Below are positions 1 to 64,000 of a stretch of DNA of 64,000 bases, piece after piece (position 1 is the stretch's first letter; every line of letters starts with the position of its first letter). The DNA comes from a virus (lineage: Duplodnaviria > Caudoviricetes). The notes beneath the pieces were generated by a model, which had not been told where the DNA came from, made no database searches, and was given only the letters and a program-made list of their open reading frames with translations. Made by a program: the position numbers and the translations under genes. The DNA is taken from the IMG/VR virus record IMGVR_UViG_3300014205_000180, positions 1 through 64,000 of that record, one strand, 5' to 3'.

Positions 1-108
1 ATTTGGCCTAAATTAGATGACAATAGATGGATTTTGAGAAGAAAACAAGTTGGAGCTAAAAAATACTTAAACCCGTTATTATTTAATCCGTATGTCGATG
101 ATTTATAA
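1..108 (+). CDS. 3' end of a hypothetical protein running in from outside the window
   Basis: Frame 1 is open from base 1 to TAA at 106-108 (IWPKLDDNRWILRRKQVGAKKYLNPLLFNPYVDDL). Confidence 0.5.
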   Translation: MWPKLDDNRWILRRKQVGAKKYLNPLLFNPYVDDL

Positions 109-126
109 ACCTTATAAGGACACACT

Positions 127-393
127 ATGAAAACAATGATTCTTCCTTTAGTTTTATTAGTTGTTGTAATATCAACAGTAACTACGTCTTTTTCATTAGT
201 AACGCAAGATGTTAAGTTAGATGTTGAGCCTACCCCAATGCCTAGAGTAATGTGCGCTGGTGAATTTAAGATAGCTTCTAATATTCGTGCATGGGTAGCA
301 ACGATTCCTACTGGAGAGCGCATATTGGTAACTGCCAATGATAGTAATGGTAGTTCAACGATATTATTGTTACCACCTTTACCTAAAGAATAA
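127..393 (+). CDS. small secreted or membrane-anchored hypothetical protein
   Basis: 88 aa with a hydrophobic N-terminal signal-like segment; AAGGA SD upstream. Confidence 0.7.
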   Translation: MKTMILPLVLLVVVISTVTTSFSLVTQDVKLDVEPTPMPRVMCAGEFKIASNIRAWVATIPTGERILVTANDSNGSSTILLLPPLPKE

Positions 394-395
394 CA

Positions 396-857
396 ATGAA
401 AGTAGGAGGCGTTGGAGTTGGTCAAGCAATAGGCCCAGCAATAATATCTAGAAAAGCAGTGGAATTGATGGAAATTGATTATGAACAATTGCTTGGAAAA
501 TTAAAAAAACATTTAAAACGCATAGAACACCCAGATATATTAACAATAAGATATTTTGTATTTGATTATTTGTATCCACCAAAAAATAAAAAAGATCAAC
601 ATGGCCGATTTTTCGCAGATATAAATGATTCATCAGTTATAAAAGTTGTTAATGTATTATATGATTTAAGTCCACGTGTTAAATTAATTATTGATAATAA
701 TACAGATAAATTGAATGGAGGATATACAGGATTATTACCACGAACGATCACTATTCCAAAAATTAAAAAGCCATTTCCGAAATTTCCAATTTTCAATGAA
801 ACCTTCGATAATATCGACAGCAAGGTAACTGATCTTTTAAATATTGACAAAAAATGA
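396..857 (+). CDS. YE-scaffold family protein (paralogue 1)
   Basis: IDYEQLL and VVNVLYDLSP motifs shared with about 10 local paralogues. Confidence 0.7.
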   Translation: MKVGGVGVGQAIGPAIISRKAVELMEIDYEQLLGKLKKHLKRIEHPDILTIRYFVFDYLYPPKNKKDQHGRFFADINDSSVIKVVNVLYDLSPRVKLIIDNNTDKLNGGYTGLLPRTITIPKIKKPFPKFPIFNETFDNIDSKVTDLLNIDKK

Positions 858-1171
858 AATATCGAGAGCTTGATTATGGTTGGTTAATGTCAGAAATCAT
901 GAAGAAGTATGCAGAGAATAGACTATCTGATAGCATATTATCAATAATTAGGAGAATATTAACAGAAAATAAAATAATATTGGAAGATGGCGGGATAGGT
1001 GATGTGGTAGCCATTCTCATTCCATTAGATGAAACTGGAGCTATTAAAAAAATAGTTGAACATGAATATACACATCCATATATCCCATTAATGTATACAG
1101 ATTCAGTTAAGATCGCTGATACCACACGTCAAAGTTTAGAATCAAGATATGGAGTCAAGACATCCCGATAA
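854..1171 (+). CDS. YE-scaffold family protein (paralogue 2)
   Basis: LDYGWLM and VVAILIPLDE motifs; ATGA overlap with the previous gene; tail HPYIPL. Confidence 0.7.
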   Translation: MKYRELDYGWLMSEIMKKYAENRLSDSILSIIRRILTENKIILEDGGIGDVVAILIPLDETGAIKKIVEHEYTHPYIPLMYTDSVKIADTTRQSLESRYGVKTSR

Positions 1172-1493
1172 GCAATTTGAATATATCTTTTGCTCTATAT
1201 GGTGTTGAAACTACTGATTTAACTATTTTTTCAAAAAAGAGTGTATTATATATCATGATTTTATAATACAATTCTGGTTTCAATTCCTGCAAGACTTCTA
1301 ACACCTCTTCTGCACGGTCCCATTGATCTAATACTTTAGAACCGCCAATCTTTGGATTTTTACCTTTTTCTAATACTAAGACTATCAATGCTTCTGGCTT
1401 CATCACCCCAACATGCTTAGAATATTGTCCTTCAAGGTCACGGATCAGATCTTCATAATTTACTTCATGAAAATTGATCATGCTAGTCAGCAT
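1155..1493 (-). CDS. YE-scaffold family protein (paralogue 3)
   Basis: VNYEDLI and VLEVLQELKPE motifs. Confidence 0.7.
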   Translation of the reverse strand: MLTSMINFHEVNYEDLIRDLEGQYSKHVGVMKPEALIVLVLEKGKNPKIGGSKVLDQWDRAEEVLEVLQELKPELYYKIMIYNTLFFEKIVKSVVSTPYRAKDIFKLLIGMS

Positions 1494-1632
1494 TTATATA
1501 AGCAATTAGTTCCTCACGTGTCATGCTAGCAACTCTGTTTGGAATATAAACATACCTGTCATATCCTGAATCTGCCATAATTTCTTTGGCTTCCTTCTCA
1601 AGCTGTTTTCGTGACATGCATTCGATGTTCAT
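1483..1632 (-). CDS. 49-aa hypothetical protein (not in ORF track)
   Basis: ATG at 1632, open to TAG at 1483; fills the gap between co-oriented genes. Confidence 0.45.
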   Translation of the reverse strand: MNIECMSRKQLEKEAKEIMADSGYDRYVYIPNRVASMTREELIAYINAD

Positions 1633-1633
1633 A

Positions 1634-2632
1634 TTATGCCTTTGTGCTGTCTCTAACTATCACTTTATATTGACTGCGACCATGTGACCACTCAACCGGA
1701 CCAACCCAGGTTGGGTGAATATGAATGACTGCCCAACGCTTATTCTTGTAGCGTTCAGCCTTTAAAATCTTGGTGTGACCCCTACGCAAATGCGGGGTAG
1801 GGCTGGCATGTTCACCACCCTTGCTTTCAGATGGCGGTCTAATAATGTGAACCTTCATCGGATCAATCATTAAGACTTTTGGCCTGTCATGAAACCGTGG
1901 GGTCTTAACATGCTTATTACATGGCTTGACATGGGCTGGAGTGTCCACTACCAGATAATGTCTAGGCAGATTGATGTAGTGCAGTTGATCAAGTGCGCAA
2001 TCAACTGACGCCATGAAATCGCCTTTGACAGCACGATTGTACAGATCGTCGCCAACTTCCATGCCGCTATTAGGAATAGCTAATCTCTCAGCACTAGTGA
2101 TTGGAATTACGCTCTCAGGGATTGATTGGAATATAGCTTTATCTTCCTGATCCATGATACCAATCCATGCCATTACATCACCATCAACAAAATAACGCCT
2201 AATGTTGCCTTCAGTTGGGCGTGAAATTTGAATCTTACCAATAATCAGGCTGAATGAACCAATATGAACTTCATCCATCGCAGCATTGCTACAAAATGTG
2301 ATGATATTAACATCACGATAAATATTATGACCATCAATTACCTTATCGCCTTCCTCATAATCTGTAGCGTCAAATAATAGCACTACTCCCATAGTATCAA
2401 CTAATAGGCAGCTATCAAAAGGCATAGGCGGTGGCAGTATGCGTTGTTCATGTGTCAGATTTCTAGCAGTTTCTAGTACCACCTTTTCGCGTTCGGCATC
2501 AAATGTGAACATTGGTGAATTATCAATTAAATTGCAAATCCTCTTAGATGCTTTAGATGTGTTAATAGCAGGTCTGATGATCTTATCACAGACACGGCAA
2601 AAACGATTAAAAACATCTGTTGACGTAACCAT
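1634..2632 (-). CDS. conserved phage protein with C-terminal HxSPxxHxRRGH motif
   Basis: HASPTPHLRRGH...IHPTWVG motif typical of a widespread phage family of unknown function. Confidence 0.7.
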   Translation of the reverse strand: MVTSTDVFNRFCRVCDKIIRPAINTSKASKRICNLIDNSPMFTFDAEREKVVLETARNLTHEQRILPPPMPFDSCLLVDTMGVVLLFDATDYEEGDKVIDGHNIYRDVNIITFCSNAAMDEVHIGSFSLIIGKIQISRPTEGNIRRYFVDGDVMAWIGIMDQEDKAIFQSIPESVIPITSAERLAIPNSGMEVGDDLYNRAVKGDFMASVDCALDQLHYINLPRHYLVVDTPAHVKPCNKHVKTPRFHDRPKVLMIDPMKVHIIRPPSESKGGEHASPTPHLRRGHTKILKAERYKNKRWAVIHIHPTWVGPVEWSHGRSQYKVIVRDSTKA

Positions 2633-2649
2633 ATTAGTTTATAACAAGA

Positions 2650-3264
2650 TTAACGTTTTCCTTTAATATGATTCCTGTAATCATTGATACTATTATCAAG
2701 ATGGCCTTCATATTCGGTACTGAAATTTAGACCTTTAAGCTCATAGCAATTATCATAATTTTTGGCTTGGAGGTCTAAAGTATCGACCAATGCAATATTA
2801 ATCTTTGTGTGATCGAATTCAGGAATTGTTTCAATTGTCTTATTTGTCATACCTACACAAATTAATGGCCGATATAAAATGTTATATTCTTTATTTAATT
2901 CTTTATCGAATTTATTACCATACATGATAGCAGCGTTTCTTTTCATTCTTTCAACACTATTCTTGATGTTTGGATGGACACTTATGACATAACCATCATT
3001 AAATTTCTTAAACATGTACATGAACCAATTCTGGTAATCGCCTTCGCACCATTCAAGCAAATGATCGTAGACCGCTTTAGCATTATCGATAATTAAATTG
3101 GCTTGGGTTCTATTATTACTTGTATCTTGTTTCCATAAGACACCAATTGGCATTGGCGATTCAAAATCTTCCCATTCTTTTAAGATCGCAAAGTTATCGT
3201 CTTGTGAATTGTCGATAACTTTAAATGTTCCACGAAACAATGGAGTATAACCAAGAATTATCAT
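2650..3264 (-). CDS. hypothetical protein
   Basis: 204-aa ORF with GGAGG SD and TGTTATAAA motif upstream. Confidence 0.7.
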   Translation of the reverse strand: MIILGYTPLFRGTFKVIDNSQDDNFAILKEWEDFESPMPIGVLWKQDTSNNRTQANLIIDNAKAVYDHLLEWCEGDYQNWFMYMFKKFNDGYVISVHPNIKNSVERMKRNAAIMYGNKFDKELNKEYNILYRPLICVGMTNKTIETIPEFDHTKINIALVDTLDLQAKNYDNCYELKGLNFSTEYEGHLDNSINDYRNHIKGKR

Positions 3265-3300
3265 AATGCCTCCAATTCTTTATAACAACAATCTGTATTA

Positions 3301-3519
3301 CTATAAATGGGCGTGCGCTCTTGCTCTTATATCTTTATTAGTCTTATCCCAAGATTTTTCATCCATCGGCACTATTTCACTAGTACCGTCATTGTTATAA
3401 AACACATGCGCTTTAATCGATGGCTGATTCACCAACTTTGCACATTTACTACACATTAAACTATCGAGCAATTCGATACGCTCTTCTTCTACTTCATTGC
3501 CACAAGCACATTTTCTCAT
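3301..3519 (-). CDS. DksA/TraR-like C4 zinc-finger protein
   Basis: CACG-x-EER-x-LL-x-CSKC spacing; paralogue at 42366-42611. Confidence 0.55.
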   Translation of the reverse strand: MRKCACGNEVEEERIELLDSLMCSKCAKLVNQPSIKAHVFYNNDGTSEIVPMDEKSWDKTNKDIRARAHAHL

Positions 3520-4013
3520 GAATGTAAAGCTAAATGCATTACATCAACGCATTCATTACAGCAATGAACAGTATTGTCCTTGTTAGACATTAAGCGTTTG
3601 AACTTACTGTTATCTCTACCACAATATGAGCATTTGTAGTTAGTACGTATTTTAACATATTCATCAAGACCTATCTCAATAATTTTTATTGCATGCATTA
3701 TTGATGAACCATGCATGGCTCCTGAACAATCATTATGACAAGCAGCCATGACTGCTTTTTCCATTTCGCCATTAGTAAGATCATTAACTTGATCAACTGT
3801 AGAAACTTGCTTTGTGATAACTTTTTCTTTAACAATATCTTTAATTGGATCTAATACTTGTAATGCAGCATACATCATATTAACACATGTTGCTTCATAT
3901 CCACCACCAAATCCGCTAATCTCTCTACAGCTTTTTGGGATTGGATATTTAGCTCTAATAGCTTCCTGACCAGGAAATGGCGGGACTATTCTTGTATCAG
4001 GAGCATCATTCAT
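3516..4013 (-). CDS. hypothetical protein with C-terminal ClpX-type C4 zinc-binding domain
   Basis: CSYCGR...KRLM...VHCCNECVD resembles the ClpX ZBD (CSFCGK...KLI...ICDECVD). Confidence 0.6.
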   Translation of the reverse strand: MNDAPDTRIVPPFPGQEAIRAKYPIPKSCREISGFGGGYEATCVNMMYAALQVLDPIKDIVKEKVITKQVSTVDQVNDLTNGEMEKAVMAACHNDCSGAMHGSSIMHAIKIIEIGLDEYVKIRTNYKCSYCGRDNSKFKRLMSNKDNTVHCCNECVDVMHLALHS

Positions 4014-4014
4014 G

Positions 4015-4416
4015 TTATTTGCCTTTATTTTTTGTTAGTATATTTTCAACTTCTTTTATTTTGTCATCATATAATTTAACAGCTTGTTCACGTGTGGGCT
4101 TTTCACCTTTTGGTTTAAAAATCATGCATGAATAAAAACATCCGTTCGATTCAGTTTGATTTCTAGATAACGGGCAGCACTGTCTTTTAGTCGAATATTT
4201 GATGTCTACTCTATTTGGCTGATCTGGCCATAGATAATCTTGTGGATCTGGCCAACCACTCTTATCACCGCAGCACATACCCCATGAGCAATGTGTATGT
4301 TTATTGCCAATTTCTTCACTATCTTCATGCTTAAGCTCTGCTCCATTAGCAATTAAATCACGCATACGCTTAAGGAACGCTAAATAACGATCATCACTTA
4401 GATTAATGTTTTTCAT
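4015..4416 (-). CDS. Cys-rich hypothetical protein
   Basis: 133-aa ORF with CSWGMC, CCP and GCFYSC motifs. Confidence 0.65.
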   Translation of the reverse strand: MKNINLSDDRYLAFLKRMRDLIANGAELKHEDSEEIGNKHTHCSWGMCCGDKSGWPDPQDYLWPDQPNRVDIKYSTKRQCCPLSRNQTESNGCFYSCMIFKPKGEKPTREQAVKLYDDKIKEVENILTKNKGK

Positions 4417-4557
4417 TTGATCTTTCTAAATCTTCTATGTTTAAACGTTCATTTATTAATTTATATAATTCGTCTGAACGATGCAACATATATTTCCCAA
4501 CTATCAGCCCGCCAAATAAGAAAGCCATCAAATGGCTTAATATTAGAATGACTACGA

Positions 4558-4815
4558 TCATTGTTTGTGCGTTTCGTTTTTTATTTTATCTCTAACTTCT
4601 TTTGGTATCAAATGAGTTGGCCATACATATGTTCTACGACAACGTGATGATGACCATATGATATCACCATTTTTTGATGTTGTAAAACTACCATTATGAT
4701 TAATACATATATAATATTCTGTTTTTAAGCCATCTTTAGCTATATGCGGTCCACTTAATATTCTAAGTTGTCGTGGTATTCCTTTACCACGATATGGATT
4801 ATCGAATACTATCAT
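4558..4815 (-). CDS. hypothetical protein
   Basis: 85-aa ORF in a tightly packed minus-strand run. Confidence 0.55.
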   Translation of the reverse strand: MIVFDNPYRGKGIPRQLRILSGPHIAKDGLKTEYYICINHNGSFTTSKNGDIIWSSSRCRRTYVWPTHLIPKEVRDKIKNETHKQ

Positions 4816-4816
4816 A

Positions 4817-5047
4817 TTACCAATCTGAGTGCTGCTTTTGGCCGGGTGGCTTTATCATTGTCGCAACATAATGATAATATGCACTAGCAGATGATGGTGC
4901 TTGGCATACTTGAACGCTGCCAACTAATCTTTCATTTTTCTCATGAACACGAGTATAAACTTCGCTCATAATATCTTTAACACTAAATCCATCATGTTCT
5001 AGCACTGTATATATGCCATAATCATTAATTCTTACCTTTTCGCTCAT
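4817..5047 (-). CDS. hypothetical protein
   Basis: 76-aa ORF with AGGAGA SD. Confidence 0.6.
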   Translation of the reverse strand: MSEKVRINDYGIYTVLEHDGFSVKDIMSEVYTRVHEKNERLVGSVQVCQAPSSASAYYHYVATMIKPPGQKQHSDW

Positions 5048-5086
5048 GATTATCTCCTATGACTTTATATTATAATTGTACGTTTA

Positions 5087-5416
5087 TTAAATATTAGTAT
5101 TTTCTGTTACTGTAAATTCAACTGATGCTGAAATTATTACTTCAAGTCCACAATGTTCACAAGTGTGAGTCTCTGATGCTCCATCCCATGAACTCATATC
5201 GTCATTACCACCTAATCCAGTAAGGCTAATTTCTTTTTTGCATTTTGGGCATTTCGCATACCCAATATTTTTTGTGTCTTTCACTATATTGAAATACCGT
5301 ATTTTAAAATCATGTATAAAAGAATTCCAATAACCGCTGCAAAAAGAATAGCTAAAGATTACGATAAAAATCAAGTTATAATTATAACTTGGGATAAAAA
5401 ATATGGCAGAACTCAT
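5087..5416 (-). CDS. small zinc-ribbon protein (true start probably internal, near VKDTK)
   Basis: CPKC...CEHCG pairs; the N-terminal part overlaps the plus-strand gene at 5312. Confidence 0.5.
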   Translation of the reverse strand: MSSAIFFIPSYNYNLIFIVIFSYSFCSGYWNSFIHDFKIRYFNIVKDTKNIGYAKCPKCKKEISLTGLGGNDDMSSWDGASETHTCEHCGLEVIISASVEFTVTENTNI

Positions 5417-5539
5417 GTTACTACTTATGGTAAATCAATTGAAGAATGTGAACAAGCAGCAGCTGGCGGCAACTTTATTAAAAAAGCATTGGGATGGCCA
5501 GATAAATTATGTAGAGCTAAACCAAGTCGCGTAAAATGA
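5312..5539 (+). CDS. conserved phage hypothetical protein
   Basis: IPITAAKRIA...THVTTYG motif; GTATTTT motif upstream. Confidence 0.65.
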   Translation: MYKRIPITAAKRIAKDYDKNQVIIITWDKKYGRTHVTTYGKSIEECEQAAAGGNFIKKALGWPDKLCRAKPSRVK

Positions 5540-5793
5540 TTTATGAAAATGGATTCAATAATTTAAAAATTGATCAAAACGTTAAAATGTATTATTGGAT
5601 ATTAGATAATAATAATGGTGATTTATTTAAAAGATATCTTGTAGAAACAACTGCTACCGATTCGATAACTCTTGGAAGTAATGTTACTGTTTTATGGTCT
5701 GGAATTGATGGAGTGGTTGCTTATAGGATGTTATATTTAATCCATGGTGGTCATGATGTTAAACAAGTTATTGAAAGTTTAGGATTAAAATGA
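5536..5793 (+). CDS. hypothetical protein
   Basis: 85-aa ORF overlapping both neighbours. Confidence 0.55.
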   Translation: MIYENGFNNLKIDQNVKMYYWILDNNNGDLFKRYLVETTATDSITLGSNVTVLWSGIDGVVAYRMLYLIHGGHDVKQVIESLGLK

Positions 5794-6419
5794 AACGCAA
5801 CGAGCAGCCGGTTATAACCATATCAACAGACCCTATTGAAGCTATTCGTTATAATTTGCGTTCTGCCGCCGATGCGCTGATGGCTGCTGGAAAAATCTAT
5901 GTGCAAGAGTTGAATGTCGATCCGACGTTCCGCGATCGTTTGCGTAAAGCCATCCCAGAGTTGACTGCCGGATTTCTGGCAGCCCTTGAAAAGGTTGGAC
6001 TAGGAGCCTTAGACCCTCGTGTGCTGTATGACGGCTGTCCATGTCCGACATTGGTTGCACACCTCCCACCTTCCGAGCAACGTAGGTTGATCGAAAAAAC
6101 TGTGGAGCTTGCGGATGAGCACGGAGGGAGTCAGACTGTGTGGTTCCGTGATCTGTCTCCATTCCAGGCGAGGCAAATACTGTCATCGGACGGCATTCGC
6201 AGTGTTTCCGAACAAGTTTCCTACCTGAAGAGTTTGCGGATCGTCAAGAGCAAAAACACCATGGATCAGAGTCGGCAGATTGTTACGAAAGACAATCAGG
6301 TAGCCGCCGTTCAGATCGATACCAAGCGTGGCCGAGTGATGATTTCCAGTGCTCCCGTGACATTCACTGCTGATGACCTTCGTGCTCTGATCCGGGAAAT
6401 AGAAAATGTGCAGCGATAG
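5790..6419 (+). CDS. hypothetical protein in a GC-rich insert
   Basis: 209-aa ORF, visibly more GC-rich than its flanks. Confidence 0.7.
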   Translation: MKRNEQPVITISTDPIEAIRYNLRSAADALMAAGKIYVQELNVDPTFRDRLRKAIPELTAGFLAALEKVGLGALDPRVLYDGCPCPTLVAHLPPSEQRRLIEKTVELADEHGGSQTVWFRDLSPFQARQILSSDGIRSVSEQVSYLKSLRIVKSKNTMDQSRQIVTKDNQVAAVQIDTKRGRVMISSAPVTFTADDLRALIREIENVQR

Positions 6420-6936
6420 GTATAAAGAAATCGCAGCATTTGAGGAACAGGTCTCAAAAGCTTTGTGGAAAGCGCGATCAGGTGATGAGGTAGGAGCAAA
6501 ACTGTATCGTACAAAATATGGCCCAGACCGTGGTGAGCCTCATATCCTAGAAAAGAATTCTTCATTACCAAGGCCAGAATGGATTGTAAAAGGGACCTCG
6601 TGCCATTACGAAATCTCCATCATTGTATGCGAAACAACCGCGCAATGGGCTTTTGAGAATGGATTCACACTAGAAGAAATTGCTCGGTGGTGGAGTATGC
6701 AGATTCGACCACCAGCCACCGTGCGGGACGGATGGCCCTGGTCAGCAAAGGCCCGTTGGGCTGAAGGCAGGGTGCGTGCCAATCGGAATGCGCAGTATGA
6801 AGCGCAGTGGAGAGAACGTAACGGAATAGAGCCGATTGGAAAGACCATGGCTCGCAAGGAAGCCATCAAGAAGAAGAACGCACAACGGCATCGTCAACGG
6901 CGACAGGCGATGGTGGACGCTATTATAGGGACTTAG
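6406..6936 (+). CDS. basic hypothetical protein in a GC-rich insert
   Basis: 176-aa ORF overlapping the previous gene; Arg-rich C-terminus. Confidence 0.6.
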   Translation: MCSDRYKEIAAFEEQVSKALWKARSGDEVGAKLYRTKYGPDRGEPHILEKNSSLPRPEWIVKGTSCHYEISIIVCETTAQWAFENGFTLEEIARWWSMQIRPPATVRDGWPWSAKARWAEGRVRANRNAQYEAQWRERNGIEPIGKTMARKEAIKKKNAQRHRQRRQAMVDAIIGT

Positions 6937-6974
6937 CCAAATTATAGAAAATGTAAATAATAAGGAGATAAATC

Positions 6975-7199
6975 ATGAGTGAATTAAGCTACAAAGTAAC
7001 TGCAGCTATGGCGGCAATAAATAATGCACCATGGGCTAAAAACGCTAATAAATTTTGTTTAACTTGTAACGGAAATACCAGAAATCTAAATGAAGCCGAA
7101 TTAGAAGAACTTTTAAATCGTTATAGAGCAAATGGTCGTGCTGATGTTAAAATTGAAACTAAAGAAAATGGTCAAAAGTTTATATTAAACTTCGTATAA
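6975..7199 (+). CDS. hypothetical protein
   Basis: 74-aa ORF with AAGGAGA SD. Confidence 0.65.
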   Translation: MSELSYKVTAAMAAINNAPWAKNANKFCLTCNGNTRNLNEAELEELLNRYRANGRADVKIETKENGQKFILNFV

Positions 7200-7406
7200 T
7201 AATGAATAGTTAGTTTCTATTTCAGAAATTTCTTTATGTGTGGCCTGATTATCTAAATATTCTGTTATTTTTTCACGAACAGATTGCCTATAATAATTAA
7301 CATCAATTGTTACATAAATATTTCCACTGATATTAACTGTTTGTCTTTCTCTATTCTTAAAATGTGCATGCATCTTTTCATAATCTAAAGTAATACTTAA
7401 GCTCAT
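7185..7406 (-). CDS. YE-scaffold family protein (divergent paralogue 4)
   Basis: LDYEKM motif; second motif poorly conserved. Confidence 0.55.
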   Translation of the reverse strand: MSLSITLDYEKMHAHFKNRERQTVNISGNIYVTIDVNYYRQSVREKITEYLDNQATHKEISEIETNYSLLYEV

Positions 7407-7657
7407 ATGATGGTTATTTCATCCAAATCGAGGTTTGAATGAATTTTTGATAATCTCTTAATTTCTGGATCAAGATCGCATAATATATCCAATACTTTAC
7501 CCATAGCTGTTGTATCAATATCGCCATTTATACTACCCTCATATGCGAGTTCTCCAGTTGTTGCTAAATATGTATACAAATCGTAATATCCAGTCGGATT
7601 CATAGCTTTTATCTCAACAATCAATTTTTCATAATTTATTTTAACTATTTCTACCAT
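7403..7657 (-). CDS. YE-scaffold family protein (paralogue 5)
   Basis: INYEKLI and VLDILCDLDPEI motifs. Confidence 0.7.
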   Translation of the reverse strand: MVEIVKINYEKLIVEIKAMNPTGYYDLYTYLATTGELAYEGSINGDIDTTAMGKVLDILCDLDPEIKRLSKIHSNLDLDEITII

Positions 7658-7705
7658 GACATTTTATATTTATTAACAAAGTATTGTAAACTGTTATAAA
7701 ATGGT

Positions 7706-8053
7706 GTGAGCTATCCATTCTATGTTATTCTCAAAGATGGTTGGTGGATGGTTATTGCCAGCCCGCTTAAGCGTGATATTAGACATACCACGCTATGGGA
7801 ATTAATAGTCGCTAGAATGGTGGCTATTGAGAATTGCTTAAATTATAATGATATTAAGAATCTGCCATATTCGCAGATTAGGGGGAGAGTTGTTGATAAC
7901 GTGATTTACTATGGCGACGAATTTACTGCCGAACAAAAGGAAGTGATCAAGAATACACTTGGCCAATTTGTCTACGTTTATGATGAACATGAAAAAATGA
8001 CTGAATACGATATTGAAGTGTTTAATAGCCTCAAAAATAAGGCATGCGGTTAG
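7706..8053 (+). CDS. hypothetical protein
   Basis: 115 aa, GTG start just after TGTTATAAA; RGRV and DEHE motifs. Confidence 0.65.
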   Translation: MSYPFYVILKDGWWMVIASPLKRDIRHTTLWELIVARMVAIENCLNYNDIKNLPYSQIRGRVVDNVIYYGDEFTAEQKEVIKNTLGQFVYVYDEHEKMTEYDIEVFNSLKNKACG

Positions 8054-8625
8054 AATTTATTAATGAATCGTTGCTTGCCGCCGAAGCAGAAATAACTGAT
8101 ATTAATAAATTACAAAAATCATTAGGTATTAATTTATCCGGTATGCAAGAAATAGGCCATGGTACGATGGCTACTGTTTATAAAATTGGAGATAAAGCTT
8201 TAAAAATCACTAGGGATAATAAAGATGTAATTCATACTGTTAAAGCTCAGAGAATTAAGAGTAATAACGTTGTTAAAATTCACAGACTGTCTAAGGATGG
8301 CTTGAGTAGCGGTACTGCAATGTTGCTTGATTTTGTTGATGGACCACTTGCACCATTTTCTACTGGCGAATGGCATGCCTTAATTCAAGGTTCTGGGATT
8401 GATGAGTTATCAGATGCTGTTAAATTAATATTAACTGATAATAAAGGAATAAGAAATAAAATTTTAACAGATCACGGCTTAAATGATAACAAATCAAGAT
8501 CTAAGATTAGCGAATTATTTAAAACTTTAAGATCACTTCAATCAATTGGCGTCAACATTGACGATCTTGGCGATAATATTATCGACACTGGTGATCGGTA
8601 CGTTTTGATCGACCTCGGGAATTAA
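8044..8625 (+). CDS. protein kinase-like fold protein
   Basis: Gly loop IGHGTMATVYK, ALKIT lysine, catalytic-loop-like DDLGDNI and DFG-like IDLG. Confidence 0.7.
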   Translation: MRLEFINESLLAAEAEITDINKLQKSLGINLSGMQEIGHGTMATVYKIGDKALKITRDNKDVIHTVKAQRIKSNNVVKIHRLSKDGLSSGTAMLLDFVDGPLAPFSTGEWHALIQGSGIDELSDAVKLILTDNKGIRNKILTDHGLNDNKSRSKISELFKTLRSLQSIGVNIDDLGDNIIDTGDRYVLIDLGN

Positions 8626-8839
8626 TCCCTAATACTTTCGGGCTGTGATCTAAAACTAGTTTATCTCCAATTTTATAAAGTGCCGCAAATTCATCAGTTA
8701 TTGTGACTGATAAATCACAGTGCCATATATCATAATAAGTAAATTTTTTACCAATTTTGGTTCTGAATTTAAGTCCAAAAAGAGTTTTTGTTAAAACTCC
8801 TTTTATTCCTTTAGCTTGTCTTAAGTATTTTCTGCTCAT
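8579..8839 (-). CDS. hypothetical protein
   Basis: 86-aa basic ORF ending a minus-strand run. Confidence 0.6.
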   Translation of the reverse strand: MSRKYLRQAKGIKGVLTKTLFGLKFRTKIGKKFTYYDIWHCDLSVTITDEFAALYKIGDKLVLDHSPKVLGINSRGRSKRTDHQCR

Positions 8840-8841
8840 TT

Positions 8842-9177
8842 TTATTCCTGTGCTGTTATTGTAAGTGGCTTATTATCATTCAATGGTGGTAATACCACTA
8901 TCTTTCCAGTAACATCAAATGTGATTGTTATATGATCTACAGGAGGAATGTACCAACTACATTCTATTTCACGTATGTAAGGGTCTAATTCCATTAAAAC
9001 CTCAATGATTTTATCAATGAACTTACGATCATTTGGATAAATATCCTTTATTACACGTGTCAATTCTGCACTATCTCTTGGTTGTTTAGCTTTAATATAT
9101 TCTATAAGCTCTTCATAATTGACATGTAAGTGATTAGGTTTTTCATAATTGATATGTAAATGATTTAATTCGTACAT
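8842..9177 (-). CDS. YE-scaffold family protein (paralogue 6, duplicated N-terminal motif)
   Basis: NHLHINYEK-P-NHLHVNYEELI tandem duplication; IIEVLMELDPYI. Confidence 0.7.
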   Translation of the reverse strand: MYELNHLHINYEKPNHLHVNYEELIEYIKAKQPRDSAELTRVIKDIYPNDRKFIDKIIEVLMELDPYIREIECSWYIPPVDHITITFDVTGKIVVLPPLNDNKPLTITAQE

Positions 9178-9179
9178 GG

Positions 9180-9503
9180 CTACACCTGTGTTACGCCATA
9201 TTCAACATTAGCTGCTTTATCACTATTATTGCTTATTTCTGGATCGATTTCTGGGTATAAATCATATAATATTCTTAAAATTTTATGTAACTCCTTCATG
9301 TTGTATACATCCATTAATGGTATTACCTTTTCAGTATAACGCCTTTCGTTATCGAAGTTTAGCCATTCTTTTATCTTTATAAATCCGTTTGTTTCAAGAT
9401 ATCTGATAATAGTGTTAGACTTTGTTATTTCTCGCCCATATTTATAATCATCAATGACAACCTTAAGCTTTTCATAATTTAAATTGGCATGATTTATGGA
9501 CAT
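9180..9503 (-). CDS. YE-scaffold family protein (paralogue 7)
   Basis: LNYEKLK and ILRILYDLYPEI motifs. Confidence 0.7.
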   Translation of the reverse strand: MSINHANLNYEKLKVVIDDYKYGREITKSNTIIRYLETNGFIKIKEWLNFDNERRYTEKVIPLMDVYNMKELHKILRILYDLYPEIDPEISNNSDKAANVEYGVTQV

Positions 9504-9826
9504 GCAGTTAAAAAACTATTATTGATTTTAATGGGGACATAATAATGTGGTCGAATTACAGATAATTCTCCAGGCCAGCTTGCTCCTTTATATCCAATTA
9601 CTACATAATCATTATCACTATCAATAATTGTATGATCTATATCTAATAATATATCGATTATTTTTAATATTTCGTGCGTATTATTTGCTAAAATTGGCTT
9701 ATTATTTCCAATTAATATGGCTCCGATAGTCAACCCGAGACTCATTCTACTAGTTATTGGCTTTTTTAATTTCCAATTTTTAATATCAGTAAGTAATTGT
9801 TCATAGTTGACATCAAAAGCATTCAT
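9494..9826 (-). CDS. YE-scaffold family protein (paralogue 8) with gp23-like GYKG tail
   Basis: VNYEQLL and IIDILLDID motifs, followed by NDYVVIGYKGAS. Confidence 0.7.
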   Translation of the reverse strand: MNAFDVNYEQLLTDIKNWKLKKPITSRMSLGLTIGAILIGNNKPILANNTHEILKIIDILLDIDHTIIDSDNDYVVIGYKGASWPGELSVIRPHYYVPIKINNSFLTACP

Positions 9827-10287
9827 GCTGGTCTATCAGGATAATACTGAGGAATATATTCTACCACTTTTGACCATTTATTTCCAGCAATTAAGCATAA
9901 ACGACGAATCAAAGTTGCAGATGTTGGATGTGCCTTGAGATGAGCAAGACGTTCTGGATCTAAACCCTTATTCGCTATAATACGATCTGGATCGCCTAAG
10001 AATTGAATTAGATCACCAAATACCAGTCTATGAGCAGTATCGCTCTTTGAAATTGTAGTAGAATTTTTAGTGAGAACTTCGGTATTTGGCGGAAGATGAT
10101 CAGCAGGTACAGTAGTTGTGTCTTTAAAACGTTGTTCAAAAGCTATCATATTATCATCAATTACACACCATCCAAATGATCCATCACCTCGTGCAATTTT
10201 TCTAGTTAAAACTGGAATCTCACTACCATCTGGCATCTTTAATGTCGCAGCGCTGTAAGTTCCACTTAAAGTATCTGATTGATTCAT
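9823..10287 (-). CDS. hypothetical protein
   Basis: 154-aa ORF with AAGGA SD. Confidence 0.7.
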   Translation of the reverse strand: MNQSDTLSGTYSAATLKMPDGSEIPVLTRKIARGDGSFGWCVIDDNMIAFEQRFKDTTTVPADHLPPNTEVLTKNSTTISKSDTAHRLVFGDLIQFLGDPDRIIANKGLDPERLAHLKAHPTSATLIRRLCLIAGNKWSKVVEYIPQYYPDRPA

Positions 10288-10327
10288 TTTATATCCTTGA
10301 TAATTTTTATGACAAAAGTCATTTAAA

Positions 10328-10921
10328 TCAATCCTTCTTTGGAACTAATATTTTACTTCCTGGCTTATAAGGTGCAAAGACAAGCCCAGGACTAGTTTTA
10401 GATTTACCTTTAAATCCCATTTTAATATTACTAAGGCTAAGATCTTCTTTAGCCTCAGCGCTCCATTTGCATTTTAATGAACGTCGTTCAGCTTTTATCT
10501 TTATTATTACCATTCCATTTTTTTCGACTCTATCGCCAGATTCTAAATCACGCCATCTTCTTAATTGTTCTGGAACAGATTGAAGTCTGTATGGTGCACA
10601 TGTCCTGCAAATATGTTCTTGGTACCAATTTCCAGGTATTCTAACATCATGAATGAAACAACATCCATCACCAACATCTAATATTCTAATTGGCCATTCA
10701 ATCTTTTTGTTTTTAAACAATTCACTAATATTTTCAGCGTTAAAATTAAGAACTTTATAAAACGTTAATTTTTTACCTGATTTTACTCCAAGCGAAAAAC
10801 AATTTCCGCGAGGCAGTGGGAAATCTTTAGGAATATAACCAACACAAGTCTGACTACCCATTTCAATAGCATTAAGGAATTTAGTTGGTTTTGAAACTGC
10901 CTTAATGTCTTTTAAATTCAT
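10328..10921 (-). CDS. hypothetical protein with C-terminal T4 gp23-like capsid segments
   Basis: IKAERRSLKCKWSAEAKEDL and MGFKGKSKTSPGLVFAPYKP resemble two conserved gp23 blocks. Confidence 0.65.
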   Translation of the reverse strand: MNLKDIKAVSKPTKFLNAIEMGSQTCVGYIPKDFPLPRGNCFSLGVKSGKKLTFYKVLNFNAENISELFKNKKIEWPIRILDVGDGCCFIHDVRIPGNWYQEHICRTCAPYRLQSVPEQLRRWRDLESGDRVEKNGMVIIKIKAERRSLKCKWSAEAKEDLSLSNIKMGFKGKSKTSPGLVFAPYKPGSKILVPKKD

Positions 10922-10954
10922 ATAAATAAAATACCTAACTCAAAAATATTTAAT

Positions 10955-11875
10955 ATGAAGTTGAATAGTTTAAATAAGGATAAATTAAGAATTGGGGTGA
11001 TAGGGTATTGTTCTCAATATTTTGATAAAAAAGATGCTAAAAATAAATTAGAAAAAACAGTCAAGAATATAGTAAAAAACAACAAACTTCCAGTACATAT
11101 AGTGTCGGGCCTTACAAATATTGGAATGATGGCGATAGCATATAAAGTGGCAAGCGAAAATGGCTACAAAACAGTTGGCTATGCATGTAAAAAAGCTTTA
11201 GATATGGAATTATTTGATGTTGATAAGAAACATATTATTGGAGATAAGTGGGGAGATGAAAGCGAAGAATTTATTAATAATATAGACGTATTAATAAAAG
11301 TTGGAGGTGGTGAACAATCTAAGAAAGAATTAAAAATGGCTAAAGAATTAGGTATTGAAACTCATGAGTGCGATGTAAAAGAGAAAATATCATATTGTTT
11401 AATGGGATATCTTAATAAAGATTCAGCAAAAGAAATTCATGAACAAGCCAAGAATTTAAAAGCCAGAGAAGTTAAAAAACCAGATTACCACATAACTATA
11501 AGATACTGGTTAGCTGATCCTAAAGAAAGTATCTCAAAAGTAACCAAATATTTAGATGATAGATTTAAGCATCCAGTGCTTATTGAAGCAGATTATGAAG
11601 GCGAAACTGAAACTTTTGGTAATGAAAAATCACATGTACTTCTTGTTAATAGCAAATCTTTAAACGAATTCCAAAAGGACATTGATAATAAATTGCAAAG
11701 CTTTGGCGCTCCACCATCAGATTTTCCTGATTATAGGGCGCACATAACTGTCGCAGAAGGCGTAACAAAGAATGTTAAAATTAAGAATTGTAAAGTGCTG
11801 ATAAACAAATGGATTCTTACTACTAACAATGATTCAAACGAAAAACCTAAAGTTATTTGGGAAAAGGAATTCTAG
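10955..11875 (+). CDS. SLOG domain fused to 2H phosphodiesterase (Acb1/gp57B-like)
   Basis: N-terminal IGVIG, IVSGLTNIG, TVG and VGGGEQSKKE SLOG-type motifs; C-terminal HxT pair YHITIRY and GAPPSDFPDYRAHITVA. Confidence 0.75.
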   Translation: MKLNSLNKDKLRIGVIGYCSQYFDKKDAKNKLEKTVKNIVKNNKLPVHIVSGLTNIGMMAIAYKVASENGYKTVGYACKKALDMELFDVDKKHIIGDKWGDESEEFINNIDVLIKVGGGEQSKKELKMAKELGIETHECDVKEKISYCLMGYLNKDSAKEIHEQAKNLKAREVKKPDYHITIRYWLADPKESISKVTKYLDDRFKHPVLIEADYEGETETFGNEKSHVLLVNSKSLNEFQKDIDNKLQSFGAPPSDFPDYRAHITVAEGVTKNVKIKNCKVLINKWILTTNNDSNEKPKVIWEKEF

Positions 11876-12317
11876 AGATATCTTCAGCATAAATTCCAAC
11901 AACTTTACTATCCATTGATAATTGGGTTCTTAATCTAGTTAATTGCGGATGATGCTTTAAACAATTGCTTAATCTTCTACCAGAATCAGTGTTAATAATT
12001 TTAATTTTTGCATTTACTTTACCATCTTTTACTTCAACATCTGTTACCACAGCACCAGCACGCATTAAATCATTACGACCACTTTCTCCATCAATATTGT
12101 CAAATACCAATACAGTCTTTTCTTTTATTCTTTTTTGCAGATCCTCAATTGCTTTTTCTACTACTTCTTTTGGATAAACCATTCCATTAGCGTTTGGCTT
12201 ATTATCATTGCAGACTTCCATAATGTTAACGACTAAATCAGGATTATCTTGTTTAAACTGTTCGCGCATTTTTGCGTCACGGATGGTCTGCTCATTTTCA
12301 TCGTCATGATTACTCAT
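11853..12317 (-). CDS. T4 gp21-like prohead protease homologue, apparently inactive
   Basis: NANGMVYPKEVVEKAI and AKIKIINTDSGR match gp21 blocks; the ELDHP His and GxSSRG Ser motifs are absent. Confidence 0.6.
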   Translation of the reverse strand: MSNHDDENEQTIRDAKMREQFKQDNPDLVVNIMEVCNDNKPNANGMVYPKEVVEKAIEDLQKRIKEKTVLVFDNIDGESGRNDLMRAGAVVTDVEVKDGKVNAKIKIINTDSGRRLSNCLKHHPQLTRLRTQLSMDSKVVGIYAEDISRIPFPK

Positions 12318-12355
12318 ATTATTTTATAATAGAAACCAGATTGCGTAAATAGTAT

Positions 12356-12646
12356 ATGGGTCCGACAGATAGTGATGTTGATACAACATGCAAGCACACT
12401 ATGCTTTTACCTAGACGTGCAACTGATATGTATGATAAATGTGCAATTTGTGGGAAATTTGTCAGGGATTCTCTTGATTATGTTGGCACTACAACTATTG
12501 GAACTATGACCAATGTTAGTATGGGTCGTGTTGCAATTAATCAGCCTGCTATACAGATTATTCATGATAGAAACAAAATAGCTAAAAAGTTAGAATGGAC
12601 GCCTCCACCAAATGCGCCAAAAAAGCGTAATTTGTACAATAAATAA
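12356..12646 (+). CDS. hypothetical protein with zinc-binding motif
   Basis: CKH...CAICG motif. Confidence 0.55.
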   Translation: MGPTDSDVDTTCKHTMLLPRRATDMYDKCAICGKFVRDSLDYVGTTTIGTMTNVSMGRVAINQPAIQIIHDRNKIAKKLEWTPPPNAPKKRNLYNK

Positions 12647-12689
12647 TTTTTTAAACTTGTTAAATTAAACTAAAAATAAAATATATCCT

Positions 12690-13385
12690 GTGAAAACCAT
12701 AAGCGTAATAATCCACTCAATATCAGCGTGCAATCTCAAATGCACTCATTGTGGTCAAGGGACCTGGAGAAAAGATCTTCCCACATATAAGTTAACATTT
12801 GAGCAGGTTAAAAAATTTTTAGATGTTTGTAAAGAAAGTGACTATTCTATTAAAGAAATTTTGATAAGTGGTGGTGAACCTTCATTATGGAAAGATCTTG
12901 AATCATCAGTAAAATTAATGAAGCAATCTGAAGTTGTCAAATCGGTAACATTGTTTAGTAACGGCACTAGATTAATGAGCGATGAAGTTATTAAAAATGT
13001 TAATCAGATAATAGTTTCATATTATAATGGATCTAATAAAGAAGCAGTCGATGAAATGGTCAAAAAGTGTAAAGAATATGGTGTTAGATTTAAATTGAAG
13101 GATAAGCATAAATTCTGGCCATGGCCAACAGAAAAAGTTGAAGGAACTGTTCCAGGGCAGTGTGTATGCACACCAATGTCATTACTTGGTGATGAAATAG
13201 CTGTATGTGGTCAAGTATTTGAACTTGAAAGAAGATTTAATTTAGATTGTTCAACTCATAAAATCAAAGTAGAAAATGGATTCCTTGATCGTTTAAATAT
13301 GAAAATAGGAACGTACGATATTTGTGGATATTGCATTGAAAATAGGTCAGTTCAAAGAAAAATGGATAAAGTGTTAAACGATTAG
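12690..13385 (+). CDS. radical SAM protein
   Basis: CNLKCTHC cluster motif, SGGEP, FSNG and C-terminal Cys cluster. Confidence 0.85.
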   Translation: MKTISVIIHSISACNLKCTHCGQGTWRKDLPTYKLTFEQVKKFLDVCKESDYSIKEILISGGEPSLWKDLESSVKLMKQSEVVKSVTLFSNGTRLMSDEVIKNVNQIIVSYYNGSNKEAVDEMVKKCKEYGVRFKLKDKHKFWPWPTEKVEGTVPGQCVCTPMSLLGDEIAVCGQVFELERRFNLDCSTHKIKVENGFLDRLNMKIGTYDICGYCIENRSVQRKMDKVLND

Positions 13386-13396
13386 TATATAGGTTA

Positions 13397-13663
13397 ATGC
13401 ATCAGGGTTTAGACTATGAAAAAATGATAAAAGACATAAGGGATATTGTATCAGAATGGTCTATCACTAAAAATAATGATGATGACAGTGATTTGTTTTC
13501 AACAATTGAAAGAAGAGTATTCTTTAAACTTGGCATAGATAAAGATGAAATTCAATCAGTTATAAAAATACTATCAGATTTAGATGAATCTATTGGTGCT
13601 ATTTTTGTCAGAATAGATGTTGATATTATGGATAAAGCAATTTATAAAATAAATAAATTTTAA
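13397..13663 (+). CDS. YE-scaffold family protein (paralogue 9)
   Basis: LDYEKMI and VIKILSDLDESI motifs. Confidence 0.7.
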   Translation: MHQGLDYEKMIKDIRDIVSEWSITKNNDDDSDLFSTIERRVFFKLGIDKDEIQSVIKILSDLDESIGAIFVRIDVDIMDKAIYKINKF

Positions 13664-14508
13664 GGATTTTGCCTTTTTAAGCGTATTTCTGATTCTGATG
13701 GCCCTTCGCGCCATTCTCCACTACGATTTTTCTGTACAGTTTGTTTTGGTAACAGCGATGATATTCTATTTTCATTTGCATCATGTGGGTTATCTTCATA
13801 CATTGGTTCAATAGTTCTTCTATTATAAATCTGTCCATCAAGGTTTCCATTCATCCTGCCAATCATGTATTTGGCTTCATGCGTTATAGTCGATAGGAAT
13901 ATAGCATGTTGTACCATGATTACTATCAATCTGATTCTATTGGTTGAAAAAAATGCGCTTTGAGCAACTTTTTCGCTTTGGATTATTAAAGATTCAATTA
14001 ATTCAGTATCCCATTTTTTAAATGCAGCTATCGCTTGTGGTGGTATGCCACGTCTAATCCATTTATCGTTAATTGAATTTTGTAAGTCAGTAAGCATCGT
14101 TGATACACGATTGGAAAATTGTTCTGCGTATTTTGGTCCTCTATCCTCAAATCCCTCTCTTTTAACTTCCGCAGCAATAAATTCATTAAATATATCGTGC
14201 CACGCTGTGAGATAATCAGAAAGCATATCTCTTAACATTTCAGTTCTAGCATGACAACCACATCTTATAGTTGGTAATTTCCTAGCCATTAATTCTTGAA
14301 CAGTGACGAAAAAGAAATGATCTTCAACTAATGGTCTATTATATATATCAGTACCTTTTGTTATTTTATCAGTCTTTTTAAAAAGTTTCTTTTTCAACTT
14401 CAAAAAATATATTGTTAAAATTTCTCTGAATGCCCATATTAGCACCAATAGAAACGCTCCTAGTATACTTGCGGTGCTAGTATCAATGCCTAAATCAATG
14501 TCGCCCAT
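13660..14508 (-). CDS. N-terminally membrane-anchored helical protein (holin-like or lysis candidate)
   Basis: Single N-terminal TM, basic stop-transfer segment and LVEDHFFF motif; similar layout at 31862-32635. Confidence 0.55.
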   Translation of the reverse strand: MGDIDLGIDTSTASILGAFLLVLIWAFREILTIYFLKLKKKLFKKTDKITKGTDIYNRPLVEDHFFFVTVQELMARKLPTIRCGCHARTEMLRDMLSDYLTAWHDIFNEFIAAEVKREGFEDRGPKYAEQFSNRVSTMLTDLQNSINDKWIRRGIPPQAIAAFKKWDTELIESLIIQSEKVAQSAFFSTNRIRLIVIMVQHAIFLSTITHEAKYMIGRMNGNLDGQIYNRRTIEPMYEDNPHDANENRISSLLPKQTVQKNRSGEWREGPSESEIRLKRQNP

Positions 14509-14597
14509 ACTTTAATTTTGCGCATTGTTAATTAAGACATAATCATTAATTTTATTAAAACGTATTTAATGTACAATAAAGGGACAAAAATAATTTC

Positions 14598-14849
14598 ATG
14601 GACAAAATTGAAGCACGCAACATACGTTTACTTAATACTAATAATTTTACAAAAGAAGTTATTCAACAATTAATTGACAGATTAAACTCTGAACATATAG
14701 CTATAACAAATAACACAGCTATAGTGCCTGGAACTGTAAAATTGGTTGATAATTATATTGAGGCTAATGTTAACTCAACAGGCAATAATAAAATGGTCAA
14801 ATATGCTAATATTATAAACGATATATTATTAGCGCCTATTCCTTCTTAA
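14598..14849 (+). CDS. hypothetical protein
   Basis: 83-aa ORF; weak resemblance to the gp21-like ORF at 11853 (NFTKEVIQQLI). Confidence 0.5.
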   Translation: MDKIEARNIRLLNTNNFTKEVIQQLIDRLNSEHIAITNNTAIVPGTVKLVDNYIEANVNSTGNNKMVKYANIINDILLAPIPS

Positions 14850-15090
14850 TTTCTTCTTCCTTTTTACTATCTTCAATTACTTTTTTAATTTCATTTACAA
14901 TTTCATCGATTAATTTACTTATGACAGTTGTTCCATCGGCATACTTTGTGTTTTTTACGCCAACTCTTTTAAAGTCTTTTCCAGTAAAATAGTATACACC
15001 CAAATTACTTTCATTCCATTCTACTACATCACCAACATTAAAGTGATTAGATCCTATTGTTATATCTTTTGTAATTGTAATGCTTTTCAT
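14836..15090 (-). CDS. hypothetical protein
   Basis: 84-aa ORF with AAGGA SD. Confidence 0.6.
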   Translation of the reverse strand: MKSITITKDITIGSNHFNVGDVVEWNESNLGVYYFTGKDFKRVGVKNTKYADGTTVISKLIDEIVNEIKKVIEDSKKEEEIKKE

Positions 15091-15104
15091 GTTTTATCCT
15101 TAAT

Positions 15105-15440
15105 CTAAATACTAATACGGGCTTTTTTGGTTGGGCGATCACGACTAATCCCAATACTTTCCATTCCAATACTTATTCTGAATAGTATCAGGCGTGTTAG
15201 AGACTGACTGGCAGCCATTGGTTGAACACTGACAAGATCACTAATGGCGTCATGACTAAGTGCTTTTTTAACATTTTCATCTAATTCAGCTAAAATTCTA
15301 GCAACATCGTATATACTATGACCTCTTATTTTGCCTCTTAAAATTTTATTTAATTGATTTAATAATTGAAACTGATCCTTAATTAGATGAGGCTTTAACT
15401 TTTTTAAAATTTCTTCGTAATCTAACTTACTATAATGCAC
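15105..15440 (-). CDS. YE-scaffold family protein (paralogue 10) with Gol-like DLVSVQPM tail
   Basis: LDYEEIL and VARILAELDENV motifs, followed by ISDLVSVQPM. Confidence 0.7.
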   Translation of the reverse strand: MHYSKLDYEEILKKLKPHLIKDQFQLLNQLNKILRGKIRGHSIYDVARILAELDENVKKALSHDAISDLVSVQPMAASQSLTRLILFRISIGMESIGISRDRPTKKARISI

Positions 15441-15454
15441 TAAATTAAAATACG

Positions 15455-15670
15455 TTAAATGTCAATCTCATTGGAAATAAGCATTAAATCTCTATCAAGA
15501 TCACACAATATATTAACAATTCTGTTTGATGCATCCCAATTTTCTATTACTCCATCTACTGACCTATCTATATTTAACACATCACATGTAAAATTGAAAA
15601 TATCAAAAAAATTACGCGGTTTATTAGCTTTAACTTCTTTAATTAACCATTCAAAATCAACATTAATCAT
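15455..15670 (-). CDS. YE-scaffold family protein (paralogue 11)
   Basis: VDFEWLI and IVNILCDLDRDL motifs. Confidence 0.65.
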   Translation of the reverse strand: MINVDFEWLIKEVKANKPRNFFDIFNFTCDVLNIDRSVDGVIENWDASNRIVNILCDLDRDLMLISNEIDI

Positions 15671-16068
15671 GTTTCTTTAGATTTTTCATAGATTTTTATC
15701 AGTTCATCACGATAAACTTTTAAAATTTCATCTAATATTGGCCAATAGCATGTTGGCTGCGTAATACATTCAATACCATCAATAAATCCTTTAAAATAAA
15801 CAAGGTTAATAGCATCATTCGTATCAATACCACGCCCCAATGGCTGAGGCCAACTTTCAAACATATCAATATTTTTAACAAACCACCCATCATTTCTTAT
15901 TGCTATGCTTAAATAATAAGCCCAAAGTGGAGACTCTATTTTTTCACCAAAACTCTCCAGTTTGTTTTCTCTATGAATGATTAAATATGAATATATAGGT
16001 TTTGGTAATTTAATTAACAGAGGTTCTACTAATTTACTAATATCATTAATAATCTCAGTAGTTATCAT
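15667..16068 (-). CDS. hypothetical protein
   Basis: 133-aa ORF; GTATTTTA motif upstream. Confidence 0.6.
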   Translation of the reverse strand: MITTEIINDISKLVEPLLIKLPKPIYSYLIIHRENKLESFGEKIESPLWAYYLSIAIRNDGWFVKNIDMFESWPQPLGRGIDTNDAINLVYFKGFIDGIECITQPTCYWPILDEILKVYRDELIKIYEKSKET

Positions 16069-16080
16069 TTAAATAAAATA

Positions 16081-16305
16081 CTATATATTACTTTTCCATA
16101 TTTCTTCTATTATTTTCATTGAGTATTCATCTGGATGAACATTATTAAGATCTGCCTTCCATAGCCCTAAACCATTTCTTATTTTACGTCCAATATTATG
16201 ATGTATCCTAATTAACTCTTCAAATTTCATTTTCTTAATTCCTGATATAGCATCAGGGCCAATTAATTTTTTAGCTAACTCAACATGTTGTTCAAAAGTT
16301 ACCAT
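16081..16305 (-). CDS. DUF6794-like protein
   Basis: HHNIGRKIRNGLGLW and HPDEYS motifs. Confidence 0.55.
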   Translation of the reverse strand: MVTFEQHVELAKKLIGPDAISGIKKMKFEELIRIHHNIGRKIRNGLGLWKADLNNVHPDEYSMKIIEEIWKSNI

Positions 16306-16613
16306 CTTAATTCTTCTGATCGTTCATACCATGTAAAGCCTGCCTCTACAAATTTTTGCATTACTAATTTTTTCTTTTCTTTTGAAACACGTGGAATATC
16401 AATTTTCGAAGCGATTTGCTGATTTTCTTCGCCATTGTCATTTATGCCAATAAACGGATTAGCTAATGATGTCTCACCATTTTTTGCATGTTCAACTATG
16501 CGGCTTTTAATTATATTAAATATCTTATTAACAGTTTCTAAATCAGAGGCTTTATACAATTCAACCAATTTACGTGCTGATTCGACTGTAAACGGAATTG
16601 ATCTGTTAGCCAT
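16299..16613 (-). CDS. hypothetical protein
   Basis: 104-aa ORF after TGTTATAAA motif. Confidence 0.65.
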   Translation of the reverse strand: MANRSIPFTVESARKLVELYKASDLETVNKIFNIIKSRIVEHAKNGETSLANPFIGINDNGEENQQIASKIDIPRVSKEKKKLVMQKFVEAGFTWYERSEELRW

Positions 16614-16646
16614 AATTTTTTATAACAGAAAACTGACTAATATAAA

Positions 16647-16729
16647 TACCCGTGATAGGACTTGAACCTATACGTCATTACTGACGAAGACTTTTGAGGT
16701 CTTTGTGTCTGCCTTTCCACCACACGGGC
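16647..16729 (-). tRNA. trnL: tRNA-Leu (CAA)
   Basis: Cloverleaf: GCCCGTG/CACGGGT acceptor, AAGAC-CTCAAAA-GTCTT anticodon arm, long variable arm, ATAGG-TTCAAGT-CCTAT T arm, A73; CCA not encoded. Confidence 0.92.
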
Positions 16730-16934
16730 TTGGATTATATTTGTAATACCACTCGCATACTTCAGTTGGTAGAGTAGTTACATCAAACCAACGTGCTGAA
16801 TGTTTTTTAGCACATTTGAATTTATTTTCTCCAATAGGCTCACATAGAACACTTAGAACATCATTCTCATCAATTTTATATTCTAGCGCTTTTACAAAAA
16901 TATTTTCAATCTTAAACTGATGTGGGTATTCCAT
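16668..16934 (-). CDS. hypothetical protein whose 3' end runs into tRNA-Leu
   Basis: 88-aa ORF; the last 20 or so codons lie inside the tRNA. Confidence 0.5.
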   Translation of the reverse strand: MEYPHQFKIENIFVKALEYKIDENDVLSVLCEPIGENKFKCAKKHSARWFDVTTLPTEVCEWYYKYNPSPCGGKADTKTSKVFVSNDV

Positions 16935-17114
16935 ATTATTTTATAAAACGAATTTATTAACTATCTATGGTTTTATCCATGGCGATTCGTTGTGCTTTAA
17001 TTGCCAATGCTTGCCAGTTATTTTTAAATGCAATCCACATCTTTTACAAATTGGTGGTGGCCCAGATTTCCATTGATGACCCTTACGAGCGCATTTTGTA
17101 ATTATACTCACTTT

Positions 17115-17306
17115 TCAAATTTTAGTCTTTGACTTATTAACATTTTTCTTAATACTTATTAATTCTTTTAGCATTGTAACTCTGCCTTGCTTTATATAAT
17201 AAGTAGAATCGCTAATAACATCAGCATGCCATTTTTCATTTATTAATTTAAGTTCAATTTCTTCATGACGAAGTTTAGCCGTTAACATTCTAAGAGTTAA
17301 ATCCAT
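17115..17306 (-). CDS. hypothetical protein
   Basis: 63-aa ORF coupled to the upstream gene by TAATG. Confidence 0.55.
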   Translation of the reverse strand: MDLTLRMLTAKLRHEEIELKLINEKWHADVISDSTYYIKQGRVTMLKELISIKKNVNKSKTKI

Positions 17307-17722
17307 TATTTAATTCCTTCTAACAATTTTTTAGAATGATTTTTTGTTTCTTCAATAGCTAATTTTAATTCTGCTTCATACTCAGCAATATTAATATTTT
17401 TACCATTGCTATTAAATCTAAGTTTTAATAAAACACTCCTTTTAAGCATGGAAGATCTGACAGCAGTTAAACGATTATAATCGAATTCATATAACATTTT
17501 TGCAATAGCGCTAGTTGTAGCTTCAACAGTATTTAAGCCACCAGAACGAACAGCTGTTTGAATAGCATGAACTATTTTAGATGCTTGATTATTATAAAAT
17601 GTCATCTTACCACCACCATCAAGATGAATTCCTTTCATCAAATTACCAATTAATTCAGAATTTGACTCCTTGAAAATTTCTTGGACAGACTTAGCTTCAC
17701 CGATTCTTCTTGATTCAGACAT
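17306..17722 (-). CDS. hypothetical protein
   Basis: 138-aa ORF with AAGGAG SD. Confidence 0.7.
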   Translation of the reverse strand: MSESRRIGEAKSVQEIFKESNSELIGNLMKGIHLDGGGKMTFYNNQASKIVHAIQTAVRSGGLNTVEATTSAIAKMLYEFDYNRLTAVRSSMLKRSVLLKLRFNSNGKNINIAEYEAELKLAIEETKNHSKKLLEGIK

Positions 17723-18194
17723 GTTTACTCCTTTGGTTGTTATTATAAAATACTCTATTTAAACTGTTCCTATTTAAATAAGCAGCATATTCTGTATCAC
17801 ATTTACTAGAACAGCAAGTTTTATTATGAAAACAATATTCGCCACAGTTTGGGCATAAACCTGTTGGTTCTATGCTTCCTTCATTCCATGGCTTATACTC
17901 ACCACCACCCTTAGTCGGGAATTGCCCGCACGTTGGGTCGATTATTTCACCACCATTATCGATTAACCACCAATGTTGTCTTTCTCCCCAGATTGCATCA
18001 AAATAATGACCTCTGACACGAATTAATTCTGGAAATACCTTCTGCATTTCCAATGTTGCTTCTGCACATTTGCCATATGGATCATTATCCAGACACCATC
18101 TATTCATCCATTCACGATACTTTGGTTGCATGCTTGCTTTTATTTTTTGACTTACATGATAGACCGTTGTTAAAATTAAAACATTTTTTACCAC
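17715..18194 (-). CDS. conserved phage protein with putative Cys-His-Asp papain/transglutaminase-like triad
   Basis: GKCAEA, QHWWL and IIDPT motifs plus C-terminal CPNCG...C zinc motif. Confidence 0.55.
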   Translation of the reverse strand: MVKNVLILTTVYHVSQKIKASMQPKYREWMNRWCLDNDPYGKCAEATLEMQKVFPELIRVRGHYFDAIWGERQHWWLIDNGGEIIDPTCGQFPTKGGGEYKPWNEGSIEPTGLCPNCGEYCFHNKTCCSSKCDTEYAAYLNRNSLNRVFYNNNQRSKHV

Positions 18195-18211
18195 AATACG
18201 GGCAAATTAAT

Positions 18212-18424
18212 TTAGTTTTCATTGTTACGCCTGTTTTTAAATAACATGAATGCATCATTTGTGTCTTTCCAGCCATATATGTAACGCATCGTTGTCATTT
18301 CTGTTCCTAAACTACCTAATAGGTATTCACATACTTTAAAATTTCTAGCCATGCGAGCTAGTCTAAGACCACGCTTAATAGTTTTCTCTCTAATTTTAAA
18401 GAAATCAAACATTAACTTTATCAC
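18212..18424 (-). CDS. hypothetical protein
   Basis: 70-aa ORF within an operon-like run. Confidence 0.5.
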   Translation of the reverse strand: MIKLMFDFFKIREKTIKRGLRLARMARNFKVCEYLLGSLGTEMTTMRYIYGWKDTNDAFMLFKNRRNNEN

Positions 18425-18614
18425 GCTTCGTTGAAAATGGTATTACATGACCAAAACGTCTGCAGAATTCTGCATGTGCATGAGCGCATCTTGGACAATA
18501 ATCTTTATTATCTGTTCCGTGTTTCCATCCATTTTTTGAACGTTTTGATAAATCAACTTTGTGATGACAAGTATCACAAGTAATAATCGTTATTGTTTTA
18601 GTGGTAGCAGTCAT
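18405..18614 (-). CDS. small zinc-finger protein
   Basis: CDTC...GW...DYCPRC motif. Confidence 0.6.
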   Translation of the reverse strand: MTATTKTITIITCDTCHHKVDLSKRSKNGWKHGTDNKDYCPRCAHAHAEFCRRFGHVIPFSTKRDKVNV

Positions 18615-18916
18615 GATTTAATCAATTCATCGGCTTTTAAACGCCACGCCTTGAACATTTCTGTATTTCGCCATCCCCATTTTTTACTAGCTAAGTGTTC
18701 GGCTTTGTGATTATAACCAGATCCAGGAAGTATACCTGCAGTATGATTATCATAAAATGCAGCTTCAACAATTGGAAGCATATCATTTATTAATTCAATC
18801 GCCAATTTAAGTTTATCATTCTTGACTTCTTCGAGCATTTCGCTCAAAGTATCAAGTGCTGCCTTACGTTTTTCACGAAGCAAGGCAGCTTTAGCGGCTT
18901 CATCAATGGCGTCCAT
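18611..18916 (-). CDS. hypothetical protein
   Basis: 101-aa ORF translationally coupled on both sides. Confidence 0.65.
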   Translation of the reverse strand: MDAIDEAAKAALLREKRKAALDTLSEMLEEVKNDKLKLAIELINDMLPIVEAAFYDNHTAGILPGSGYNHKAEHLASKKWGWRNTEMFKAWRLKADELIKS

Positions 18917-19767
18917 TATTGCAACCTTGACTCAGGATATTCATCCCAAGTGCGCCCATTTAGGATTCTACCAGCAGCCACCTTGCCAACTCTTTCCACT
19001 TCATCAGATACGTTACTAGCAGGACCCCATTCGCCCCACTGTTTAAATAAAAACTTTATTCCAAGAGAAACAGACTGATCACGTAAAGATCGCGCCCATT
19101 TAGGTTCCATGTGGCGAGCTTTAGGTCCGCTCTCTCCGCCAACAATAATCCAATCAAGATTGTATTTTTCGCCTTTATATAACTTAGTGATATCAATATC
19201 ATGCAATAAAGGTTCGCAACTGATAAAGTGAACAGCAGCAGGAACCTTGAGAAGCTCAGGAATCCTTTCCTCGGCGTAGCTCTGATTCTCAACTGATGTA
19301 CCAAGCCATACGTTATGACGCGTTTTTTCAAACCAACTCTTCGGAATCATCTTAGCGATATTCTTAGGACGTTTAGTTAATAACAACCAATCAAGATGAG
19401 GGCAATTCTGTATTAAATTAAATAAATCATCACGCCATTTATCATCGACTTCATCATCAAACACATCTGATAACGAAGCACAAAATACGCGTGGGCGATT
19501 AAACTGGCCTAAATCTTTACCAAGATTTGTTTCATCCTGCCAATCAATATAATCGTACATCGCATTCTTATCCCACTGAAGAGGCTTGTTCCAGTTCGAT
19601 GTTGAAGTACGCTGGCGAGGATTTCCAGCGCCCCAAATTACGCCATTCTTTTTATGACTCATATCACGTTCAGCATAACAATTAGTGCATGCTGGCGATA
19701 CTTTAGTACACCCAACCCACGGGTTAAAGGTGTGAGTGGCCCATTCAATTTTGGTGTTTGCGCCCAT
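18916..19767 (-). CDS. DUF5131 (phage Gp37/Gp68) family protein
   Basis: TKIEW-x-TFNPWVGCTKVSPACTNCYA, LLLTKRP, WIIVGGESG and FKQWG motifs. Confidence 0.9.
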   Translation of the reverse strand: MGANTKIEWATHTFNPWVGCTKVSPACTNCYAERDMSHKKNGVIWGAGNPRQRTSTSNWNKPLQWDKNAMYDYIDWQDETNLGKDLGQFNRPRVFCASLSDVFDDEVDDKWRDDLFNLIQNCPHLDWLLLTKRPKNIAKMIPKSWFEKTRHNVWLGTSVENQSYAEERIPELLKVPAAVHFISCEPLLHDIDITKLYKGEKYNLDWIIVGGESGPKARHMEPKWARSLRDQSVSLGIKFLFKQWGEWGPASNVSDEVERVGKVAAGRILNGRTWDEYPESRLQ

Positions 19768-19771
19768 ATTG

Positions 19772-21103
19772 TTACCTTGTTATAGTGTGAACGATTGGAT
19801 TGTAAATGCCGCCAGTTACTCTACTACGATTATCTAAGCCATATGGTTTATACTCTATTAAATAGCCTTGCTGTTGATCTTGTTTATAGTCCCATTCCCT
19901 CCAGCCACCAAAGCTATTTAACATATTGTGAGAATCCTTTGATCCTACTCTTATACGATTATTTGAGCTAGAATTTTGATTAATTGTTGTTATCGTATAA
20001 TAAAATATCCTACCGTTGGTAGAATAGTGACGAGTACGATATTTAGTATAATTTTCATACGATCCATCTTTTTTCCGCCTTGTGGCAGGTTCTGCTACTT
20101 GTTCGCTATGACTAAAAGTTGTATCATCATATGAAGTAGAAGAAACATATATCAATGTTTGCGATTTAATTTCTTCATTATAACTAGATAATCTATCTAA
20201 AAACAGATTTCCAGCTTCATATCGAGATAAAGCTTTAGCTTGATGTGATAATAAAGAATTGTATGCATCATTATCATATTTCCCATCATCTTTTATAGGA
20301 ACATACCAATGAATATCATCATTAATACTCTTTACAATGCTATATGATTCACGTGCATGATCATACAATTTAAATGCGATGTCTTTAATATCATCTGATT
20401 TTGCAACTTTATTGATTTCATCTAAAATCGATTTTGCAGCTAAATATTTTATGCCCATATGATTATTAAGATTAGGGTCATTAAGAGAATTTAAAGCAGT
20501 TCTATTTCTTTCATTTTCTTGAGGAATAATATTTAACAAATCTTTACAATACTTGTTAATATTATTTAAATCATCTGGTAATTCAATACCGGAAGGAATT
20601 GGTTTTTTAAGAATAGCTTTTAAAGTCATTTCATTTCTAATTGCACGATCCCTAATTTGATTACGACCTTCACAAAAATTAACAATTGTATCGATTTCAT
20701 CTTGACAATTTTTTATTCTTTCCAGTGGAGTTAAATAGCCATTCTTTTTGGCTAAAACATCAAATCCAATTTCGAGTTTTGAACGAACTAAATCAGTTTC
20801 GCCAAGTGAAGAATATGAACTAATATCAGCATCAAGTACCGGAATTTTATTTTTAATATTTAGTATGCTATCATTTATTTTGTTCTTTTCACTTTGAACT
20901 AAAATAAAGCTAATACTTTCAATTTTATTATTTGTTGAATTAATATTACCTTTTAAAAGCAATAAAGCTTTATTAGTTTCTTCAACAGCAGCTTTAGATT
21001 TATATGATTGATATACTTTTACAATTGATATAGTTATTAATACTACAATTAGTAGAATTATTCCAATCCAAATAATGTGGGCTGGCTTTAACCTATCATT
21101 CAT
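19772..21103 (-). CDS. membrane-anchored coiled-coil hypothetical protein
   Basis: 443 aa with N-terminal TM helix. Confidence 0.7.
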   Translation of the reverse strand: MNDRLKPAHIIWIGIILLIVVLITISIVKVYQSYKSKAAVEETNKALLLLKGNINSTNNKIESISFILVQSEKNKINDSILNIKNKIPVLDADISSYSSLGETDLVRSKLEIGFDVLAKKNGYLTPLERIKNCQDEIDTIVNFCEGRNQIRDRAIRNEMTLKAILKKPIPSGIELPDDLNNINKYCKDLLNIIPQENERNRTALNSLNDPNLNNHMGIKYLAAKSILDEINKVAKSDDIKDIAFKLYDHARESYSIVKSINDDIHWYVPIKDDGKYDNDAYNSLLSHQAKALSRYEAGNLFLDRLSSYNEEIKSQTLIYVSSTSYDDTTFSHSEQVAEPATRRKKDGSYENYTKYRTRHYSTNGRIFYYTITTINQNSSSNNRIRVGSKDSHNMLNSFGGWREWDYKQDQQQGYLIEYKPYGLDNRSRVTGGIYNPIVHTITR

Positions 21104-21128
21104 AATAATTTATAACACAAACAATCAT

Positions 21129-21599
21129 TTAATTAATCCTAGGTCTACGCTTTAATTTAGCCCCAGGCGGTTTATATTTCATATTATTCTTTTGATGATA
21201 ATAATCTAACCTATTCCATAATTCTAGACAAACTCCTTGATTAATAATTATCGCAGGGTTGTCATTTTCTCTAGCAGAATGAATAGCATACATCATGTCA
21301 GATATTTTATCTTGTTCAAGTTTTCTAGCTAAATAATCAGTTTGAATTTCAATTTCTTCTTTAGTTAAAAAACCAAAACTTTTTAATGCTTCAAAAATTG
21401 CTGGTGCCCAAGTCCTTACACCACTACAATAAACCTTTCTATTTAATGGTACACAATTAGTATAAAGAGCACCTTTCTTGCCCATTATTACGGTAATACC
21501 ACCACATTTAAATATTTTACCTTCGACTTTTAATTGCTCTGGTATCGGTTTAAAATCAATATTACCAATTTTTCTAACTGGACTAGCCATATAACCCAT
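21129..21599 (-). CDS. hypothetical protein
   Basis: 156-aa ORF with AGGAGA SD. Confidence 0.7.
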   Translation of the reverse strand: MGYMASPVRKIGNIDFKPIPEQLKVEGKIFKCGGITVIMGKKGALYTNCVPLNRKVYCSGVRTWAPAIFEALKSFGFLTKEEIEIQTDYLARKLEQDKISDMMYAIHSARENDNPAIIINQGVCLELWNRLDYYHQKNNMKYKPPGAKLKRRPRIN

Positions 21600-21608
21600 G
21601 ATAATCTC

Positions 21609-21941
21609 CTAAACCTTTAAATACCTTGGCTCTTTCCATAATGGAATATCATCAAATTTATTGCCGTCATTAAACAATGGCTTAAATCCAATGCATACTT
21701 CAATATTGTCAAGTGTGCTTTCGGTAAAAACACGGTGTAGTCCAATATTCCTACAGAGCTTAAATTGCTGAATATTGATAGCTTGATGTAAAATCTTTAC
21801 AAATGAAATCTTTTCCCAAGCTTGAGTAACTGGATCGTCCTTAAAAGTTAAATAAGTGCCTAACGGGGCATGCATTGCCGAAATCATTGCCACAGCAATT
21901 GAAATATCTGGTCTAAGAACTAAATGCATTTTTATGGTCAT
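21609..21941 (-). CDS. Pth2-like peptidyl-tRNA hydrolase (copy 1, uninterrupted)
   Basis: KMHLVLRPDIS...AMHA, W...FVKI, CIGFKP and C-terminal PLW fit the PTH2 fold pattern. Confidence 0.6.
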   Translation of the reverse strand: MTIKMHLVLRPDISIAVAMISAMHAPLGTYLTFKDDPVTQAWEKISFVKILHQAINIQQFKLCRNIGLHRVFTESTLDNIEVCIGFKPLFNDGNKFDDIPLWKEPRYLKV

Positions 21942-22414
21942 TTTGGAATATTAATTTTTGGCTTAACTTTTACAAATCCTGTTCCGCTACATACATGACA
22001 AACATGAGAACCTTCTTTATCTTCAATCGAACCATTGTTACAATTTAAACATCTATATTCTTTTGGTTTACGTTCCTCTTTAGTATATCCGTTACCACCA
22101 CATTCATTACATCTTTCTGGCACATTATTGCTATCAACAACTACTCCTTCATTACAATTTTCACATCTATATTCACTATTTCTAATAACTAGTTGACACT
22201 TGTTTAATAAGACGTGCCTAAAATATATCGCAGCTAAACTTTTAGCCTGCGATTCTGATAAGTCAGTCATCTTTCCAGATGCACCAATCCTGCAAATTGT
22301 CGCAACAAAATCAAGTTCCCAATTGCTTAACGATTTGTTTATTTTAAGATTATTATTTTTAATTTGTGCATCAAGAACCTCTTTAATAAAAAATGCCGCT
22401 CGTTCAATGTTCAT
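21938..22414 (-). CDS. DnaJ-type zinc-finger-containing protein
   Basis: Repeated CxxCxGxG motifs (CNECGGNG, CHVCSGTG). Confidence 0.65.
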   Translation of the reverse strand: MNIERAAFFIKEVLDAQIKNNNLKINKSLSNWELDFVATICRIGASGKMTDLSESQAKSLAAIYFRHVLLNKCQLVIRNSEYRCENCNEGVVVDSNNVPERCNECGGNGYTKEERKPKEYRCLNCNNGSIEDKEGSHVCHVCSGTGFVKVKPKINIPK

Positions 22415-22746
22415 TTTAAATCCTTATTTTCTTTGCTGCTTAACTTAATTAAGTTAGATCTAAATTTAACAACACTTTCTTCTCCAATAGGATTAAATTC
22501 TAAATCTTTTTTACCAGTAATTTCTTCAATTGTAATGAATTTTAAACATTTTGCTATTCCATCATAACTTAAGTCATATATGTAATTAGACCATATCCCA
22601 TTATGAATACATTTTGCCATAATTTTCTTATTATCCATGATTGAATAAAGATTTAAACGATTACTATTATTAATAAGATCAATACGTCCACCAAATTTTA
22701 AAACATTAACAAGTGACTCCATAAATACTTTACGAGATATTTTCAT
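22411..22746 (-). CDS. hypothetical protein
   Basis: 111-aa ORF. Confidence 0.6.
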   Translation of the reverse strand: MKISRKVFMESLVNVLKFGGRIDLINNSNRLNLYSIMDNKKIMAKCIHNGIWSNYIYDLSYDGIAKCLKFITIEEITGKKDLEFNPIGEESVVKFRSNLIKLSSKENKDLK

Positions 22747-22950
22747 GTAACTTTATAAAAAATCAGTGCTTGTTATAAACTAATAGGAATATGGTATGAA
22801 TATTAAAACAACAATTATGATTTTCATCATTGTGGTCTTGTCGTGCGCAGTTTATGGTTTTTATGTAAAGAATAAGAATATTGAAGAAAGTTTAGAAAAA
22901 GAAAAGGCAGCCGCTTATCTGAATGGTTTTACTGATGGTGTAATCAAGTA

Positions 22951-23172
22951 ATGAAAGAAGCATCAGAATCAAGAATTATAGAATTATTAGACGCTGGCTG
23001 GCGTCTATTTGGTACTCCGCATATGCGTGGACCAAAAGGCAATATCGTTCAAGTCCATCGCGGGACTTTCAAAAGAATGTTAAAAAACAATAAAATTAAG
23101 TCTGTTGATTCTCGTACTTCTCATGAATATATTAAAGTTATCTTGCCATCCCAGCCATCTGAGCAGACTTAG
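22951..23172 (+). CDS. hypothetical protein
   Basis: 73-aa ORF. Confidence 0.5.
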   Translation: MKEASESRIIELLDAGWRLFGTPHMRGPKGNIVQVHRGTFKRMLKNNKIKSVDSRTSHEYIKVILPSQPSEQT

Positions 23173-24358
23173 CGCTTCCTTCAAGAACCATTTCTATATA
23201 GTCTTTTACCGTAGCTCCGCCAGTTACTTTGGCCCCTTTGAATACCTGTTCAACCGGGGAGTCTGGTGATATTCCAAGTTTTTCACAGAATCCCATAAAC
23301 TTAGCGATGTATTTATCAGGATCGTTAAGATATTGTTCAGCAAGTCTTGGATCTCTTAAAGCTGATGTGACCTTACCAAGAGTACCCTTAAGCTGTTCTC
23401 CCTGAGTGAACATATCTGCCGGGGCAGCAGCCGCAGCAGAACCAGCATCAGCGGCAGCGGCAGGTGCGGCTGCTGGTGCTTGAGCAGCATCTGCACCACC
23501 CTGTAATTGCACACCATTTTCAACAGCAGCTTTCGCTATTTCTGCTTTTTGTGATACTATCATGTTATAAACATCACCACCTACAGATGCAGCACTGAAT
23601 ATACCAGTTCCAAGTTGCAAAATCCCCAAGGCTATTTGCCACTTACTCTTGTCCTTACCCTTAACAAGCTCATCCTTTAACTTCCTGCTGCCTTTATACA
23701 TATTCCAAATGCCAAATATTGCTTTAATAACCATTCCAATGGCTGGAAATGCAGAGGCTACAGTCATCACAACGCCAAGAGCGGCAAGAATTATAATCAT
23801 CTTCTGGCCTGGATGGGCCTTCATATATTCACTAACTTTACCATAAAATTCTTTTAATTTAGCTATGATTCCCTTCTTCTCTTTTTCATCTAATTTCTCA
23901 CCAGATTTTGCTTTAGACATCGCATTAGCATCACCGCCAAAATCGCCGCCACCCATTCTCTGGTCAGCCTTACCCCTCATATCAACAGTTTTATTTGGAT
24001 CAAATTCAGCTTTTGCGCCCTTAGCCTTCACTTCTTTTTGGGCAGGAGCATCAACCTTTTCCATCGCTTCAGCATCACCACCAAAATCACCACCACCCAT
24101 TCTTTGATTTGGATCAAACTTTTCGAATATATTATATAATTTATCGACAGAATTATTAACGAACAGGTTCTGAATTAACAGGAAATTTTCTGATATTACT
24201 TTATATTCAGTTATGAGACTTTTTGAGGCGCTAGGAAAACATTTCTTTATTTCACTCTCAGTTATGATATCAATTTTTTGTGATTTAATAGATTCAATAA
24301 TGGCAATCTGACCATCTCTAAAATATTTAGAGTCAGCCGATATTGATGATAATTTCAT
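23138..24358 (-). CDS. membrane-associated or virion-internal protein with internal repeat
   Basis: 406 aa; QRMGGGDFGGDA occurs twice; 2-3 hydrophobic helices; Ala-rich linker. Confidence 0.7.
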   Translation of the reverse strand: MKLSSISADSKYFRDGQIAIIESIKSQKIDIITESEIKKCFPSASKSLITEYKVISENFLLIQNLFVNNSVDKLYNIFEKFDPNQRMGGGDFGGDAEAMEKVDAPAQKEVKAKGAKAEFDPNKTVDMRGKADQRMGGGDFGGDANAMSKAKSGEKLDEKEKKGIIAKLKEFYGKVSEYMKAHPGQKMIIILAALGVVMTVASAFPAIGMVIKAIFGIWNMYKGSRKLKDELVKGKDKSKWQIALGILQLGTGIFSAASVGGDVYNMIVSQKAEIAKAAVENGVQLQGGADAAQAPAAAPAAAADAGSAAAAAPADMFTQGEQLKGTLGKVTSALRDPRLAEQYLNDPDKYIAKFMGFCEKLGISPDSPVEQVFKGAKVTGGATVKDYIEMVLEGSAKSAQMAGMAR

Positions 24359-24376
24359 AAATTTATATTTTACAGA

Positions 24377-24697
24377 CTAATGATATCTATCTAACTCCTT
24401 CCAAACTTTATCGGCAGCTTCCCACATTTTATCAGCTTCTTCCCACATCTTTTTCTGATCTACATCATTAATATTAAAATTAGACTTTATTTTATTGGCC
24501 ATATAGGCTACGATCTTAGGAGTCTCCCCTTCAACAGTTATCTTAATTTTTTCACCGCTTTTATGGGTAATATCAATAACAGCAGAACAGTAACTTATAT
24601 GTCGTTTAGTCTTTTTCTTGAATGGCCAAAGTTTACTTAGCATGTTAATCCTAAAATGAATAGCTTTTACTAAGATCTGGCTTATCATCACTATCAT
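24377..24697 (-). CDS. hypothetical protein (start probably at MLSKLW)
   Basis: C-terminal KMWEEADKMWEAADKVW repeat. Confidence 0.55.
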   Translation of the reverse strand: MIVMISQILVKAIHFRINMLSKLWPFKKKTKRHISYCSAVIDITHKSGEKIKITVEGETPKIVAYMANKIKSNFNINDVDQKKMWEEADKMWEAADKVWKELDRYH

Positions 24698-25238
24698 AAT
24701 TAGGAATAACTATATCAGCAAACCATTTTGTAGGTTCAATATATTTTTTATAGCTGACTTCAGTATAGTAAGAATGATTGAGTATAAATTTTAAATCCGG
24801 TGTTCTTTCTTTAGTATCTCTTTTTAGTCTTCTTGATATTCTTACATCAAATGGTGCTTCAACAAAAATTTTAAGATCAGCAAATTGATGAAGTCTTTTA
24901 TCAAGAGCGAACAAACCTTCAAAAATTATCCATCTCCAACTGTGACTTTTACCAATAAATTTAAACTTTTTTACTTTTTGAGTCTTAAAATCATATTTAG
25001 CTATTGTAGTATTAGTGCCATGTAATATTGCATAACATATTTTATGATAGTCATTTATCCATTCATCAAAATCAACTGATTTTGGATTGTCCCAATCTGG
25101 AATTCCACCTTCTAATATCTTGAATGGCCCGCGAAAATAATTATCCATACTAAGTACATAAGCACCCCTAAACATTGCAGCTATAAGAGTTTTACCACTG
25201 CCACTACCACCAGCAATTAAAGCTACTTTTAATCTCAT
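24651..25238 (-). CDS. udk: uridine/cytidine kinase
   Basis: IAGGSGSGKT P-loop, MDNYF, EGLFAL, RRLKRD and IEPTK-x-ADI motifs. Confidence 0.85.
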   Translation of the reverse strand: MRLKVALIAGGSGSGKTLIAAMFRGAYVLSMDNYFRGPFKILEGGIPDWDNPKSVDFDEWINDYHKICYAILHGTNTTIAKYDFKTQKVKKFKFIGKSHSWRWIIFEGLFALDKRLHQFADLKIFVEAPFDVRISRRLKRDTKERTPDLKFILNHSYYTEVSYKKYIEPTKWFADIVIPNYDSDDKPDLSKSYSF

Positions 25239-25750
25239 TTTTTATTTGGAATGGCGTCTATATCAAATACTGGCAAATCACGATCATTAAAATTCCATGG
25301 TCTTGGATATAAAAATCCTTGACCACCAGCTTTTATAAATGATCTTACATTATCTGCTTTATCGTCAATTAAAATAGAATCTGGACTGACATATTTCCAT
25401 TTTTCAGTATCAAAACAAATTGGCGTAATTGGTTCTCGTGGAAGCCATTTATCAATCCATTTGATTTTACCAATTGCTGCATCTGAATTAAAAACAGCAG
25501 TTAGAATTGTAATATCATCCTTAGCTTTTAAAGCTTTATATAATTCAATACCATCTTTATCTGGCTTCATGTTCGACCAATAATTTTCGCCAGCATTGCT
25601 TAATATGATATGAAATTGTTCTTCAGTTTGACCAGTGAGCTTCCATATATCCCACTCTGTAATATCATCAAACTTCAGTTTAGAATTAACTAATTCAAGA
25701 TACGCATCTGTGAAATTAACTAATGGTCCATCCATATCCAATAAAATCAT
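25235..25750 (-). CDS. 5'(3')-deoxyribonucleotidase (HAD, NT5C-like)
   Basis: LDMDG, ILTA, K-x-W, LIDD-x-N and PWN motifs. Confidence 0.85.
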   Translation of the reverse strand: MILLDMDGPLVNFTDAYLELVNSKLKFDDITEWDIWKLTGQTEEQFHIILSNAGENYWSNMKPDKDGIELYKALKAKDDITILTAVFNSDAAIGKIKWIDKWLPREPITPICFDTEKWKYVSPDSILIDDKADNVRSFIKAGGQGFLYPRPWNFNDRDLPVFDIDAIPNKK

Positions 25751-25762
25751 AAACTAAATTTT

Positions 25763-26311
25763 CTAATCACCGTATGATTCATATTCAGGTTTAGTTACTT
25801 TAGACATGTAAGTCATAACTTCATCAAGGTTAAAGGGCCTGTAATCGCCAAGTAGCAACTTGGCGTTATCAACACCAACATCTAAGATCTTGCCATTAGC
25901 CTTATATTGGCCATGTGAATGACCGTGAAGATGGATACTACCATAATGGCAACAATCCCACCTAGCAATAGGATGATGGAATAGAATGATCTTCTCTTTG
26001 TTTACTCTTAACTTATGGTACGATTTAATCCAATTGAATTTGTTTAACTTTCGATATTTATTCTCATACTCATAGTCATGATTACCCATGATCAGATGTT
26101 TCTGACCACTCAAAGAATTAAGGATTGGTTCAATTAGCTTAATATTGAAGCTAAAATCGCCAAGATGGAAAACAATATCAGTAGGTCTTACGATCCTATT
26201 ATATTTCTCCATCAACATATAATTCATCTCATCAACGGTTTTAAACTCCTGCCGGTACTTCAGCAAGTTCTTGTGAAAATAGTGGGTGTCAGAAGTGAAC
26301 CAGTAATCCAT
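25763..26311 (-). CDS. calcineurin-like metallophosphoesterase
   Basis: SDTH, LGDF, GNHD, HGHSH and DVGVD motifs. Confidence 0.9.
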   Translation of the reverse strand: MDYWFTSDTHYFHKNLLKYRQEFKTVDEMNYMLMEKYNRIVRPTDIVFHLGDFSFNIKLIEPILNSLSGQKHLIMGNHDYEYENKYRKLNKFNWIKSYHKLRVNKEKIILFHHPIARWDCCHYGSIHLHGHSHGQYKANGKILDVGVDNAKLLLGDYRPFNLDEVMTYMSKVTKPEYESYGD

Positions 26312-26349
26312 AATAATTTATAACAAAATAACATTTGCTATAAATATGA

Positions 26350-27006
26350 ATGATATTGGTTACTAGCCATCCGCCTGATTTTGACATAACTAAAGAAAAA
26401 TCAGACTTATCAAAATCACCACAGTTTAAAAAACCGTTTGATTCGATGTTCGAAAATGCTTATAAATGGCTGTTCAATAAAATTGGTAAAAGTGAATTAA
26501 TTTGGTGTTATAAAGATTCTGGAGTTAATCCGTCTCATGGTCATGAGAGAATAACTTGGACTCTTAATGTTCCAGATGATCGTTGCATTGTCATTAATGC
26601 CCATGCCTGGGACTGTGTTATAAATAAATGGCCATTTTACAAAGATGAATTAATAAAAGATATTTCTGATGAAGATTATGATAAATTAATGGAGTCTCTT
26701 AAAGGAACAGAAGAAAAATCATGGCATGACAATATTTTTAATGCAGACGGTGAAAGAGTAGAAGTATTGATAGATTCGCCAGTAGCAAAAGAATTTGTCA
26801 TTAAAACAGAATGGGTTTGTGATTATGATTTTGAAATGTTCAAAGAAAAAGATGGGATAATTAGACAATCATACTATGATGAAAAAGAACTTAATAAATA
26901 TGTTGAAATATATGAGAGCGCATTAAAAGGCAGAAAAATGGACTACAAATTAAGTATCAAAAAATCAATACAGGATAATAGCTTTTTATTAAATATAGAC
27001 TGGTAA
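26350..27006 (+). CDS. DUF3841-like hypothetical protein
   Basis: AYKWL...IWCY...WDCVIN...SW...IF pattern. Confidence 0.5.
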   Translation: MILVTSHPPDFDITKEKSDLSKSPQFKKPFDSMFENAYKWLFNKIGKSELIWCYKDSGVNPSHGHERITWTLNVPDDRCIVINAHAWDCVINKWPFYKDELIKDISDEDYDKLMESLKGTEEKSWHDNIFNADGERVEVLIDSPVAKEFVIKTEWVCDYDFEMFKEKDGIIRQSYYDEKELNKYVEIYESALKGRKMDYKLSIKKSIQDNSFLLNIDW

Positions 27007-27176
27007 TCAAGTCTTTGGCCGCTTTGATTCTTTAATTTTCTTCAAGATCTTTTTCATAGTACGAATGCGTGGAATTTTTGACTTATTACGCATCTCTTTA
27101 GCTTTTTGAATATTGTCCATCTTTATATCAATTGGGTGCATGCCTAATCTTGGATCTGGAGGATTCATGTTTTACC

Positions 27177-27527
27177 TCAATAAAATGATGGTGGAAGGAC
27201 ACAATGCTTACTGTCGTCTGGTACTCTTTCATCCCAAAATATAGCTTGCATTATTGGATCATTCATTAATTTAAATGTTTCCATCGTTGATTCACTAAGA
27301 TGATCCCTCAATTGTGTTGAGCAGATCCAATACTGACTACCAGCTTCAGGATGCTTATCTAAAATTCTAAGATTTTGAGCTAATTTTTTTAAGGTTTTTT
27401 CGTCGGCTAAACCAATTTGATATTTCGTTTCAAGTAATTTTAAGCATTCATATTTTGCTGCAGCATAATCCTCACGCATCTGCAGCACATTTTTGGTATA
27501 GGTTTTAGAAAGATTAGGCAGCTTCAT
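27177..27527 (-). CDS. hypothetical protein
   Basis: 116-aa ORF. Confidence 0.65.
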   Translation of the reverse strand: MKLPNLSKTYTKNVLQMREDYAAAKYECLKLLETKYQIGLADEKTLKKLAQNLRILDKHPEAGSQYWICSTQLRDHLSESTMETFKLMNDPIMQAIFWDERVPDDSKHCVLPPSFY

Positions 27528-27534
27528 ATTTTAT

Positions 27535-28092
27535 TTACGCAGCACTCTTATTGATAGTTTCAGCTAATTCATTTATCTTTCTGGAAATTTTAGAAATTAA
27601 CTCATTCATGTCCTTGACAAATTCATCATTCTCAGAATCAAAATTGCGTAGACACTGGTTATAATAATGAACAAAAGCGCCAGAAATGGAAGATGGGAAA
27701 CAAACAACTTTCTGCCTGTCAGTATTAGGAGTCATCTTGTTTTCTGTATTTCCAGGTGCACCATTTAGTACAGGATGCACATACAATACATATGAATCGC
27801 CAGAAAATTCGACGAAATAAAATTCATCAAAATAAAACTTGATATTGTGCTTACCCTTTAATTTTTCAACATTAACAATATCGTTGATTTTATTGTTTTC
27901 ACTAATCAATTTCTTTAATTCATCAGTCATCAATTCAGGGTAATACTTATTAAGATAGATGTCGATATTGTTTAAGGAAGAGAAGAAAGCAACACTAGAA
28001 CTAGTGTTCTTAGTGATCTTAGTTAACTTAATTGTTAACTTAGTAATATCACCACTATCAAGTTCAAAATTATCATTGATCTTGAACTTCAT
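27535..28092 (-). CDS. hypothetical protein
   Basis: 185-aa ORF with GAGGTGGA SD. Confidence 0.7.
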   Translation of the reverse strand: MKFKINDNFELDSGDITKLTIKLTKITKNTSSSVAFFSSLNNIDIYLNKYYPELMTDELKKLISENNKINDIVNVEKLKGKHNIKFYFDEFYFVEFSGDSYVLYVHPVLNGAPGNTENKMTPNTDRQKVVCFPSSISGAFVHYYNQCLRNFDSENDEFVKDMNELISKISRKINELAETINKSAA

Positions 28093-28417
28093 CTTCCACC
28101 TCTTGTATTGGTTTATCGATTTCTTCTTCTATTTCTTTTTTAACAGACTTAGCAATAAATTTAATTCCATTATTGTTCAAATGAATACATTTAGTCTTTT
28201 TAGTTGATTCCGTTATGCCATATTTCTTACGAGTAAAAGCGAATTTCTTAGCATATCTAGGAACATTTTTTGGAATGATAAATTCCTTTTCTTCTGTCAC
28301 TTTAATTGAAATAAGCCCTTTATTTCTTAATTCACTTACATTTATACCCAGACTACTGGCCTCATCCATATTGATCGGTTTTTTCTTTATTAACAATAAT
28401 TGTTTTAATATTTTCAT
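28073..28417 (-). CDS. basic, possibly winged-helix DNA-binding protein
   Basis: ELRNKGLI...LNNNG pattern. Confidence 0.5.
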   Translation of the reverse strand: MKILKQLLLIKKKPINMDEASSLGINVSELRNKGLISIKVTEEKEFIIPKNVPRYAKKFAFTRKKYGITESTKKTKCIHLNNNGIKFIAKSVKKEIEEEIDKPIQEVEDEVQDQ

Positions 28418-29430
28418 AACTTAAATGTCTTAGCTAGGAAGTCTATCGAGAAAACATGATGAGCTATCATTCCGCAATTACTGTGAACCACATGTAATTC
28501 ACAATCTTCGCTGCTTTCTCCGCCCCAAGCATAATTAGGATAACTACAACCGTTTCTGGTTCCTTTTATATCTGACCTCAATGAAATAGAGCTATTTGAT
28601 TTAACGTGATGTAACCTAATATCAGACCTAGTTCTATCTGGATTAAAGACAACATACTCATGAAGATCATTAAATCCACACACGTAAACTAACGAGTTAT
28701 TTTCATTTGGTATTTTAGTTTGTTCAATCTTGGACCATTTTTCTCCATCATAAAAACTGGCCCATGCATGTTGATATGATCTAGACACATTTCTCATTAA
28801 AGAACATAATTTACCATTTTTATGGAAAAATGTTGGTTGAATAGCTACACCCTGTCCGAGATGAGATTGTTCAAGTGATTCACCAAATCTGTTTTTAAAT
28901 ATTAAATGATTATCTGATGATAAAGACCATAATTCGCAAATAGGATCTTTTTCTCTATACATTGGTATCAAGCAGTCATGTTGATTGCTAATTGGTTGAC
29001 ACCTTGCTAATAATCCAAACATATCATTGATCACAACCGATTCTTCTTCTATAGTATTAGGTGCATATTGCAATTTTCTAATAAAATCTTTTATACTTAA
29101 ATTAATATGATGATTTGAGCAAAATTTCCAACGATCTACTGGAGTAAACGGTACAGATCCATCACTGGCAACATCTTCAAATCTTGAATATAAAATATTA
29201 ACTCTTGATTCATGAACCCAAATTATCGGATTTCCAGTTCTCGGCTTGAATTCAGTATACTTACCATTGAAATAAATAAACGCTCTTTGTTCATCGGTGC
29301 ATTCTGCACCGCAATACCCAACTATTATTGATTTATCTTTACAAAAATCTATCTGTGGCAATACAATAATTGAGGCACAATGATTGAAACTATAATCTGG
29401 ATGACCAATTAAATCGATATTGTGATGCAT
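28414..29430 (-). CDS. BNR/sialidase-like beta-propeller protein
   Basis: NHCASI, GNPII, AIQPT, IPNENNS and SYPN motifs of BNR_2-type propellers. Confidence 0.6.
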   Translation of the reverse strand: MHHNIDLIGHPDYSFNHCASIIVLPQIDFCKDKSIIVGYCGAECTDEQRAFIYFNGKYTEFKPRTGNPIIWVHESRVNILYSRFEDVASDGSVPFTPVDRWKFCSNHHINLSIKDFIRKLQYAPNTIEEESVVINDMFGLLARCQPISNQHDCLIPMYREKDPICELWSLSSDNHLIFKNRFGESLEQSHLGQGVAIQPTFFHKNGKLCSLMRNVSRSYQHAWASFYDGEKWSKIEQTKIPNENNSLVYVCGFNDLHEYVVFNPDRTRSDIRLHHVKSNSSISLRSDIKGTRNGCSYPNYAWGGESSEDCELHVVHSNCGMIAHHVFSIDFLAKTFKL

Positions 29431-29449
29431 TTACATAAAATACATCAAA

Positions 29450-30100
29450 CTATACTGATAATTTATTACCTAAATCGACAGTATCATGTTGAGATATATC
29501 TTCAGTATCTTTAGTTTTATTCTTGGGCTTTTTCTCTGGTTCATTGCCACCAATTTTATCATCATACTTACCAGAATCTTTAATTGCTTGTTTCATCTTA
29601 GTAAGATGACTTATAAACAATTTAGATTTATCTTTATTATGTGTATCTTCTGGAACTTCCCCAGAATATTCATCCCATCTCTTCATTTTTTGAATTTCAA
29701 CTAAATCATCTATATCATAATCATGTGCTCTAGTAATAGTTGAATCATATCCTTGACGTTCAAAATATGCTTGCATTCCTACCAATAAATCATGATCACC
29801 AGTTACAATAGTTGAATATGAATCGTCAGTACCATCATATTTAGGTTTATGTTCAACTTTTAATTTACTATATATCTCTTTACGTTTATTATCATCTAAT
29901 TTTAAATTATCGATGAAACTATGGATATGGTGATTAATAGATGTTGCTATTTTACTGCTTAATAATCCAGGATTCTTGATTATATCACCAATTGATTTAG
30001 CAATGGCTTTTAGACCTTCATCGATAACAATGGTAGAGCCAGCCTCAATTATTTTAATATCAGATCCTTCAACTATTATATCCTGCAAAGTCCTAATCAT
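29450..30100 (-). CDS. hypothetical protein (possible head-internal protein)
   Basis: 216 aa with I-x-E motifs near the N-terminus. Confidence 0.65.
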   Translation of the reverse strand: MIRTLQDIIVEGSDIKIIEAGSTIVIDEGLKAIAKSIGDIIKNPGLLSSKIATSINHHIHSFIDNLKLDDNKRKEIYSKLKVEHKPKYDGTDDSYSTIVTGDHDLLVGMQAYFERQGYDSTITRAHDYDIDDLVEIQKMKRWDEYSGEVPEDTHNKDKSKLFISHLTKMKQAIKDSGKYDDKIGGNEPEKKPKNKTKDTEDISQHDTVDLGNKLSV

Positions 30101-30113
30101 GTTTTATATTTTA

Positions 30114-30332
30114 CTACGATCGATTTTTTATTGCTTCTAAAATAGCGTTACCGATTAATTCACTAATATCTTTTGATTCAATGCCTGAGTTCGCAATGTC
30201 AGTCAATTGCTCAAGTGAAATAGAAAATTCAACTTTTAAAATAGGTTCAAAACTATTATTAATTAATATTTTAGAAAAATTGATATTTTTAACAAGGTTT
30301 TTGGTGATATTCTTTTTCATAGCCTGCTCCAT
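30114..30332 (-). CDS. hypothetical protein
   Basis: 72-aa ORF. Confidence 0.55.
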   Translation of the reverse strand: MEQAMKKNITKNLVKNINFSKILINNSFEPILKVEFSISLEQLTDIANSGIESKDISELIGNAILEAIKNRS

Positions 30333-30367
30333 ATTTATAATATATACTCTACTTGTTATAAAAACAT

Positions 30368-31183
30368 ATGGCCAAACATAAAGTTCAAATCACTGAAGAA
30401 CAACGTATAGAAGAACATCTGCTTGGTAGTCTTGCCGATCTTCGCAATACTCGCATTAATGAACCAGTTTTATCTTTCAAAATTGGTGATAGAGTTGGAT
30501 ATGGATCATTAGACAAGACTATTGTTGATGAAATCCTTGATGGTGGAAAGATATATAAAATTAAAGTCTGGTATAAAAATAAGCCAGATCAACAAAATTC
30601 TGGTGTTGAAATGTATAACGGTGCGGCCAGATATGTAGCATGGCATGAATTAACTCCATATCGTACAAAGGAAGAAAATAGCGAAATTGAAATAATGAGG
30701 TTCGAAGATGATATTCAGTTAAATTTCATGCAGTCAGGAATAGACTCATTATTTGATTATTATTATCGAAATAATCTTAATATGGAACCTGATTATCAAC
30801 GTGGTCATATTTGGACTCTTGAAGACAAAGTTGCTTTAATCGATTCGATCTTTCATAATATTGAAATTGGTAAGTTCGTCTTTATCTTTACTGGCTATGA
30901 AGGAAATAGTCATTACGAAGTATTGGATGGAAAACAGCGAATGACTGCGCTTATTGAATTTTTTGAAGGTCGGTTTAAATATCGTGGAAAGACTTTTTAC
31001 GAAATGAATTGGCGTGATCAATCACATTTTGAACGTTACAAGATTAGTTATGCTCGTACTGAAAAGACAATGACCGATAAACAGAAATATGAATATTTTT
31101 TGAAAATGAACACTTATGGTAAGGCGCAAGATCCTGCTCATATTGAATATGTCAAGAACCTTTTAAGGAAAAAAGATGTTTAA
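30368..31183 (+). CDS. DUF262 (GmrS/ParB-like) domain protein with N-terminal SH3-like region
   Basis: PDYQRGHIW, LIDSI, EVLDGKQR and FLKMN motifs. Confidence 0.8.
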   Translation: MAKHKVQITEEQRIEEHLLGSLADLRNTRINEPVLSFKIGDRVGYGSLDKTIVDEILDGGKIYKIKVWYKNKPDQQNSGVEMYNGAARYVAWHELTPYRTKEENSEIEIMRFEDDIQLNFMQSGIDSLFDYYYRNNLNMEPDYQRGHIWTLEDKVALIDSIFHNIEIGKFVFIFTGYEGNSHYEVLDGKQRMTALIEFFEGRFKYRGKTFYEMNWRDQSHFERYKISYARTEKTMTDKQKYEYFLKMNTYGKAQDPAHIEYVKNLLRKKDV

Positions 31184-31451
31184 TTCAGAAAATTTTAATG
31201 ATATGCCGCCAGGATACTACTGGTTCTTCAATTCTTATATTGATGCTGACGAGAATGAAAAAATTATTAATAGAATCATTCAAATCGTAGAATTTAAAGA
31301 GCCTGGACCATATAAGTATGACAGATGGATTTCTGCTGGAAAGTATGTTTTAATGTTTGGTGATGAATCACTTAACAAGATTGATTATTTGATATCGTTC
31401 GGAAATAAAAAGCATATTAAATTCATTCCAATTAACGATCCAGAGGTATAG
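31176..31451 (+). CDS. hypothetical protein
   Basis: 91-aa ORF with PGYYW motif. Confidence 0.6.
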   Translation: MFNSENFNDMPPGYYWFFNSYIDADENEKIINRIIQIVEFKEPGPYKYDRWISAGKYVLMFGDESLNKIDYLISFGNKKHIKFIPINDPEV

Positions 31452-31452
31452 C

Positions 31453-31848
31453 ATGGACAAATGTGCTAATTGTCACAAGCCACGTGACCAACATCATGCT
31501 AAAAATAATACTTGCCCAATCGGCAAGAAACATAGGATTTATGGATATACTAATTTTTATGGTTTAGATGGTTCACTCAGTGATGAATACAGAGTGTATA
31601 AACGCAGTTTTGAACATCCAGTAATTGGACAATGCTATCTTCATAAAGGAAAGCCGGTCTACATTGTTGATGGTATATTGATATCAAATGGAAAAGTTAA
31701 AGACTGGTGGGGCTACAGATTAATAAACAAGGATGGAACTCTTGGAAAATCAGGTAATTGTCATGGTAGTGAATTTACAGAAAAAATTGCGTGTAAAATT
31801 ATTACTAAAGTGATAATTGATGAGAAATATTTTGTTGTTGAATTTTAG
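31453..31848 (+). CDS. hypothetical protein
   Basis: 131 aa with CANC...H...C motif and GAGG SD. Confidence 0.65.
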   Translation: MDKCANCHKPRDQHHAKNNTCPIGKKHRIYGYTNFYGLDGSLSDEYRVYKRSFEHPVIGQCYLHKGKPVYIVDGILISNGKVKDWWGYRLINKDGTLGKSGNCHGSEFTEKIACKIITKVIIDEKYFVVEF

Positions 31849-31861
31849 ACACCCTTTGCAG

Positions 31862-32635
31862 TTATTTTTTACGTCGATTTTTTGACATTGAATCATGATA
31901 AGTATTGTGTTCAGCCTCTGTTGGTGGCTTATATGCTTCAATTTGCTCTTGCGGAATAGTACCTACAAAATCTTCTACAGATTTACGGAGCATTAATACT
32001 CTAGCATACTGCGAATCTAACGCACATTGCAATCTATCGTATGGCGTTTGTCTTTCAGTTGCAATATCTAGCATATTTGTCATTAATTCGTCAGATAATT
32101 CTCTCGATTTTAGCCATTTTGAATAAACAGCAGCCGGAAATTCAAAATCAACAACTAATCTATATTTAGTATCAGATGATGATTCTACTAATGCTGAATC
32201 TATGCTAGACCTAAATTTAGTCGCATCGCCAATTACTGCATCAAATCCTTCTTTACTTTCATAGGCATTACCAAGAATAGTTGCAAAGACATCTCTATAT
32301 CCTCTAATAGTCCATGCAATAAGATCACGCTCAAGATTTGATGAACTACTATTTTCTGCTGCCCGTATCTGTCTATTAGCTTCATTAAAAAATTTATGAT
32401 TGCGTAAATCAGGCAATGACGAATGATCTTGCCTAAGTATTGATGGATTATTTTCTTTTAACCATTCTAATATTTCTGACTTTTTTACATATTCACCACT
32501 TATTTTCTTATTCCAATATCTTATCACTAAAAATATCGCAGATCCAGCAGCTATAACAAATAATGATCCAATGACTATTAATATACCATAGTCAGCAATT
32601 AATCCAGCTGTCTTTTGTATTGGTTCTGTATCCAT
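31862..32635 (-). CDS. N-terminally membrane-anchored helical protein (holin-like or lysis candidate)
   Basis: ADYGILIVI TM and LRNHKFF motif; layout like 13660-14508; directly downstream of an amidase-like gene. Confidence 0.55.
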   Translation of the reverse strand: MDTEPIQKTAGLIADYGILIVIGSLFVIAAGSAIFLVIRYWNKKISGEYVKKSEILEWLKENNPSILRQDHSSLPDLRNHKFFNEANRQIRAAENSSSSNLERDLIAWTIRGYRDVFATILGNAYESKEGFDAVIGDATKFRSSIDSALVESSSDTKYRLVVDFEFPAAVYSKWLKSRELSDELMTNMLDIATERQTPYDRLQCALDSQYARVLMLRKSVEDFVGTIPQEQIEAYKPPTEAEHNTYHDSMSKNRRKK

Positions 32636-33367
32636 TTAGATTATTTTTGGTTTTATAAGTGAATAAAGTTTTCCTGGCGATACTTTATGTGGCTTAATAC
32701 CACTGAGCATCCCGATTTCTTGCAATGCTGCTGTGCATATTTCACTGCAGAACCATTTAGTTTTACTTTGTGCACCAAAATGCAAAATCTGTGATAAAAA
32801 TATTCCTGACCAATCATACTTACAATCTTTTTCTTTTTCACAAAAAGCTTTAATTTTAATTTCATCAGCTTCAGAAGTTGGCAGTTCTATAAAATCCCAG
32901 TATTTTGGATCTGGAATTCTTGATTTAAAGCCAGTTTTCATTTTCCCATCTAACGCATTACCAAACCAAACACCGTCAGAAAATACTAATTCGCAATGAC
33001 TATAATCACTCTTGGTATAAAACTTGATAAGCTTATCAATAAACCCAGTTCCTTTTAAAAATGCTACTTTCATTTTTATATCTCCTGCCCTATATTTTAC
33101 CACTTCTTTCAATTTTTCTATGCCGTAATCAATGCATTCATAATCAGTTTCAATAAACTCCAATTTTAAAGGTATTCTTTCCTTACAAATCGTAAACAAT
33201 ACTTCATTGTCATATATTTCAACATCAAAGTAATATTTAGTTGTATTCCAAACGATGCCGACCCCACCGTTAAAATTAACAATAACGGTGGGGTCAACAC
33301 CAACTTCCTTAATTATCCTATGTGCAAGCTTGTTCATGCTGTCTTGCTTGGTCAAGATAATCGTCAA
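32636..33367 (-). CDS. permuted papain-like (NlpC/P60, YiiX/YebB-type) amidase; catalytic domain probably starts at ATG 33073
   Basis: YSHCELVF, KYDW and WFCSEIC motifs; strong internal AGGAGA SD before MKVAFLKG. Confidence 0.75.
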   Translation of the reverse strand: MTIILTKQDSMNKLAHRIIKEVGVDPTVIVNFNGGVGIVWNTTKYYFDVEIYDNEVLFTICKERIPLKLEFIETDYECIDYGIEKLKEVVKYRAGDIKMKVAFLKGTGFIDKLIKFYTKSDYSHCELVFSDGVWFGNALDGKMKTGFKSRIPDPKYWDFIELPTSEADEIKIKAFCEKEKDCKYDWSGIFLSQILHFGAQSKTKWFCSEICTAALQEIGMLSGIKPHKVSPGKLYSLIKPKII

Positions 33368-33569
33368 TTCTTTCTTGCAGTCTTCTAGCTAATTGACGAT
33401 ACAATTCAGCTGCATTGGCATGTGTTTTTATTGGTTTGTTGTCCCTGGTAGTTTCAAAACACTGGTATACGGTCCCTGCCCCACAGTCAGGACAGGGACC
33501 GTCACTATTGAAATGGAAGGCACCACATCTATGACATTGGACAAAACCTATGTCTTCTGGATTATCCAT
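33318..33569 (-). CDS. zinc-ribbon protein
   Basis: CHRCG...CPDCG motifs. Confidence 0.6.
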   Translation of the reverse strand: MDNPEDIGFVQCHRCGAFHFNSDGPCPDCGAGTVYQCFETTRDNKPIKTHANAAELYRQLARRLQERIDDYLDQARQHEQACT

Positions 33570-33600
33570 TTAACACCTTCAATTCTTCAGCAGTGAATGA

Positions 33601-33918
33601 TCAAAGCTTTTTAACTAAATTATCATAATAATACTTGCATGACCAATCATTCATCTTCTGAGATGGCTTTTTACCACGAATTTCAGAATAGAGAACAAGA
33701 GCAGAAGTGATTTCATTTTTGTTTCCTTGTCTGGTTGACATTAATGAACTGAGAGTGTCAATCTTTCTGGCTCTTGCAGCCTCTTTGATAGACTGACGAA
33801 GCAGGATTTGATCCCTGGACTTCAGTCTGATCAAATCACGAAGTTCTTTAATGATGCCTTTCCTGAGTTTTCGCAACTCAATCTCGGCATCAGTTAAAGT
33901 GGTAGTTGTGGTATTCAT
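33601..33918 (-). CDS. basic helical protein coupled to the Pth2 gene (start probably MNTTTT at 33918)
   Basis: ATGA overlap with the Pth2 stop and AGGAG SD upstream; ORF track gives 33601-33975. Confidence 0.65.
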   Translation of the reverse strand: MNTTTTTLTDAEIELRKLRKGIIKELRDLIRLKSRDQILLRQSIKEAARARKIDTLSSLMSTRQGNKNEITSALVLYSEIRGKKPSQKMNDWSCKYYYDNLVKKL

Positions 33919-34268
33919 CTTACTACTCCTGGGATACGATGATCCCATAATTTCCATTTCTTGAAGAGCCGACACGGCTCACCAATCAATGGAATGGTGC
34001 AAAGTGAGGTTGCTTGGTTCCCAATATCCGGTTCTCTGAACAGGACACTAGGAATATTGAACAGTTCTAAACGTTGAAATTCTCGTAATAAAGACGATTC
34101 ATCAGCAACTTGGCATAAAACCAAGTTGCTGACACTAGACGGAGCAGCACCAAGTTTTTGCGTTAATAAACCAGATTCTTGCGCGGCATGTGCCGCTTGA
34201 ACCATCTGCTGCGCTAACGGCAGATCGGTTCTAACCAGAAGATAGGTATAAAATTCGTGCTAAAGCAT
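33915..34268 (-). CDS. Pth2-type peptidyl-tRNA hydrolase with in-frame amber (TAG) at codon 3
   Basis: ATG CTT TAG CAC GAA TTT TAT ACC TAT CTT CTG GTT AGA ACC GAT CTG is in frame with ORF 33915-34205, giving YLLVRTDLPLAQQMVQAAHA...FREPDIGNQATSLC...LW, a complete PTH2 pattern. Confidence 0.8.
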
Positions 34269-34303
34269 GGTATTATTTTATAAAGTCGGGGCGGCTTTGT
34301 AAA

Positions 34304-34441
34304 TTATAGGATTTTGGCGAGGAAAATCCCGCCAATTACCCCAACAACAAGACCGCCACCAAAGCCAATATAGGTATTTGCATTGGTAATCAGTTTAACA
34401 AAAAATCCTTGAACCTGTTCAGTATTCTTGCCATCTGACAT
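34304..34441 (-). CDS. 45-aa single-pass membrane microprotein (not in ORF track)
   Basis: AGGAGATATACC-ATG start; MSDGKNTEQVQGFFVKLITNANTYIGFGGGLVVGVIGGIFLAKIL with GxxxG motifs; TAA at 34304. Confidence 0.7.
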   Translation of the reverse strand: MSDGKNTEQVQGFFVKLITNANTYIGFGGGLVVGVIGGIFLAKIL

Positions 34442-34477
34442 GGTATATCTCCTGACCCTATATTTTCTTAGCAATAG

Positions 34478-34550
34478 CGCCTCTATGGTGAATCGAACAC
34501 CAATTGACGAGATTTTAGAAATCTCCGCATTACCATTATGCTATAGAGGC
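34478..34550 (-). tRNA. amber suppressor tRNA (anticodon CTA)
   Basis: GCCTCTA/TAGAGGC acceptor, GCAT-AATGGTA-ATGC D arm, GAGAT-TTCTAAA-ATCTC anticodon arm (CTA at 34518-34516), TGGTG-TTCGATT-CACCA T arm, G73. Confidence 0.88.
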
Positions 34551-34570
34551 ATGTTGTTTTATAACAAACT
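34551..34570 (-). promoter_or_regulatory. TTGTTATAAA extended -10-like promoter of the suppressor tRNA
   Basis: Same motif recurs 5-10 nt upstream of many starts (2632, 7706, 16613, 21103, 26311, 30368, 35877, 47749). Confidence 0.55.
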
Positions 34571-34600
34571 TTGTTCAGTAGTTAAATACAAATATAAAAT

Positions 34601-34972
34601 ATGCCTAACGTAACAGTTTCTACTACTATTGATAATTTTATGCAGGCTGCCGATGCACCAGCAGCTAAAATGTCCATAGAAGACGTTAGCGCTGTTATTA
34701 CTACAAGTGCTACAAGTATATCTACTAAAACATTATCATTATGTAATTCTACTAATGATTCTGGATGGAATATCATATTACCAACAGCAGCCAGCGTTTC
34801 TGGAAAGCGATATACAATTAAAAAAGTCGATGCTAGCATCAATCCTGTCAGAGTATTAACAACAAGTAGCCAAACTATTGATGGATATACATTCTATGAT
34901 ATCATCAATCAATATGACTTTATAGAAGTTGAATCAGACGGGTCTAATTGGCATATAGTTAATAAAAACTAA
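34601..34972 (+). CDS. tail-fibre or virion decoration-type domain protein
   Basis: LPTAASVSGKRYTIKK...QTIDG...SDGSNW motif common in phage fibre proteins. Confidence 0.7.
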   Translation: MPNVTVSTTIDNFMQAADAPAAKMSIEDVSAVITTSATSISTKTLSLCNSTNDSGWNIILPTAASVSGKRYTIKKVDASINPVRVLTTSSQTIDGYTFYDIINQYDFIEVESDGSNWHIVNKN

Positions 34973-35877
34973 ATCTGTTTCAATTTAAACATATCAATCT
35001 CAAACTTTAATTTATTAATTTTATTTTGAGCTTCGCTAGCCATATCTTCAGCAGCTAATCTATCTCTGTAAGCAGATTCAAGTTGAGCCATTAGTTTATT
35101 AAGAACTGATTTAGTTGATTCAGTTGGTTGTTCAGAAACCGGTGCAGGTTCAGAAACAGGCTCAGAAACCGGTGTAGGCTCAGAAACCGGTGCAGGTTCG
35201 GAGGTCCAATTGCTGATTAGTTCATGGATACAATCAAATCTTACCAATTCAGCCTTTGGGGTATGTTTTAACACTTTTGTACATGCTGACCTTCCATATT
35301 GATCATTATATTTTACAATATTAATTAATTCCTTGATCCATTTACGTCTTCCACCCCAGAACATTCTGGTTTCATTATTAACAATAACAAATTCTTCAAT
35401 CTTAGAATCATGTTCAATTTTCTTTTGATCTTCATCGTAAAATGCTAATGCATTTATACCATTATAAACAGTTTGTTTTCCTCCATTCCAGGAAATTAAT
35501 GAAACCGATTTTTCATGACATTTAAATAGCTTGGCCTTAATAACTTCTTGACCATTTTTGAAACGAAGTATTGGATAGTAATTCTTACCGCACCACCCGA
35601 TGACTTTTTCTAAATTGACAGTATGATCGTAAAAATCATCTTTAACTTCAACAGTTTTATCTTTAACAATCACTTCAGTCCCCGCATCATTTCTGCTTTT
35701 CCAATATGAAATCTTACTAAGTGGACATCTTTCTGATTTTTTATGCCCAACTGGCTTAATAATGCAAGTATCTTTATTGATAATTGAAATAAGCATAGCT
35801 GGGACGCCATGCTGGAAATCTTTGCTAAAAGATTTAACCATTTTACCTATGCTATCTAGAGCATCTTTATAATCCAT
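34969..35877 (-). CDS. hypothetical protein with PVSE repeat linker and C-terminal coiled coil
   Basis: 302-aa ORF after TTGTTATAAA motif. Confidence 0.7.
   Translation of the reverse strand: MDYKDALDSIGKMVKSFSKDFQHGVPAMLISIINKDTCIIKPVGHKKSERCPLSKISYWKSRNDAGTEVIVKDKTVEVKDDFYDHTVNLEKVIGWCGKNYYPILRFKNGQEVIKAKLFKCHEKSVSLISWNGGKQTVYNGINALAFYDEDQKKIEHDSKIEEFVIVNNETRMFWGGRRKWIKELINIVKYNDQYGRSACTKVLKHTPKAELVRFDCIHELISNWTSEPAPVSEPTPVSEPVSEPAPVSEQPTESTKSVLNKLMAQLESAYRDRLAAEDMASEAQNKINKLKFEIDMFKLKQI
35128..35203 (-). repeat. 12/18-nt coding tandem repeat (SEPAPV/SEPTPV/SEPV)
   Basis: tcagaaaccggtg units repeated about 4 times. Confidence 0.75.
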
Positions 35878-35925
35878 ACTATTTTATAACAAATTCGTAA
35901 AATTATTAAATGTATTTAATTATGT

Positions 35926-36573
35926 ATGAATACTCAAGAAAAATCAACGGCTAAAATATACTCATTAATATCAACTTCATATTCTGTAGCTTTAGGTAAA
36001 TTAGGTGCTAAAATTAATGACAAATTCAAAAATGACTATATATCAATATTTAAAAATGTTATAGATAGATATTCTGAACCACATAGATCGTTTCACAATA
36101 TCAAACACATAGAGCATGTTTTAAAGAATTTAAAGACAGACAGACCAGAAGTAATATTAGCTGTAATATATCATGATATCATTTACGTTCCTGGCTCAGA
36201 ACATAATGAATATTGTTCATCACAATTGGCAGCAAAACACTTAGTTGAGCTTGGTGTGAAATTCAATACTATTATGGTGATTTCTCAACATATTTTATCA
36301 ACTAAACAACACATTCCAAATGATCTGATCGGTAGTGAAGAATTAATCGATGCTGATCTTAGCATATTGGCAACAAGTAAACCTGTATTCAATAAATATT
36401 GTTATGATATAAGACTTGAATACCCGCACTTATCAGAGCAGGAATTCAATTCAGAAAGATGCCGTTGGGCGCTTGGACAGCTTGGACGTTTAAAGATCTT
36501 CCACAGTAAGAAAAATCGTAATCTTGAAGCAATTGCTAGAAAAAACTTGAGGACTTTAACTAATAATGAGTAA
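35926..36573 (+). CDS. HD-superfamily phosphohydrolase (COG4339-like)
   Basis: YSEPHRSFHNIKH, YHDIIY, DADLSIL and IRLEY motifs. Confidence 0.85.
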   Translation: MNTQEKSTAKIYSLISTSYSVALGKLGAKINDKFKNDYISIFKNVIDRYSEPHRSFHNIKHIEHVLKNLKTDRPEVILAVIYHDIIYVPGSEHNEYCSSQLAAKHLVELGVKFNTIMVISQHILSTKQHIPNDLIGSEELIDADLSILATSKPVFNKYCYDIRLEYPHLSEQEFNSERCRWALGQLGRLKIFHSKKNRNLEAIARKNLRTLTNNE

Positions 36574-36934
36574 ATGGGACAGCCCAGCTACATCAACTAT
36601 AAATCCATTCAGAACGCATCGTAGCACAAAAAGCTGTGACAGTGCAACAAAACGATCATTAAAGTATCAAGTAATTCGAACTGTTATACAATGCAATCAT
36701 AGATTTGTTAATGATTGGCCAACTGAAGGCCCAAATCCATGGATGTGGTATGTTTATCAACATAGACGCCCAATGCCACAGGTTCGCAATATGACATATG
36801 AGGAACCGATAAGATTTTATTATGGAAAAACCATGATGTTTGGGCCATTAGGCATGGGTCGCAACATCATGCAAGCTATGAAAGATTTTAAACGTAAACT
36901 AGCATGGGCAGAACGTGGGAAACAAACTCTTTAA
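36566..36934 (+). CDS. hypothetical protein
   Basis: 122-aa ORF overlapping the HD gene. Confidence 0.6.
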   Translation: MSKWDSPATSTINPFRTHRSTKSCDSATKRSLKYQVIRTVIQCNHRFVNDWPTEGPNPWMWYVYQHRRPMPQVRNMTYEEPIRFYYGKTMMFGPLGMGRNIMQAMKDFKRKLAWAERGKQTL

Positions 36935-37464
36935 AATGGTGGTTCGTCACTAGGTATAAAAGGTGGAGGAAATTTTGGAGGAAAACTGATTGTTTCTTGA
37001 ATATATGATTTTTTGATTTTAACCTTGACTATCCACATAATTTTCCCATTTACTTCAGTTGTTGTAATTTCAACATATTGCCCATCTTTAATATTATCTT
37101 TAGTTATTTGTTTTACACGTTCCCAATCATCGACCATAGTTCCATTTTCGTTTATTTTTATTGCCTTAACAGTTCTTCTACCAAGCTGAATTGGGCCAAA
37201 TGGCGATTTTTTATTATCATTCTCCTTAGGATCGCGAATACAATTGTGTATTTCGCCATTTATATTGTGTAGCCTCCATCCATACTTAGTATTTTGCCAA
37301 TGCAAATTATTAGTTCCGCATCTGGTGCATGTTTTAATTGTTTTCTTAAAATGGTAACTTTCACTACATTCATCTGAACCATCAATTGAACCATCGTAGT
37401 AAAGATCTGCGTCGAGCTTTTGTTGAATTCCCAAATCAATAAAATAATCAGCCATATCACCCAT
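36931..37464 (-). CDS. hypothetical protein with zinc motif
   Basis: MGDMAD start, CTRCG...HNC motif and AAGGAGA SD. Confidence 0.7.
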   Translation of the reverse strand: MGDMADYFIDLGIQQKLDADLYYDGSIDGSDECSESYHFKKTIKTCTRCGTNNLHWQNTKYGWRLHNINGEIHNCIRDPKENDNKKSPFGPIQLGRRTVKAIKINENGTMVDDWERVKQITKDNIKDGQYVEITTTEVNGKIMWIVKVKIKKSYIQETISFPPKFPPPFIPSDEPPF

Positions 37465-37537
37465 ATAAATCTCCTTAATTTTTTAGCAAATTCCTTTACA
37501 CGATAAATAGTTATTATATAAAGGACCAGAGGATTAT

Positions 37538-38251
37538 ATGAACAGATATTGGATGATTAAAAATGATATGAAAGCTAGAATTGATTTACCCAATGCTGAT
37601 TCAGATGAATATAAATTTCTTACTAATAATGGATGGAAAGTAAGACTAGAAGAATTAATATGTACCGAAAATGAAATATACGAATTTCTTGATAAAAATG
37701 GTCCATCAGATTTTGAAACGATTAAAGCCGCATTTCCAAAGCATTCATCTTCAGAATTAACTCATACTATTGGAGTATTGGTCTATTCTGCAAAGACAGT
37801 TGATACAATGAATGGAATAAATGGCATGTCTGGCGTGTTTGTAACCGCTAGACATCAAAAGAATTGGGCTAATAAAATTCAGAAAAAAAGAAATGATAAT
37901 AAGCCAGTATCAATGTGCGACTTGCCGTGTCCTGATGTTGATCCAATATCAACAAATAACAAGACAAAAATTTCTGATATAGTTAATTCAACAATATCAA
38001 GTGATAAGTCAGAAACACCAGAAGCGGAACCTGAATCAACGCCAGATATTAAAGCATCTATTAATCTTCCAAAAATTGTCCAAAAGACATTACGTAAAAG
38101 TATCATAGAGAACGCAACTAGCCTCATAAACTTCAATTCATATATTTCAAATCTTAGTCCGGAACATCAGTGCTACTGGAACGAATATTTAGATGATTTT
38201 AAGAGAAAATTAATATTAACAGAAATCAAAAAGAAACTTACTCCAAAATAA
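37538..38251 (+). CDS. hypothetical protein with possible winged-helix domain
   Basis: IYEFLDKNGP...L pattern; GAGGA SD. Confidence 0.65.
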   Translation: MNRYWMIKNDMKARIDLPNADSDEYKFLTNNGWKVRLEELICTENEIYEFLDKNGPSDFETIKAAFPKHSSSELTHTIGVLVYSAKTVDTMNGINGMSGVFVTARHQKNWANKIQKKRNDNKPVSMCDLPCPDVDPISTNNKTKISDIVNSTISSDKSETPEAEPESTPDIKASINLPKIVQKTLRKSIIENATSLINFNSYISNLSPEHQCYWNEYLDDFKRKLILTEIKKKLTPK

Positions 38252-38284
38252 GAAAAAGAGTATTTAAGTAAACTAGAGGCATAC

Positions 38285-38773
38285 ATGTTAAGATATATTA
38301 AAGGTGATCTCTTTAAAAATATAGAAAAAACAGGTAAATCAGATAATAAATATATCTTTCACGTATCTAATAACATTGGCAAATGGGGAGCCGGTTTCAC
38401 TAGTTCACTTTCAAAGTTCAATAGGGAACCAGAAATTAGATATAGAGAATTCTGTTCAAAATATGCTACTTGGCCAGATAGCAAAAAATTCCTGCTCGGT
38501 AAGATCAATGTCGTTCCGCTCAGTGAAAATCTGACTGTTATTAATGCTATAGCTCAAAATGGTGTTAGAACACCAACTAATAAAATTCCTATTAGATATA
38601 CTGCCTTAGTTGATGCGATGAGGGCAGCTAGATCAATTGTAAAAACAGATCATGAATTTCATTGTCCAAAATTTGGTTCTGATTTAGCTGGTGGAGATTG
38701 GGATTTCATTGAGTCATTAATTAAAGAAATCTGGCTTACTAATATTAATAACGTATACATCTACACCATCTAA
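38285..38773 (+). CDS. macrodomain (ADP-ribose processing, Appr-1-p/Poa1/TARG-like)
   Basis: YIKGDLF, HVSNNIGKWGAGF, NAIAQ and CPKFGSDLAGGDW motifs. Confidence 0.85.
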   Translation: MLRYIKGDLFKNIEKTGKSDNKYIFHVSNNIGKWGAGFTSSLSKFNREPEIRYREFCSKYATWPDSKKFLLGKINVVPLSENLTVINAIAQNGVRTPTNKIPIRYTALVDAMRAARSIVKTDHEFHCPKFGSDLAGGDWDFIESLIKEIWLTNINNVYIYTI

Positions 38774-38781
38774 GGAACACC

Positions 38782-39012
38782 ATGCCTCAATACGTAGTAA
38801 AAGATTTTAAAGCCAACTTAAATGCTGAAGAACTTGAGAAAGTAATCAATGAATATTGTTCATCTGAAGGTGTTAAAATTATAAGCTGTGAATATATTAA
38901 ACATGAATTCAGAGATATTAATAAGATGCCTGAATTCAAGACTTTTATTAGATTGATAGGAGAAAAGAATATGGGAAAATCGCAAAAGCAACCTACGGTA
39001 TTAAAAGGTTGA
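38782..39012 (+). CDS. hypothetical protein
   Basis: 76-aa ORF with AAGGA SD. Confidence 0.6.
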   Translation: MPQYVVKDFKANLNAEELEKVINEYCSSEGVKIISCEYIKHEFRDINKMPEFKTFIRLIGEKNMGKSQKQPTVLKG

Positions 39013-39018
39013 TAATTC

Positions 39019-39663
39019 GTGGACTTAAAAGAATATTCATTAAACGATGGAAAAAATGAAATAAAGTTAACTAAAGTAATTTTAGACAAAAATGAATGGG
39101 ATTTGTTTTTATATAAGATGAAAAATGGTAAAGCATGGGTCAAAACAGGTAAAAATGCTTCAGAAATAAGTCAAATTCATTTGAATCAAATGAATAAAAA
39201 GAAGTGTGTTCCATTAATTGAAAATAATAAATTATTTAATAACTGCAATAGATTTATATCAGTAGTACATGGTGATCTAGGAAATCTTTATTTTAGACTA
39301 TATTGGGCGTTAAATGCATGTTCACAAACTTCAGAATATAAAAATGAATTGAAAAAATCGCCAGAAGATTTTTTTAAAGAATTCATAAAATGGTGGAAGA
39401 GTATAAAAAACACTAAACTAGCTGGATATATAGCATTATCAAAAACTACTGACTCAAGATTTAAAATAAACGATATGTCTGGTTTTATAGCTCAATCAAT
39501 AAATTATGACGAAAAAACAGAAATCAAAGATGAAAACGATTATGATAAATTGCATATAAAATATATAACTCCATGGGTTTTAGCTTCTGAAATATGTTTA
39601 TATCTAAGTTCTAATAGTATAATAAACCTACCAGATGATAAAGGATTCATGACAATCAAATAG
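39019..39663 (+). CDS. hypothetical protein
   Basis: 214-aa ORF. Confidence 0.65.
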   Translation: MDLKEYSLNDGKNEIKLTKVILDKNEWDLFLYKMKNGKAWVKTGKNASEISQIHLNQMNKKKCVPLIENNKLFNNCNRFISVVHGDLGNLYFRLYWALNACSQTSEYKNELKKSPEDFFKEFIKWWKSIKNTKLAGYIALSKTTDSRFKINDMSGFIAQSINYDEKTEIKDENDYDKLHIKYITPWVLASEICLYLSSNSIINLPDDKGFMTIK

Positions 39664-39675
39664 CAAATATATTTT

Positions 39676-39885
39676 ATGAACTTAAGACCGATGACTGTTG
39701 AATCTTATCTGAAAGATTCCAGCGAAACAAAAGAAATTAGTGCAACTACTCTTAAGGTAAAATTACATAGCTATTACACTAAAACATTCCAGCCAGTAAA
39801 TTATGAAAAAATATCATCAGTAATAAATGAGCTAGTTGAACAAGGGGTAATGTGTAAAAAAGGTGATAAATATATCTTATCTTAA
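39676..39885 (+). CDS. small winged-helix-like protein
   Basis: INELVEQGVMCKKGDKY wing motif. Confidence 0.55.
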   Translation: MNLRPMTVESYLKDSSETKEISATTLKVKLHSYYTKTFQPVNYEKISSVINELVEQGVMCKKGDKYILS

Positions 39886-39951
39886 ATTTTTTAAATTATA
39901 ATATTAATTAAGGACCTTTACTTGTTAAAAAAGGTCAGGAGATGATAAGTC

Positions 39952-40644
39952 ATGAACTTCACCGTTAATAATACTTCTATCAATATTAGTGCAAACGATA
40001 TTGATAGTGCGTCTAAGATCTTAAATGATGTTCGATGCAACAACAACTTCACCGTCCAGAAGGCGACCCAGACTAAGGGTTGCTGGTATATTTGGAATGT
40101 CATCCACAATGATGTACCGATCGCTTCGGTCAATGGCCGTAATGATTCGGAGGCTTCCCGAAACGCCAAAAAGTTATTCCAGTATGGCGATCTGGTTGAG
40201 ACGAATAAGGAATTCAAGGACCTTTCTGATAATAAGACTGATAGCCCAAAGCCTGATTTCGTTAAGCCATCTGAAATCAAGTATGTCTTCACCATTGGCG
40301 ATAGTGCCAAGACTCATGGTTTCTATGTCTTTGAAGCAACCTGCGCTGCAGAAGCATGGGATATTGGAACAGCTAAGTTTAATGATAATTTCCCGCAGGA
40401 TGCCGGAACACGCTTAGGTCTTTGGCAGCGTGTCCTTATCCCGGTTCATGCCAATCCAAATTGGATTGCGGCTGATTTCGCCAAGAATGTCAAGACACCA
40501 TCGCATTTTGCGGTTGACGTTCCTATCGGCCTCGGTCTGTCCAATGAAAAGTGGACTGGTCCTAGGGATGTTGTTAACACGAATGGTGGAGTGTTAGAAA
40601 ACGCCATCAAGAAGCCGGTCGATCATATTGCTAAGCAGGGGTGA
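39952..40644 (+). CDS. hypothetical protein (GC-richer)
   Basis: 230-aa ORF with AGGAGA SD. Confidence 0.7.
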   Translation: MNFTVNNTSINISANDIDSASKILNDVRCNNNFTVQKATQTKGCWYIWNVIHNDVPIASVNGRNDSEASRNAKKLFQYGDLVETNKEFKDLSDNKTDSPKPDFVKPSEIKYVFTIGDSAKTHGFYVFEATCAAEAWDIGTAKFNDNFPQDAGTRLGLWQRVLIPVHANPNWIAADFAKNVKTPSHFAVDVPIGLGLSNEKWTGPRDVVNTNGGVLENAIKKPVDHIAKQG

Positions 40645-40650
40645 TTCCAC

Positions 40651-40869
40651 ATGAAATGGATCGTGCAAGATCTAGATGGTGATAACGCTGATGACTACGA
40701 AGTCAGCGTTATCCATTCATCTTTCAAACAAGGTCTTGATTCACACGGTTGGGATGGGCCTAATAAAATATGTATGCCAACTGATGGATATAGCCGTAAA
40801 GAATGTATTAAACGTGCTAAAATTATTGCAAAAGCATTAAATAACTCCAATATTCCATATATATCATGA
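40651..40869 (+). CDS. hypothetical protein
   Basis: 72-aa ORF. Confidence 0.6.
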   Translation: MKWIVQDLDGDNADDYEVSVIHSSFKQGLDSHGWDGPNKICMPTDGYSRKECIKRAKIIAKALNNSNIPYIS

Positions 40870-41867
40870 CTACTACAGTAATGCATTTTTCTATCGCCGG
40901 AGACTGGCTCACTGATACTGTGCGGTCTTTATGGGCTGATGGAAAAATGAACAGGGCTATGGCTATTTTGGGTGATATTCGTGGTCTTGATGAAGCCACC
41001 AAAATGGAAATCATTTTGGGTAAAAAGAAATTTATCGGAGAAAGTGGTGATGATAACGGTCTTGAATTAGTAGATGATGATGCTACAGAAATAAATGGCG
41101 TACCATTGTTAACAGCCGAACAGATTTTCAAAAAGAAAGAGGATGAACTTAACGATCGGGAGAAAATAATCGAAGCTAAAGAAGATTGGGTTAATGGTCA
41201 AACCGAAAAAATCTCTAGCCAATGGGGTTTAATTAAGGTACCAAGATCACTTCTAACTAAAGGATACAGAAAAGGTAGCGGCTCACCATATTTTTATCTC
41301 GAAGATGAAAATAAAAAAATATATGAAAGTCTATTTTCTGAAGAAATAGAAGAAGCAAAAAGTAGGCTTCAAGTTTTGATTAATGAGCGAATGATGCGTG
41401 ATCGAATGTTCATAGCTGGATTAAACCCTGCTGCTATTGATAAAATTCATGCTTCTGGAAATACTATTCTAGACACTGTTTTAAAAGGTGGTTTTGAACA
41501 GGAATTTAGAGAGCCGTTCAAAGAACATGCTCCGCTTCATGAACCAGAACCTGAGAAAGTAAAACCGGATAAAAAGTTAAATGGGTTAAATGGTTGGATT
41601 TCACCAAATGGAGAATTTTATTCCTGCGGATTTATGGGTCATATTAAACTGGCATCTGACCTTAATGCTACTGAAGGTGAATTAGAAAAATTATGGGTTA
41701 AGGTCCAAAATGTTAATGAGCCATTAGCATTAATACCAAGAGAAGGCAAAAGCGACTTTACTAGTATTCCATATGATGGAGTAACTCAGGCTCAGTATGA
41801 TACAATGTGCAAATGGAGTATAAAGCACAAGCGTCCATCGCCAGATGATATTAAAATAAAAGATTGA
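40866..41867 (+). CDS. conserved phage protein with GWISPxGxFYxC...H motif
   Basis: 333 aa; GWISPNGEFYSCGFMGH and TQAQ motifs. Confidence 0.7.
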   Translation: MTTTVMHFSIAGDWLTDTVRSLWADGKMNRAMAILGDIRGLDEATKMEIILGKKKFIGESGDDNGLELVDDDATEINGVPLLTAEQIFKKKEDELNDREKIIEAKEDWVNGQTEKISSQWGLIKVPRSLLTKGYRKGSGSPYFYLEDENKKIYESLFSEEIEEAKSRLQVLINERMMRDRMFIAGLNPAAIDKIHASGNTILDTVLKGGFEQEFREPFKEHAPLHEPEPEKVKPDKKLNGLNGWISPNGEFYSCGFMGHIKLASDLNATEGELEKLWVKVQNVNEPLALIPREGKSDFTSIPYDGVTQAQYDTMCKWSIKHKRPSPDDIKIKD

Positions 41868-41884
41868 TCTGACAAATTTAATAC

Positions 41885-42382
41885 ATGGATAATTTGCGTA
41901 GGAAGATATTTAGCGCAATCGTTGACGGTAATGATCCATATAAATTATTTATATCAGAGTCTAAATTATTAACTGAAGCGCATCAGTGCTTGATGGAAGA
42001 AATAGTAAGTTGGATGTGGATTCAAATTCAACTAATAAAAGACCTACTTAATTTTAATGAAATTGATATTTGGGGACATGGTTTCGATTCTGATGTAGGT
42101 GATTGGTCTAATTATGACTTAAAAAGAAAACAGTTAATGGTAATGACATATTTAGATAAAATTGGTATACTGAAACAGCTTAGGGATCATATAAATAATA
42201 GTAAAGATACTGTCAGAGTTGGTACTAATGATTACGACATAAAAGAAATTGTTAGTAATTTCAAACCGCCATTAGTATCACCAGAATTCCTAAAAGAATT
42301 TAGAGAATCCAAAATTTATAAAGATTTATTAAATATCGCTCTAACTGGAATAAAGACTGGTCAAACTACTCTTCAGCCTTAG
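41885..42382 (+). CDS. hypothetical protein
   Basis: 165 aa with LLTEA motif. Confidence 0.65.
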   Translation: MDNLRRKIFSAIVDGNDPYKLFISESKLLTEAHQCLMEEIVSWMWIQIQLIKDLLNFNEIDIWGHGFDSDVGDWSNYDLKRKQLMVMTYLDKIGILKQLRDHINNSKDTVRVGTNDYDIKEIVSNFKPPLVSPEFLKEFRESKIYKDLLNIALTGIKTGQTTLQP

Positions 42383-42611
42383 TCTTTGTATAAGCATAAA
42401 AAGTTTTAGAATCTATAAAATCCATTTCTACAACTCCATCTTTATCACAATTTTGTATAGCCATAACGTCAGATTGGCTATCTGAACATTCAAAGCAGAT
42501 AGCTTTACCCAATAGCGAGAATCTTTCTTCTGTAACCTTATTTATTTTACATGATTCACATGTATAAGATTTAGACTTTTTAACCGGCTTTTTAGCTGGC
42601 TTTTTAGGCAT
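42366..42611 (-). CDS. DksA/TraR-like C4 zinc-finger protein
   Basis: CESC...EERFSLL...CFEC; paralogue of 3301-3519. Confidence 0.55.
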   Translation of the reverse strand: MPKKPAKKPVKKSKSYTCESCKINKVTEERFSLLGKAICFECSDSQSDVMAIQNCDKDGVVEMDFIDSKTFYAYTKTKAEE

Positions 42612-42629
42612 TTTATCTCCGAATTACGT

Positions 42630-43298
42630 TTAGTTTTGATCAATGATAGATTTAACATCTTTAACTATGCTATCAATATCACGATCAACCATAACTTCAT
42701 GAATATTACTTGGACTAATAAATTTATTTAACATAAACCTGATTTCAACATCTGTCTTAAATTCACTATAATAATTATAGACTCTCTTTAAATATTCATC
42801 GCCAGCAGATTCAAAACGATCTTTTCTATTACCTTGAATCTTATCTTGTTCAACAAGATTAGGTTTTTTAATTCTTGATTGGATCACATCAAAAGGTGCA
42901 TTGAATACTATTAGTTTATCAATTCTCCTTCTCCATCCGCAAGCGATAAGAAGATTGAACATCGCATCAATTTCTGCTAATGTTACGCCTTTAGCTCTTT
43001 GATAAACAGTGCTTGTGATATTAAGCCTATCACAAATAAGAAGTTGGTCTTGATTATGGTCGAAATTTTTGATATACTGATCATAAAAGCCAATAGCATC
43101 AGTAGCGAACAACGCAAGCTCTTGTGATCCACTAAGATTAAAATTACCAAATTTTAAAAGCTTTCTAAGCTCTTTACCAATTTCAGTTGATCCAGGATGG
43201 CTAGTCACAACTACATTTGGATATGATCCAAATAGAGATTTAATAATTGTACTCTTACCAACGCCATTGATTCCTTCTAAAACTACGATCTTTTGCAT
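42630..43298 (-). CDS. tmk: thymidylate kinase
   Basis: LEGINGVGKST, HPG, ICDR, YQ and DRFE motifs. Confidence 0.85.
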   Translation of the reverse strand: MQKIVVLEGINGVGKSTIIKSLFGSYPNVVVTSHPGSTEIGKELRKLLKFGNFNLSGSQELALFATDAIGFYDQYIKNFDHNQDQLLICDRLNITSTVYQRAKGVTLAEIDAMFNLLIACGWRRRIDKLIVFNAPFDVIQSRIKKPNLVEQDKIQGNRKDRFESAGDEYLKRVYNYYSEFKTDVEIRFMLNKFISPSNIHEVMVDRDIDSIVKDVKSIIDQN

Positions 43299-43306
43299 GT
43301 TATTCC

Positions 43307-44605
43307 TTAGTTTCCGAACTCAACTAATCTGGTGACACGGCACTGACTTGCACGATATACGATCATTTCATTATTATGAACAACCTCGCCAGCCCTTGCA
43401 AAGGTCGAGTCACAGCCATCCGGCGCTTTTTTCCAAGATCCGGAACTCTTAGGAATATATGGCTTACCCATCGCAACATCGTTAAGGAGCATATAGCACG
43501 TATTATCTTTTCTACCACCGCCCCAATATCCATAAGCGTAGTTTAAGCTCTTTGTCGATTGGTCTGAGAAGTATATTCCGTCACCGAACATGCGCCCAGC
43601 ATCGGCCCATGGCGGAATGATCAGACCACGTGACAGAATAGAAAGCAAATTACCAACACGGGTACCATGCCATAATTCTTTAACATTTCCAACCTTGGCC
43701 CCATCTTTATCAAAATTCTCATTCATATGAGATATTGTTAAAGTCCAGGCACGTTTTGGCTTTAATCCAGCCTGAGCCGCAGCGTGCATACTCTGGAAAG
43801 TAGAACGGAAATACTTATCAATACGCTTTAATTCATCACTATCAGTCGGCTTTAAACTAACATTCCAGGTGCGCTTCACTTCAACTTTAGGTTCATCCTT
43901 AGCTTGTGGCTGCGGCTTAGACAGCATATCAAGCGAACCAAGTAGAGCATCAAGAATCTGTTCCTGTTTATCAACTGAAGGTTTATCTGGAAAGACATTT
44001 TCAAAAGTTGGGCGATTACGACCAATATTGGTAGGAATTCTCATTAAATATTCACAAGCTAACTGATCTGCAGCATTTTCGGCTGATTTACTTCTTATAG
44101 TCGGGCCATTAAGAGTTACTTTAATCTTGCCCAATAAATCACGAGCATCATCAACTACCTGACGAGTAACAATGACTCCGCCATCAGTTTGGAACAAACC
44201 AGTAGAAGTGTTAACCTTGAGAGTAGTAGTGCTGGTAATGTCGCGTGTGTTACGATCAACAAGCATCGCAACTAAATCCTTTAATCCATTATCACCACCA
44301 GCAATTTCATCAATCGCCTTCTGTCGCACATCCTGTTTAGTAATAGCTGGTCCGTTTACTGTTCCGCTACCAGCATCGGCTGCTACTTCAATTTGTTTAT
44401 ATCCCTTACGCAACGATTCCTTTAATTTCTTCTGCATCTTGGCTTCTGGGTCAAGCTGGGAACTTCCAGCATCACCAACACGCCCCCATGAGTGAAGCCA
44501 CTGTCCGTCAGATTGTTTAATCCACTTATGAAATTTATTGCTATTACTTTCAGAAGTGGTGGTTGGGCCAGTCGACGAACATACGATATAAATGACGTCA
44601 CTCAT
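43307..44605 (-). CDS. WGR-domain PARP-like ADP-ribosyltransferase
   Basis: SNKF...WGRVG WGR domain; catalytic LWHGT, GRMFGDGIYFS, KSLNY and NEMIVY (H-Y-E triad). Confidence 0.88.
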   Translation of the reverse strand: MSDVIYIVCSSTGPTTTSESNSNKFHKWIKQSDGQWLHSWGRVGDAGSSQLDPEAKMQKKLKESLRKGYKQIEVAADAGSGTVNGPAITKQDVRQKAIDEIAGGDNGLKDLVAMLVDRNTRDITSTTTLKVNTSTGLFQTDGGVIVTRQVVDDARDLLGKIKVTLNGPTIRSKSAENAADQLACEYLMRIPTNIGRNRPTFENVFPDKPSVDKQEQILDALLGSLDMLSKPQPQAKDEPKVEVKRTWNVSLKPTDSDELKRIDKYFRSTFQSMHAAAQAGLKPKRAWTLTISHMNENFDKDGAKVGNVKELWHGTRVGNLLSILSRGLIIPPWADAGRMFGDGIYFSDQSTKSLNYAYGYWGGGRKDNTCYMLLNDVAMGKPYIPKSSGSWKKAPDGCDSTFARAGEVVHNNEMIVYRASQCRVTRLVEFGN

Positions 44606-44627
44606 GGGATACCTCGTCAGGTTGTTA

Positions 44628-45035
44628 TTATCGGGTGTGAATAAACTTAGATTCCTCTACATAAATATGGAACACAGCAGTACGAGTAGGATCACTACGC
44701 CTAGGGCGCACTACTGTCCCAACGAATTTCATTCCGTTTGATGCGAATTCGCCGGTTGGAACAACTTCGAATTTAATATTAACAGTAGGCCAGCAATCTT
44801 CATCAAATCCAGCATTGGAAAGAATATCTTTCATGCCTGATACTTCTGGTGTTTCAAACCAAACAACCGGCGTGCTTCTTTGAATGCCAACAGATAAAAT
44901 TGTAGCACATAGTGGCAAATTAAGAATAGTAACCTTATCAGGAATTTCAAGCTTTAGTGTACGAGTTGGCATGACTATCTCCTGGTTAGAATGGTGGTTC
45001 GTCTTGTTTTTTATTCTTTTCATCAATTTCTTCAA
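44628..45035 (-). CDS. conserved phage small beta protein (start probably MPTRT)
   Basis: LPxxAxILSVxxQ...W...TG...VGTV...VFH pattern. Confidence 0.6.
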   Translation of the reverse strand: MKKLMKRIKNKTNHHSNQEIVMPTRTLKLEIPDKVTILNLPLCATILSVGIQRSTPVVWFETPEVSGMKDILSNAGFDEDCWPTVNIKFEVVPTGEFASNGMKFVGTVVRPRRSDPTRTAVFHIYVEESKFIHTR

Positions 45036-45149
45036 TTAGTTCTTTTGATAATTTATCTAATTCATCAATTGTTAATGTTTTGAATGATCTATCGAGTCCA
45101 ATAGATCTGAATTTTTGCAATAAAATATCAGACATTGAAATTTTATCGA

Positions 45150-45425
45150 TCATTTGATTTCCGTAAATCTTTTCATTGGTCCTCTATCAATTGTTGCAAT
45201 AGTTGAAAACCACATTTCTAATGGTCTTGCGTAAACATTTCTTTTTTCATCTGATCTATAAATAACAAGTTCTTTTCCAGTTTCAGAACATATAGCTATA
45301 CATATTATAGTGTATTGTCCACCTTTATAATGTTCCCAATGACTTCCAGGTTTTGGTAAGTCATAGATTATCTGATTTGTTGGAAAATCAGGCATGTTTT
45401 TTAAAATCCCAATATTCAACACCAC
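45150..45425 (-). CDS. DUF1653 family protein
   Basis: HYKGGQY, SET, LVIY and ARPLEMW motifs. Confidence 0.8.
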   Translation of the reverse strand: MVLNIGILKNMPDFPTNQIIYDLPKPGSHWEHYKGGQYTIICIAICSETGKELVIYRSDEKRNVYARPLEMWFSTIATIDRGPMKRFTEIK

Positions 45426-45852
45426 TAATATCGTTCAAATAATCCTTAATTATTTTAAAATCAGGAATCCAGTCATTTTTTACGTTAAATGTTTGCAATT
45501 TAACATGAGATCCACCATCTGGAAAAATAGCTGGACCATAAAATAATGTATCGTTAATATTAAATATAAAATATTTTGAATCATGATTCTCATTAATAAA
45601 ACATCCAACTCCGACTAAATTATTAGGATCAGCCAAGTCTGATTCTGATGCAGCAGACTTAAATTCATTTTTATTTGCTATTACCCAAAACTTATGATAC
45701 TTAGGATAAACAATTGAAAACGAATCACGAGAAAGATTTTTTGATGCTCCAATTGGTCTAATAGTAGATTCATTATCCTCCATAACCATGAATCTACTAT
45801 TATTATATTCTGGCACTTCAACAACAGAGTCAGCTATTATCGGGCAAATCAT
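45388..45852 (-). CDS. hypothetical protein
   Basis: 154-aa ORF. Confidence 0.6.
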   Translation of the reverse strand: MICPIIADSVVEVPEYNNSRFMVMEDNESTIRPIGASKNLSRDSFSIVYPKYHKFWVIANKNEFKSAASESDLADPNNLVGVGCFINENHDSKYFIFNINDTLFYGPAIFPDGGSHVKLQTFNVKNDWIPDFKIIKDYLNDISGVEYWDFKKHA

Positions 45853-45859
45853 TTAATAC

Positions 45860-47749
45860 CTACACCAGCATGTCTTGAAATTCACTATAACCAATGATCT
45901 TTGTTCCATAGCTTAGTGCTTTTTCAGTTTTTGTTGAAGTGCTGTCTTTGCTCTTTTGGACTAAATAAGTCAAGCCCTTAGACACACTGGATTTCTCAAC
46001 TGCCCCTAATTGTTCCATTACATCACGCTCTTTATCACTTGGACGCACTCCGGTAAAGCAGAATGATAATCCACTAAGCTTACCATCAGATACGACCTTT
46101 TTTGGTGCATTTAATTTTACGCATGACCTAAGATCATTTATTGTATCTTTAAATACATCTATTGACATTTTCATATCGCGAGCCTTGTTAGGACCCATGT
46201 TATCCTTGGTCGCTAAATCATTAACATCAGCATTAATATAATCATCAGGCGATTGATAGCCAATATGCTTAGCCATTGATCGGCCAAGGAATTTGATTCC
46301 CAAGGACCCCATGAACAAATCAATATCCATAATCCTGGTCTTATCAATTTCCATTACGATCTTAGTTGCGTTCGACTTGCCAAGTACACCATTTCCAATC
46401 TTAATATCCTTAATCATATCAGCATTAAGCTTGTAAAGATCAGAAATTTTCTTAATTATTGGATTGCTACCAGATGTAATCGCCGTAAGCACTTCGTCGC
46501 CAATATTCTTAATATTAGTCTTTTTAATCCAATTTCTGATCAACTCAACACTACGTCCAGGGCATGATTCATTAACACAAAGAGTATATCTTCCATCAAT
46601 CTTTAAAGGCTCTCCGCATACATAGCAGTGAGTTGGGCGAAGATATGGGCCACTAGAATTTTTCTTTAACACTTTAGTGATGTGCGGAATAACGTCACCG
46701 GCACGTTCAATTTCAACTTCATCATCAATATTAATATTAAGGTCATTGATATAATCGAAATTGTTAAGCAGAACATTGCTAATCGTAATTCCACCAACGA
46801 ACACCGGTTCAAGAATAGCAGTCGGAACGATTGCGCCAGTGCTGCCCATCGTAATAGTCATACCCTTAACAATAGTGTTACCCTTGGCAGTCTCAAACTT
46901 CCAAGCAACCTGACCATTTGGGCGGGTTCCATTATCTGAGTAGCCAAGCTGTTCCTGTACGGCAAGGTTATCATAAGCCACAACCATTCCATCAATTTCA
47001 TAATCAAGATTAGGACGACCATCAATATATTGTTTTCTGATATCCTTAATTTCATCAATAGTTTCACAACGATGATACCTAACAACATCAAAACCAAGTG
47101 ACTGTAACCTGACCAGCTTTTCAGTTTGGACACTAATTTCAATGTCTGGATGAACGATATCGAACGCAGCAATAACGATATGCCGATTGTCCTTTTCATT
47201 ATCAGTCTTGCGCAAAACAATACCATTTGCGATATTGCGAGGATTATCAGTACCAGGAAAATGTTCTTTCCAAACGCTGATCTTCATATAAGCTTCTGCA
47301 CGCACGATTAATTGACCATTAACTTTTACTGTCTTAGGAAGATTGCTCCAAAGCAGAGCGTTCTGAGTAATATCTAGTCCCTTTTCTCCATCACCACGAG
47401 TCGCAACACGTGTTAACTTGCCATTGAGATATAAAATTTCCATCGAAGAACCATCTTGCTTGTCAGAAATAAGTACAGCACCATTTTTACTATCATACCA
47501 CTTAAAAAATTCTTCATCATTTGATGCTTTATTCTGGCTACCCATATGCATCAGAAGCTTGACTTCCGAACGGTGTGCATCTATCTTAGCACCAACTTTA
47601 GATAGACGAGGATGACCAGGAGATAACTTAGAGAGCTTATCCTTAAGTTTATCATAATCAGCATCTGACATTAATGCCTTGCCAGAATTATAGTAGGCAT
47701 TATCTGCTTTATCAAGAGCATTGATGATCTGATTAATGATTTCGCTCAT
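45860..47749 (-). CDS. ligA: NAD-dependent DNA ligase
   Basis: YY...D-x-YD, KQDG adenylation motif, TRGDG, EIDG, RAGDVIP, zinc finger, HhH region and BRCT. Confidence 0.95.
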   Translation of the reverse strand: MSEIINQIINALDKADNAYYNSGKALMSDADYDKLKDKLSKLSPGHPRLSKVGAKIDAHRSEVKLLMHMGSQNKASNDEEFFKWYDSKNGAVLISDKQDGSSMEILYLNGKLTRVATRGDGEKGLDITQNALLWSNLPKTVKVNGQLIVRAEAYMKISVWKEHFPGTDNPRNIANGIVLRKTDNEKDNRHIVIAAFDIVHPDIEISVQTEKLVRLQSLGFDVVRYHRCETIDEIKDIRKQYIDGRPNLDYEIDGMVVAYDNLAVQEQLGYSDNGTRPNGQVAWKFETAKGNTIVKGMTITMGSTGAIVPTAILEPVFVGGITISNVLLNNFDYINDLNINIDDEVEIERAGDVIPHITKVLKKNSSGPYLRPTHCYVCGEPLKIDGRYTLCVNESCPGRSVELIRNWIKKTNIKNIGDEVLTAITSGSNPIIKKISDLYKLNADMIKDIKIGNGVLGKSNATKIVMEIDKTRIMDIDLFMGSLGIKFLGRSMAKHIGYQSPDDYINADVNDLATKDNMGPNKARDMKMSIDVFKDTINDLRSCVKLNAPKKVVSDGKLSGLSFCFTGVRPSDKERDVMEQLGAVEKSSVSKGLTYLVQKSKDSTSTKTEKALSYGTKIIGYSEFQDMLV

Positions 47750-47800
47750 ATTATTTTATAACAAAAGACTATAAGTAGTTAATAATTCAAAACTAATTTA

Positions 47801-48058
47801 ATGGATATAAAAGTTAATTCTGTTGTTCAAAAGAGTAAATCTTTGCTAGATATTGTTGGAACAGGTCTAAATAAGCGATATATATCTATATTAATAGATG
47901 GTATAGTTTCAAAAATTACTTACAGAAGTTATAGAAAAATTTCAGTATCAATTCCGCAAACTGTTAATTTATCAGAAATGACAGTAAATGTCCATTTATT
48001 TGTAAATGAACGTAATAATAGACATTATATAGATGTGGGTCCGATAAATGGCTATTAA
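47801..48058 (+). CDS. Ig/IPT-like domain protein, duplicate of the next gene's N-terminus
   Basis: KSLLDIVG-x-GLN...ILIDGI...VNVHLFVNERNNRHYID shared with ORF 48048. Confidence 0.65.
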   Translation: MDIKVNSVVQKSKSLLDIVGTGLNKRYISILIDGIVSKITYRSYRKISVSIPQTVNLSEMTVNVHLFVNERNNRHYIDVGPINGY

Positions 48059-49589
48059 AGTATATTCTGTAACTCAAAATATATCCGATAAATCTTTATT
48101 GGATATAGTTGGAATAGGTCTTAACGAACAATATATAATAATATTAATAGATGGAATAATATCAAAAGTTGTTTTTAGAAATTACAGAAAAATATCAGCA
48201 TCAATACCACAAAATATCAGTAAATTAAAAGTCAATGTCCATCTATTTGTAAATGAACGAAATAATAGACACTATATAGACGCAGGTCCAATAAATTTAA
48301 CAATTGGCTACAAAGATGGTAAGCCATATAACATATATCATGCAGAAAAACAAGAACCGTTAAATCCAACTGAAGATCAGTCATCATTTAGCACTGAAGT
48401 ATTAAGCAGTAAATCCTCAGAATCTTCAGAAATATCATTGTCTGAATCATCAGAATCTTCTTCTTCTAAATCATTATCATCTATATCGTCAAGATCATTA
48501 TCTAGTCTTTCTATATCGTCTATAAGCAGTGAATCATTTTCGCTATCAACTATCTCTTCTGGATCAACAATATCTTCGCAGTCTACTGAATCATTATCAA
48601 CTGTTTCATCACCATCAACTGAATCATCATTATCTTCTGAATCGCTATCAACTATCTCTTCATTGTCTACTGAATCATTATCGACTGCCTCTTCTGGATC
48701 AACTGAATCGTCACTATCTTCTGAATCATTATCAACTGTATCCTCATTGTCTTCTGAATCATTATCAACTGTATCCTCATTGTCTTCTGAATCATTATCA
48801 ACTATATCTTCATTATCAACTGAATCGCTGTCAACTGAATCGTCATTATCAACTGCCTCTTCATTGTCTACTGAATCATCATCAACTGCCTCTTCACTGT
48901 CTACCGAATCATTATCGACTATTTCTTCTGGATCAACTGAATCATCACTATCTGAAACACTATCAACTATATCTTCTGAATCAACTATTTCATCATTATC
49001 TTCTGAATCACTGTCTACTGAATCTTCACTGTCTACTGAATCTTCACTGTCTAGCGAATCATTATCATCACAATCATCTGAATCAACTATTTCTTCAAGC
49101 TCATTATCAACTGAATTATTAAGCTCACATTCATCATCTTACTCTAGTGAATCATTATCTACTGATTCTAGCGAATCATTATCAACTGAGGTATTGAGTA
49201 CCGGATCATCTGATTCAACTTCATCATTATCAACTGAAGTATTAAGCACTGAATCAACATTATCAGAATCTTCTAATTCTTCTGATTCTTCTGATTCATC
49301 AAGATCTTTATCTACTGAAGTATTATCATCTTTATCATCACTAAGTTTATCATCGTCAAGTTCATCATCTTTAAGTTCATCATCGTCATCTGATTCAACT
49401 GAATCAATATCACCAAGCACAGATTCTTCATTATCTACAGAAATAAATTCATCTAATTCTTCTTCATCAGTATCACCATCATCAGTATCACCATCATCAC
49501 AATCAATAACATACTTCTTATATAATAGACCAGATGCAGTTAGTGTTTATAATCAGCCAAATGGTATTGATTTATATTTAAGACCATAA
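48048..49589 (+). CDS. Ser/Thr-rich virion-surface-type protein
   Basis: N-terminal Ig-like domain, about 380 aa of SSESLST repeats and a short C-terminal module. Confidence 0.75.
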   Translation: MAIKVYSVTQNISDKSLLDIVGIGLNEQYIIILIDGIISKVVFRNYRKISASIPQNISKLKVNVHLFVNERNNRHYIDAGPINLTIGYKDGKPYNIYHAEKQEPLNPTEDQSSFSTEVLSSKSSESSEISLSESSESSSSKSLSSISSRSLSSLSISSISSESFSLSTISSGSTISSQSTESLSTVSSPSTESSLSSESLSTISSLSTESLSTASSGSTESSLSSESLSTVSSLSSESLSTVSSLSSESLSTISSLSTESLSTESSLSTASSLSTESSSTASSLSTESLSTISSGSTESSLSETLSTISSESTISSLSSESLSTESSLSTESSLSSESLSSQSSESTISSSSLSTELLSSHSSSYSSESLSTDSSESLSTEVLSTGSSDSTSSLSTEVLSTESTLSESSNSSDSSDSSRSLSTEVLSSLSSLSLSSSSSSSLSSSSSSDSTESISPSTDSSLSTEINSSNSSSSVSPSSVSPSSQSITYFLYNRPDAVSVYNQPNGIDLYLRP

Positions 49590-49615
49590 ACTGACCATTC
49601 AAAGATACATAAGAT

Positions 49616-50041
49616 ATGAGTAAATTAAATTCCAAACTAGATATATTGCTCGAAGACGTTAAAATGTCTCATGAGCACAACGATTCAATCTCTGCAACAT
49701 GTGCAAAGATTAAAGATCTTGAATCTCAAGCAAAAACCGCAAAAGCTGAATTATCGCAATGTATAGATGCCCTTTGTGCCGACTTGGCAAAAGAAATCAG
49801 AAGAATTCAACCAAGTCTAAATGTTACTATGAATAGTATTGGTTGTAATGTCAGTTATAGAGCCAAAGCAATAACCTGCGAGGTAATACCATTTAATGGA
49901 AAATGGAATTTTAATAGTTCAGACTTTGGTAGAATGTTTGTTAGAAGATTTCCAGATTGCTGCGATTTAAGCTGCCCAGCTACACATTTAGCAAAATGCT
50001 TAGCAGAGTTCTTCGTTAATCAATATAGGTCATTAAAATGA
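49616..50041 (+). CDS. hypothetical protein
   Basis: 141-aa ORF, first of a plus-strand structural-type run. Confidence 0.7.
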   Translation: MSKLNSKLDILLEDVKMSHEHNDSISATCAKIKDLESQAKTAKAELSQCIDALCADLAKEIRRIQPSLNVTMNSIGCNVSYRAKAITCEVIPFNGKWNFNSSDFGRMFVRRFPDCCDLSCPATHLAKCLAEFFVNQYRSLK

Positions 50042-50280
50042 CACTTACAACTACTGGCGTTCCAATGGTAGGTATGTATTCTATTAATACTGATGCAGAT
50101 TATATTGATCCAAAATCTGGTATTAAGCGCAAAAAGATTGATAAGACTACTAGATCACCATTCATGAATAAAAAAGATGCAAAAACTCAGCATATTACTG
50201 GAGTAATGGATAATTCTGGTAAGAAAAAGTCAAAAATTGAAGAGAAGATAGATAGAAGAATAAAGGGACTAAATGACTGA
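50038..50280 (+). CDS. basic hypothetical protein
   Basis: 80-aa ORF coupled to neighbours. Confidence 0.6.
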   Translation: MTLTTTGVPMVGMYSINTDADYIDPKSGIKRKKIDKTTRSPFMNKKDAKTQHITGVMDNSGKKKSKIEEKIDRRIKGLND

Positions 50281-50914
50281 TAAAGATAATAGAATAAGAT
50301 TAGATGAACCAATAGTTGATTTTGATAAGTCTGGCACGACTGGCCAGCTTCATGATGAATATCCAACTCCAAAGACGCAGGCTAGATATGATAGGATGCG
50401 TACTTTTCTAATTGGGTTATTATCAAACCAATCAAGTGATGAAGAAGTAGATGGCGCTCCATTTGAAAAGCGTACAGGAACACTATGGTTTAAGAAAAAG
50501 TCTAAATTTTTAGATTTATATAATGGCGAAGAATTTAAAGAATTATCAGAATTTATAGCTGTTACAGTAAATGACGAAAAGAAATCAATAAAGACAGTAT
50601 TAACAGATATTTTATTAAACTTAAAATATTCAGCACCAAGAGTTATTTGGTGCGGTAGATTTATAGATGGTAATGAAATCAATAACATAATAATACCAGT
50701 AGAATATCAAGGATATGCTGCAATTGATAATATGCATCCATTAGTTTATATCAATGGATTATTAATAGATCCGAGAGATACAATTATTCAAGCTGGCGAT
50801 CCTGCATATATTAAAATGAGCGACAATGTTAATCCTAGGCCGAACCAAAAATATACTGTAATAATGGAACACGTAACCGACATAACTCAAGAAGACATTA
50901 TAGGTCAGGGATAA
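50273..50914 (+). CDS. putative virion structural protein
   Basis: GTLWF and VYINGLL motifs typical of baseplate or fibre-associated proteins. Confidence 0.6.
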   Translation: MTDKDNRIRLDEPIVDFDKSGTTGQLHDEYPTPKTQARYDRMRTFLIGLLSNQSSDEEVDGAPFEKRTGTLWFKKKSKFLDLYNGEEFKELSEFIAVTVNDEKKSIKTVLTDILLNLKYSAPRVIWCGRFIDGNEINNIIIPVEYQGYAAIDNMHPLVYINGLLIDPRDTIIQAGDPAYIKMSDNVNPRPNQKYTVIMEHVTDITQEDIIGQG

Positions 50915-50917
50915 ACA

Positions 50918-52000
50918 ATGAATACAACAAAATTCGAAGAATTTTATAATGGATTAAAAAATGATCCGCATGGATCTTTGGGTATCATTGAATTTATTAT
51001 AAAGGATAAAAATGGTAATGTCATCGATCATAAAATAGAAAAGAACATTATTAAAATTTTTGCAAAAGAAATGTTATCGCACAGATTACCAAGTTCAAAA
51101 GTTTGGAATCCAGATGCCAACGGTGGTCTTGGAGCATGGATTGAAACAAATATCGATGTTAACGAAGAATATTCAGCAAGATATGTATTATTTGGAGCAT
51201 CGTTTGATGAGAATGGTGTTCAACTTGGACAAAATGATCCGCGTTATTATACTATAGATACAGTTACTGGTCAGTACATTCCAGTAAAATTAAATCCAAG
51301 TGCTGATTATGATGGTGGATTAATAAATGCCATTCCGATAGCTGAACCATCAAGACCATTAAAGAGAATTGAAAATATAAGCTTCAAGCCTACATATCAG
51401 CCATCTGGATCACCATTAGTTGATGAAAACGTCAGAGCAATCAATAATATAGTAAGTTTAGAAACAACCTTAAGACTTCCAGAATATAATGGATTTGAAT
51501 CAACTGGTGGTGATTATTTCACCATAACCGAAGTAGCGTTGGCTGGTGGAAGACTACTAAATGAAGTTGTAAATTGTGATTGTGATCCAGTCAATTTGTT
51601 CCTTCAGGGTCTTGAGGTATCATCTGGTGGAGCAGAGGTAGCAGTTAATGCTGTCGCAAATGGAACTAACGTCATAACAATTGATACAGGTGAACCAACA
51701 GCTGCAGTTGAATTATTCAAAAACGGTAATCAAATAAAAATAGTTAATCAAGGCGGAACTCAAACAGACCACACTACCTTAAATCAAATAAACCCAAATT
51801 ATCTGATAACAAGCTTCAATAATGGTAGAGACATCCAGCTAGATAGAGTTCCAGTTGATTCAAATGGTGTACCATTGGTTGGTAATATCGGAGTGTTCAA
51901 AAACACTCTCAAGATTTTCAGCCACAGAATTTTATCATACCCAATTCGTAAGAGCGACATTTTTGAAATATTGGTCAGATGGAACATCATATTCAATTAA
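50918..52000 (+). CDS. putative baseplate or tail-collar structural protein
   Basis: KNII...ITEVAL...PIRKS...VRWNI pattern of phage baseplate-type proteins. Confidence 0.6.
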   Translation: MNTTKFEEFYNGLKNDPHGSLGIIEFIIKDKNGNVIDHKIEKNIIKIFAKEMLSHRLPSSKVWNPDANGGLGAWIETNIDVNEEYSARYVLFGASFDENGVQLGQNDPRYYTIDTVTGQYIPVKLNPSADYDGGLINAIPIAEPSRPLKRIENISFKPTYQPSGSPLVDENVRAINNIVSLETTLRLPEYNGFESTGGDYFTITEVALAGGRLLNEVVNCDCDPVNLFLQGLEVSSGGAEVAVNAVANGTNVITIDTGEPTAAVELFKNGNQIKIVNQGGTQTDHTTLNQINPNYLITSFNNGRDIQLDRVPVDSNGVPLVGNIGVFKNTLKIFSHRILSYPIRKSDIFEILVRWNIIFN

Positions 52001-52003
52001 CAC

Positions 52004-53851
52004 ATGAATTCAAATGTTTTATTCAAGAATTTTAGCGACGAATATAGACGGTTAGTACCGGCTAACCCTAACGATTATGCCCCGACAACACCGTTTACAT
52101 TCATGTGCTGGTTTAGGGGTAAAAACAGCAACCTTCATCATCATATTTGTGGACATAAGAATTTAGGGTTTTCTTTCTTTCAAAAACCAATTAAAAAAGA
52201 TTCTCACTTAACTGTAAAAATTGGTATTGATGAAATAGTAAGCCAAGAACCGATACAAAACAACATATGGTATAATTTAACCCTAACATGGGATGGCTCA
52301 TATTTTTCATTTTACACAAATGCTTCGCTAATTGGTAAAATCGAATCATCAAAAATTACATATGGAACAGACTTAGATAAAAATATTTGGGTTTATAAAA
52401 ATTTTGTTGGTTCATCACCATTTCAAATGACTGTTGCTAGTATTGGATTATGGAATAAAGAACTTAGCTTAAATGAAATAATTGATATAATAATGTGTGG
52501 CGGAGTAGAAGATCAGTCATTACTATTATTTGATTTTGTCGATAATGAAAATATTTATGGTGATAATCCACCTAAATCTGTTTTTCAGTTAATAAGAACA
52601 ATTAAAGATGATGGCCCATGCCAATCAGTTAAGCCACCGATTTTAAGTAGTGATTCAGAATTATCTGATGACAGTGTTTCTTCAGAATCATTAAGCAGTG
52701 TTTCTTCAGAACAATCAAGTTCATCATCAACATCATCTGAATCAACAGAAGAATCGTCATCGTCGACGATATCATCGTTATCTAGATCTTGGTCGGTATC
52801 ATCAGAATCTAATTCTAGCGAATCTATTAGCTCCAATTCAACAAGTTCATCATCAAGTGATTCAAGTAATTCCATATCAAGTGTTTCAAATGATTCATCA
52901 TCAAGCAGTTCTGATACTACACTTAGTACATCAACAAGTAGTAAATCTCTTTCATCAGAATCAGGCGTAATTGGTGATCGTGGAATATTTGCTGGCGGAA
53001 ATTCCCTGAATGTGATACAGTATGTTTCAATTGTTTCTACTGGTAATGCTTCTGATTTTGGTGATTTAACACAAGGTGCAGACGAATTGGGATCTTGCGC
53101 TAGCTCCACAAGAGGTATAGTCACAGGTTCACAAAATTACAATTTTTCTGATTATATAACAATATCATCTCTAGGAAATGCATCTAGTTATGGTAATTTA
53201 ACAGTTCATAGATCATCATCAGGTGGTGTATCAAATGAAACTAGAGGAATATTTGCTGGTGGATTTGACTATAGTTTATTAGTTGCTAGTAACGTGATTG
53301 ATTATTTTACAATAGCATCATTAGCAAATGCCACTGATTTTGGCGATGTCACTGTTGCAAAATCGTATATTAGTGGATTAGGTAGTCCGACTAGAGGATT
53401 GTTTTGTGGTGGGTACGACACTTATAGTAATATTGGATTAAACATAATAGACTATGTTACGATAGCGACATTAGGAGACGCCGCAGATTTTGGTGATTTA
53501 ACTATTGGAAGGGCCGGGGCAGGATGTTCAAATGCTACAAGAGGAATAATATTTTCAGGAGCCACTGCAACTGGCCCAGTTAATACTAATGTAATAGATT
53601 ATGTCACGATAGCAACATTAGGAAATGCAACTGATTTTGGTGATTTAAGTTCTACTCCAAGATATGGTGGTGCAGCATTAGCTAATTCAACTAGAGGAAT
53701 ATTTGGCGGCGGTCTTGATAGCGGTAGCACTACTTACAATACTATTGATTATGTTACAATAAGCACGTTAAGTAATTCATCAGATTTTGGAGACTTAATT
53801 AATTACATATTTTTATTAGGCGGATTTTCTAATGCGCACGGAGGTTTGTAG
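52004..53851 (+). CDS. LamG-like domain, Ser-rich linker and repeat beta-propeller virion protein
   Basis: FTFMCW, WYNLTLTWDG and LWNKELS (LamG-like); about 6 repeats of RGIFAGG...IDYVTIATLGNATDFGDL. Confidence 0.75.
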   Translation: MNSNVLFKNFSDEYRRLVPANPNDYAPTTPFTFMCWFRGKNSNLHHHICGHKNLGFSFFQKPIKKDSHLTVKIGIDEIVSQEPIQNNIWYNLTLTWDGSYFSFYTNASLIGKIESSKITYGTDLDKNIWVYKNFVGSSPFQMTVASIGLWNKELSLNEIIDIIMCGGVEDQSLLLFDFVDNENIYGDNPPKSVFQLIRTIKDDGPCQSVKPPILSSDSELSDDSVSSESLSSVSSEQSSSSSTSSESTEESSSSTISSLSRSWSVSSESNSSESISSNSTSSSSSDSSNSISSVSNDSSSSSSDTTLSTSTSSKSLSSESGVIGDRGIFAGGNSLNVIQYVSIVSTGNASDFGDLTQGADELGSCASSTRGIVTGSQNYNFSDYITISSLGNASSYGNLTVHRSSSGGVSNETRGIFAGGFDYSLLVASNVIDYFTIASLANATDFGDVTVAKSYISGLGSPTRGLFCGGYDTYSNIGLNIIDYVTIATLGDAADFGDLTIGRAGAGCSNATRGIIFSGATATGPVNTNVIDYVTIATLGNATDFGDLSSTPRYGGAALANSTRGIFGGGLDSGSTTYNTIDYVTISTLSNSSDFGDLINYIFLLGGFSNAHGGL

Positions 53852-53863
53852 TATTTTATTTTA

Positions 53864-54103
53864 ATGAACGTTAAACTGATATCTATCGGCTTTAAAAATG
53901 ATTCATCAGGCACATATTCAAGACATACCGATAAATATATCTTTTTAAATGTCGATTCTGTTGAATATAAATTCAACTATTATTCTGGTAAACAAGTAGG
54001 ATATTTCAATACTAAAAACAAAGGCTATTGGGTAATATTTACAAGTGATTTATTAAATTTAAAAGAGCATATCAAAACAATAAGCGATATTAATAAGGAG
54101 TAA
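53864..54103 (+). CDS. hypothetical protein
   Basis: 79-aa ORF after GTATTTTA motif. Confidence 0.55.
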   Translation: MNVKLISIGFKNDSSGTYSRHTDKYIFLNVDSVEYKFNYYSGKQVGYFNTKNKGYWVIFTSDLLNLKEHIKTISDINKE

Positions 54104-54107
54104 TAAC

Positions 54108-54374
54108 TTGTTAAAAAATAGTAGGAAGACCGCCATGGAAGAAGACCTTGCAGTAAATGATGTCAGGTTCATTCAGAACCGCCTTCCGTGTGGTATCACC
54201 GAAGTAACTGCATGGTCCCTGATTCCGATCAAGGAATCAAAAGCACATGATATCAATAAACGCCTTGGCACAGAATCCCTTCCTTTAAATTTCAAGATTA
54301 CTCAGAAGAAAGATGGAGCTTGGGTTAGCACTTGGACTTATAATGATTATGAGAGGATAGAAGAAGATGGCTAA
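54108..54374 (+). CDS. hypothetical protein
   Basis: 88-aa ORF (start may be MEED). Confidence 0.6.
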   Translation: MLKNSRKTAMEEDLAVNDVRFIQNRLPCGITEVTAWSLIPIKESKAHDINKRLGTESLPLNFKITQKKDGAWVSTWTYNDYERIEEDG

Positions 54375-54723
54375 ATATTTTTATGGTTTTGATATTCTCC
54401 AAGAATTAATGATTGCAATACCAGTTGAAGGATCAGTAGTATATCCAGATCTAGTTAAAGCTAATAAGACAATTCCTGATACTGTCAAGGATCAGCGTAA
54501 ACAAGTAAACATGGTAATGCATTGGTTGCAGAACAATAATGCTCCAGTAGACATGCTTAATTTTATTGGATCATTACTTGGAAGTAAAATTGATAAAATT
54601 TGGGACCATACCAATGCTGAAATAATGGTAAATAACAACGGAGTTCTTTACACATTAAAAAATGTAAAGATAATTGACGGAATTGAAGAAGTCCTAAAAA
54701 TTAAGAGTCTAAGCACGCCCTGA
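54367..54723 (+). CDS. hypothetical protein
   Basis: 118 aa; the TGA stop lies inside the tRNA-Arg acceptor stem. Confidence 0.65.
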   Translation: MAKYFYGFDILQELMIAIPVEGSVVYPDLVKANKTIPDTVKDQRKQVNMVMHWLQNNNAPVDMLNFIGSLLGSKIDKIWDHTNAEIMVNNNGVLYTLKNVKIIDGIEEVLKIKSLSTP

Positions 54724-54789
54724 TAGCGTAGCGGATAGCGCGAAAGGTTTCTAACCTTTAGGTCCCAGGTTCGAATCCTGGTCGGGGCG
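54717..54789 (+). tRNA. trnR: tRNA-Arg (TCT)
   Basis: GCCCTGA/TCGGGGC acceptor, GGATA D loop (A20), AAAGG-TTTCTAA-CCTTT anticodon arm and CCAGG-TTCGAAT-CCTGG T arm. Confidence 0.92.
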
Positions 54790-54793
54790 CTAA

Positions 54794-54835
54794 AAATGAT
54801 TAAGCCCGCTCAAATTTGAGCGGGCTTAATCATTT
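54794..54835. terminator. perfect 42-bp palindrome, probable bidirectional terminator
   Basis: AAATGATTAAGCCCGCTCAAA-TTTGAGCGGGCTTAATCATTT between the convergent tRNA-Arg and HNH genes. Confidence 0.7.
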
Positions 54836-55346
54836 CTGGCCATAATTTGCTATTGAAATGTTCCTTACGGTGACATACTGAACACATTAAAACACACTTA
54901 TCAATTTCTTTTACAATAGTTTCCCATTTTTTATTTCTTAAATTACTAAAATCTGTATCCTTATCATTATTTGGATGATGAAAATCATAAACAGTTGGAT
55001 GATCTATTAGTCCACATTTAACACATTTACCACCTTTGTATTTAACAGCCATTATTTTCTTTTTATTCCATCTTTTCATTTGATATAAATATAAACATTT
55101 CTTGCAATATGAATGCAAACCACCAGATTTTGATTTCGAATTAAAATCAGTTCGAAGTTTTACCATGCCACAGCAAGAACATTTCCTAGCGCCGTTTGGG
55201 TCAGAAATATCTTTAGTTAGATTAGCTTTTTGCCACAATCTTGAGCATTCTATAGAACAAAATGGATTTTTAGCACTATGCATGCCTCGTTGTCTATATG
55301 TCATTTCTTTAACAACACCACATTGAGTACAGATCATTTGGACCAT
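54810..55346 (-). CDS. HNH endonuclease with N-terminal zinc fingers
   Basis: GGKCVKCG...YDFHH...EIDKCVLMCSVCHRKEH. Confidence 0.85.
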   Translation of the reverse strand: MVQMICTQCGVVKEMTYRQRGMHSAKNPFCSIECSRLWQKANLTKDISDPNGARKCSCCGMVKLRTDFNSKSKSGGLHSYCKKCLYLYQMKRWNKKKIMAVKYKGGKCVKCGLIDHPTVYDFHHPNNDKDTDFSNLRNKKWETIVKEIDKCVLMCSVCHRKEHFNSKLWPEMIKPAQI

Positions 55347-55400
55347 ATTATATATTTGATTAGAATTAAAATTTCTAATCTATAGTACATACAGTATTTT

Positions 55401-55772
55401 ATGATTGTGCCGGATTATTCGCGTTTAAGAAATGCGTTCAACGAAATGTTAAATGAATTGGATCAGTATTACTTAGAAGTATGCCTGACACCAAGCAAGT
55501 ACAGAGAATATGCGATACGTGGTGCTAAAATAAGGACAGTTTTAAATTGTAATCCTAATTGGTATAAAAAATTCTGTGATAAATATCAATCATCGAGAAT
55601 TAGAAAAAGTTCAAAATCAGATACTAGGATTAAAAGAAGAGATGTTATTAGAATATTAGAAAGATTAGCTGGTGGAATTGGTTCTTCTAGTTTTTATGTT
55701 GATGATTTAGTAAAGATAGCTAAATCAGTAAAGATAAAAAGATCAAAGATTTTAGAGGACCCACCATTTTGA
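55401..55772 (+). CDS. basic hypothetical protein
   Basis: 123-aa ORF. Confidence 0.65.
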   Translation: MIVPDYSRLRNAFNEMLNELDQYYLEVCLTPSKYREYAIRGAKIRTVLNCNPNWYKKFCDKYQSSRIRKSSKSDTRIKRRDVIRILERLAGGIGSSSFYVDDLVKIAKSVKIKRSKILEDPPF

Positions 55773-55975
55773 AACTATTAAGAGCATTTTTAGTTATAAT
55801 TATTGGGTTATTAATAATCCCAATATTATTTGCTATATCAATTATTTTAATGATTACTTTATTACTAGAAAAGATTTTTACAGGTACAGACTATTCAATT
55901 AGAATAGCTAGATATGTTGGCGATGATAGCACAGAATTGTTAAAAACAATTAGTGGTTCAGATCAGAACAGTTAA
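55769..55975 (+). CDS. small membrane protein
   Basis: Long hydrophobic N-terminal segment. Confidence 0.55.
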   Translation: MKLLRAFLVIIIGLLIIPILFAISIILMITLLLEKIFTGTDYSIRIARYVGDDSTELLKTISGSDQNS

Positions 55976-56254
55976 ACAATCTTTTAACTTATGTTTAATA
56001 GTCGTCAAGAAATTTTCTAGTTCTTTTGGATCAGTCGGTAATTCATCAACAGTCTCATTTAGAATTTGAAATTTATTTTCTTTAGATGGCACAACTAAGA
56101 CATGAAATTTGTTAAAGAATTTAGTTTTATTTGAATATTCAGACAACTGCTTCATTTTAGCAGTCATCTGAAAATCTTTTAATCCAGTACAGTCAACAAA
56201 CCATACTAATAATATTTTGCCGCTCATGTTGTTGCCCATTTTATTTTTAACCAA
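55958..56254 (-). CDS. hypothetical protein (start probably MSGK)
   Basis: ORF directly downstream of the dehydrogenase gene. Confidence 0.6.
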   Translation of the reverse strand: MVKNKMGNNMSGKILLVWFVDCTGLKDFQMTAKMKQLSEYSNKTKFFNKFHVLVVPSKENKFQILNETVDELPTDPKELENFLTTIKHKLKDCLTVLI

Positions 56255-57072
56255 TCTTTGTTTTTTCTGAAGTGTTCATTGTCTGACCATGCTCCTTCAA
56301 GGACATCTCTTTGAATACCAAGTTGTCTCATTGCATATAATAAAGCGTTAAGATCTTTCGGGAAACACTTGCCTCCCCATCCCCTATCGCCATCTGGGCC
56401 TGGACATTGAAGGTGTGTTGGGCCAACTCGCTCATCAGTAGCAAAAGCCTTAATAACATTATCCCAATCCATGCCTGTTCTTTCAACTAAATCATAAAAT
56501 TCATTAATTAATGAAACTTTAACAGCAAACCAAGTATTACACATATATTTAACCATCATTGCTTCATCAGCTGCAATTAAACTAAACTTAGCATTTGGCC
56601 ACAATCTAATAAAGAAATTATATAATTCTTTTGAATTTTCATCGGCAATTCCTCTGCCATCACCAATATTACCGCCAATTATAACCCACTTTGAATTTAT
56701 AAAATCATTAAGTGCGGTTCTTTCAGTTAAAAATTCTGGATTGGTTACTATCCTCAAATCTTTGAAATCAACGATTAGTCTTCTAACTACAGATGGAATA
56801 GTAGTAGATTTTATTACGCATAAACCTTTATATTTAATACTTGATAATTCACCAAATACACTTCTTAAACAGACATCATCCATTTTCCCATCACCGTTCA
56901 TTGGTGTTGGAACACAAATAAATGCCATATCACAATCTTTTAAAGCATCAATTTTTGTATCTTTAAAAAGATATGGATCATACTTAACAAATTCATGACC
57001 AGGATCAAGTTTTGTAATTCCATCTACAACAGCATTACCAACAAATCCGCAGCCAGCAACACCTATTTTCAT
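56224..57072 (-). CDS. ugd: UDP-glucose/GDP-mannose 6-dehydrogenase family protein
   Basis: GCGFVG, FICVPTP, IKST, NPEFL, KYMCN and GGKCFPKD motifs. Confidence 0.9.
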   Translation of the reverse strand: MKIGVAGCGFVGNAVVDGITKLDPGHEFVKYDPYLFKDTKIDALKDCDMAFICVPTPMNGDGKMDDVCLRSVFGELSSIKYKGLCVIKSTTIPSVVRRLIVDFKDLRIVTNPEFLTERTALNDFINSKWVIIGGNIGDGRGIADENSKELYNFFIRLWPNAKFSLIAADEAMMVKYMCNTWFAVKVSLINEFYDLVERTGMDWDNVIKAFATDERVGPTHLQCPGPDGDRGWGGKCFPKDLNALLYAMRQLGIQRDVLEGAWSDNEHFRKNKDWLKIKWATT

Positions 57073-57093
57073 GATAGTTCCTTGAAAATTTAA

Positions 57094-57333
57094 TTACTCA
57101 TTTAAGATAAAATAATAATCACTATTATCAAGTTTATTAATTGCTATCCACCTGCCATTTGGTGCATCAACTACAATAAATTCTTTTTTTAATTTAAATA
57201 ATCTTTCAATAGCATCTTTTGGAGAGTCAGCAGATATTGATTTTGCATCCTTGAACGATTGGCATTCTCCATGCCATATTTTATACTTTAATTGAAATGT
57301 ACTTGGCATATCATCAGAAAGTATCAAACTCAT
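57094..57333 (-). CDS. hypothetical protein
   Basis: 79-aa ORF. Confidence 0.55.
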   Translation of the reverse strand: MSLILSDDMPSTFQLKYKIWHGECQSFKDAKSISADSPKDAIERLFKLKKEFIVVDAPNGRWIAINKLDNSDYYFILNE

Positions 57334-57343
57334 AAATAAATAT

Positions 57344-57577
57344 TTACTTTCTTGGTGGTTTATACTTTAATTTGCTAATATCATTATTTTTGTGAAATGG
57401 ACGAAAATCACGACATGCTTTATTTAATGATAATAAAAGTTCATAATGAGCAATTCCTCCATTGGTATCAGACCTTAATTTTCTATAATCTGCTAATATT
57501 CTATAAGCTTCTTCTATAATCAAACGTCTTCTGCTTTTAAACAGATCCTTAAGATTCCTACCTAAATATTCTGTCAT
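57344..57577 (-). CDS. hypothetical protein
   Basis: 77-aa ORF. Confidence 0.55.
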   Translation of the reverse strand: MTEYLGRNLKDLFKSRRRLIIEEAYRILADYRKLRSDTNGGIAHYELLLSLNKACRDFRPFHKNNDISKLKYKPPRK

Positions 57578-58064
57578 ATTTTTCTACTTTACATCTATCA
57601 GAAAGCTTAATTTCAGCTAATTTTTTATAATCAGACTTAATTTTTTCAACATTAATTTTAGTTTTTAGTCCTGGGCTAACAGCAAGAAGGTCATCTACTA
57701 CCGTTGTAATCAACCACCTATCAATATGGTCAAAAAACATTTCGTAAATTTCACCGCCACCACATATATAAATATCTTCATCTTTATATGAATATGATTC
57801 AATTGCTTTCATACAAAAACGATTTCCTATATCAATAAATTCTAAATTATCTTTATTTTCTCCACCTTTCCTACTAATAACAACATTTTTTCTATTTGGT
57901 AACGGCTTTCCAATACTGCGATAAGTTCTACCGCCCATAATAACTATATTTCCAGTTGTCATAAATTTAAAAAACGCAAAATCTTCTTTATAATGCCATG
58001 GAATTTTATCATTTATTCCAATGATGCCATCTGAAGTACATGCTGCGATTCCAATTAATGACAT
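57558..58064 (-). CDS. folA: dihydrofolate reductase
   Basis: IG...IPWH...DFAFFK, MGGRTY, KPLPNRKN and ICGGGEIY motifs. Confidence 0.93.
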   Translation of the reverse strand: MSLIGIAACTSDGIIGINDKIPWHYKEDFAFFKFMTTGNIVIMGGRTYRSIGKPLPNRKNVVISRKGGENKDNLEFIDIGNRFCMKAIESYSYKDEDIYICGGGEIYEMFFDHIDRWLITTVVDDLLAVSPGLKTKINVEKIKSDYKKLAEIKLSDRCKVEKYDRIFR

Positions 58065-58237
58065 AATTTATCCTCAAAATTTTTTATTTTATCTTCAAGA
58101 CTTTTAATGTATTCATTGACTTTTTCAGCACATAATTCTGAGCATATAAAACTCATATTAATACGCTTCAATGTTATCATACCACTGCTTAATTCTTTTT
58201 CTTTTTCTTTATACAATTGACAATATTGGCATGACAT
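58055..58237 (-). CDS. small zinc-finger protein
   Basis: CQYC...CSELC motif, between thyA and folA. Confidence 0.55.
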   Translation of the reverse strand: MSCQYCQLYKEKEKELSSGMITLKRINMSFICSELCAEKVNEYIKSLEDKIKNFEDKLCH

Positions 58238-58239
58238 AT

Positions 58240-59166
58240 CTAAATAGCCATTTCAGCTTTAATAGCTGAATGAGATACATATCCAATTAATTCAATATCT
58301 TCAAATGTTAAAGCTTCAATATCTTTTAGTGACTTTATATCTTTTTTAATGTTCAATTCAGGAAATGGGAATGGTTTTCTAGACAATTGTTCTTTTGCTT
58401 GTTCCAAATGATTAAGATATAAATGAGTATCACCAGCAAAATATGTTAATGTTCCAGGTTTTAAATTCGTTATTTTAGCAATCAGGCAAGTTAATAAAGC
58501 ATAACTGCTAATATTAAATGGGCTTCCCAAAAAGAAATCATTACTACGCTGATACCATAAGCAATTTAAATATCCATCAGTTACATCAAACTGAAACATC
58601 AAATGGCATGGTGGCAGAGCCATTTTATCAATATCTTCAACATTCCATGCTGATACGATCATGCGACGATCATTCGGATTCTTTTTAATAGTCTCAACAA
58701 CATTTGATAATTGATCTATCCCTTGGTTATACTGACACTTTTTTAATCCGTTGTAATCAGCACCCCAATGACGCCACTGAAATCCATACCCTGGTCCAAT
58801 TTCACCTTCTGGATATAACAATTTCTTTTTATCTAAGAATTCTTTAGACGTGTTACCTTTCCAAATATTAACATTTTTAGCTTCCAAAAGCTTTGAATCA
58901 GTTTCACCACGAATAAACCACAAAAGCTCTTCTACTACACCTTTCCAGTACACTTTTTTAGTCGTTAAAATAGGAAACGACTTTCTAAGATCGAATTTTA
59001 AACTGGTCCCATATATAGAAATAGTACCAGTACCAGTACGATCACCTTTCTTAGTGCCTTCAGTCAATATTTTGTTTAATAAATTTAGATAACCATATTC
59101 TTCATGTTCAGCCTCTAAACGGCTGTTCTCTATTAATTTGATTTCTTTTTCGGTTAAGGTAAGCAT
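58240..59166 (-). CDS. thyA: thymidylate synthase
   Basis: DRTGTGT, EELLWF, YGFQWR, MALPPCH, QRSND and HLY motifs; ends MAI-TAG. Confidence 0.96.
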   Translation of the reverse strand: MLTLTEKEIKLIENSRLEAEHEEYGYLNLLNKILTEGTKKGDRTGTGTISIYGTSLKFDLRKSFPILTTKKVYWKGVVEELLWFIRGETDSKLLEAKNVNIWKGNTSKEFLDKKKLLYPEGEIGPGYGFQWRHWGADYNGLKKCQYNQGIDQLSNVVETIKKNPNDRRMIVSAWNVEDIDKMALPPCHLMFQFDVTDGYLNCLWYQRSNDFFLGSPFNISSYALLTCLIAKITNLKPGTLTYFAGDTHLYLNHLEQAKEQLSRKPFPFPELNIKKDIKSLKDIEALTFEDIELIGYVSHSAIKAEMAI

Positions 59167-59184
59167 TACCTTTAAATACGATCA

Positions 59185-61347
59185 TTATCTCTCGCAAGTC
59201 CCCCCTGCGCAAGCAACTACTTCTTTGTGGCTAGTATAATCTTCATTTTCTTCGAATAACTCCCAATCGACCGGGACATACTCTCCGACCAACTCGTTCC
59301 ATTTTTTAATATCTTCAGGAGATTCGACTACTTCAAATGGTGCTTGTCTATATATCTTATCACCAGATTTAGGAAGTAAGCTTATTCCAGAGAAGCAATT
59401 GCGATTTTCATAGATATATTTAGTAACTTCATCCCATTCATTCGTATCAACTAATACAGTATTAGATACATTATGTGTCAGACCAGGACTTGAATCTGGT
59501 CTAGCCGTGCCAGGAAGGACCCAATTTTCATAGGTCTTTTTGACATTATCAAGGAATTGAATAGCTGTTAAATCGCTCTTGAGAATTGCATTCTCAGGAA
59601 CATCTATGCAGAATGTTATAACTTTATCATCAGTACCCCAAACTGATTTCTCAACCATTTTAGGATTGTGCAATTCAAAATACTTAAGCGGCTGTTCGAC
59701 TGGATTTGCAACTATTCTACGGAAATAACGTCTAGAGTGGTGTGGGTGGATTCCAGAACCAGTTCCAAGGACCAATGATGTTGAGCCACTTGGTTTAGTA
59801 CACGTTACTCTTGCAGCAGGTTTAATCCCAATCTTTTCAGCATATTCCTTATTAACTGATATGGCATATTCAGCCATCTCTTTCTGATTATCTGCATTTA
59901 ATAAAATTTCTGGATTGTCCATCCATCCAGTTATCGAAACACCAAGCAAAGCTTCTCTCCTAACAATGTTTCTAGTCGTATCAGTTAAATAATTCAAATA
60001 AGTAAATCCAGCTTGTATGGTACCAATTATTGTAGCTGCTTTAACAGCAATTTTAAAATCATCTATGTTCTTGATTTTACCACCATTTATTTCGCAAAGA
60101 TTGCAGAATGCCCATCCAGTATTATCAGTTTTTGGATCTACAGGATTTAAACCTATTTCAACGCACGGATTATACCCGTGATCCAAATTATTAAGAAATA
60201 CAAATCCTGGCTCACCATAAGCCTTTGCACTATTAACTATCTTTTGGAAGTCTTCAAATTTGCATGAATCTCTTAGCAATGCGACAGAATTATTAGAACG
60301 CGCACGCCATGGATAAAGATTGAACCATCCTATATTGACATTTTCACCAGCTTTAGGATCTTCACCATTATCATTTTTTAGATTTATAGCCTCACCAAGA
60401 TCTGTAAGCCATGTACCATCTTTAGAATTATAAGACAATACATTGCCACGTTTCATCATAGTTTTAGCATGCATCATTTCTTCATCATCGATTGAAAATA
60501 AGCAAATTGTAGCTGATCTACGGATTCCGCCAGCAAGAACACAATCGGCTGCAATCATCGCTATATCATAAACATTTATTGGATTAAGCTGTTCTTGTTC
60601 TGCTTCAACAACATCATGTAAAAGTTTCTTAATATGTTTAATAGCTTTCATCAATGGCTTTGGCCCTGGTGCGCGGCCACCACTGGTCTTAAGCCATGAA
60701 CCTTTACGACGAATTCTTGAATAATCAAAGAATACTTCTTTACCAGAAAGTGGATTACCAGCAAAGTACGAATTCATTAAAACTTCAATTGCATCAGCCC
60801 AACCTTCAATAGTATCACCAACGACATAAGTTGTAATTTCTTTTTCAGAAGCATCAGCGTGTTTGACTAATTTAGGCAGTTTAGCAACATGCTGTTTTTG
60901 AACACTAAATCCAGTACCAACACCACTTAATAAAAGCCATAATGTTTCACTGAAAAAACGCTGACGATCAGCAAGAGTAAATGAACAGTTATAAATTCTA
61001 GCGTCATTAGCAATAATAGCATCACCACCAAATTGCAGAGATCTCATGCTTGGCAGAACACGTTTTTCTAGAACTTGTTCAAATGCCCAATCTATTTCTT
61101 TTTCTATTCCTTTTGTACCATATCTGAATTTGTGCATGTCGCGCACACGATAGATCATTTCCTTCCAAGTTTCTCTTCTCTTTTTCTTTGTATCAAATCT
61201 TGCATATCTAGTAGTTATCGTATAGTCTGATATCGCATCATTATGAGTTGAAGGAAGGGCAGTTTCTTCAGACATATTCACTATGTCCTGTGTTGCAACT
61301 GACATTATTTTATCTTTCTTGGCTGGCTTGATTTTTGATTTTATCAT
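59185..61347 (-). CDS. nrdJ: class II (adenosylcobalamin) ribonucleotide reductase
   Basis: PSMRSLQFGG, YNCSF, RRSA, NPCVEI, KPSGS and C-terminal CAGGTC; no tyrosine-pair motif or beta subunit seen. Confidence 0.88.
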   Translation of the reverse strand: MIKSKIKPAKKDKIMSVATQDIVNMSEETALPSTHNDAISDYTITTRYARFDTKKKRRETWKEMIYRVRDMHKFRYGTKGIEKEIDWAFEQVLEKRVLPSMRSLQFGGDAIIANDARIYNCSFTLADRQRFFSETLWLLLSGVGTGFSVQKQHVAKLPKLVKHADASEKEITTYVVGDTIEGWADAIEVLMNSYFAGNPLSGKEVFFDYSRIRRKGSWLKTSGGRAPGPKPLMKAIKHIKKLLHDVVEAEQEQLNPINVYDIAMIAADCVLAGGIRRSATICLFSIDDEEMMHAKTMMKRGNVLSYNSKDGTWLTDLGEAINLKNDNGEDPKAGENVNIGWFNLYPWRARSNNSVALLRDSCKFEDFQKIVNSAKAYGEPGFVFLNNLDHGYNPCVEIGLNPVDPKTDNTGWAFCNLCEINGGKIKNIDDFKIAVKAATIIGTIQAGFTYLNYLTDTTRNIVRREALLGVSITGWMDNPEILLNADNQKEMAEYAISVNKEYAEKIGIKPAARVTCTKPSGSTSLVLGTGSGIHPHHSRRYFRRIVANPVEQPLKYFELHNPKMVEKSVWGTDDKVITFCIDVPENAILKSDLTAIQFLDNVKKTYENWVLPGTARPDSSPGLTHNVSNTVLVDTNEWDEVTKYIYENRNCFSGISLLPKSGDKIYRQAPFEVVESPEDIKKWNELVGEYVPVDWELFEENEDYTSHKEVVACAGGTCER

Positions 61348-61520
61348 GATTAAAATCCGAGGTTCGATTTATCAAATACCCCGTAGATTTTATCATGATT
61401 CTTGACATTTTTTAAGTCTCGTCTGTCATTATTTTTTCCAAACTCACGATCTTTTGTGATTATTTCGCAATGCAAAATTGGAAAATTATTAAAAGTAAAT
61501 AACTTTATAAAATATAAAAT

Positions 61521-62489
61521 ATGACAAAAATAATTGATATAATCAACGAAAAGCTTGATTCAGAATTAATTGATATAATCAGCGAACAGCTTGATTCAGA
61601 ATTATTTTCTAAATCTTATAATAAGCCTCATATAGCTGGTTGGATAAAAAGAAATCATGAACTTGGCCATTATTCAAAAAACGATTATATTAAAATTGTC
61701 AAATGGGTGGAAGACAAAAATCCAAATTTGGAAAATTACGATTTTAGATCTGCATTAGCATTAGCTGATGCTTATGTAAAATCATTAAAGAAAAACAATT
61801 TTAGTGATTCTGCTGATATAAAATTCAACAATTTAATATTCAAATTCGACAATGGCAAAGAATGGCATTCATTTGGAAGTAAAGATTGTAATGGTATAAT
61901 TCATAAGTTAGCATATGATTGTTCAAGTGAATTGAGACAAGTATACAGTGGATCAAATGAAGCATATGTATTAATAGATGATCAAGAAAATGTTTTATGC
62001 ATAGCAATAAATGATGGGAAAGGATTATCAATAATCGGAAAATTAGGTAATGATCCGATAAATTGTCATAACGAAATACATTATTTATGCGTTAGAAAAG
62101 GAATGCCGTTAAATATAAATTCATTTAGTTATGATGAGTTAGTTGATGCAATTAAATCAAAAGTTATTAACGTTGATGACAACGTTAAAGATATAATGAA
62201 GAGATTAAAACCACAAGACGTAGTTGATTGTAAATTGCTTAGATATTGTCATTTCTGCAATTTGTCAAACATGTTATCTATATATTTAAAATGTGGACAA
62301 GACTGCATTGTAAAGTACATTATGGCATCATTAGTATATTATGGTCTAACTAAAAGTGCATTGTATGGAACAGTCAAACAAATAATAAATGATCGCAATT
62401 TAGGTAAAGATTTTGCTATTGACTCAAGTGATTCAAGACCATACCTAGATTTAATCGATAAATATCAAAGTGAAATTATAAAATTGTAA
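61521..62489 (+). CDS. hypothetical protein with N-terminal 12-aa duplication
   Basis: 322 aa; IDIINEKLDSEL/IDIISEQLDSEL (36-nt duplication). Confidence 0.7.
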   Translation: MTKIIDIINEKLDSELIDIISEQLDSELFSKSYNKPHIAGWIKRNHELGHYSKNDYIKIVKWVEDKNPNLENYDFRSALALADAYVKSLKKNNFSDSADIKFNNLIFKFDNGKEWHSFGSKDCNGIIHKLAYDCSSELRQVYSGSNEAYVLIDDQENVLCIAINDGKGLSIIGKLGNDPINCHNEIHYLCVRKGMPLNINSFSYDELVDAIKSKVINVDDNVKDIMKRLKPQDVVDCKLLRYCHFCNLSNMLSIYLKCGQDCIVKYIMASLVYYGLTKSALYGTVKQIINDRNLGKDFAIDSSDSRPYLDLIDKYQSEIIKL

Positions 62490-64000
62490 TTATCCAACAG
62501 TAAATGGCGGATCTCCTTGTATAACCATTAAACCAATTCCGCCAAATGATGAAGATGATGTGCTTAGTGAAATGCTAACTGTTGATTCAGAATAAGATGA
62601 TAATGATATACTAGGAGATGAACTTGAATTTGATTCAGATGATCCAGATGACCTAGATGACCTAGATGATCTAGAGTCAGATGATCTTGATGACCTTGAA
62701 GATCTAGATGTTGAAGATGAAGAGGTTGATGATAACGATGCTGATACAGATGATTGAGATTGAATAGATAATGATGATAATGATGATGGTGATGTAGACG
62801 AAGTAGAATTTGTTGATCTTGATGAATTAGATGTAGATGATGTAGATAATGATATGCTAACAGATGACAAATCAGATACTGATGTCGATGATTCTGATGA
62901 TTGAGATGACAATGAAATACTTATTGTTGAATCAGTTGAAACTGATGATTCAGAAATTGATGATTGCGAAGACAAAGAAGATAAAGAAGATAAAGATGAA
63001 TTAGACGATCTAAGTTCAGTAGATGACGAACTTGATGAACTTAAAGATCTACTTGAGAATGAACTGAATGATGATCCAGCTTCTGTTGAATCTGATGATT
63101 CTGATGATTCTGATGATCTAAGTTCTGTTGATTCTGAAGATAAAGTCGATAATGATTGAGACGATAATGTTGATTGAGACGATGATGATGATTCAGTCGA
63201 TGATGATGATTCAGTTGATTGTGATGATTCAGTTGATAATGATTTTGATGATGATGAAGAAGATGATGACGATTCAGTAGATTGCGATGATAATGTTGAT
63301 AATGATCTGGAAGAAGATGAAGATGATTGATCAGACGACAGCGATGATAATGATTCAGTAGATTGTGACGACTGCGTTGATAACGACCTTGAAGAAGATG
63401 ATGATTCAGAAGATAATGTTGATAATGATTGTGTTGATGGTGATGAATTAGTTGATTCAGAAGAAAGTGTTGATAATGACTGTGTTGATTCAGAGGATTG
63501 AGTTGACAACGACTGCGTAGATGGCGAAGAAACAGTTGATTCAGATGAAAATGTTGATAGTGATTGTGTTGACTCAGAAGAAGCGGTAGATTCAGAAGAC
63601 AATGTTGATAGTGATTGTGTAGATTGCGATGAATTAGTTGAATTAGTCGATTCAGAAGATAATGTTGATAATGACTGTGTGGACGGTGATGAAACAGTAG
63701 ACTCAGAGGATAGCGTTGATAATGACTGTGTTGATGGTGATGAATTAGTTGATTCAGAAGAAAGCGTTGATAATGACTGTGTTGATGGTGATGAATTAGT
63801 TGATTCAGAAGAAAGCGTTGATAATGACTGTGTTGATGGTGATGAATTAGTTGATTCAGAAGAAAGTGTTGATAATGACTGTGTGGACAGTGATGAATTA
63901 GTTGATTCAGAAGATAATGATTTTGTAGATTCAGAAGAGATAGTTGATTCAGAAGATAATGTTGATAATGATTCAGTAGATGGTGATGAATTAGTTGATT
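62490..64000 (-). CDS. very Ser-rich repeat protein, 5' end beyond the window
   Basis: The frame appears to stay open past the ORF-track start (63602) to the window edge; ends GGIGLMVIQGDPPFTVG. Confidence 0.75.
   Translation of the reverse strand, partial: STNSSPSTESLSTLSSESTISSESTKSLSSESTNSSLSTQSLSTLSSESTNSSPSTQSLSTLSSESTNSSPSTQSLSTLSSESTNSSPSTQSLSTLSSESTVSSPSTQSLSTLSSESTNSTNSSQSTQSLSTLSSESTASSESTQSLSTFSSESTVSSPSTQSLSTQSSESTQSLSTLSSESTNSSPSTQSLSTLSSESSSSSRSLSTQSSQSTESLSSLSSDQSSSSSSRSLSTLSSQSTESSSSSSSSSKSLSTESSQSTESSSSTESSSSSQSTLSSQSLSTLSSESTELRSSESSESSDSTEAGSSFSSFSSRSLSSSSSSSTELRSSNSSLSSLSSLSSQSSISESSVSTDSTISISLSSQSSESSTSVSDLSSVSISLSTSSTSNSSRSTNSTSSTSPSSLSSLSIQSQSSVSASLSSTSSSSTSRSSRSSRSSDSRSSRSSRSSGSSESNSSSSPSISLSSYSESTVSISLSTSSSSFGGIGLMVIQGDPPFTVG
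63718..63915 (-). repeat. 51-nt coding tandem repeat (TLSSESTNSSPSTQSLS)
   Basis: gataatgactgtgttgatggtgatgaattagttgattcagaagaaagcgtt repeated 3-4 times near-perfectly. Confidence 0.85.

What the first reader, a model, noticed from the sequence alone, without database searches (positions are those of the whole stretch)
33915..34550. Amber-suppressor tRNA next to a peptidyl-tRNA hydrolase gene with an in-frame TAG at codon 3
Seen: a clean cloverleaf with anticodon CTA (34478-34550). About 210 nt downstream on the same strand is ATG-CTT-TAG-CAC..., in frame with a Pth2-type ORF. The first conserved beta-strand (YTYLLVRTDL) follows the TAG, and no ATG, GTG or TTG lies between the TAG and that strand. 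The ATG at 34268 follows a TTTATAAA variant of the window's start-proximal motif, as other gene starts do. TAG is a genuine stop elsewhere (thyA ends MAI-TAG; ligA ends after BRCT with TAG), so this is not genome-wide recoding. Known: Pth2 recycles peptidyl-tRNA after drop-off or stalling, and RF1 competes with suppressors at UAG. Inference: full-length Pth2 is made only when UAG is read through, via the phage's own suppressor or when RF1 or termination fails. This would be a stop-codon-gated translation-rescue switch, possibly countering translation-arrest defences or cleaning up side effects of the suppressor.
Basis: partly seen in the sequence, partly recalled or inferred. Interest (0 to 1): 0.93.

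Follow-up and report, generated by a model that had tools for sequence, protein, structure and literature searches.

The report
Amber-gated phage Pth2 gene with suppressor tRNA
A large phage that otherwise uses the normal genetic code puts the stop codon UAG at codon 3 of a small tRNA-hydrolase-like gene and carries its own UAG-reading tRNA 209 bases upstream; dozens of distant phages, some lab-grown, keep this pairing, so the enzyme is probably made only when that tRNA overrides the stop.

Summary
Confirmed. A canonical tRNA with anticodon CUA lies at 34477-34550 (-). 209 nt downstream on the same strand is ATG-CTT-TAG followed by 114 in-frame codons of a PTH2-family protein (33915-34268).

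The TAG is not an error or a pseudogene mark. 41 of 56 non-identical related phage loci have M-x(1-9)-TAG just before the same conserved first strand. 32 of these 41 have a co-oriented tRNA-CUA within 3 kb, and 4 of 5 others tested carry one elsewhere on the same strand. Cultured phages GAP32, RsoM2USA, XacN1 and RAS14 share the layout, and their annotations truncate the gene, start it after the TAG or omit it.

This genome uses the standard code: 40 genes, including thyA and ligA, end in TAG.

So suppressor-dependent ("amber-gated") expression is well supported by comparison, but not by experiment. The "translation-rescue" role is inference. The family has the Pth2 fold and keeps the Asp/His/Thr positions, but a Gln stands where Pth2 enzymes have Lys. 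Relatives without the TAG still sit next to a suppressor tRNA.

Earlier notes of this scan report the same module on other DNA (at least 199 genomes). I found no published description: a 2018 XacN1 paper could not find its suppressors' targets, and a 2021 jumbo-phage survey lists PTH2 without mentioning suppressors.

The parts
34477..34550 (-). tRNA with anticodon CUA (amber suppressor type). Canonical cloverleaf, 7-nt anticodon loop UU-CUA-AA, discriminator G73, no encoded CCA.
   Evidence: ARAGORN. Rfam RF00005, 57.1 bits, E=3e-11. The 32 aligned CUA tRNAs (31 from related loci plus the window's own) keep the cloverleaf: 97% of cells paired and 19 of 21 pairs with compensatory changes.
34557..34563 (-). 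TATAAAA box whose TATAAA hexamer ends 7 nt before tRNA position 1. Possible promoter -10 element. Inference only.
   Evidence: Read from the sequence. The same hexamer is enriched before gene starts in this genome.
34304..34441 (-). Small ORF of 45 aa with a hydrophobic C-terminal half, between the tRNA and the gated gene. It is preceded by AGGAG and has no in-frame TAG. It is absent from the closest relatives L002 and L003, where the tRNA abuts the gene.
   Evidence: Only a weak PHROG hit.
34275..34303 (-). Promoter-like TTTACA-N17-TAAAAT ending 6 nt before ATG 34268, so the mRNA may be leaderless. There is no Shine-Dalgarno sequence.
   Evidence: Consensus scan, 10 of 12 matches. Such matches are not more frequent in this region than in shuffles, so this is a lead only.
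34260..34268 (-). ATG-CTT-TAG: start codon, Leu codon and the gating amber codon at codon 3. The next base is C.
   Evidence: The same ATG-CTY-TAG occurs in L002 and L003-L005, with a synonymous CTT>CTC change.
33915..34268 (-). Amber-interrupted PTH2-family gene: 117 codons including the TAG, stop TGA at 33915-33917. Strand beta1 (residues 6-13) and the conserved R13 and D15 lie before the first internal Met (M22, 34205).
33601..33918 (-). Downstream 105-aa gene of unknown function. Its ATG overlaps the Pth2-like stop (ATGA), and it has its own GGAG 7 nt upstream. Probably the same operon.
   Evidence: No family found.

Best explanation
This is a two-part phage module: an amber-suppressor tRNA (anticodon CUA) and, on the same strand, a PTH2-family tRNA-ester hydrolase gene whose third codon is UAG.

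If RF1 terminates at that UAG, only fMet-Leu is made. The next possible start (M22) would give a protein without the central first strand and without the conserved Arg13 and Asp15. Full-length enzyme is therefore made only when the UAG is decoded, most simply by the phage's own tRNA-CUA, so the amount of enzyme follows the suppressor's activity in the infected cell. The UAG sits in the unconserved N-terminal tail, so the residue inserted does not matter.

Shown here: the anatomy, the conservation of the early UAG, the linkage to tRNA-CUA, the standard code in the rest of the genome, and the Pth2 fold.

Inferred: the tRNA is expressed and charged, read-through happens, and the enzyme cleaves an acyl or peptidyl ester on a tRNA 3' end.

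My best guess for purpose is that the enzyme is a companion of the suppressor. It either recycles peptidyl-tRNAs produced as a by-product of suppression and early drop-off (about 35%), or acts on the suppressor's own acyl or peptidyl ester, closing a feedback loop on read-through (about 25-30%).
For: 1) Conservation of the gate. 41 of 56 non-identical relatives have ATG, 1-9 codons, then TAG immediately upstream of the conserved strand Y.Y..VR.DL. TAG is the first upstream in-frame stop for only 26% of ordinary ORFs in the same loci (p about 1e-13, not corrected for phylogeny). The proteins are only 23-50% identical to the window's.

2) The frame is under coding selection across the TAG. Between the window and L003, codon 2 (CTT>CTC) is synonymous, and codons 4-21 show 6 synonymous changes, 1 conservative change and 1 other.

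3) Linkage to the tRNA. 32 of the 41 have a tRNA-CUA within 3 kb, and all 47 CUA tRNAs found within 3 kb of the related loci are on the gene's strand. Of five gated genes without a nearby one, four carry it elsewhere on the same strand (GAP32, RsoM2USA and two IMG/VR records); the fifth is an 8%-complete fragment. One complete genome has a tRNA-UUA instead. A complete genome whose gene has no TAG (L063) has no CUA tRNA.

4) The CUA tRNAs are functional-looking. There are 40 different sequences among them; in the 32 I aligned, 97% of cells are paired, 19 of 21 pairs show compensatory changes, and the UCUAAA segment of the anticodon loop (U33, the CUA anticodon, A37-A38) is invariant.

5) The context fits read-through. 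The base after the gating TAG is A in 31 of 41 and never T. After terminal TAGs in the same loci it is A in 27 of 65 and T in 13 of 65 (p=7e-4 and 1.5e-3).

6) L061/L062 have a second in-frame TAG at codon 33, inside the conserved core, where homologues have E or Q. Neighbouring ORFs there are the same under both codes. Re-initiation cannot explain that.

7) This genome uses the standard code. Code 11 gives the best coverage (96%). Stops are TAA 106, TGA 64 and TAG 41, and thyA and ligA end in TAG.

8) Pth2 homology. The family profile against solved Pth2 structures gives E=1.6e-10 over the full length. PF01981 is hit by 31 of 35 members. The AlphaFold model has pLDDT 90.8, and its top 11 Foldseek hits are all Pth2 proteins or archaeal homologues.

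9) The TAG is not an assembly error. Independent assemblies from other samples (L002-L005, L123) carry it.
Against: Nothing here is experimental. Expression, charging and identity of the tRNA are unknown; nearest-isotype and discriminator-base analysis was inconclusive.

40 ordinary genes of this phage end in TAG and show no enrichment of back-up stops, so a strong suppressor should be costly. That argues for weak, brief or regulated suppression.

The window's own post-TAG base is C, not the favoured A.

The window protein alone does not reach Pfam's PTH2 threshold. The position aligned to the GK lysine of Pth2 enzymes is a conserved Gln, so peptidyl-tRNA hydrolase activity is not assured.

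TAG-less relatives with an adjacent suppressor tRNA (L022, L028, L032, L126, L128, L124) show the gate is dispensable.

Only about 60% of the genome is held, so other UAG-containing targets may exist.

Phylogenetic non-independence inflates the p-values.
Confidence: 0.7

Rival explanations
1. Start-stop minigene with re-initiation. ATG-X-TAG is a 2- to 10-codon upstream ORF. Ribosomes terminate or drop off at the UAG and some re-initiate at a near-cognate codon just downstream, without any suppressor. The tRNA-CUA linkage would then serve another purpose.
For: Many relatives have an Ile codon (AUH, near-cognate) or GUG/AUG directly after the TAG. The form resembles lambda bar minigenes (my knowledge). 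The mRNA may be leaderless.
Against: In the window no ATG, GTG, TTG or ATH lies between the TAG and the first strand, and the only CTG lies inside that strand. The stop is TAG in 41 of 56 loci although TAA is commoner in these AT-rich genomes. The co-oriented tRNA-CUA linkage is unexplained. L061's second TAG, in the core of the protein, cannot be bypassed by re-initiation.
Confidence: 0.07
2. Partial or block-wise stop-codon reassignment (TAG read as an amino acid, 'code 15'). The Pth2-like gene would be just one of many late genes with in-frame TAG, the rest lying in the missing roughly 40% of the genome.
For: Only about 60% of the genome is held. TAG stops are rarer in the 60-151 kb part, with its large, probably structural genes (10 of 87), than in the first 60 kb (30 of 115; p=0.012). 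Phage recoding with suppressor tRNAs is known (bioRxiv 10.1101/2021.08.26.457843).
Against: No convincing split gene was found in 151 kb. The 12 same-frame neighbour pairs joined by TAG each have their own start. Code 11 gives the best coverage. In complete cultured genomes the XacN1 authors found nothing beyond amber stops (PMC5852040). The early-TAG Pth2-like gene recurs as the specific target in otherwise standard-code loci.
Confidence: 0.12
3. The gene is dead or truncated. The TAG is a nonsense mutation or sequencing error, and only the 96-aa M22 product, or nothing, is made.
For: Gene callers report the 96-aa form. GAP32_397 is annotated as truncated, and the RsoM2USA gene is not annotated.
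Against: The TAG is kept in 41 diverged lineages and in independent assemblies. The region between the TAG and M22 is conserved at the protein level, mostly through synonymous changes, and holds the conserved R13 and D15 and the first strand of the sheet.
Confidence: 0.03

Closest known systems
Stop-codon-recoded phages with phage-encoded suppressor tRNAs (TAG read as Gln, 'code 15': crAss-like, Lak and others; Borges et al., bioRxiv 10.1101/2021.08.26.457843; Peters et al., PMC9523058)
   Same: A phage tRNA-CUA is proposed to make in-frame UAG readable in a host that uses the standard code. The in-frame stop is proposed to act as a post-transcriptional gate.
   Different: Here the genome is standard-coded, with 40 genes ending in TAG. 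A single small gene carries the UAG, always within the first codons. That gene is the same family in distant phages and is physically linked to the tRNA. Those papers describe many late and lysis genes with TAG, and the preprint does not mention a hydrolase.
prfB (RF2) autoregulation through an in-frame UGA early in its own gene (my knowledge)
   Same: An early in-frame stop codon in the mRNA of a translation factor reports the cell's current capacity to decode that very stop.
   Different: prfB needs a +1 frameshift, and its product is the factor that reads the stop. Here the passage is in-frame read-through by a tRNA. Whether the product acts back on UAG decoding is unknown.
[quoted passage not shown] 2021, PMC7824862)
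   Same: Same fold and overall motifs (VRxDL...Q..HA; D.G...T; P). Presence in jumbo phages is already recorded.
   Different: The phage family has EPD.G in place of DAG and a conserved Gln where Pth2 enzymes have the GK lysine. That survey does not mention suppressors or the in-frame TAG: 'suppressor' occurs 0 times in it.
Orphan suppressor tRNAs of standard-code jumbo phages, such as XacN1 (Yoshikawa et al. 2018, PMC5852040)
   Same: Same kind of tRNA-CUA in a standard-code jumbo phage. XacN1 itself carries a member of this protein family (ORF364).
   Different: The authors read through terminal amber stops and found no target. Here the candidate target is an amber codon at the 5' end of the gene: XacN1 reads MK-TAG-TIKAMKL..., and ORF364 is annotated from the Met after the TAG.
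Synthetic amber-suppressor AND gates (supD tRNA plus a T7 RNA polymerase gene with amber codons; Anderson, Voigt and Arkin 2007; my knowledge)
   Same: The output protein is made only if both the mRNA and the suppressor tRNA are present.
   Different: That circuit is engineered. This would be a natural and widespread counterpart with a fixed output gene.
Lambda bar-type minigenes (AUG-AUA-stop) that cause peptidyl-tRNA drop-off (my knowledge)
   Same: ATG-CTT-TAG is formally a two-codon ORF. If it is not read through, it would yield a dipeptidyl-tRNA or a dipeptide.
   Different: Here a conserved protein continues in frame behind the stop, and the stop is specifically UAG with a cognate tRNA nearby.

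Membership tests
PTH2 peptidyl-tRNA hydrolase family (PF01981) | Significant sequence-profile match over the whole domain | tested here: met
   The family profile A2 matches solved Pth2 chains (24bt, 2zv3, 1rzw, 1wn2, 1q7s, 1xty) at E=1.6e-10 to 2e-3 over the full length. 31 of 35 members hit PF01981, best 2.2e-11. The window protein alone reaches only E=0.14, 12.8 bits against a cut-off of 23.
PTH2 peptidyl-tRNA hydrolase family (PF01981) | Pth2 alpha/beta fold (four-stranded sheet with flanking helices) | tested here: met
   AlphaFold2 model with pLDDT 90.8 and pTM 0.83. The top 11 Foldseek PDB hits are all Pth2 proteins or archaeal homologues (1wn2, 2zv3, 1q7s, 3erj, 1xty, 1rlk), probability 1.0, TM 0.62-0.73.
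PTH2 peptidyl-tRNA hydrolase family (PF01981) | Active-site residues (Asp of the DAG motif, Lys of the GK motif, conserved His/Thr). The residue roles are recalled from the literature and were not re-read here. | tested here: inconclusive
   In the HMM alignment, D81 aligns with the DAG Asp, T87 with the Thr, and H27 and Q24 with the Q..HA motif. These are invariant or nearly so. The GK Lys position carries a conserved Gln (Q21), and E79-P80 are an invariant insertion.
PTH2 peptidyl-tRNA hydrolase family (PF01981) | Hydrolysis of N-blocked aminoacyl-tRNA | not testable with these tools
   Needs an enzyme assay.
Amber suppressor tRNA | Canonical cloverleaf tRNA with anticodon CUA in a 7-nt loop (U33, purine 37) | tested here: met
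   ARAGORN. Rfam tRNA 57.1 bits against a gathering score of 29. Loop UU-CUA-AA. It does not look like tRNA-Pyl: ARAGORN's 'Pyl' label only reflects the anticodon.
Amber suppressor tRNA | Expressed, aminoacylated and able to compete with RF1 at UAG | not testable with these tools
   The only hint is weak: a metatranscriptome-library contig of a relative (about 95% identical) spans 34241-34522. DNA carry-over cannot be excluded.
Stop-codon-reassigned (code 15) phage | TAG frequent inside genes and not used as a terminator | tested here: not met
   Code 11 gives the highest coverage (0.962 against 0.932 with TAG as sense). 40-41 genes end in TAG, including thyA, whose Pfam model ends at the last residue. 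No convincing TAG-split gene was found.
prfB-like autoregulatory in-frame stop | The gene product itself changes decoding of the stop codon in its own mRNA | not testable with these tools
   There is no evidence either way on whether the Pth2-like enzyme acts on tRNA-CUA.

The most novel reading that the evidence does not exclude
The module is a self-referential homeostat for stop-codon read-through. The Pth2-like enzyme would act on the suppressor tRNA's own aminoacyl or peptidyl ester, or on its 3' end together with the partner domain related to tRNA nucleotidyltransferases. The UAG at the start of its own mRNA would then close a feedback loop that sets how strongly UAG is read through in the infected cell. 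This would be a tRNA-based counterpart of prfB autoregulation, and it would explain how a standard-code phage tolerates its own suppressor.
Probability: 0.2. Interest if true: 0.9.

Novelty: new variant of a known kind. Interest (0 to 1): 0.8.

Why it matters
Suppressor tRNAs in standard-code phages have had no known target. The XacN1 authors looked and found none (PMC5852040). This module offers a specific, conserved and testable target: one small enzyme gene with a UAG in its first codons.

If it holds, it is a natural single-gene genetic-code switch, the wild counterpart of synthetic amber AND gates. It could also be an early step on the path to full stop-codon reassignment in phages.

It has a practical side as well. 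In the annotated records I examined the gene is truncated (GAP32), started after the TAG (XacN1) or missing (RsoM2USA), and metagenome gene callers mostly report it from M22. The family (about 2,650 cluster representatives at E<=1e-10) is therefore probably under-counted.

Cultured carriers exist on tractable hosts (Cronobacter, Serratia, Pectobacterium, Erwinia, Yersinia, Ralstonia, Xanthomonas), so the idea can be tested directly.

Tried and rejected
- Near-identical DNA search in the phage collection: no match.
- Amino-acid identity of the suppressor. Nearest-neighbour comparison of 40 CUA tRNAs with 178 other tRNAs from the same loci gave no consistent isotype, and discriminator bases are mixed. 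The 'Q' at position 3 of P0009 turned out to be a TAG translated with code 15. The Q in L049 is CAA. So there is no evidence for Gln.
- Other gated genes in this genome. ATG-x(1-6)-TAG lies upstream of ORFs somewhat more often than the same pattern with TAA or TGA (12 of 69 against 15 of 272). The cases I looked at are chance: the PARP-like gene has its own Shine-Dalgarno and start, and one is a shadow ORF.
- Back-up stops after TAG-terminated genes: not enriched (median 10 codons against 7 for TAA and 3 for TGA).
- Release factor (PF00472) and CCA-adding enzyme (PF01743) in the held 151 kb: none found. The record is only about 60% complete, so this says little.
- The partner domain of fused relatives is not encoded in the held 151 kb.
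- Pfam found nothing for that partner domain.
- Read laying. Contigs of two DNA runs from an independent landfill study cover the stretch at about 96% identity. The table of differences was cut before position 34260, so it does not itself show the TAG. Depth and RNA-library contigs are not evidence of expression.
- No other Rfam family, and so no ribozyme, lies next to the tRNA.
- Complex prediction was not used: there is no protein partner to test.
Full report
**What is there.** The window is the first 64 kb of a 151-kb IMG/VR virus record, about 60% complete and about 33% G+C. On the minus strand lies a tRNA with anticodon CUA at 34477-34550 (ARAGORN; Rfam tRNA, 57.1 bits, E=3e-11). It is one of only three tRNAs in the whole record; the others are Leu-CAA and Arg-UCU.

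Downstream on the same strand come four elements:
- A 45-codon ORF with a hydrophobic tail (34304-34441).
- A promoter-like TTTACA-N17-TAAAAT that ends 6 nt before an ATG.
- ATG(34268)-CTT-TAG(34262-34260), followed by 114 in-frame codons up to TGA at 33917-33915.
- A 105-codon gene whose ATG overlaps that stop (ATGA).

An in-frame TAA lies four codons before the ATG. No ATG, GTG or TTG lies between the TAG and Met22.

**The protein is a Pth2 homologue, but a divergent one.** On its own it misses Pfam's PTH2 threshold (E=0.14). A profile of 35 relatives matches solved Pth2 structures over the full length (E=1.6e-10 and weaker). 31 of the 35 hit PF01981. The AlphaFold model (pLDDT 90.8) finds Pth2 proteins or archaeal homologues as all of its top 11 Foldseek hits.

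The first strand (residues 6-13) and the conserved Arg13 and Asp15 lie before Met22, so the 96-aa product that gene callers report would lack part of the core. In the HMM alignment the DAG aspartate (D81), the threonine (T87) and the Q..HA motif are kept. The lysine of the Pth2 GK motif, however, is a conserved glutamine, and an invariant Glu-Pro precedes the aspartate. I recall, but did not re-read, that this lysine is catalytically important in archaeal Pth2. So "peptidyl-tRNA hydrolase" is a reasonable but unproven activity.

**The early TAG is conserved.** The closest relatives from other samples read ATG-CTT-TAG-CAC (L002, 94% protein identity to the read-through ORF) and ATG-CTC-TAG-CAA (L003-L005, 79%). 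Each has a tRNA-CUA 47-57 nt upstream. The changes around the TAG are mostly synonymous.

A scan of IMG/VR gave 63 loci. Together with the window and those close relatives, 56 are non-identical. In 41 of the 56, the first in-frame stop upstream of the conserved strand is TAG, with an ATG 1-9 codons before it. For ordinary ORFs in the same loci the first upstream stop is TAG in only 26% of cases (p about 1e-13, uncorrected for shared ancestry). The TAG falls most often at codon 3 (19 of 41), 5 (9) or 4 (7).

The base after the gating TAG is A in 31 of 41 and never T. After terminal TAGs of the same loci it is A in 27 of 65 and T in 13 of 65. From my knowledge of E. coli, A after UAG favours suppression and U favours termination.

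In L061/L062 a second TAG sits at codon 33, inside the conserved core, where homologues have Glu or Gln. The neighbouring genes there read the same under both codes.

**The tRNA travels with the gene.** 32 of the 41 gated genes have a tRNA-CUA within 3 kb. All 47 such tRNAs found within 3 kb of the related loci lie on the gene's strand, either 26-730 nt upstream or 350-2200 nt downstream.

I built a covariance model of these tRNAs and searched whole records:
- GAP32, RsoM2USA and two IMG/VR records carry the tRNA 3-13 kb away on the same strand.
- Three records with no tRNA-CUA are fragments (8-39% complete).
- One complete genome carries a tRNA-UUA instead, which by wobble should also read UAG.
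- A complete genome whose gene lacks the TAG has no CUA tRNA.

There are 40 different CUA tRNA sequences. In the 32 I aligned, 97% of stem positions stay paired, 19 of 21 pairs show compensatory changes, and the UCUAAA segment of the anticodon loop (U33, CUA, A37-A38) is invariant. Their discriminator bases and nearest isotypes differ. The inserted amino acid is therefore probably not the same everywhere, which fits a TAG placed in the unconserved N-terminal tail.

**The genome uses the standard code.** Greedy ORF coverage is best under code 11 (96.2%, against 93.2% with TAG as sense). The stops are TAA 106, TGA 64 and TAG 41. thyA matches its Pfam model to the last position at its last residue and ends in TAG, and ligA also ends in TAG. 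I found no convincing second TAG-interrupted gene in the 151 kb.

TAG-terminated genes have no excess of nearby back-up stops. A strong, constitutive suppressor would therefore be costly. This is the main argument that suppression is weak, brief or controlled.

**Variants that inform function.**
1. In XacN1, RAS14 and IMG/VR relatives, the Pth2-like domain is fused behind a ~180-aa helical domain. These long genes also begin M-x(1-3)-TAG: XacN1 MK-TAG-TIKAMKL, RAS14 MK-TAG-TLNKL.
   - That domain has 361 homologues, fused or free. The free form lies next to the Pth2-like gene in L019, L040, L053 and L067.
   - Its profile matches a class II tRNA nucleotidyltransferase-family "tRNA processing enzyme" (3wfo-3wfs, E=1.5e-5). 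Its model (pLDDT 96.9) finds the same chains first, then HD phosphohydrolases.
   - This links the enzyme to tRNA 3'-end chemistry.
   - The window's record does not encode it.
2. Several relatives have no TAG yet sit directly beside a suppressor tRNA: L022, L028, L032, L126 and L128 with CUA, and L124 with UUA. The enzyme-suppressor partnership is therefore more basic than the gate.

**Mechanism.** The best-supported reading is that full-length enzyme is made only when the phage tRNA-CUA decodes the UAG at codon 3, so enzyme level follows suppressor activity (confidence 0.7). What the enzyme then does is inference. It may recycle peptidyl-tRNAs produced by suppression or early drop-off, or it may act on the suppressor's own ester and so feed back on read-through.

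The rivals fit the data much less well: re-initiation after a minigene, block-wise recoding with further targets in the missing 40% of the genome, and a dead gene. Reasons are given in the Rival explanations section.

**What is known.**
- Iyer et al. (PMC7824862) list PTH2 in jumbo phages and do not mention suppressors.
- The XacN1 paper (PMC5852040) reports two CUA tRNAs and states that no target could be found.
- The recoding preprint of Borges et al. does not mention a hydrolase.
- Three full-text searches found no paper linking the two.
- Earlier notes of this scan describe the same module in many other genomes, including a cassette in Acidobacteria. Those are unchecked AI notes, and I re-derived the core claims here.

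**Other evidence.** Contigs of two DNA runs from a second landfill study cover the whole stretch at about 96% identity. A metatranscriptome-library contig of a relative spans 34241-34522, from inside the tRNA across the small ORF to beyond the TAG. This is only a weak hint of co-transcription.

The family is large: 2,652 cluster representatives at E<=1e-10.

**Verdict.** The gate by a suppressor tRNA is well supported by comparison but untested at the bench. The rescue function is open.

Noticed in passing
L069 (XacN1 AP018399.1, ORF364), L070 (GAP32 JN882285.1, GAP32_397), L071 (RsoM2USA MG752970.1, 68874-69194), L072 (RAS14 OP752703.1): Cultured jumbo phages carry the same early-TAG gene, but it is mis-annotated. 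XacN1 ORF364 starts at the Met after MK-TAG. GAP32_397 is truncated to 77 aa (the true start is probably MAQ-TAG-NEKT). The RsoM2USA gene (ML-TAG-ISDKT) is not annotated at all. This may be the target that the XacN1 paper could not find.
   Followed up: partly
L015:2452-3000, L020, L069, L072; free-standing in L019:1585-2067, L040:2420-2953, L053:2420-2968, L067:3370-3867: A ~180-aa helical domain (motifs QHGLSV, HD.GKP, HFP.HA, D.M.H, AELHSNA) is fused or adjacent to the Pth2-like gene. Its profile and predicted fold are nearest to a class II tRNA nucleotidyltransferase-family enzyme (3wfo-3wfs), then to HD phosphohydrolases. Pfam does not recognise it.
   Followed up: partly
L061/L062:2971-3312: A Pth2-like gene with two in-frame TAGs (codons 3 and 33), next to an unusual 91-nt tRNA-CUA with a long variable arm. 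The neighbouring genes are not recoded.
   Followed up: partly
L064:4710-4804 and L124:3320-3392: tRNAs with anticodon UUA (ochre type) stand in place of the CUA tRNA. One is beside an early-TAG gene in a complete 169-kb genome (L064). The other is beside a TAG-less gene (L124).
   Followed up: no
L028:2700-3350: The upstream ORF ends in a TAG that is in frame with the Pth2-like gene (...AATTAA-TAG-GAS-MLDKL...), and a tRNA-CUA lies right downstream. Read-through would fuse the two proteins. This may be coincidence.
   Followed up: no
window 43307-44605 (-): A 432-aa phage protein with a PARP catalytic domain (PF00644, E=9.5e-26) and a weak WGR domain match.
   Followed up: no
whole record G000; e.g. 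window 34277-34282 and 34558-34563: The TATAAA hexamer occurs upstream of 34 gene starts against 4.7 expected, peaking at -11 from the ATG (TATAAA-N5-ATG). This suggests leaderless or nearly leaderless mRNAs. The same box ends 7 nt before position 1 of the tRNA-CUA. A minority of genes have AGGAG at -11 instead.
   Followed up: partly
whole record G000: TAG stops are more than twice as frequent among the small genes of the first 60 kb (30 of 115) as among the large genes beyond (10 of 87; p=0.012). This could mean late or structural genes avoid TAG, or it could reflect noise from small ORF calls.
   Followed up: partly
L002:4711-5517, L003:4881-5684: The closest relatives carry a GmrSD_N (PF03235) domain gene about 1.5 kb downstream of the module.
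   Followed up: no
window 10955-11875 (+): A 306-aa protein with a LigT-like 2H phosphoesterase match (PF02834, E=4e-6) ends in TAG. Another first-reader note calls it Acb1-like.
   Followed up: no
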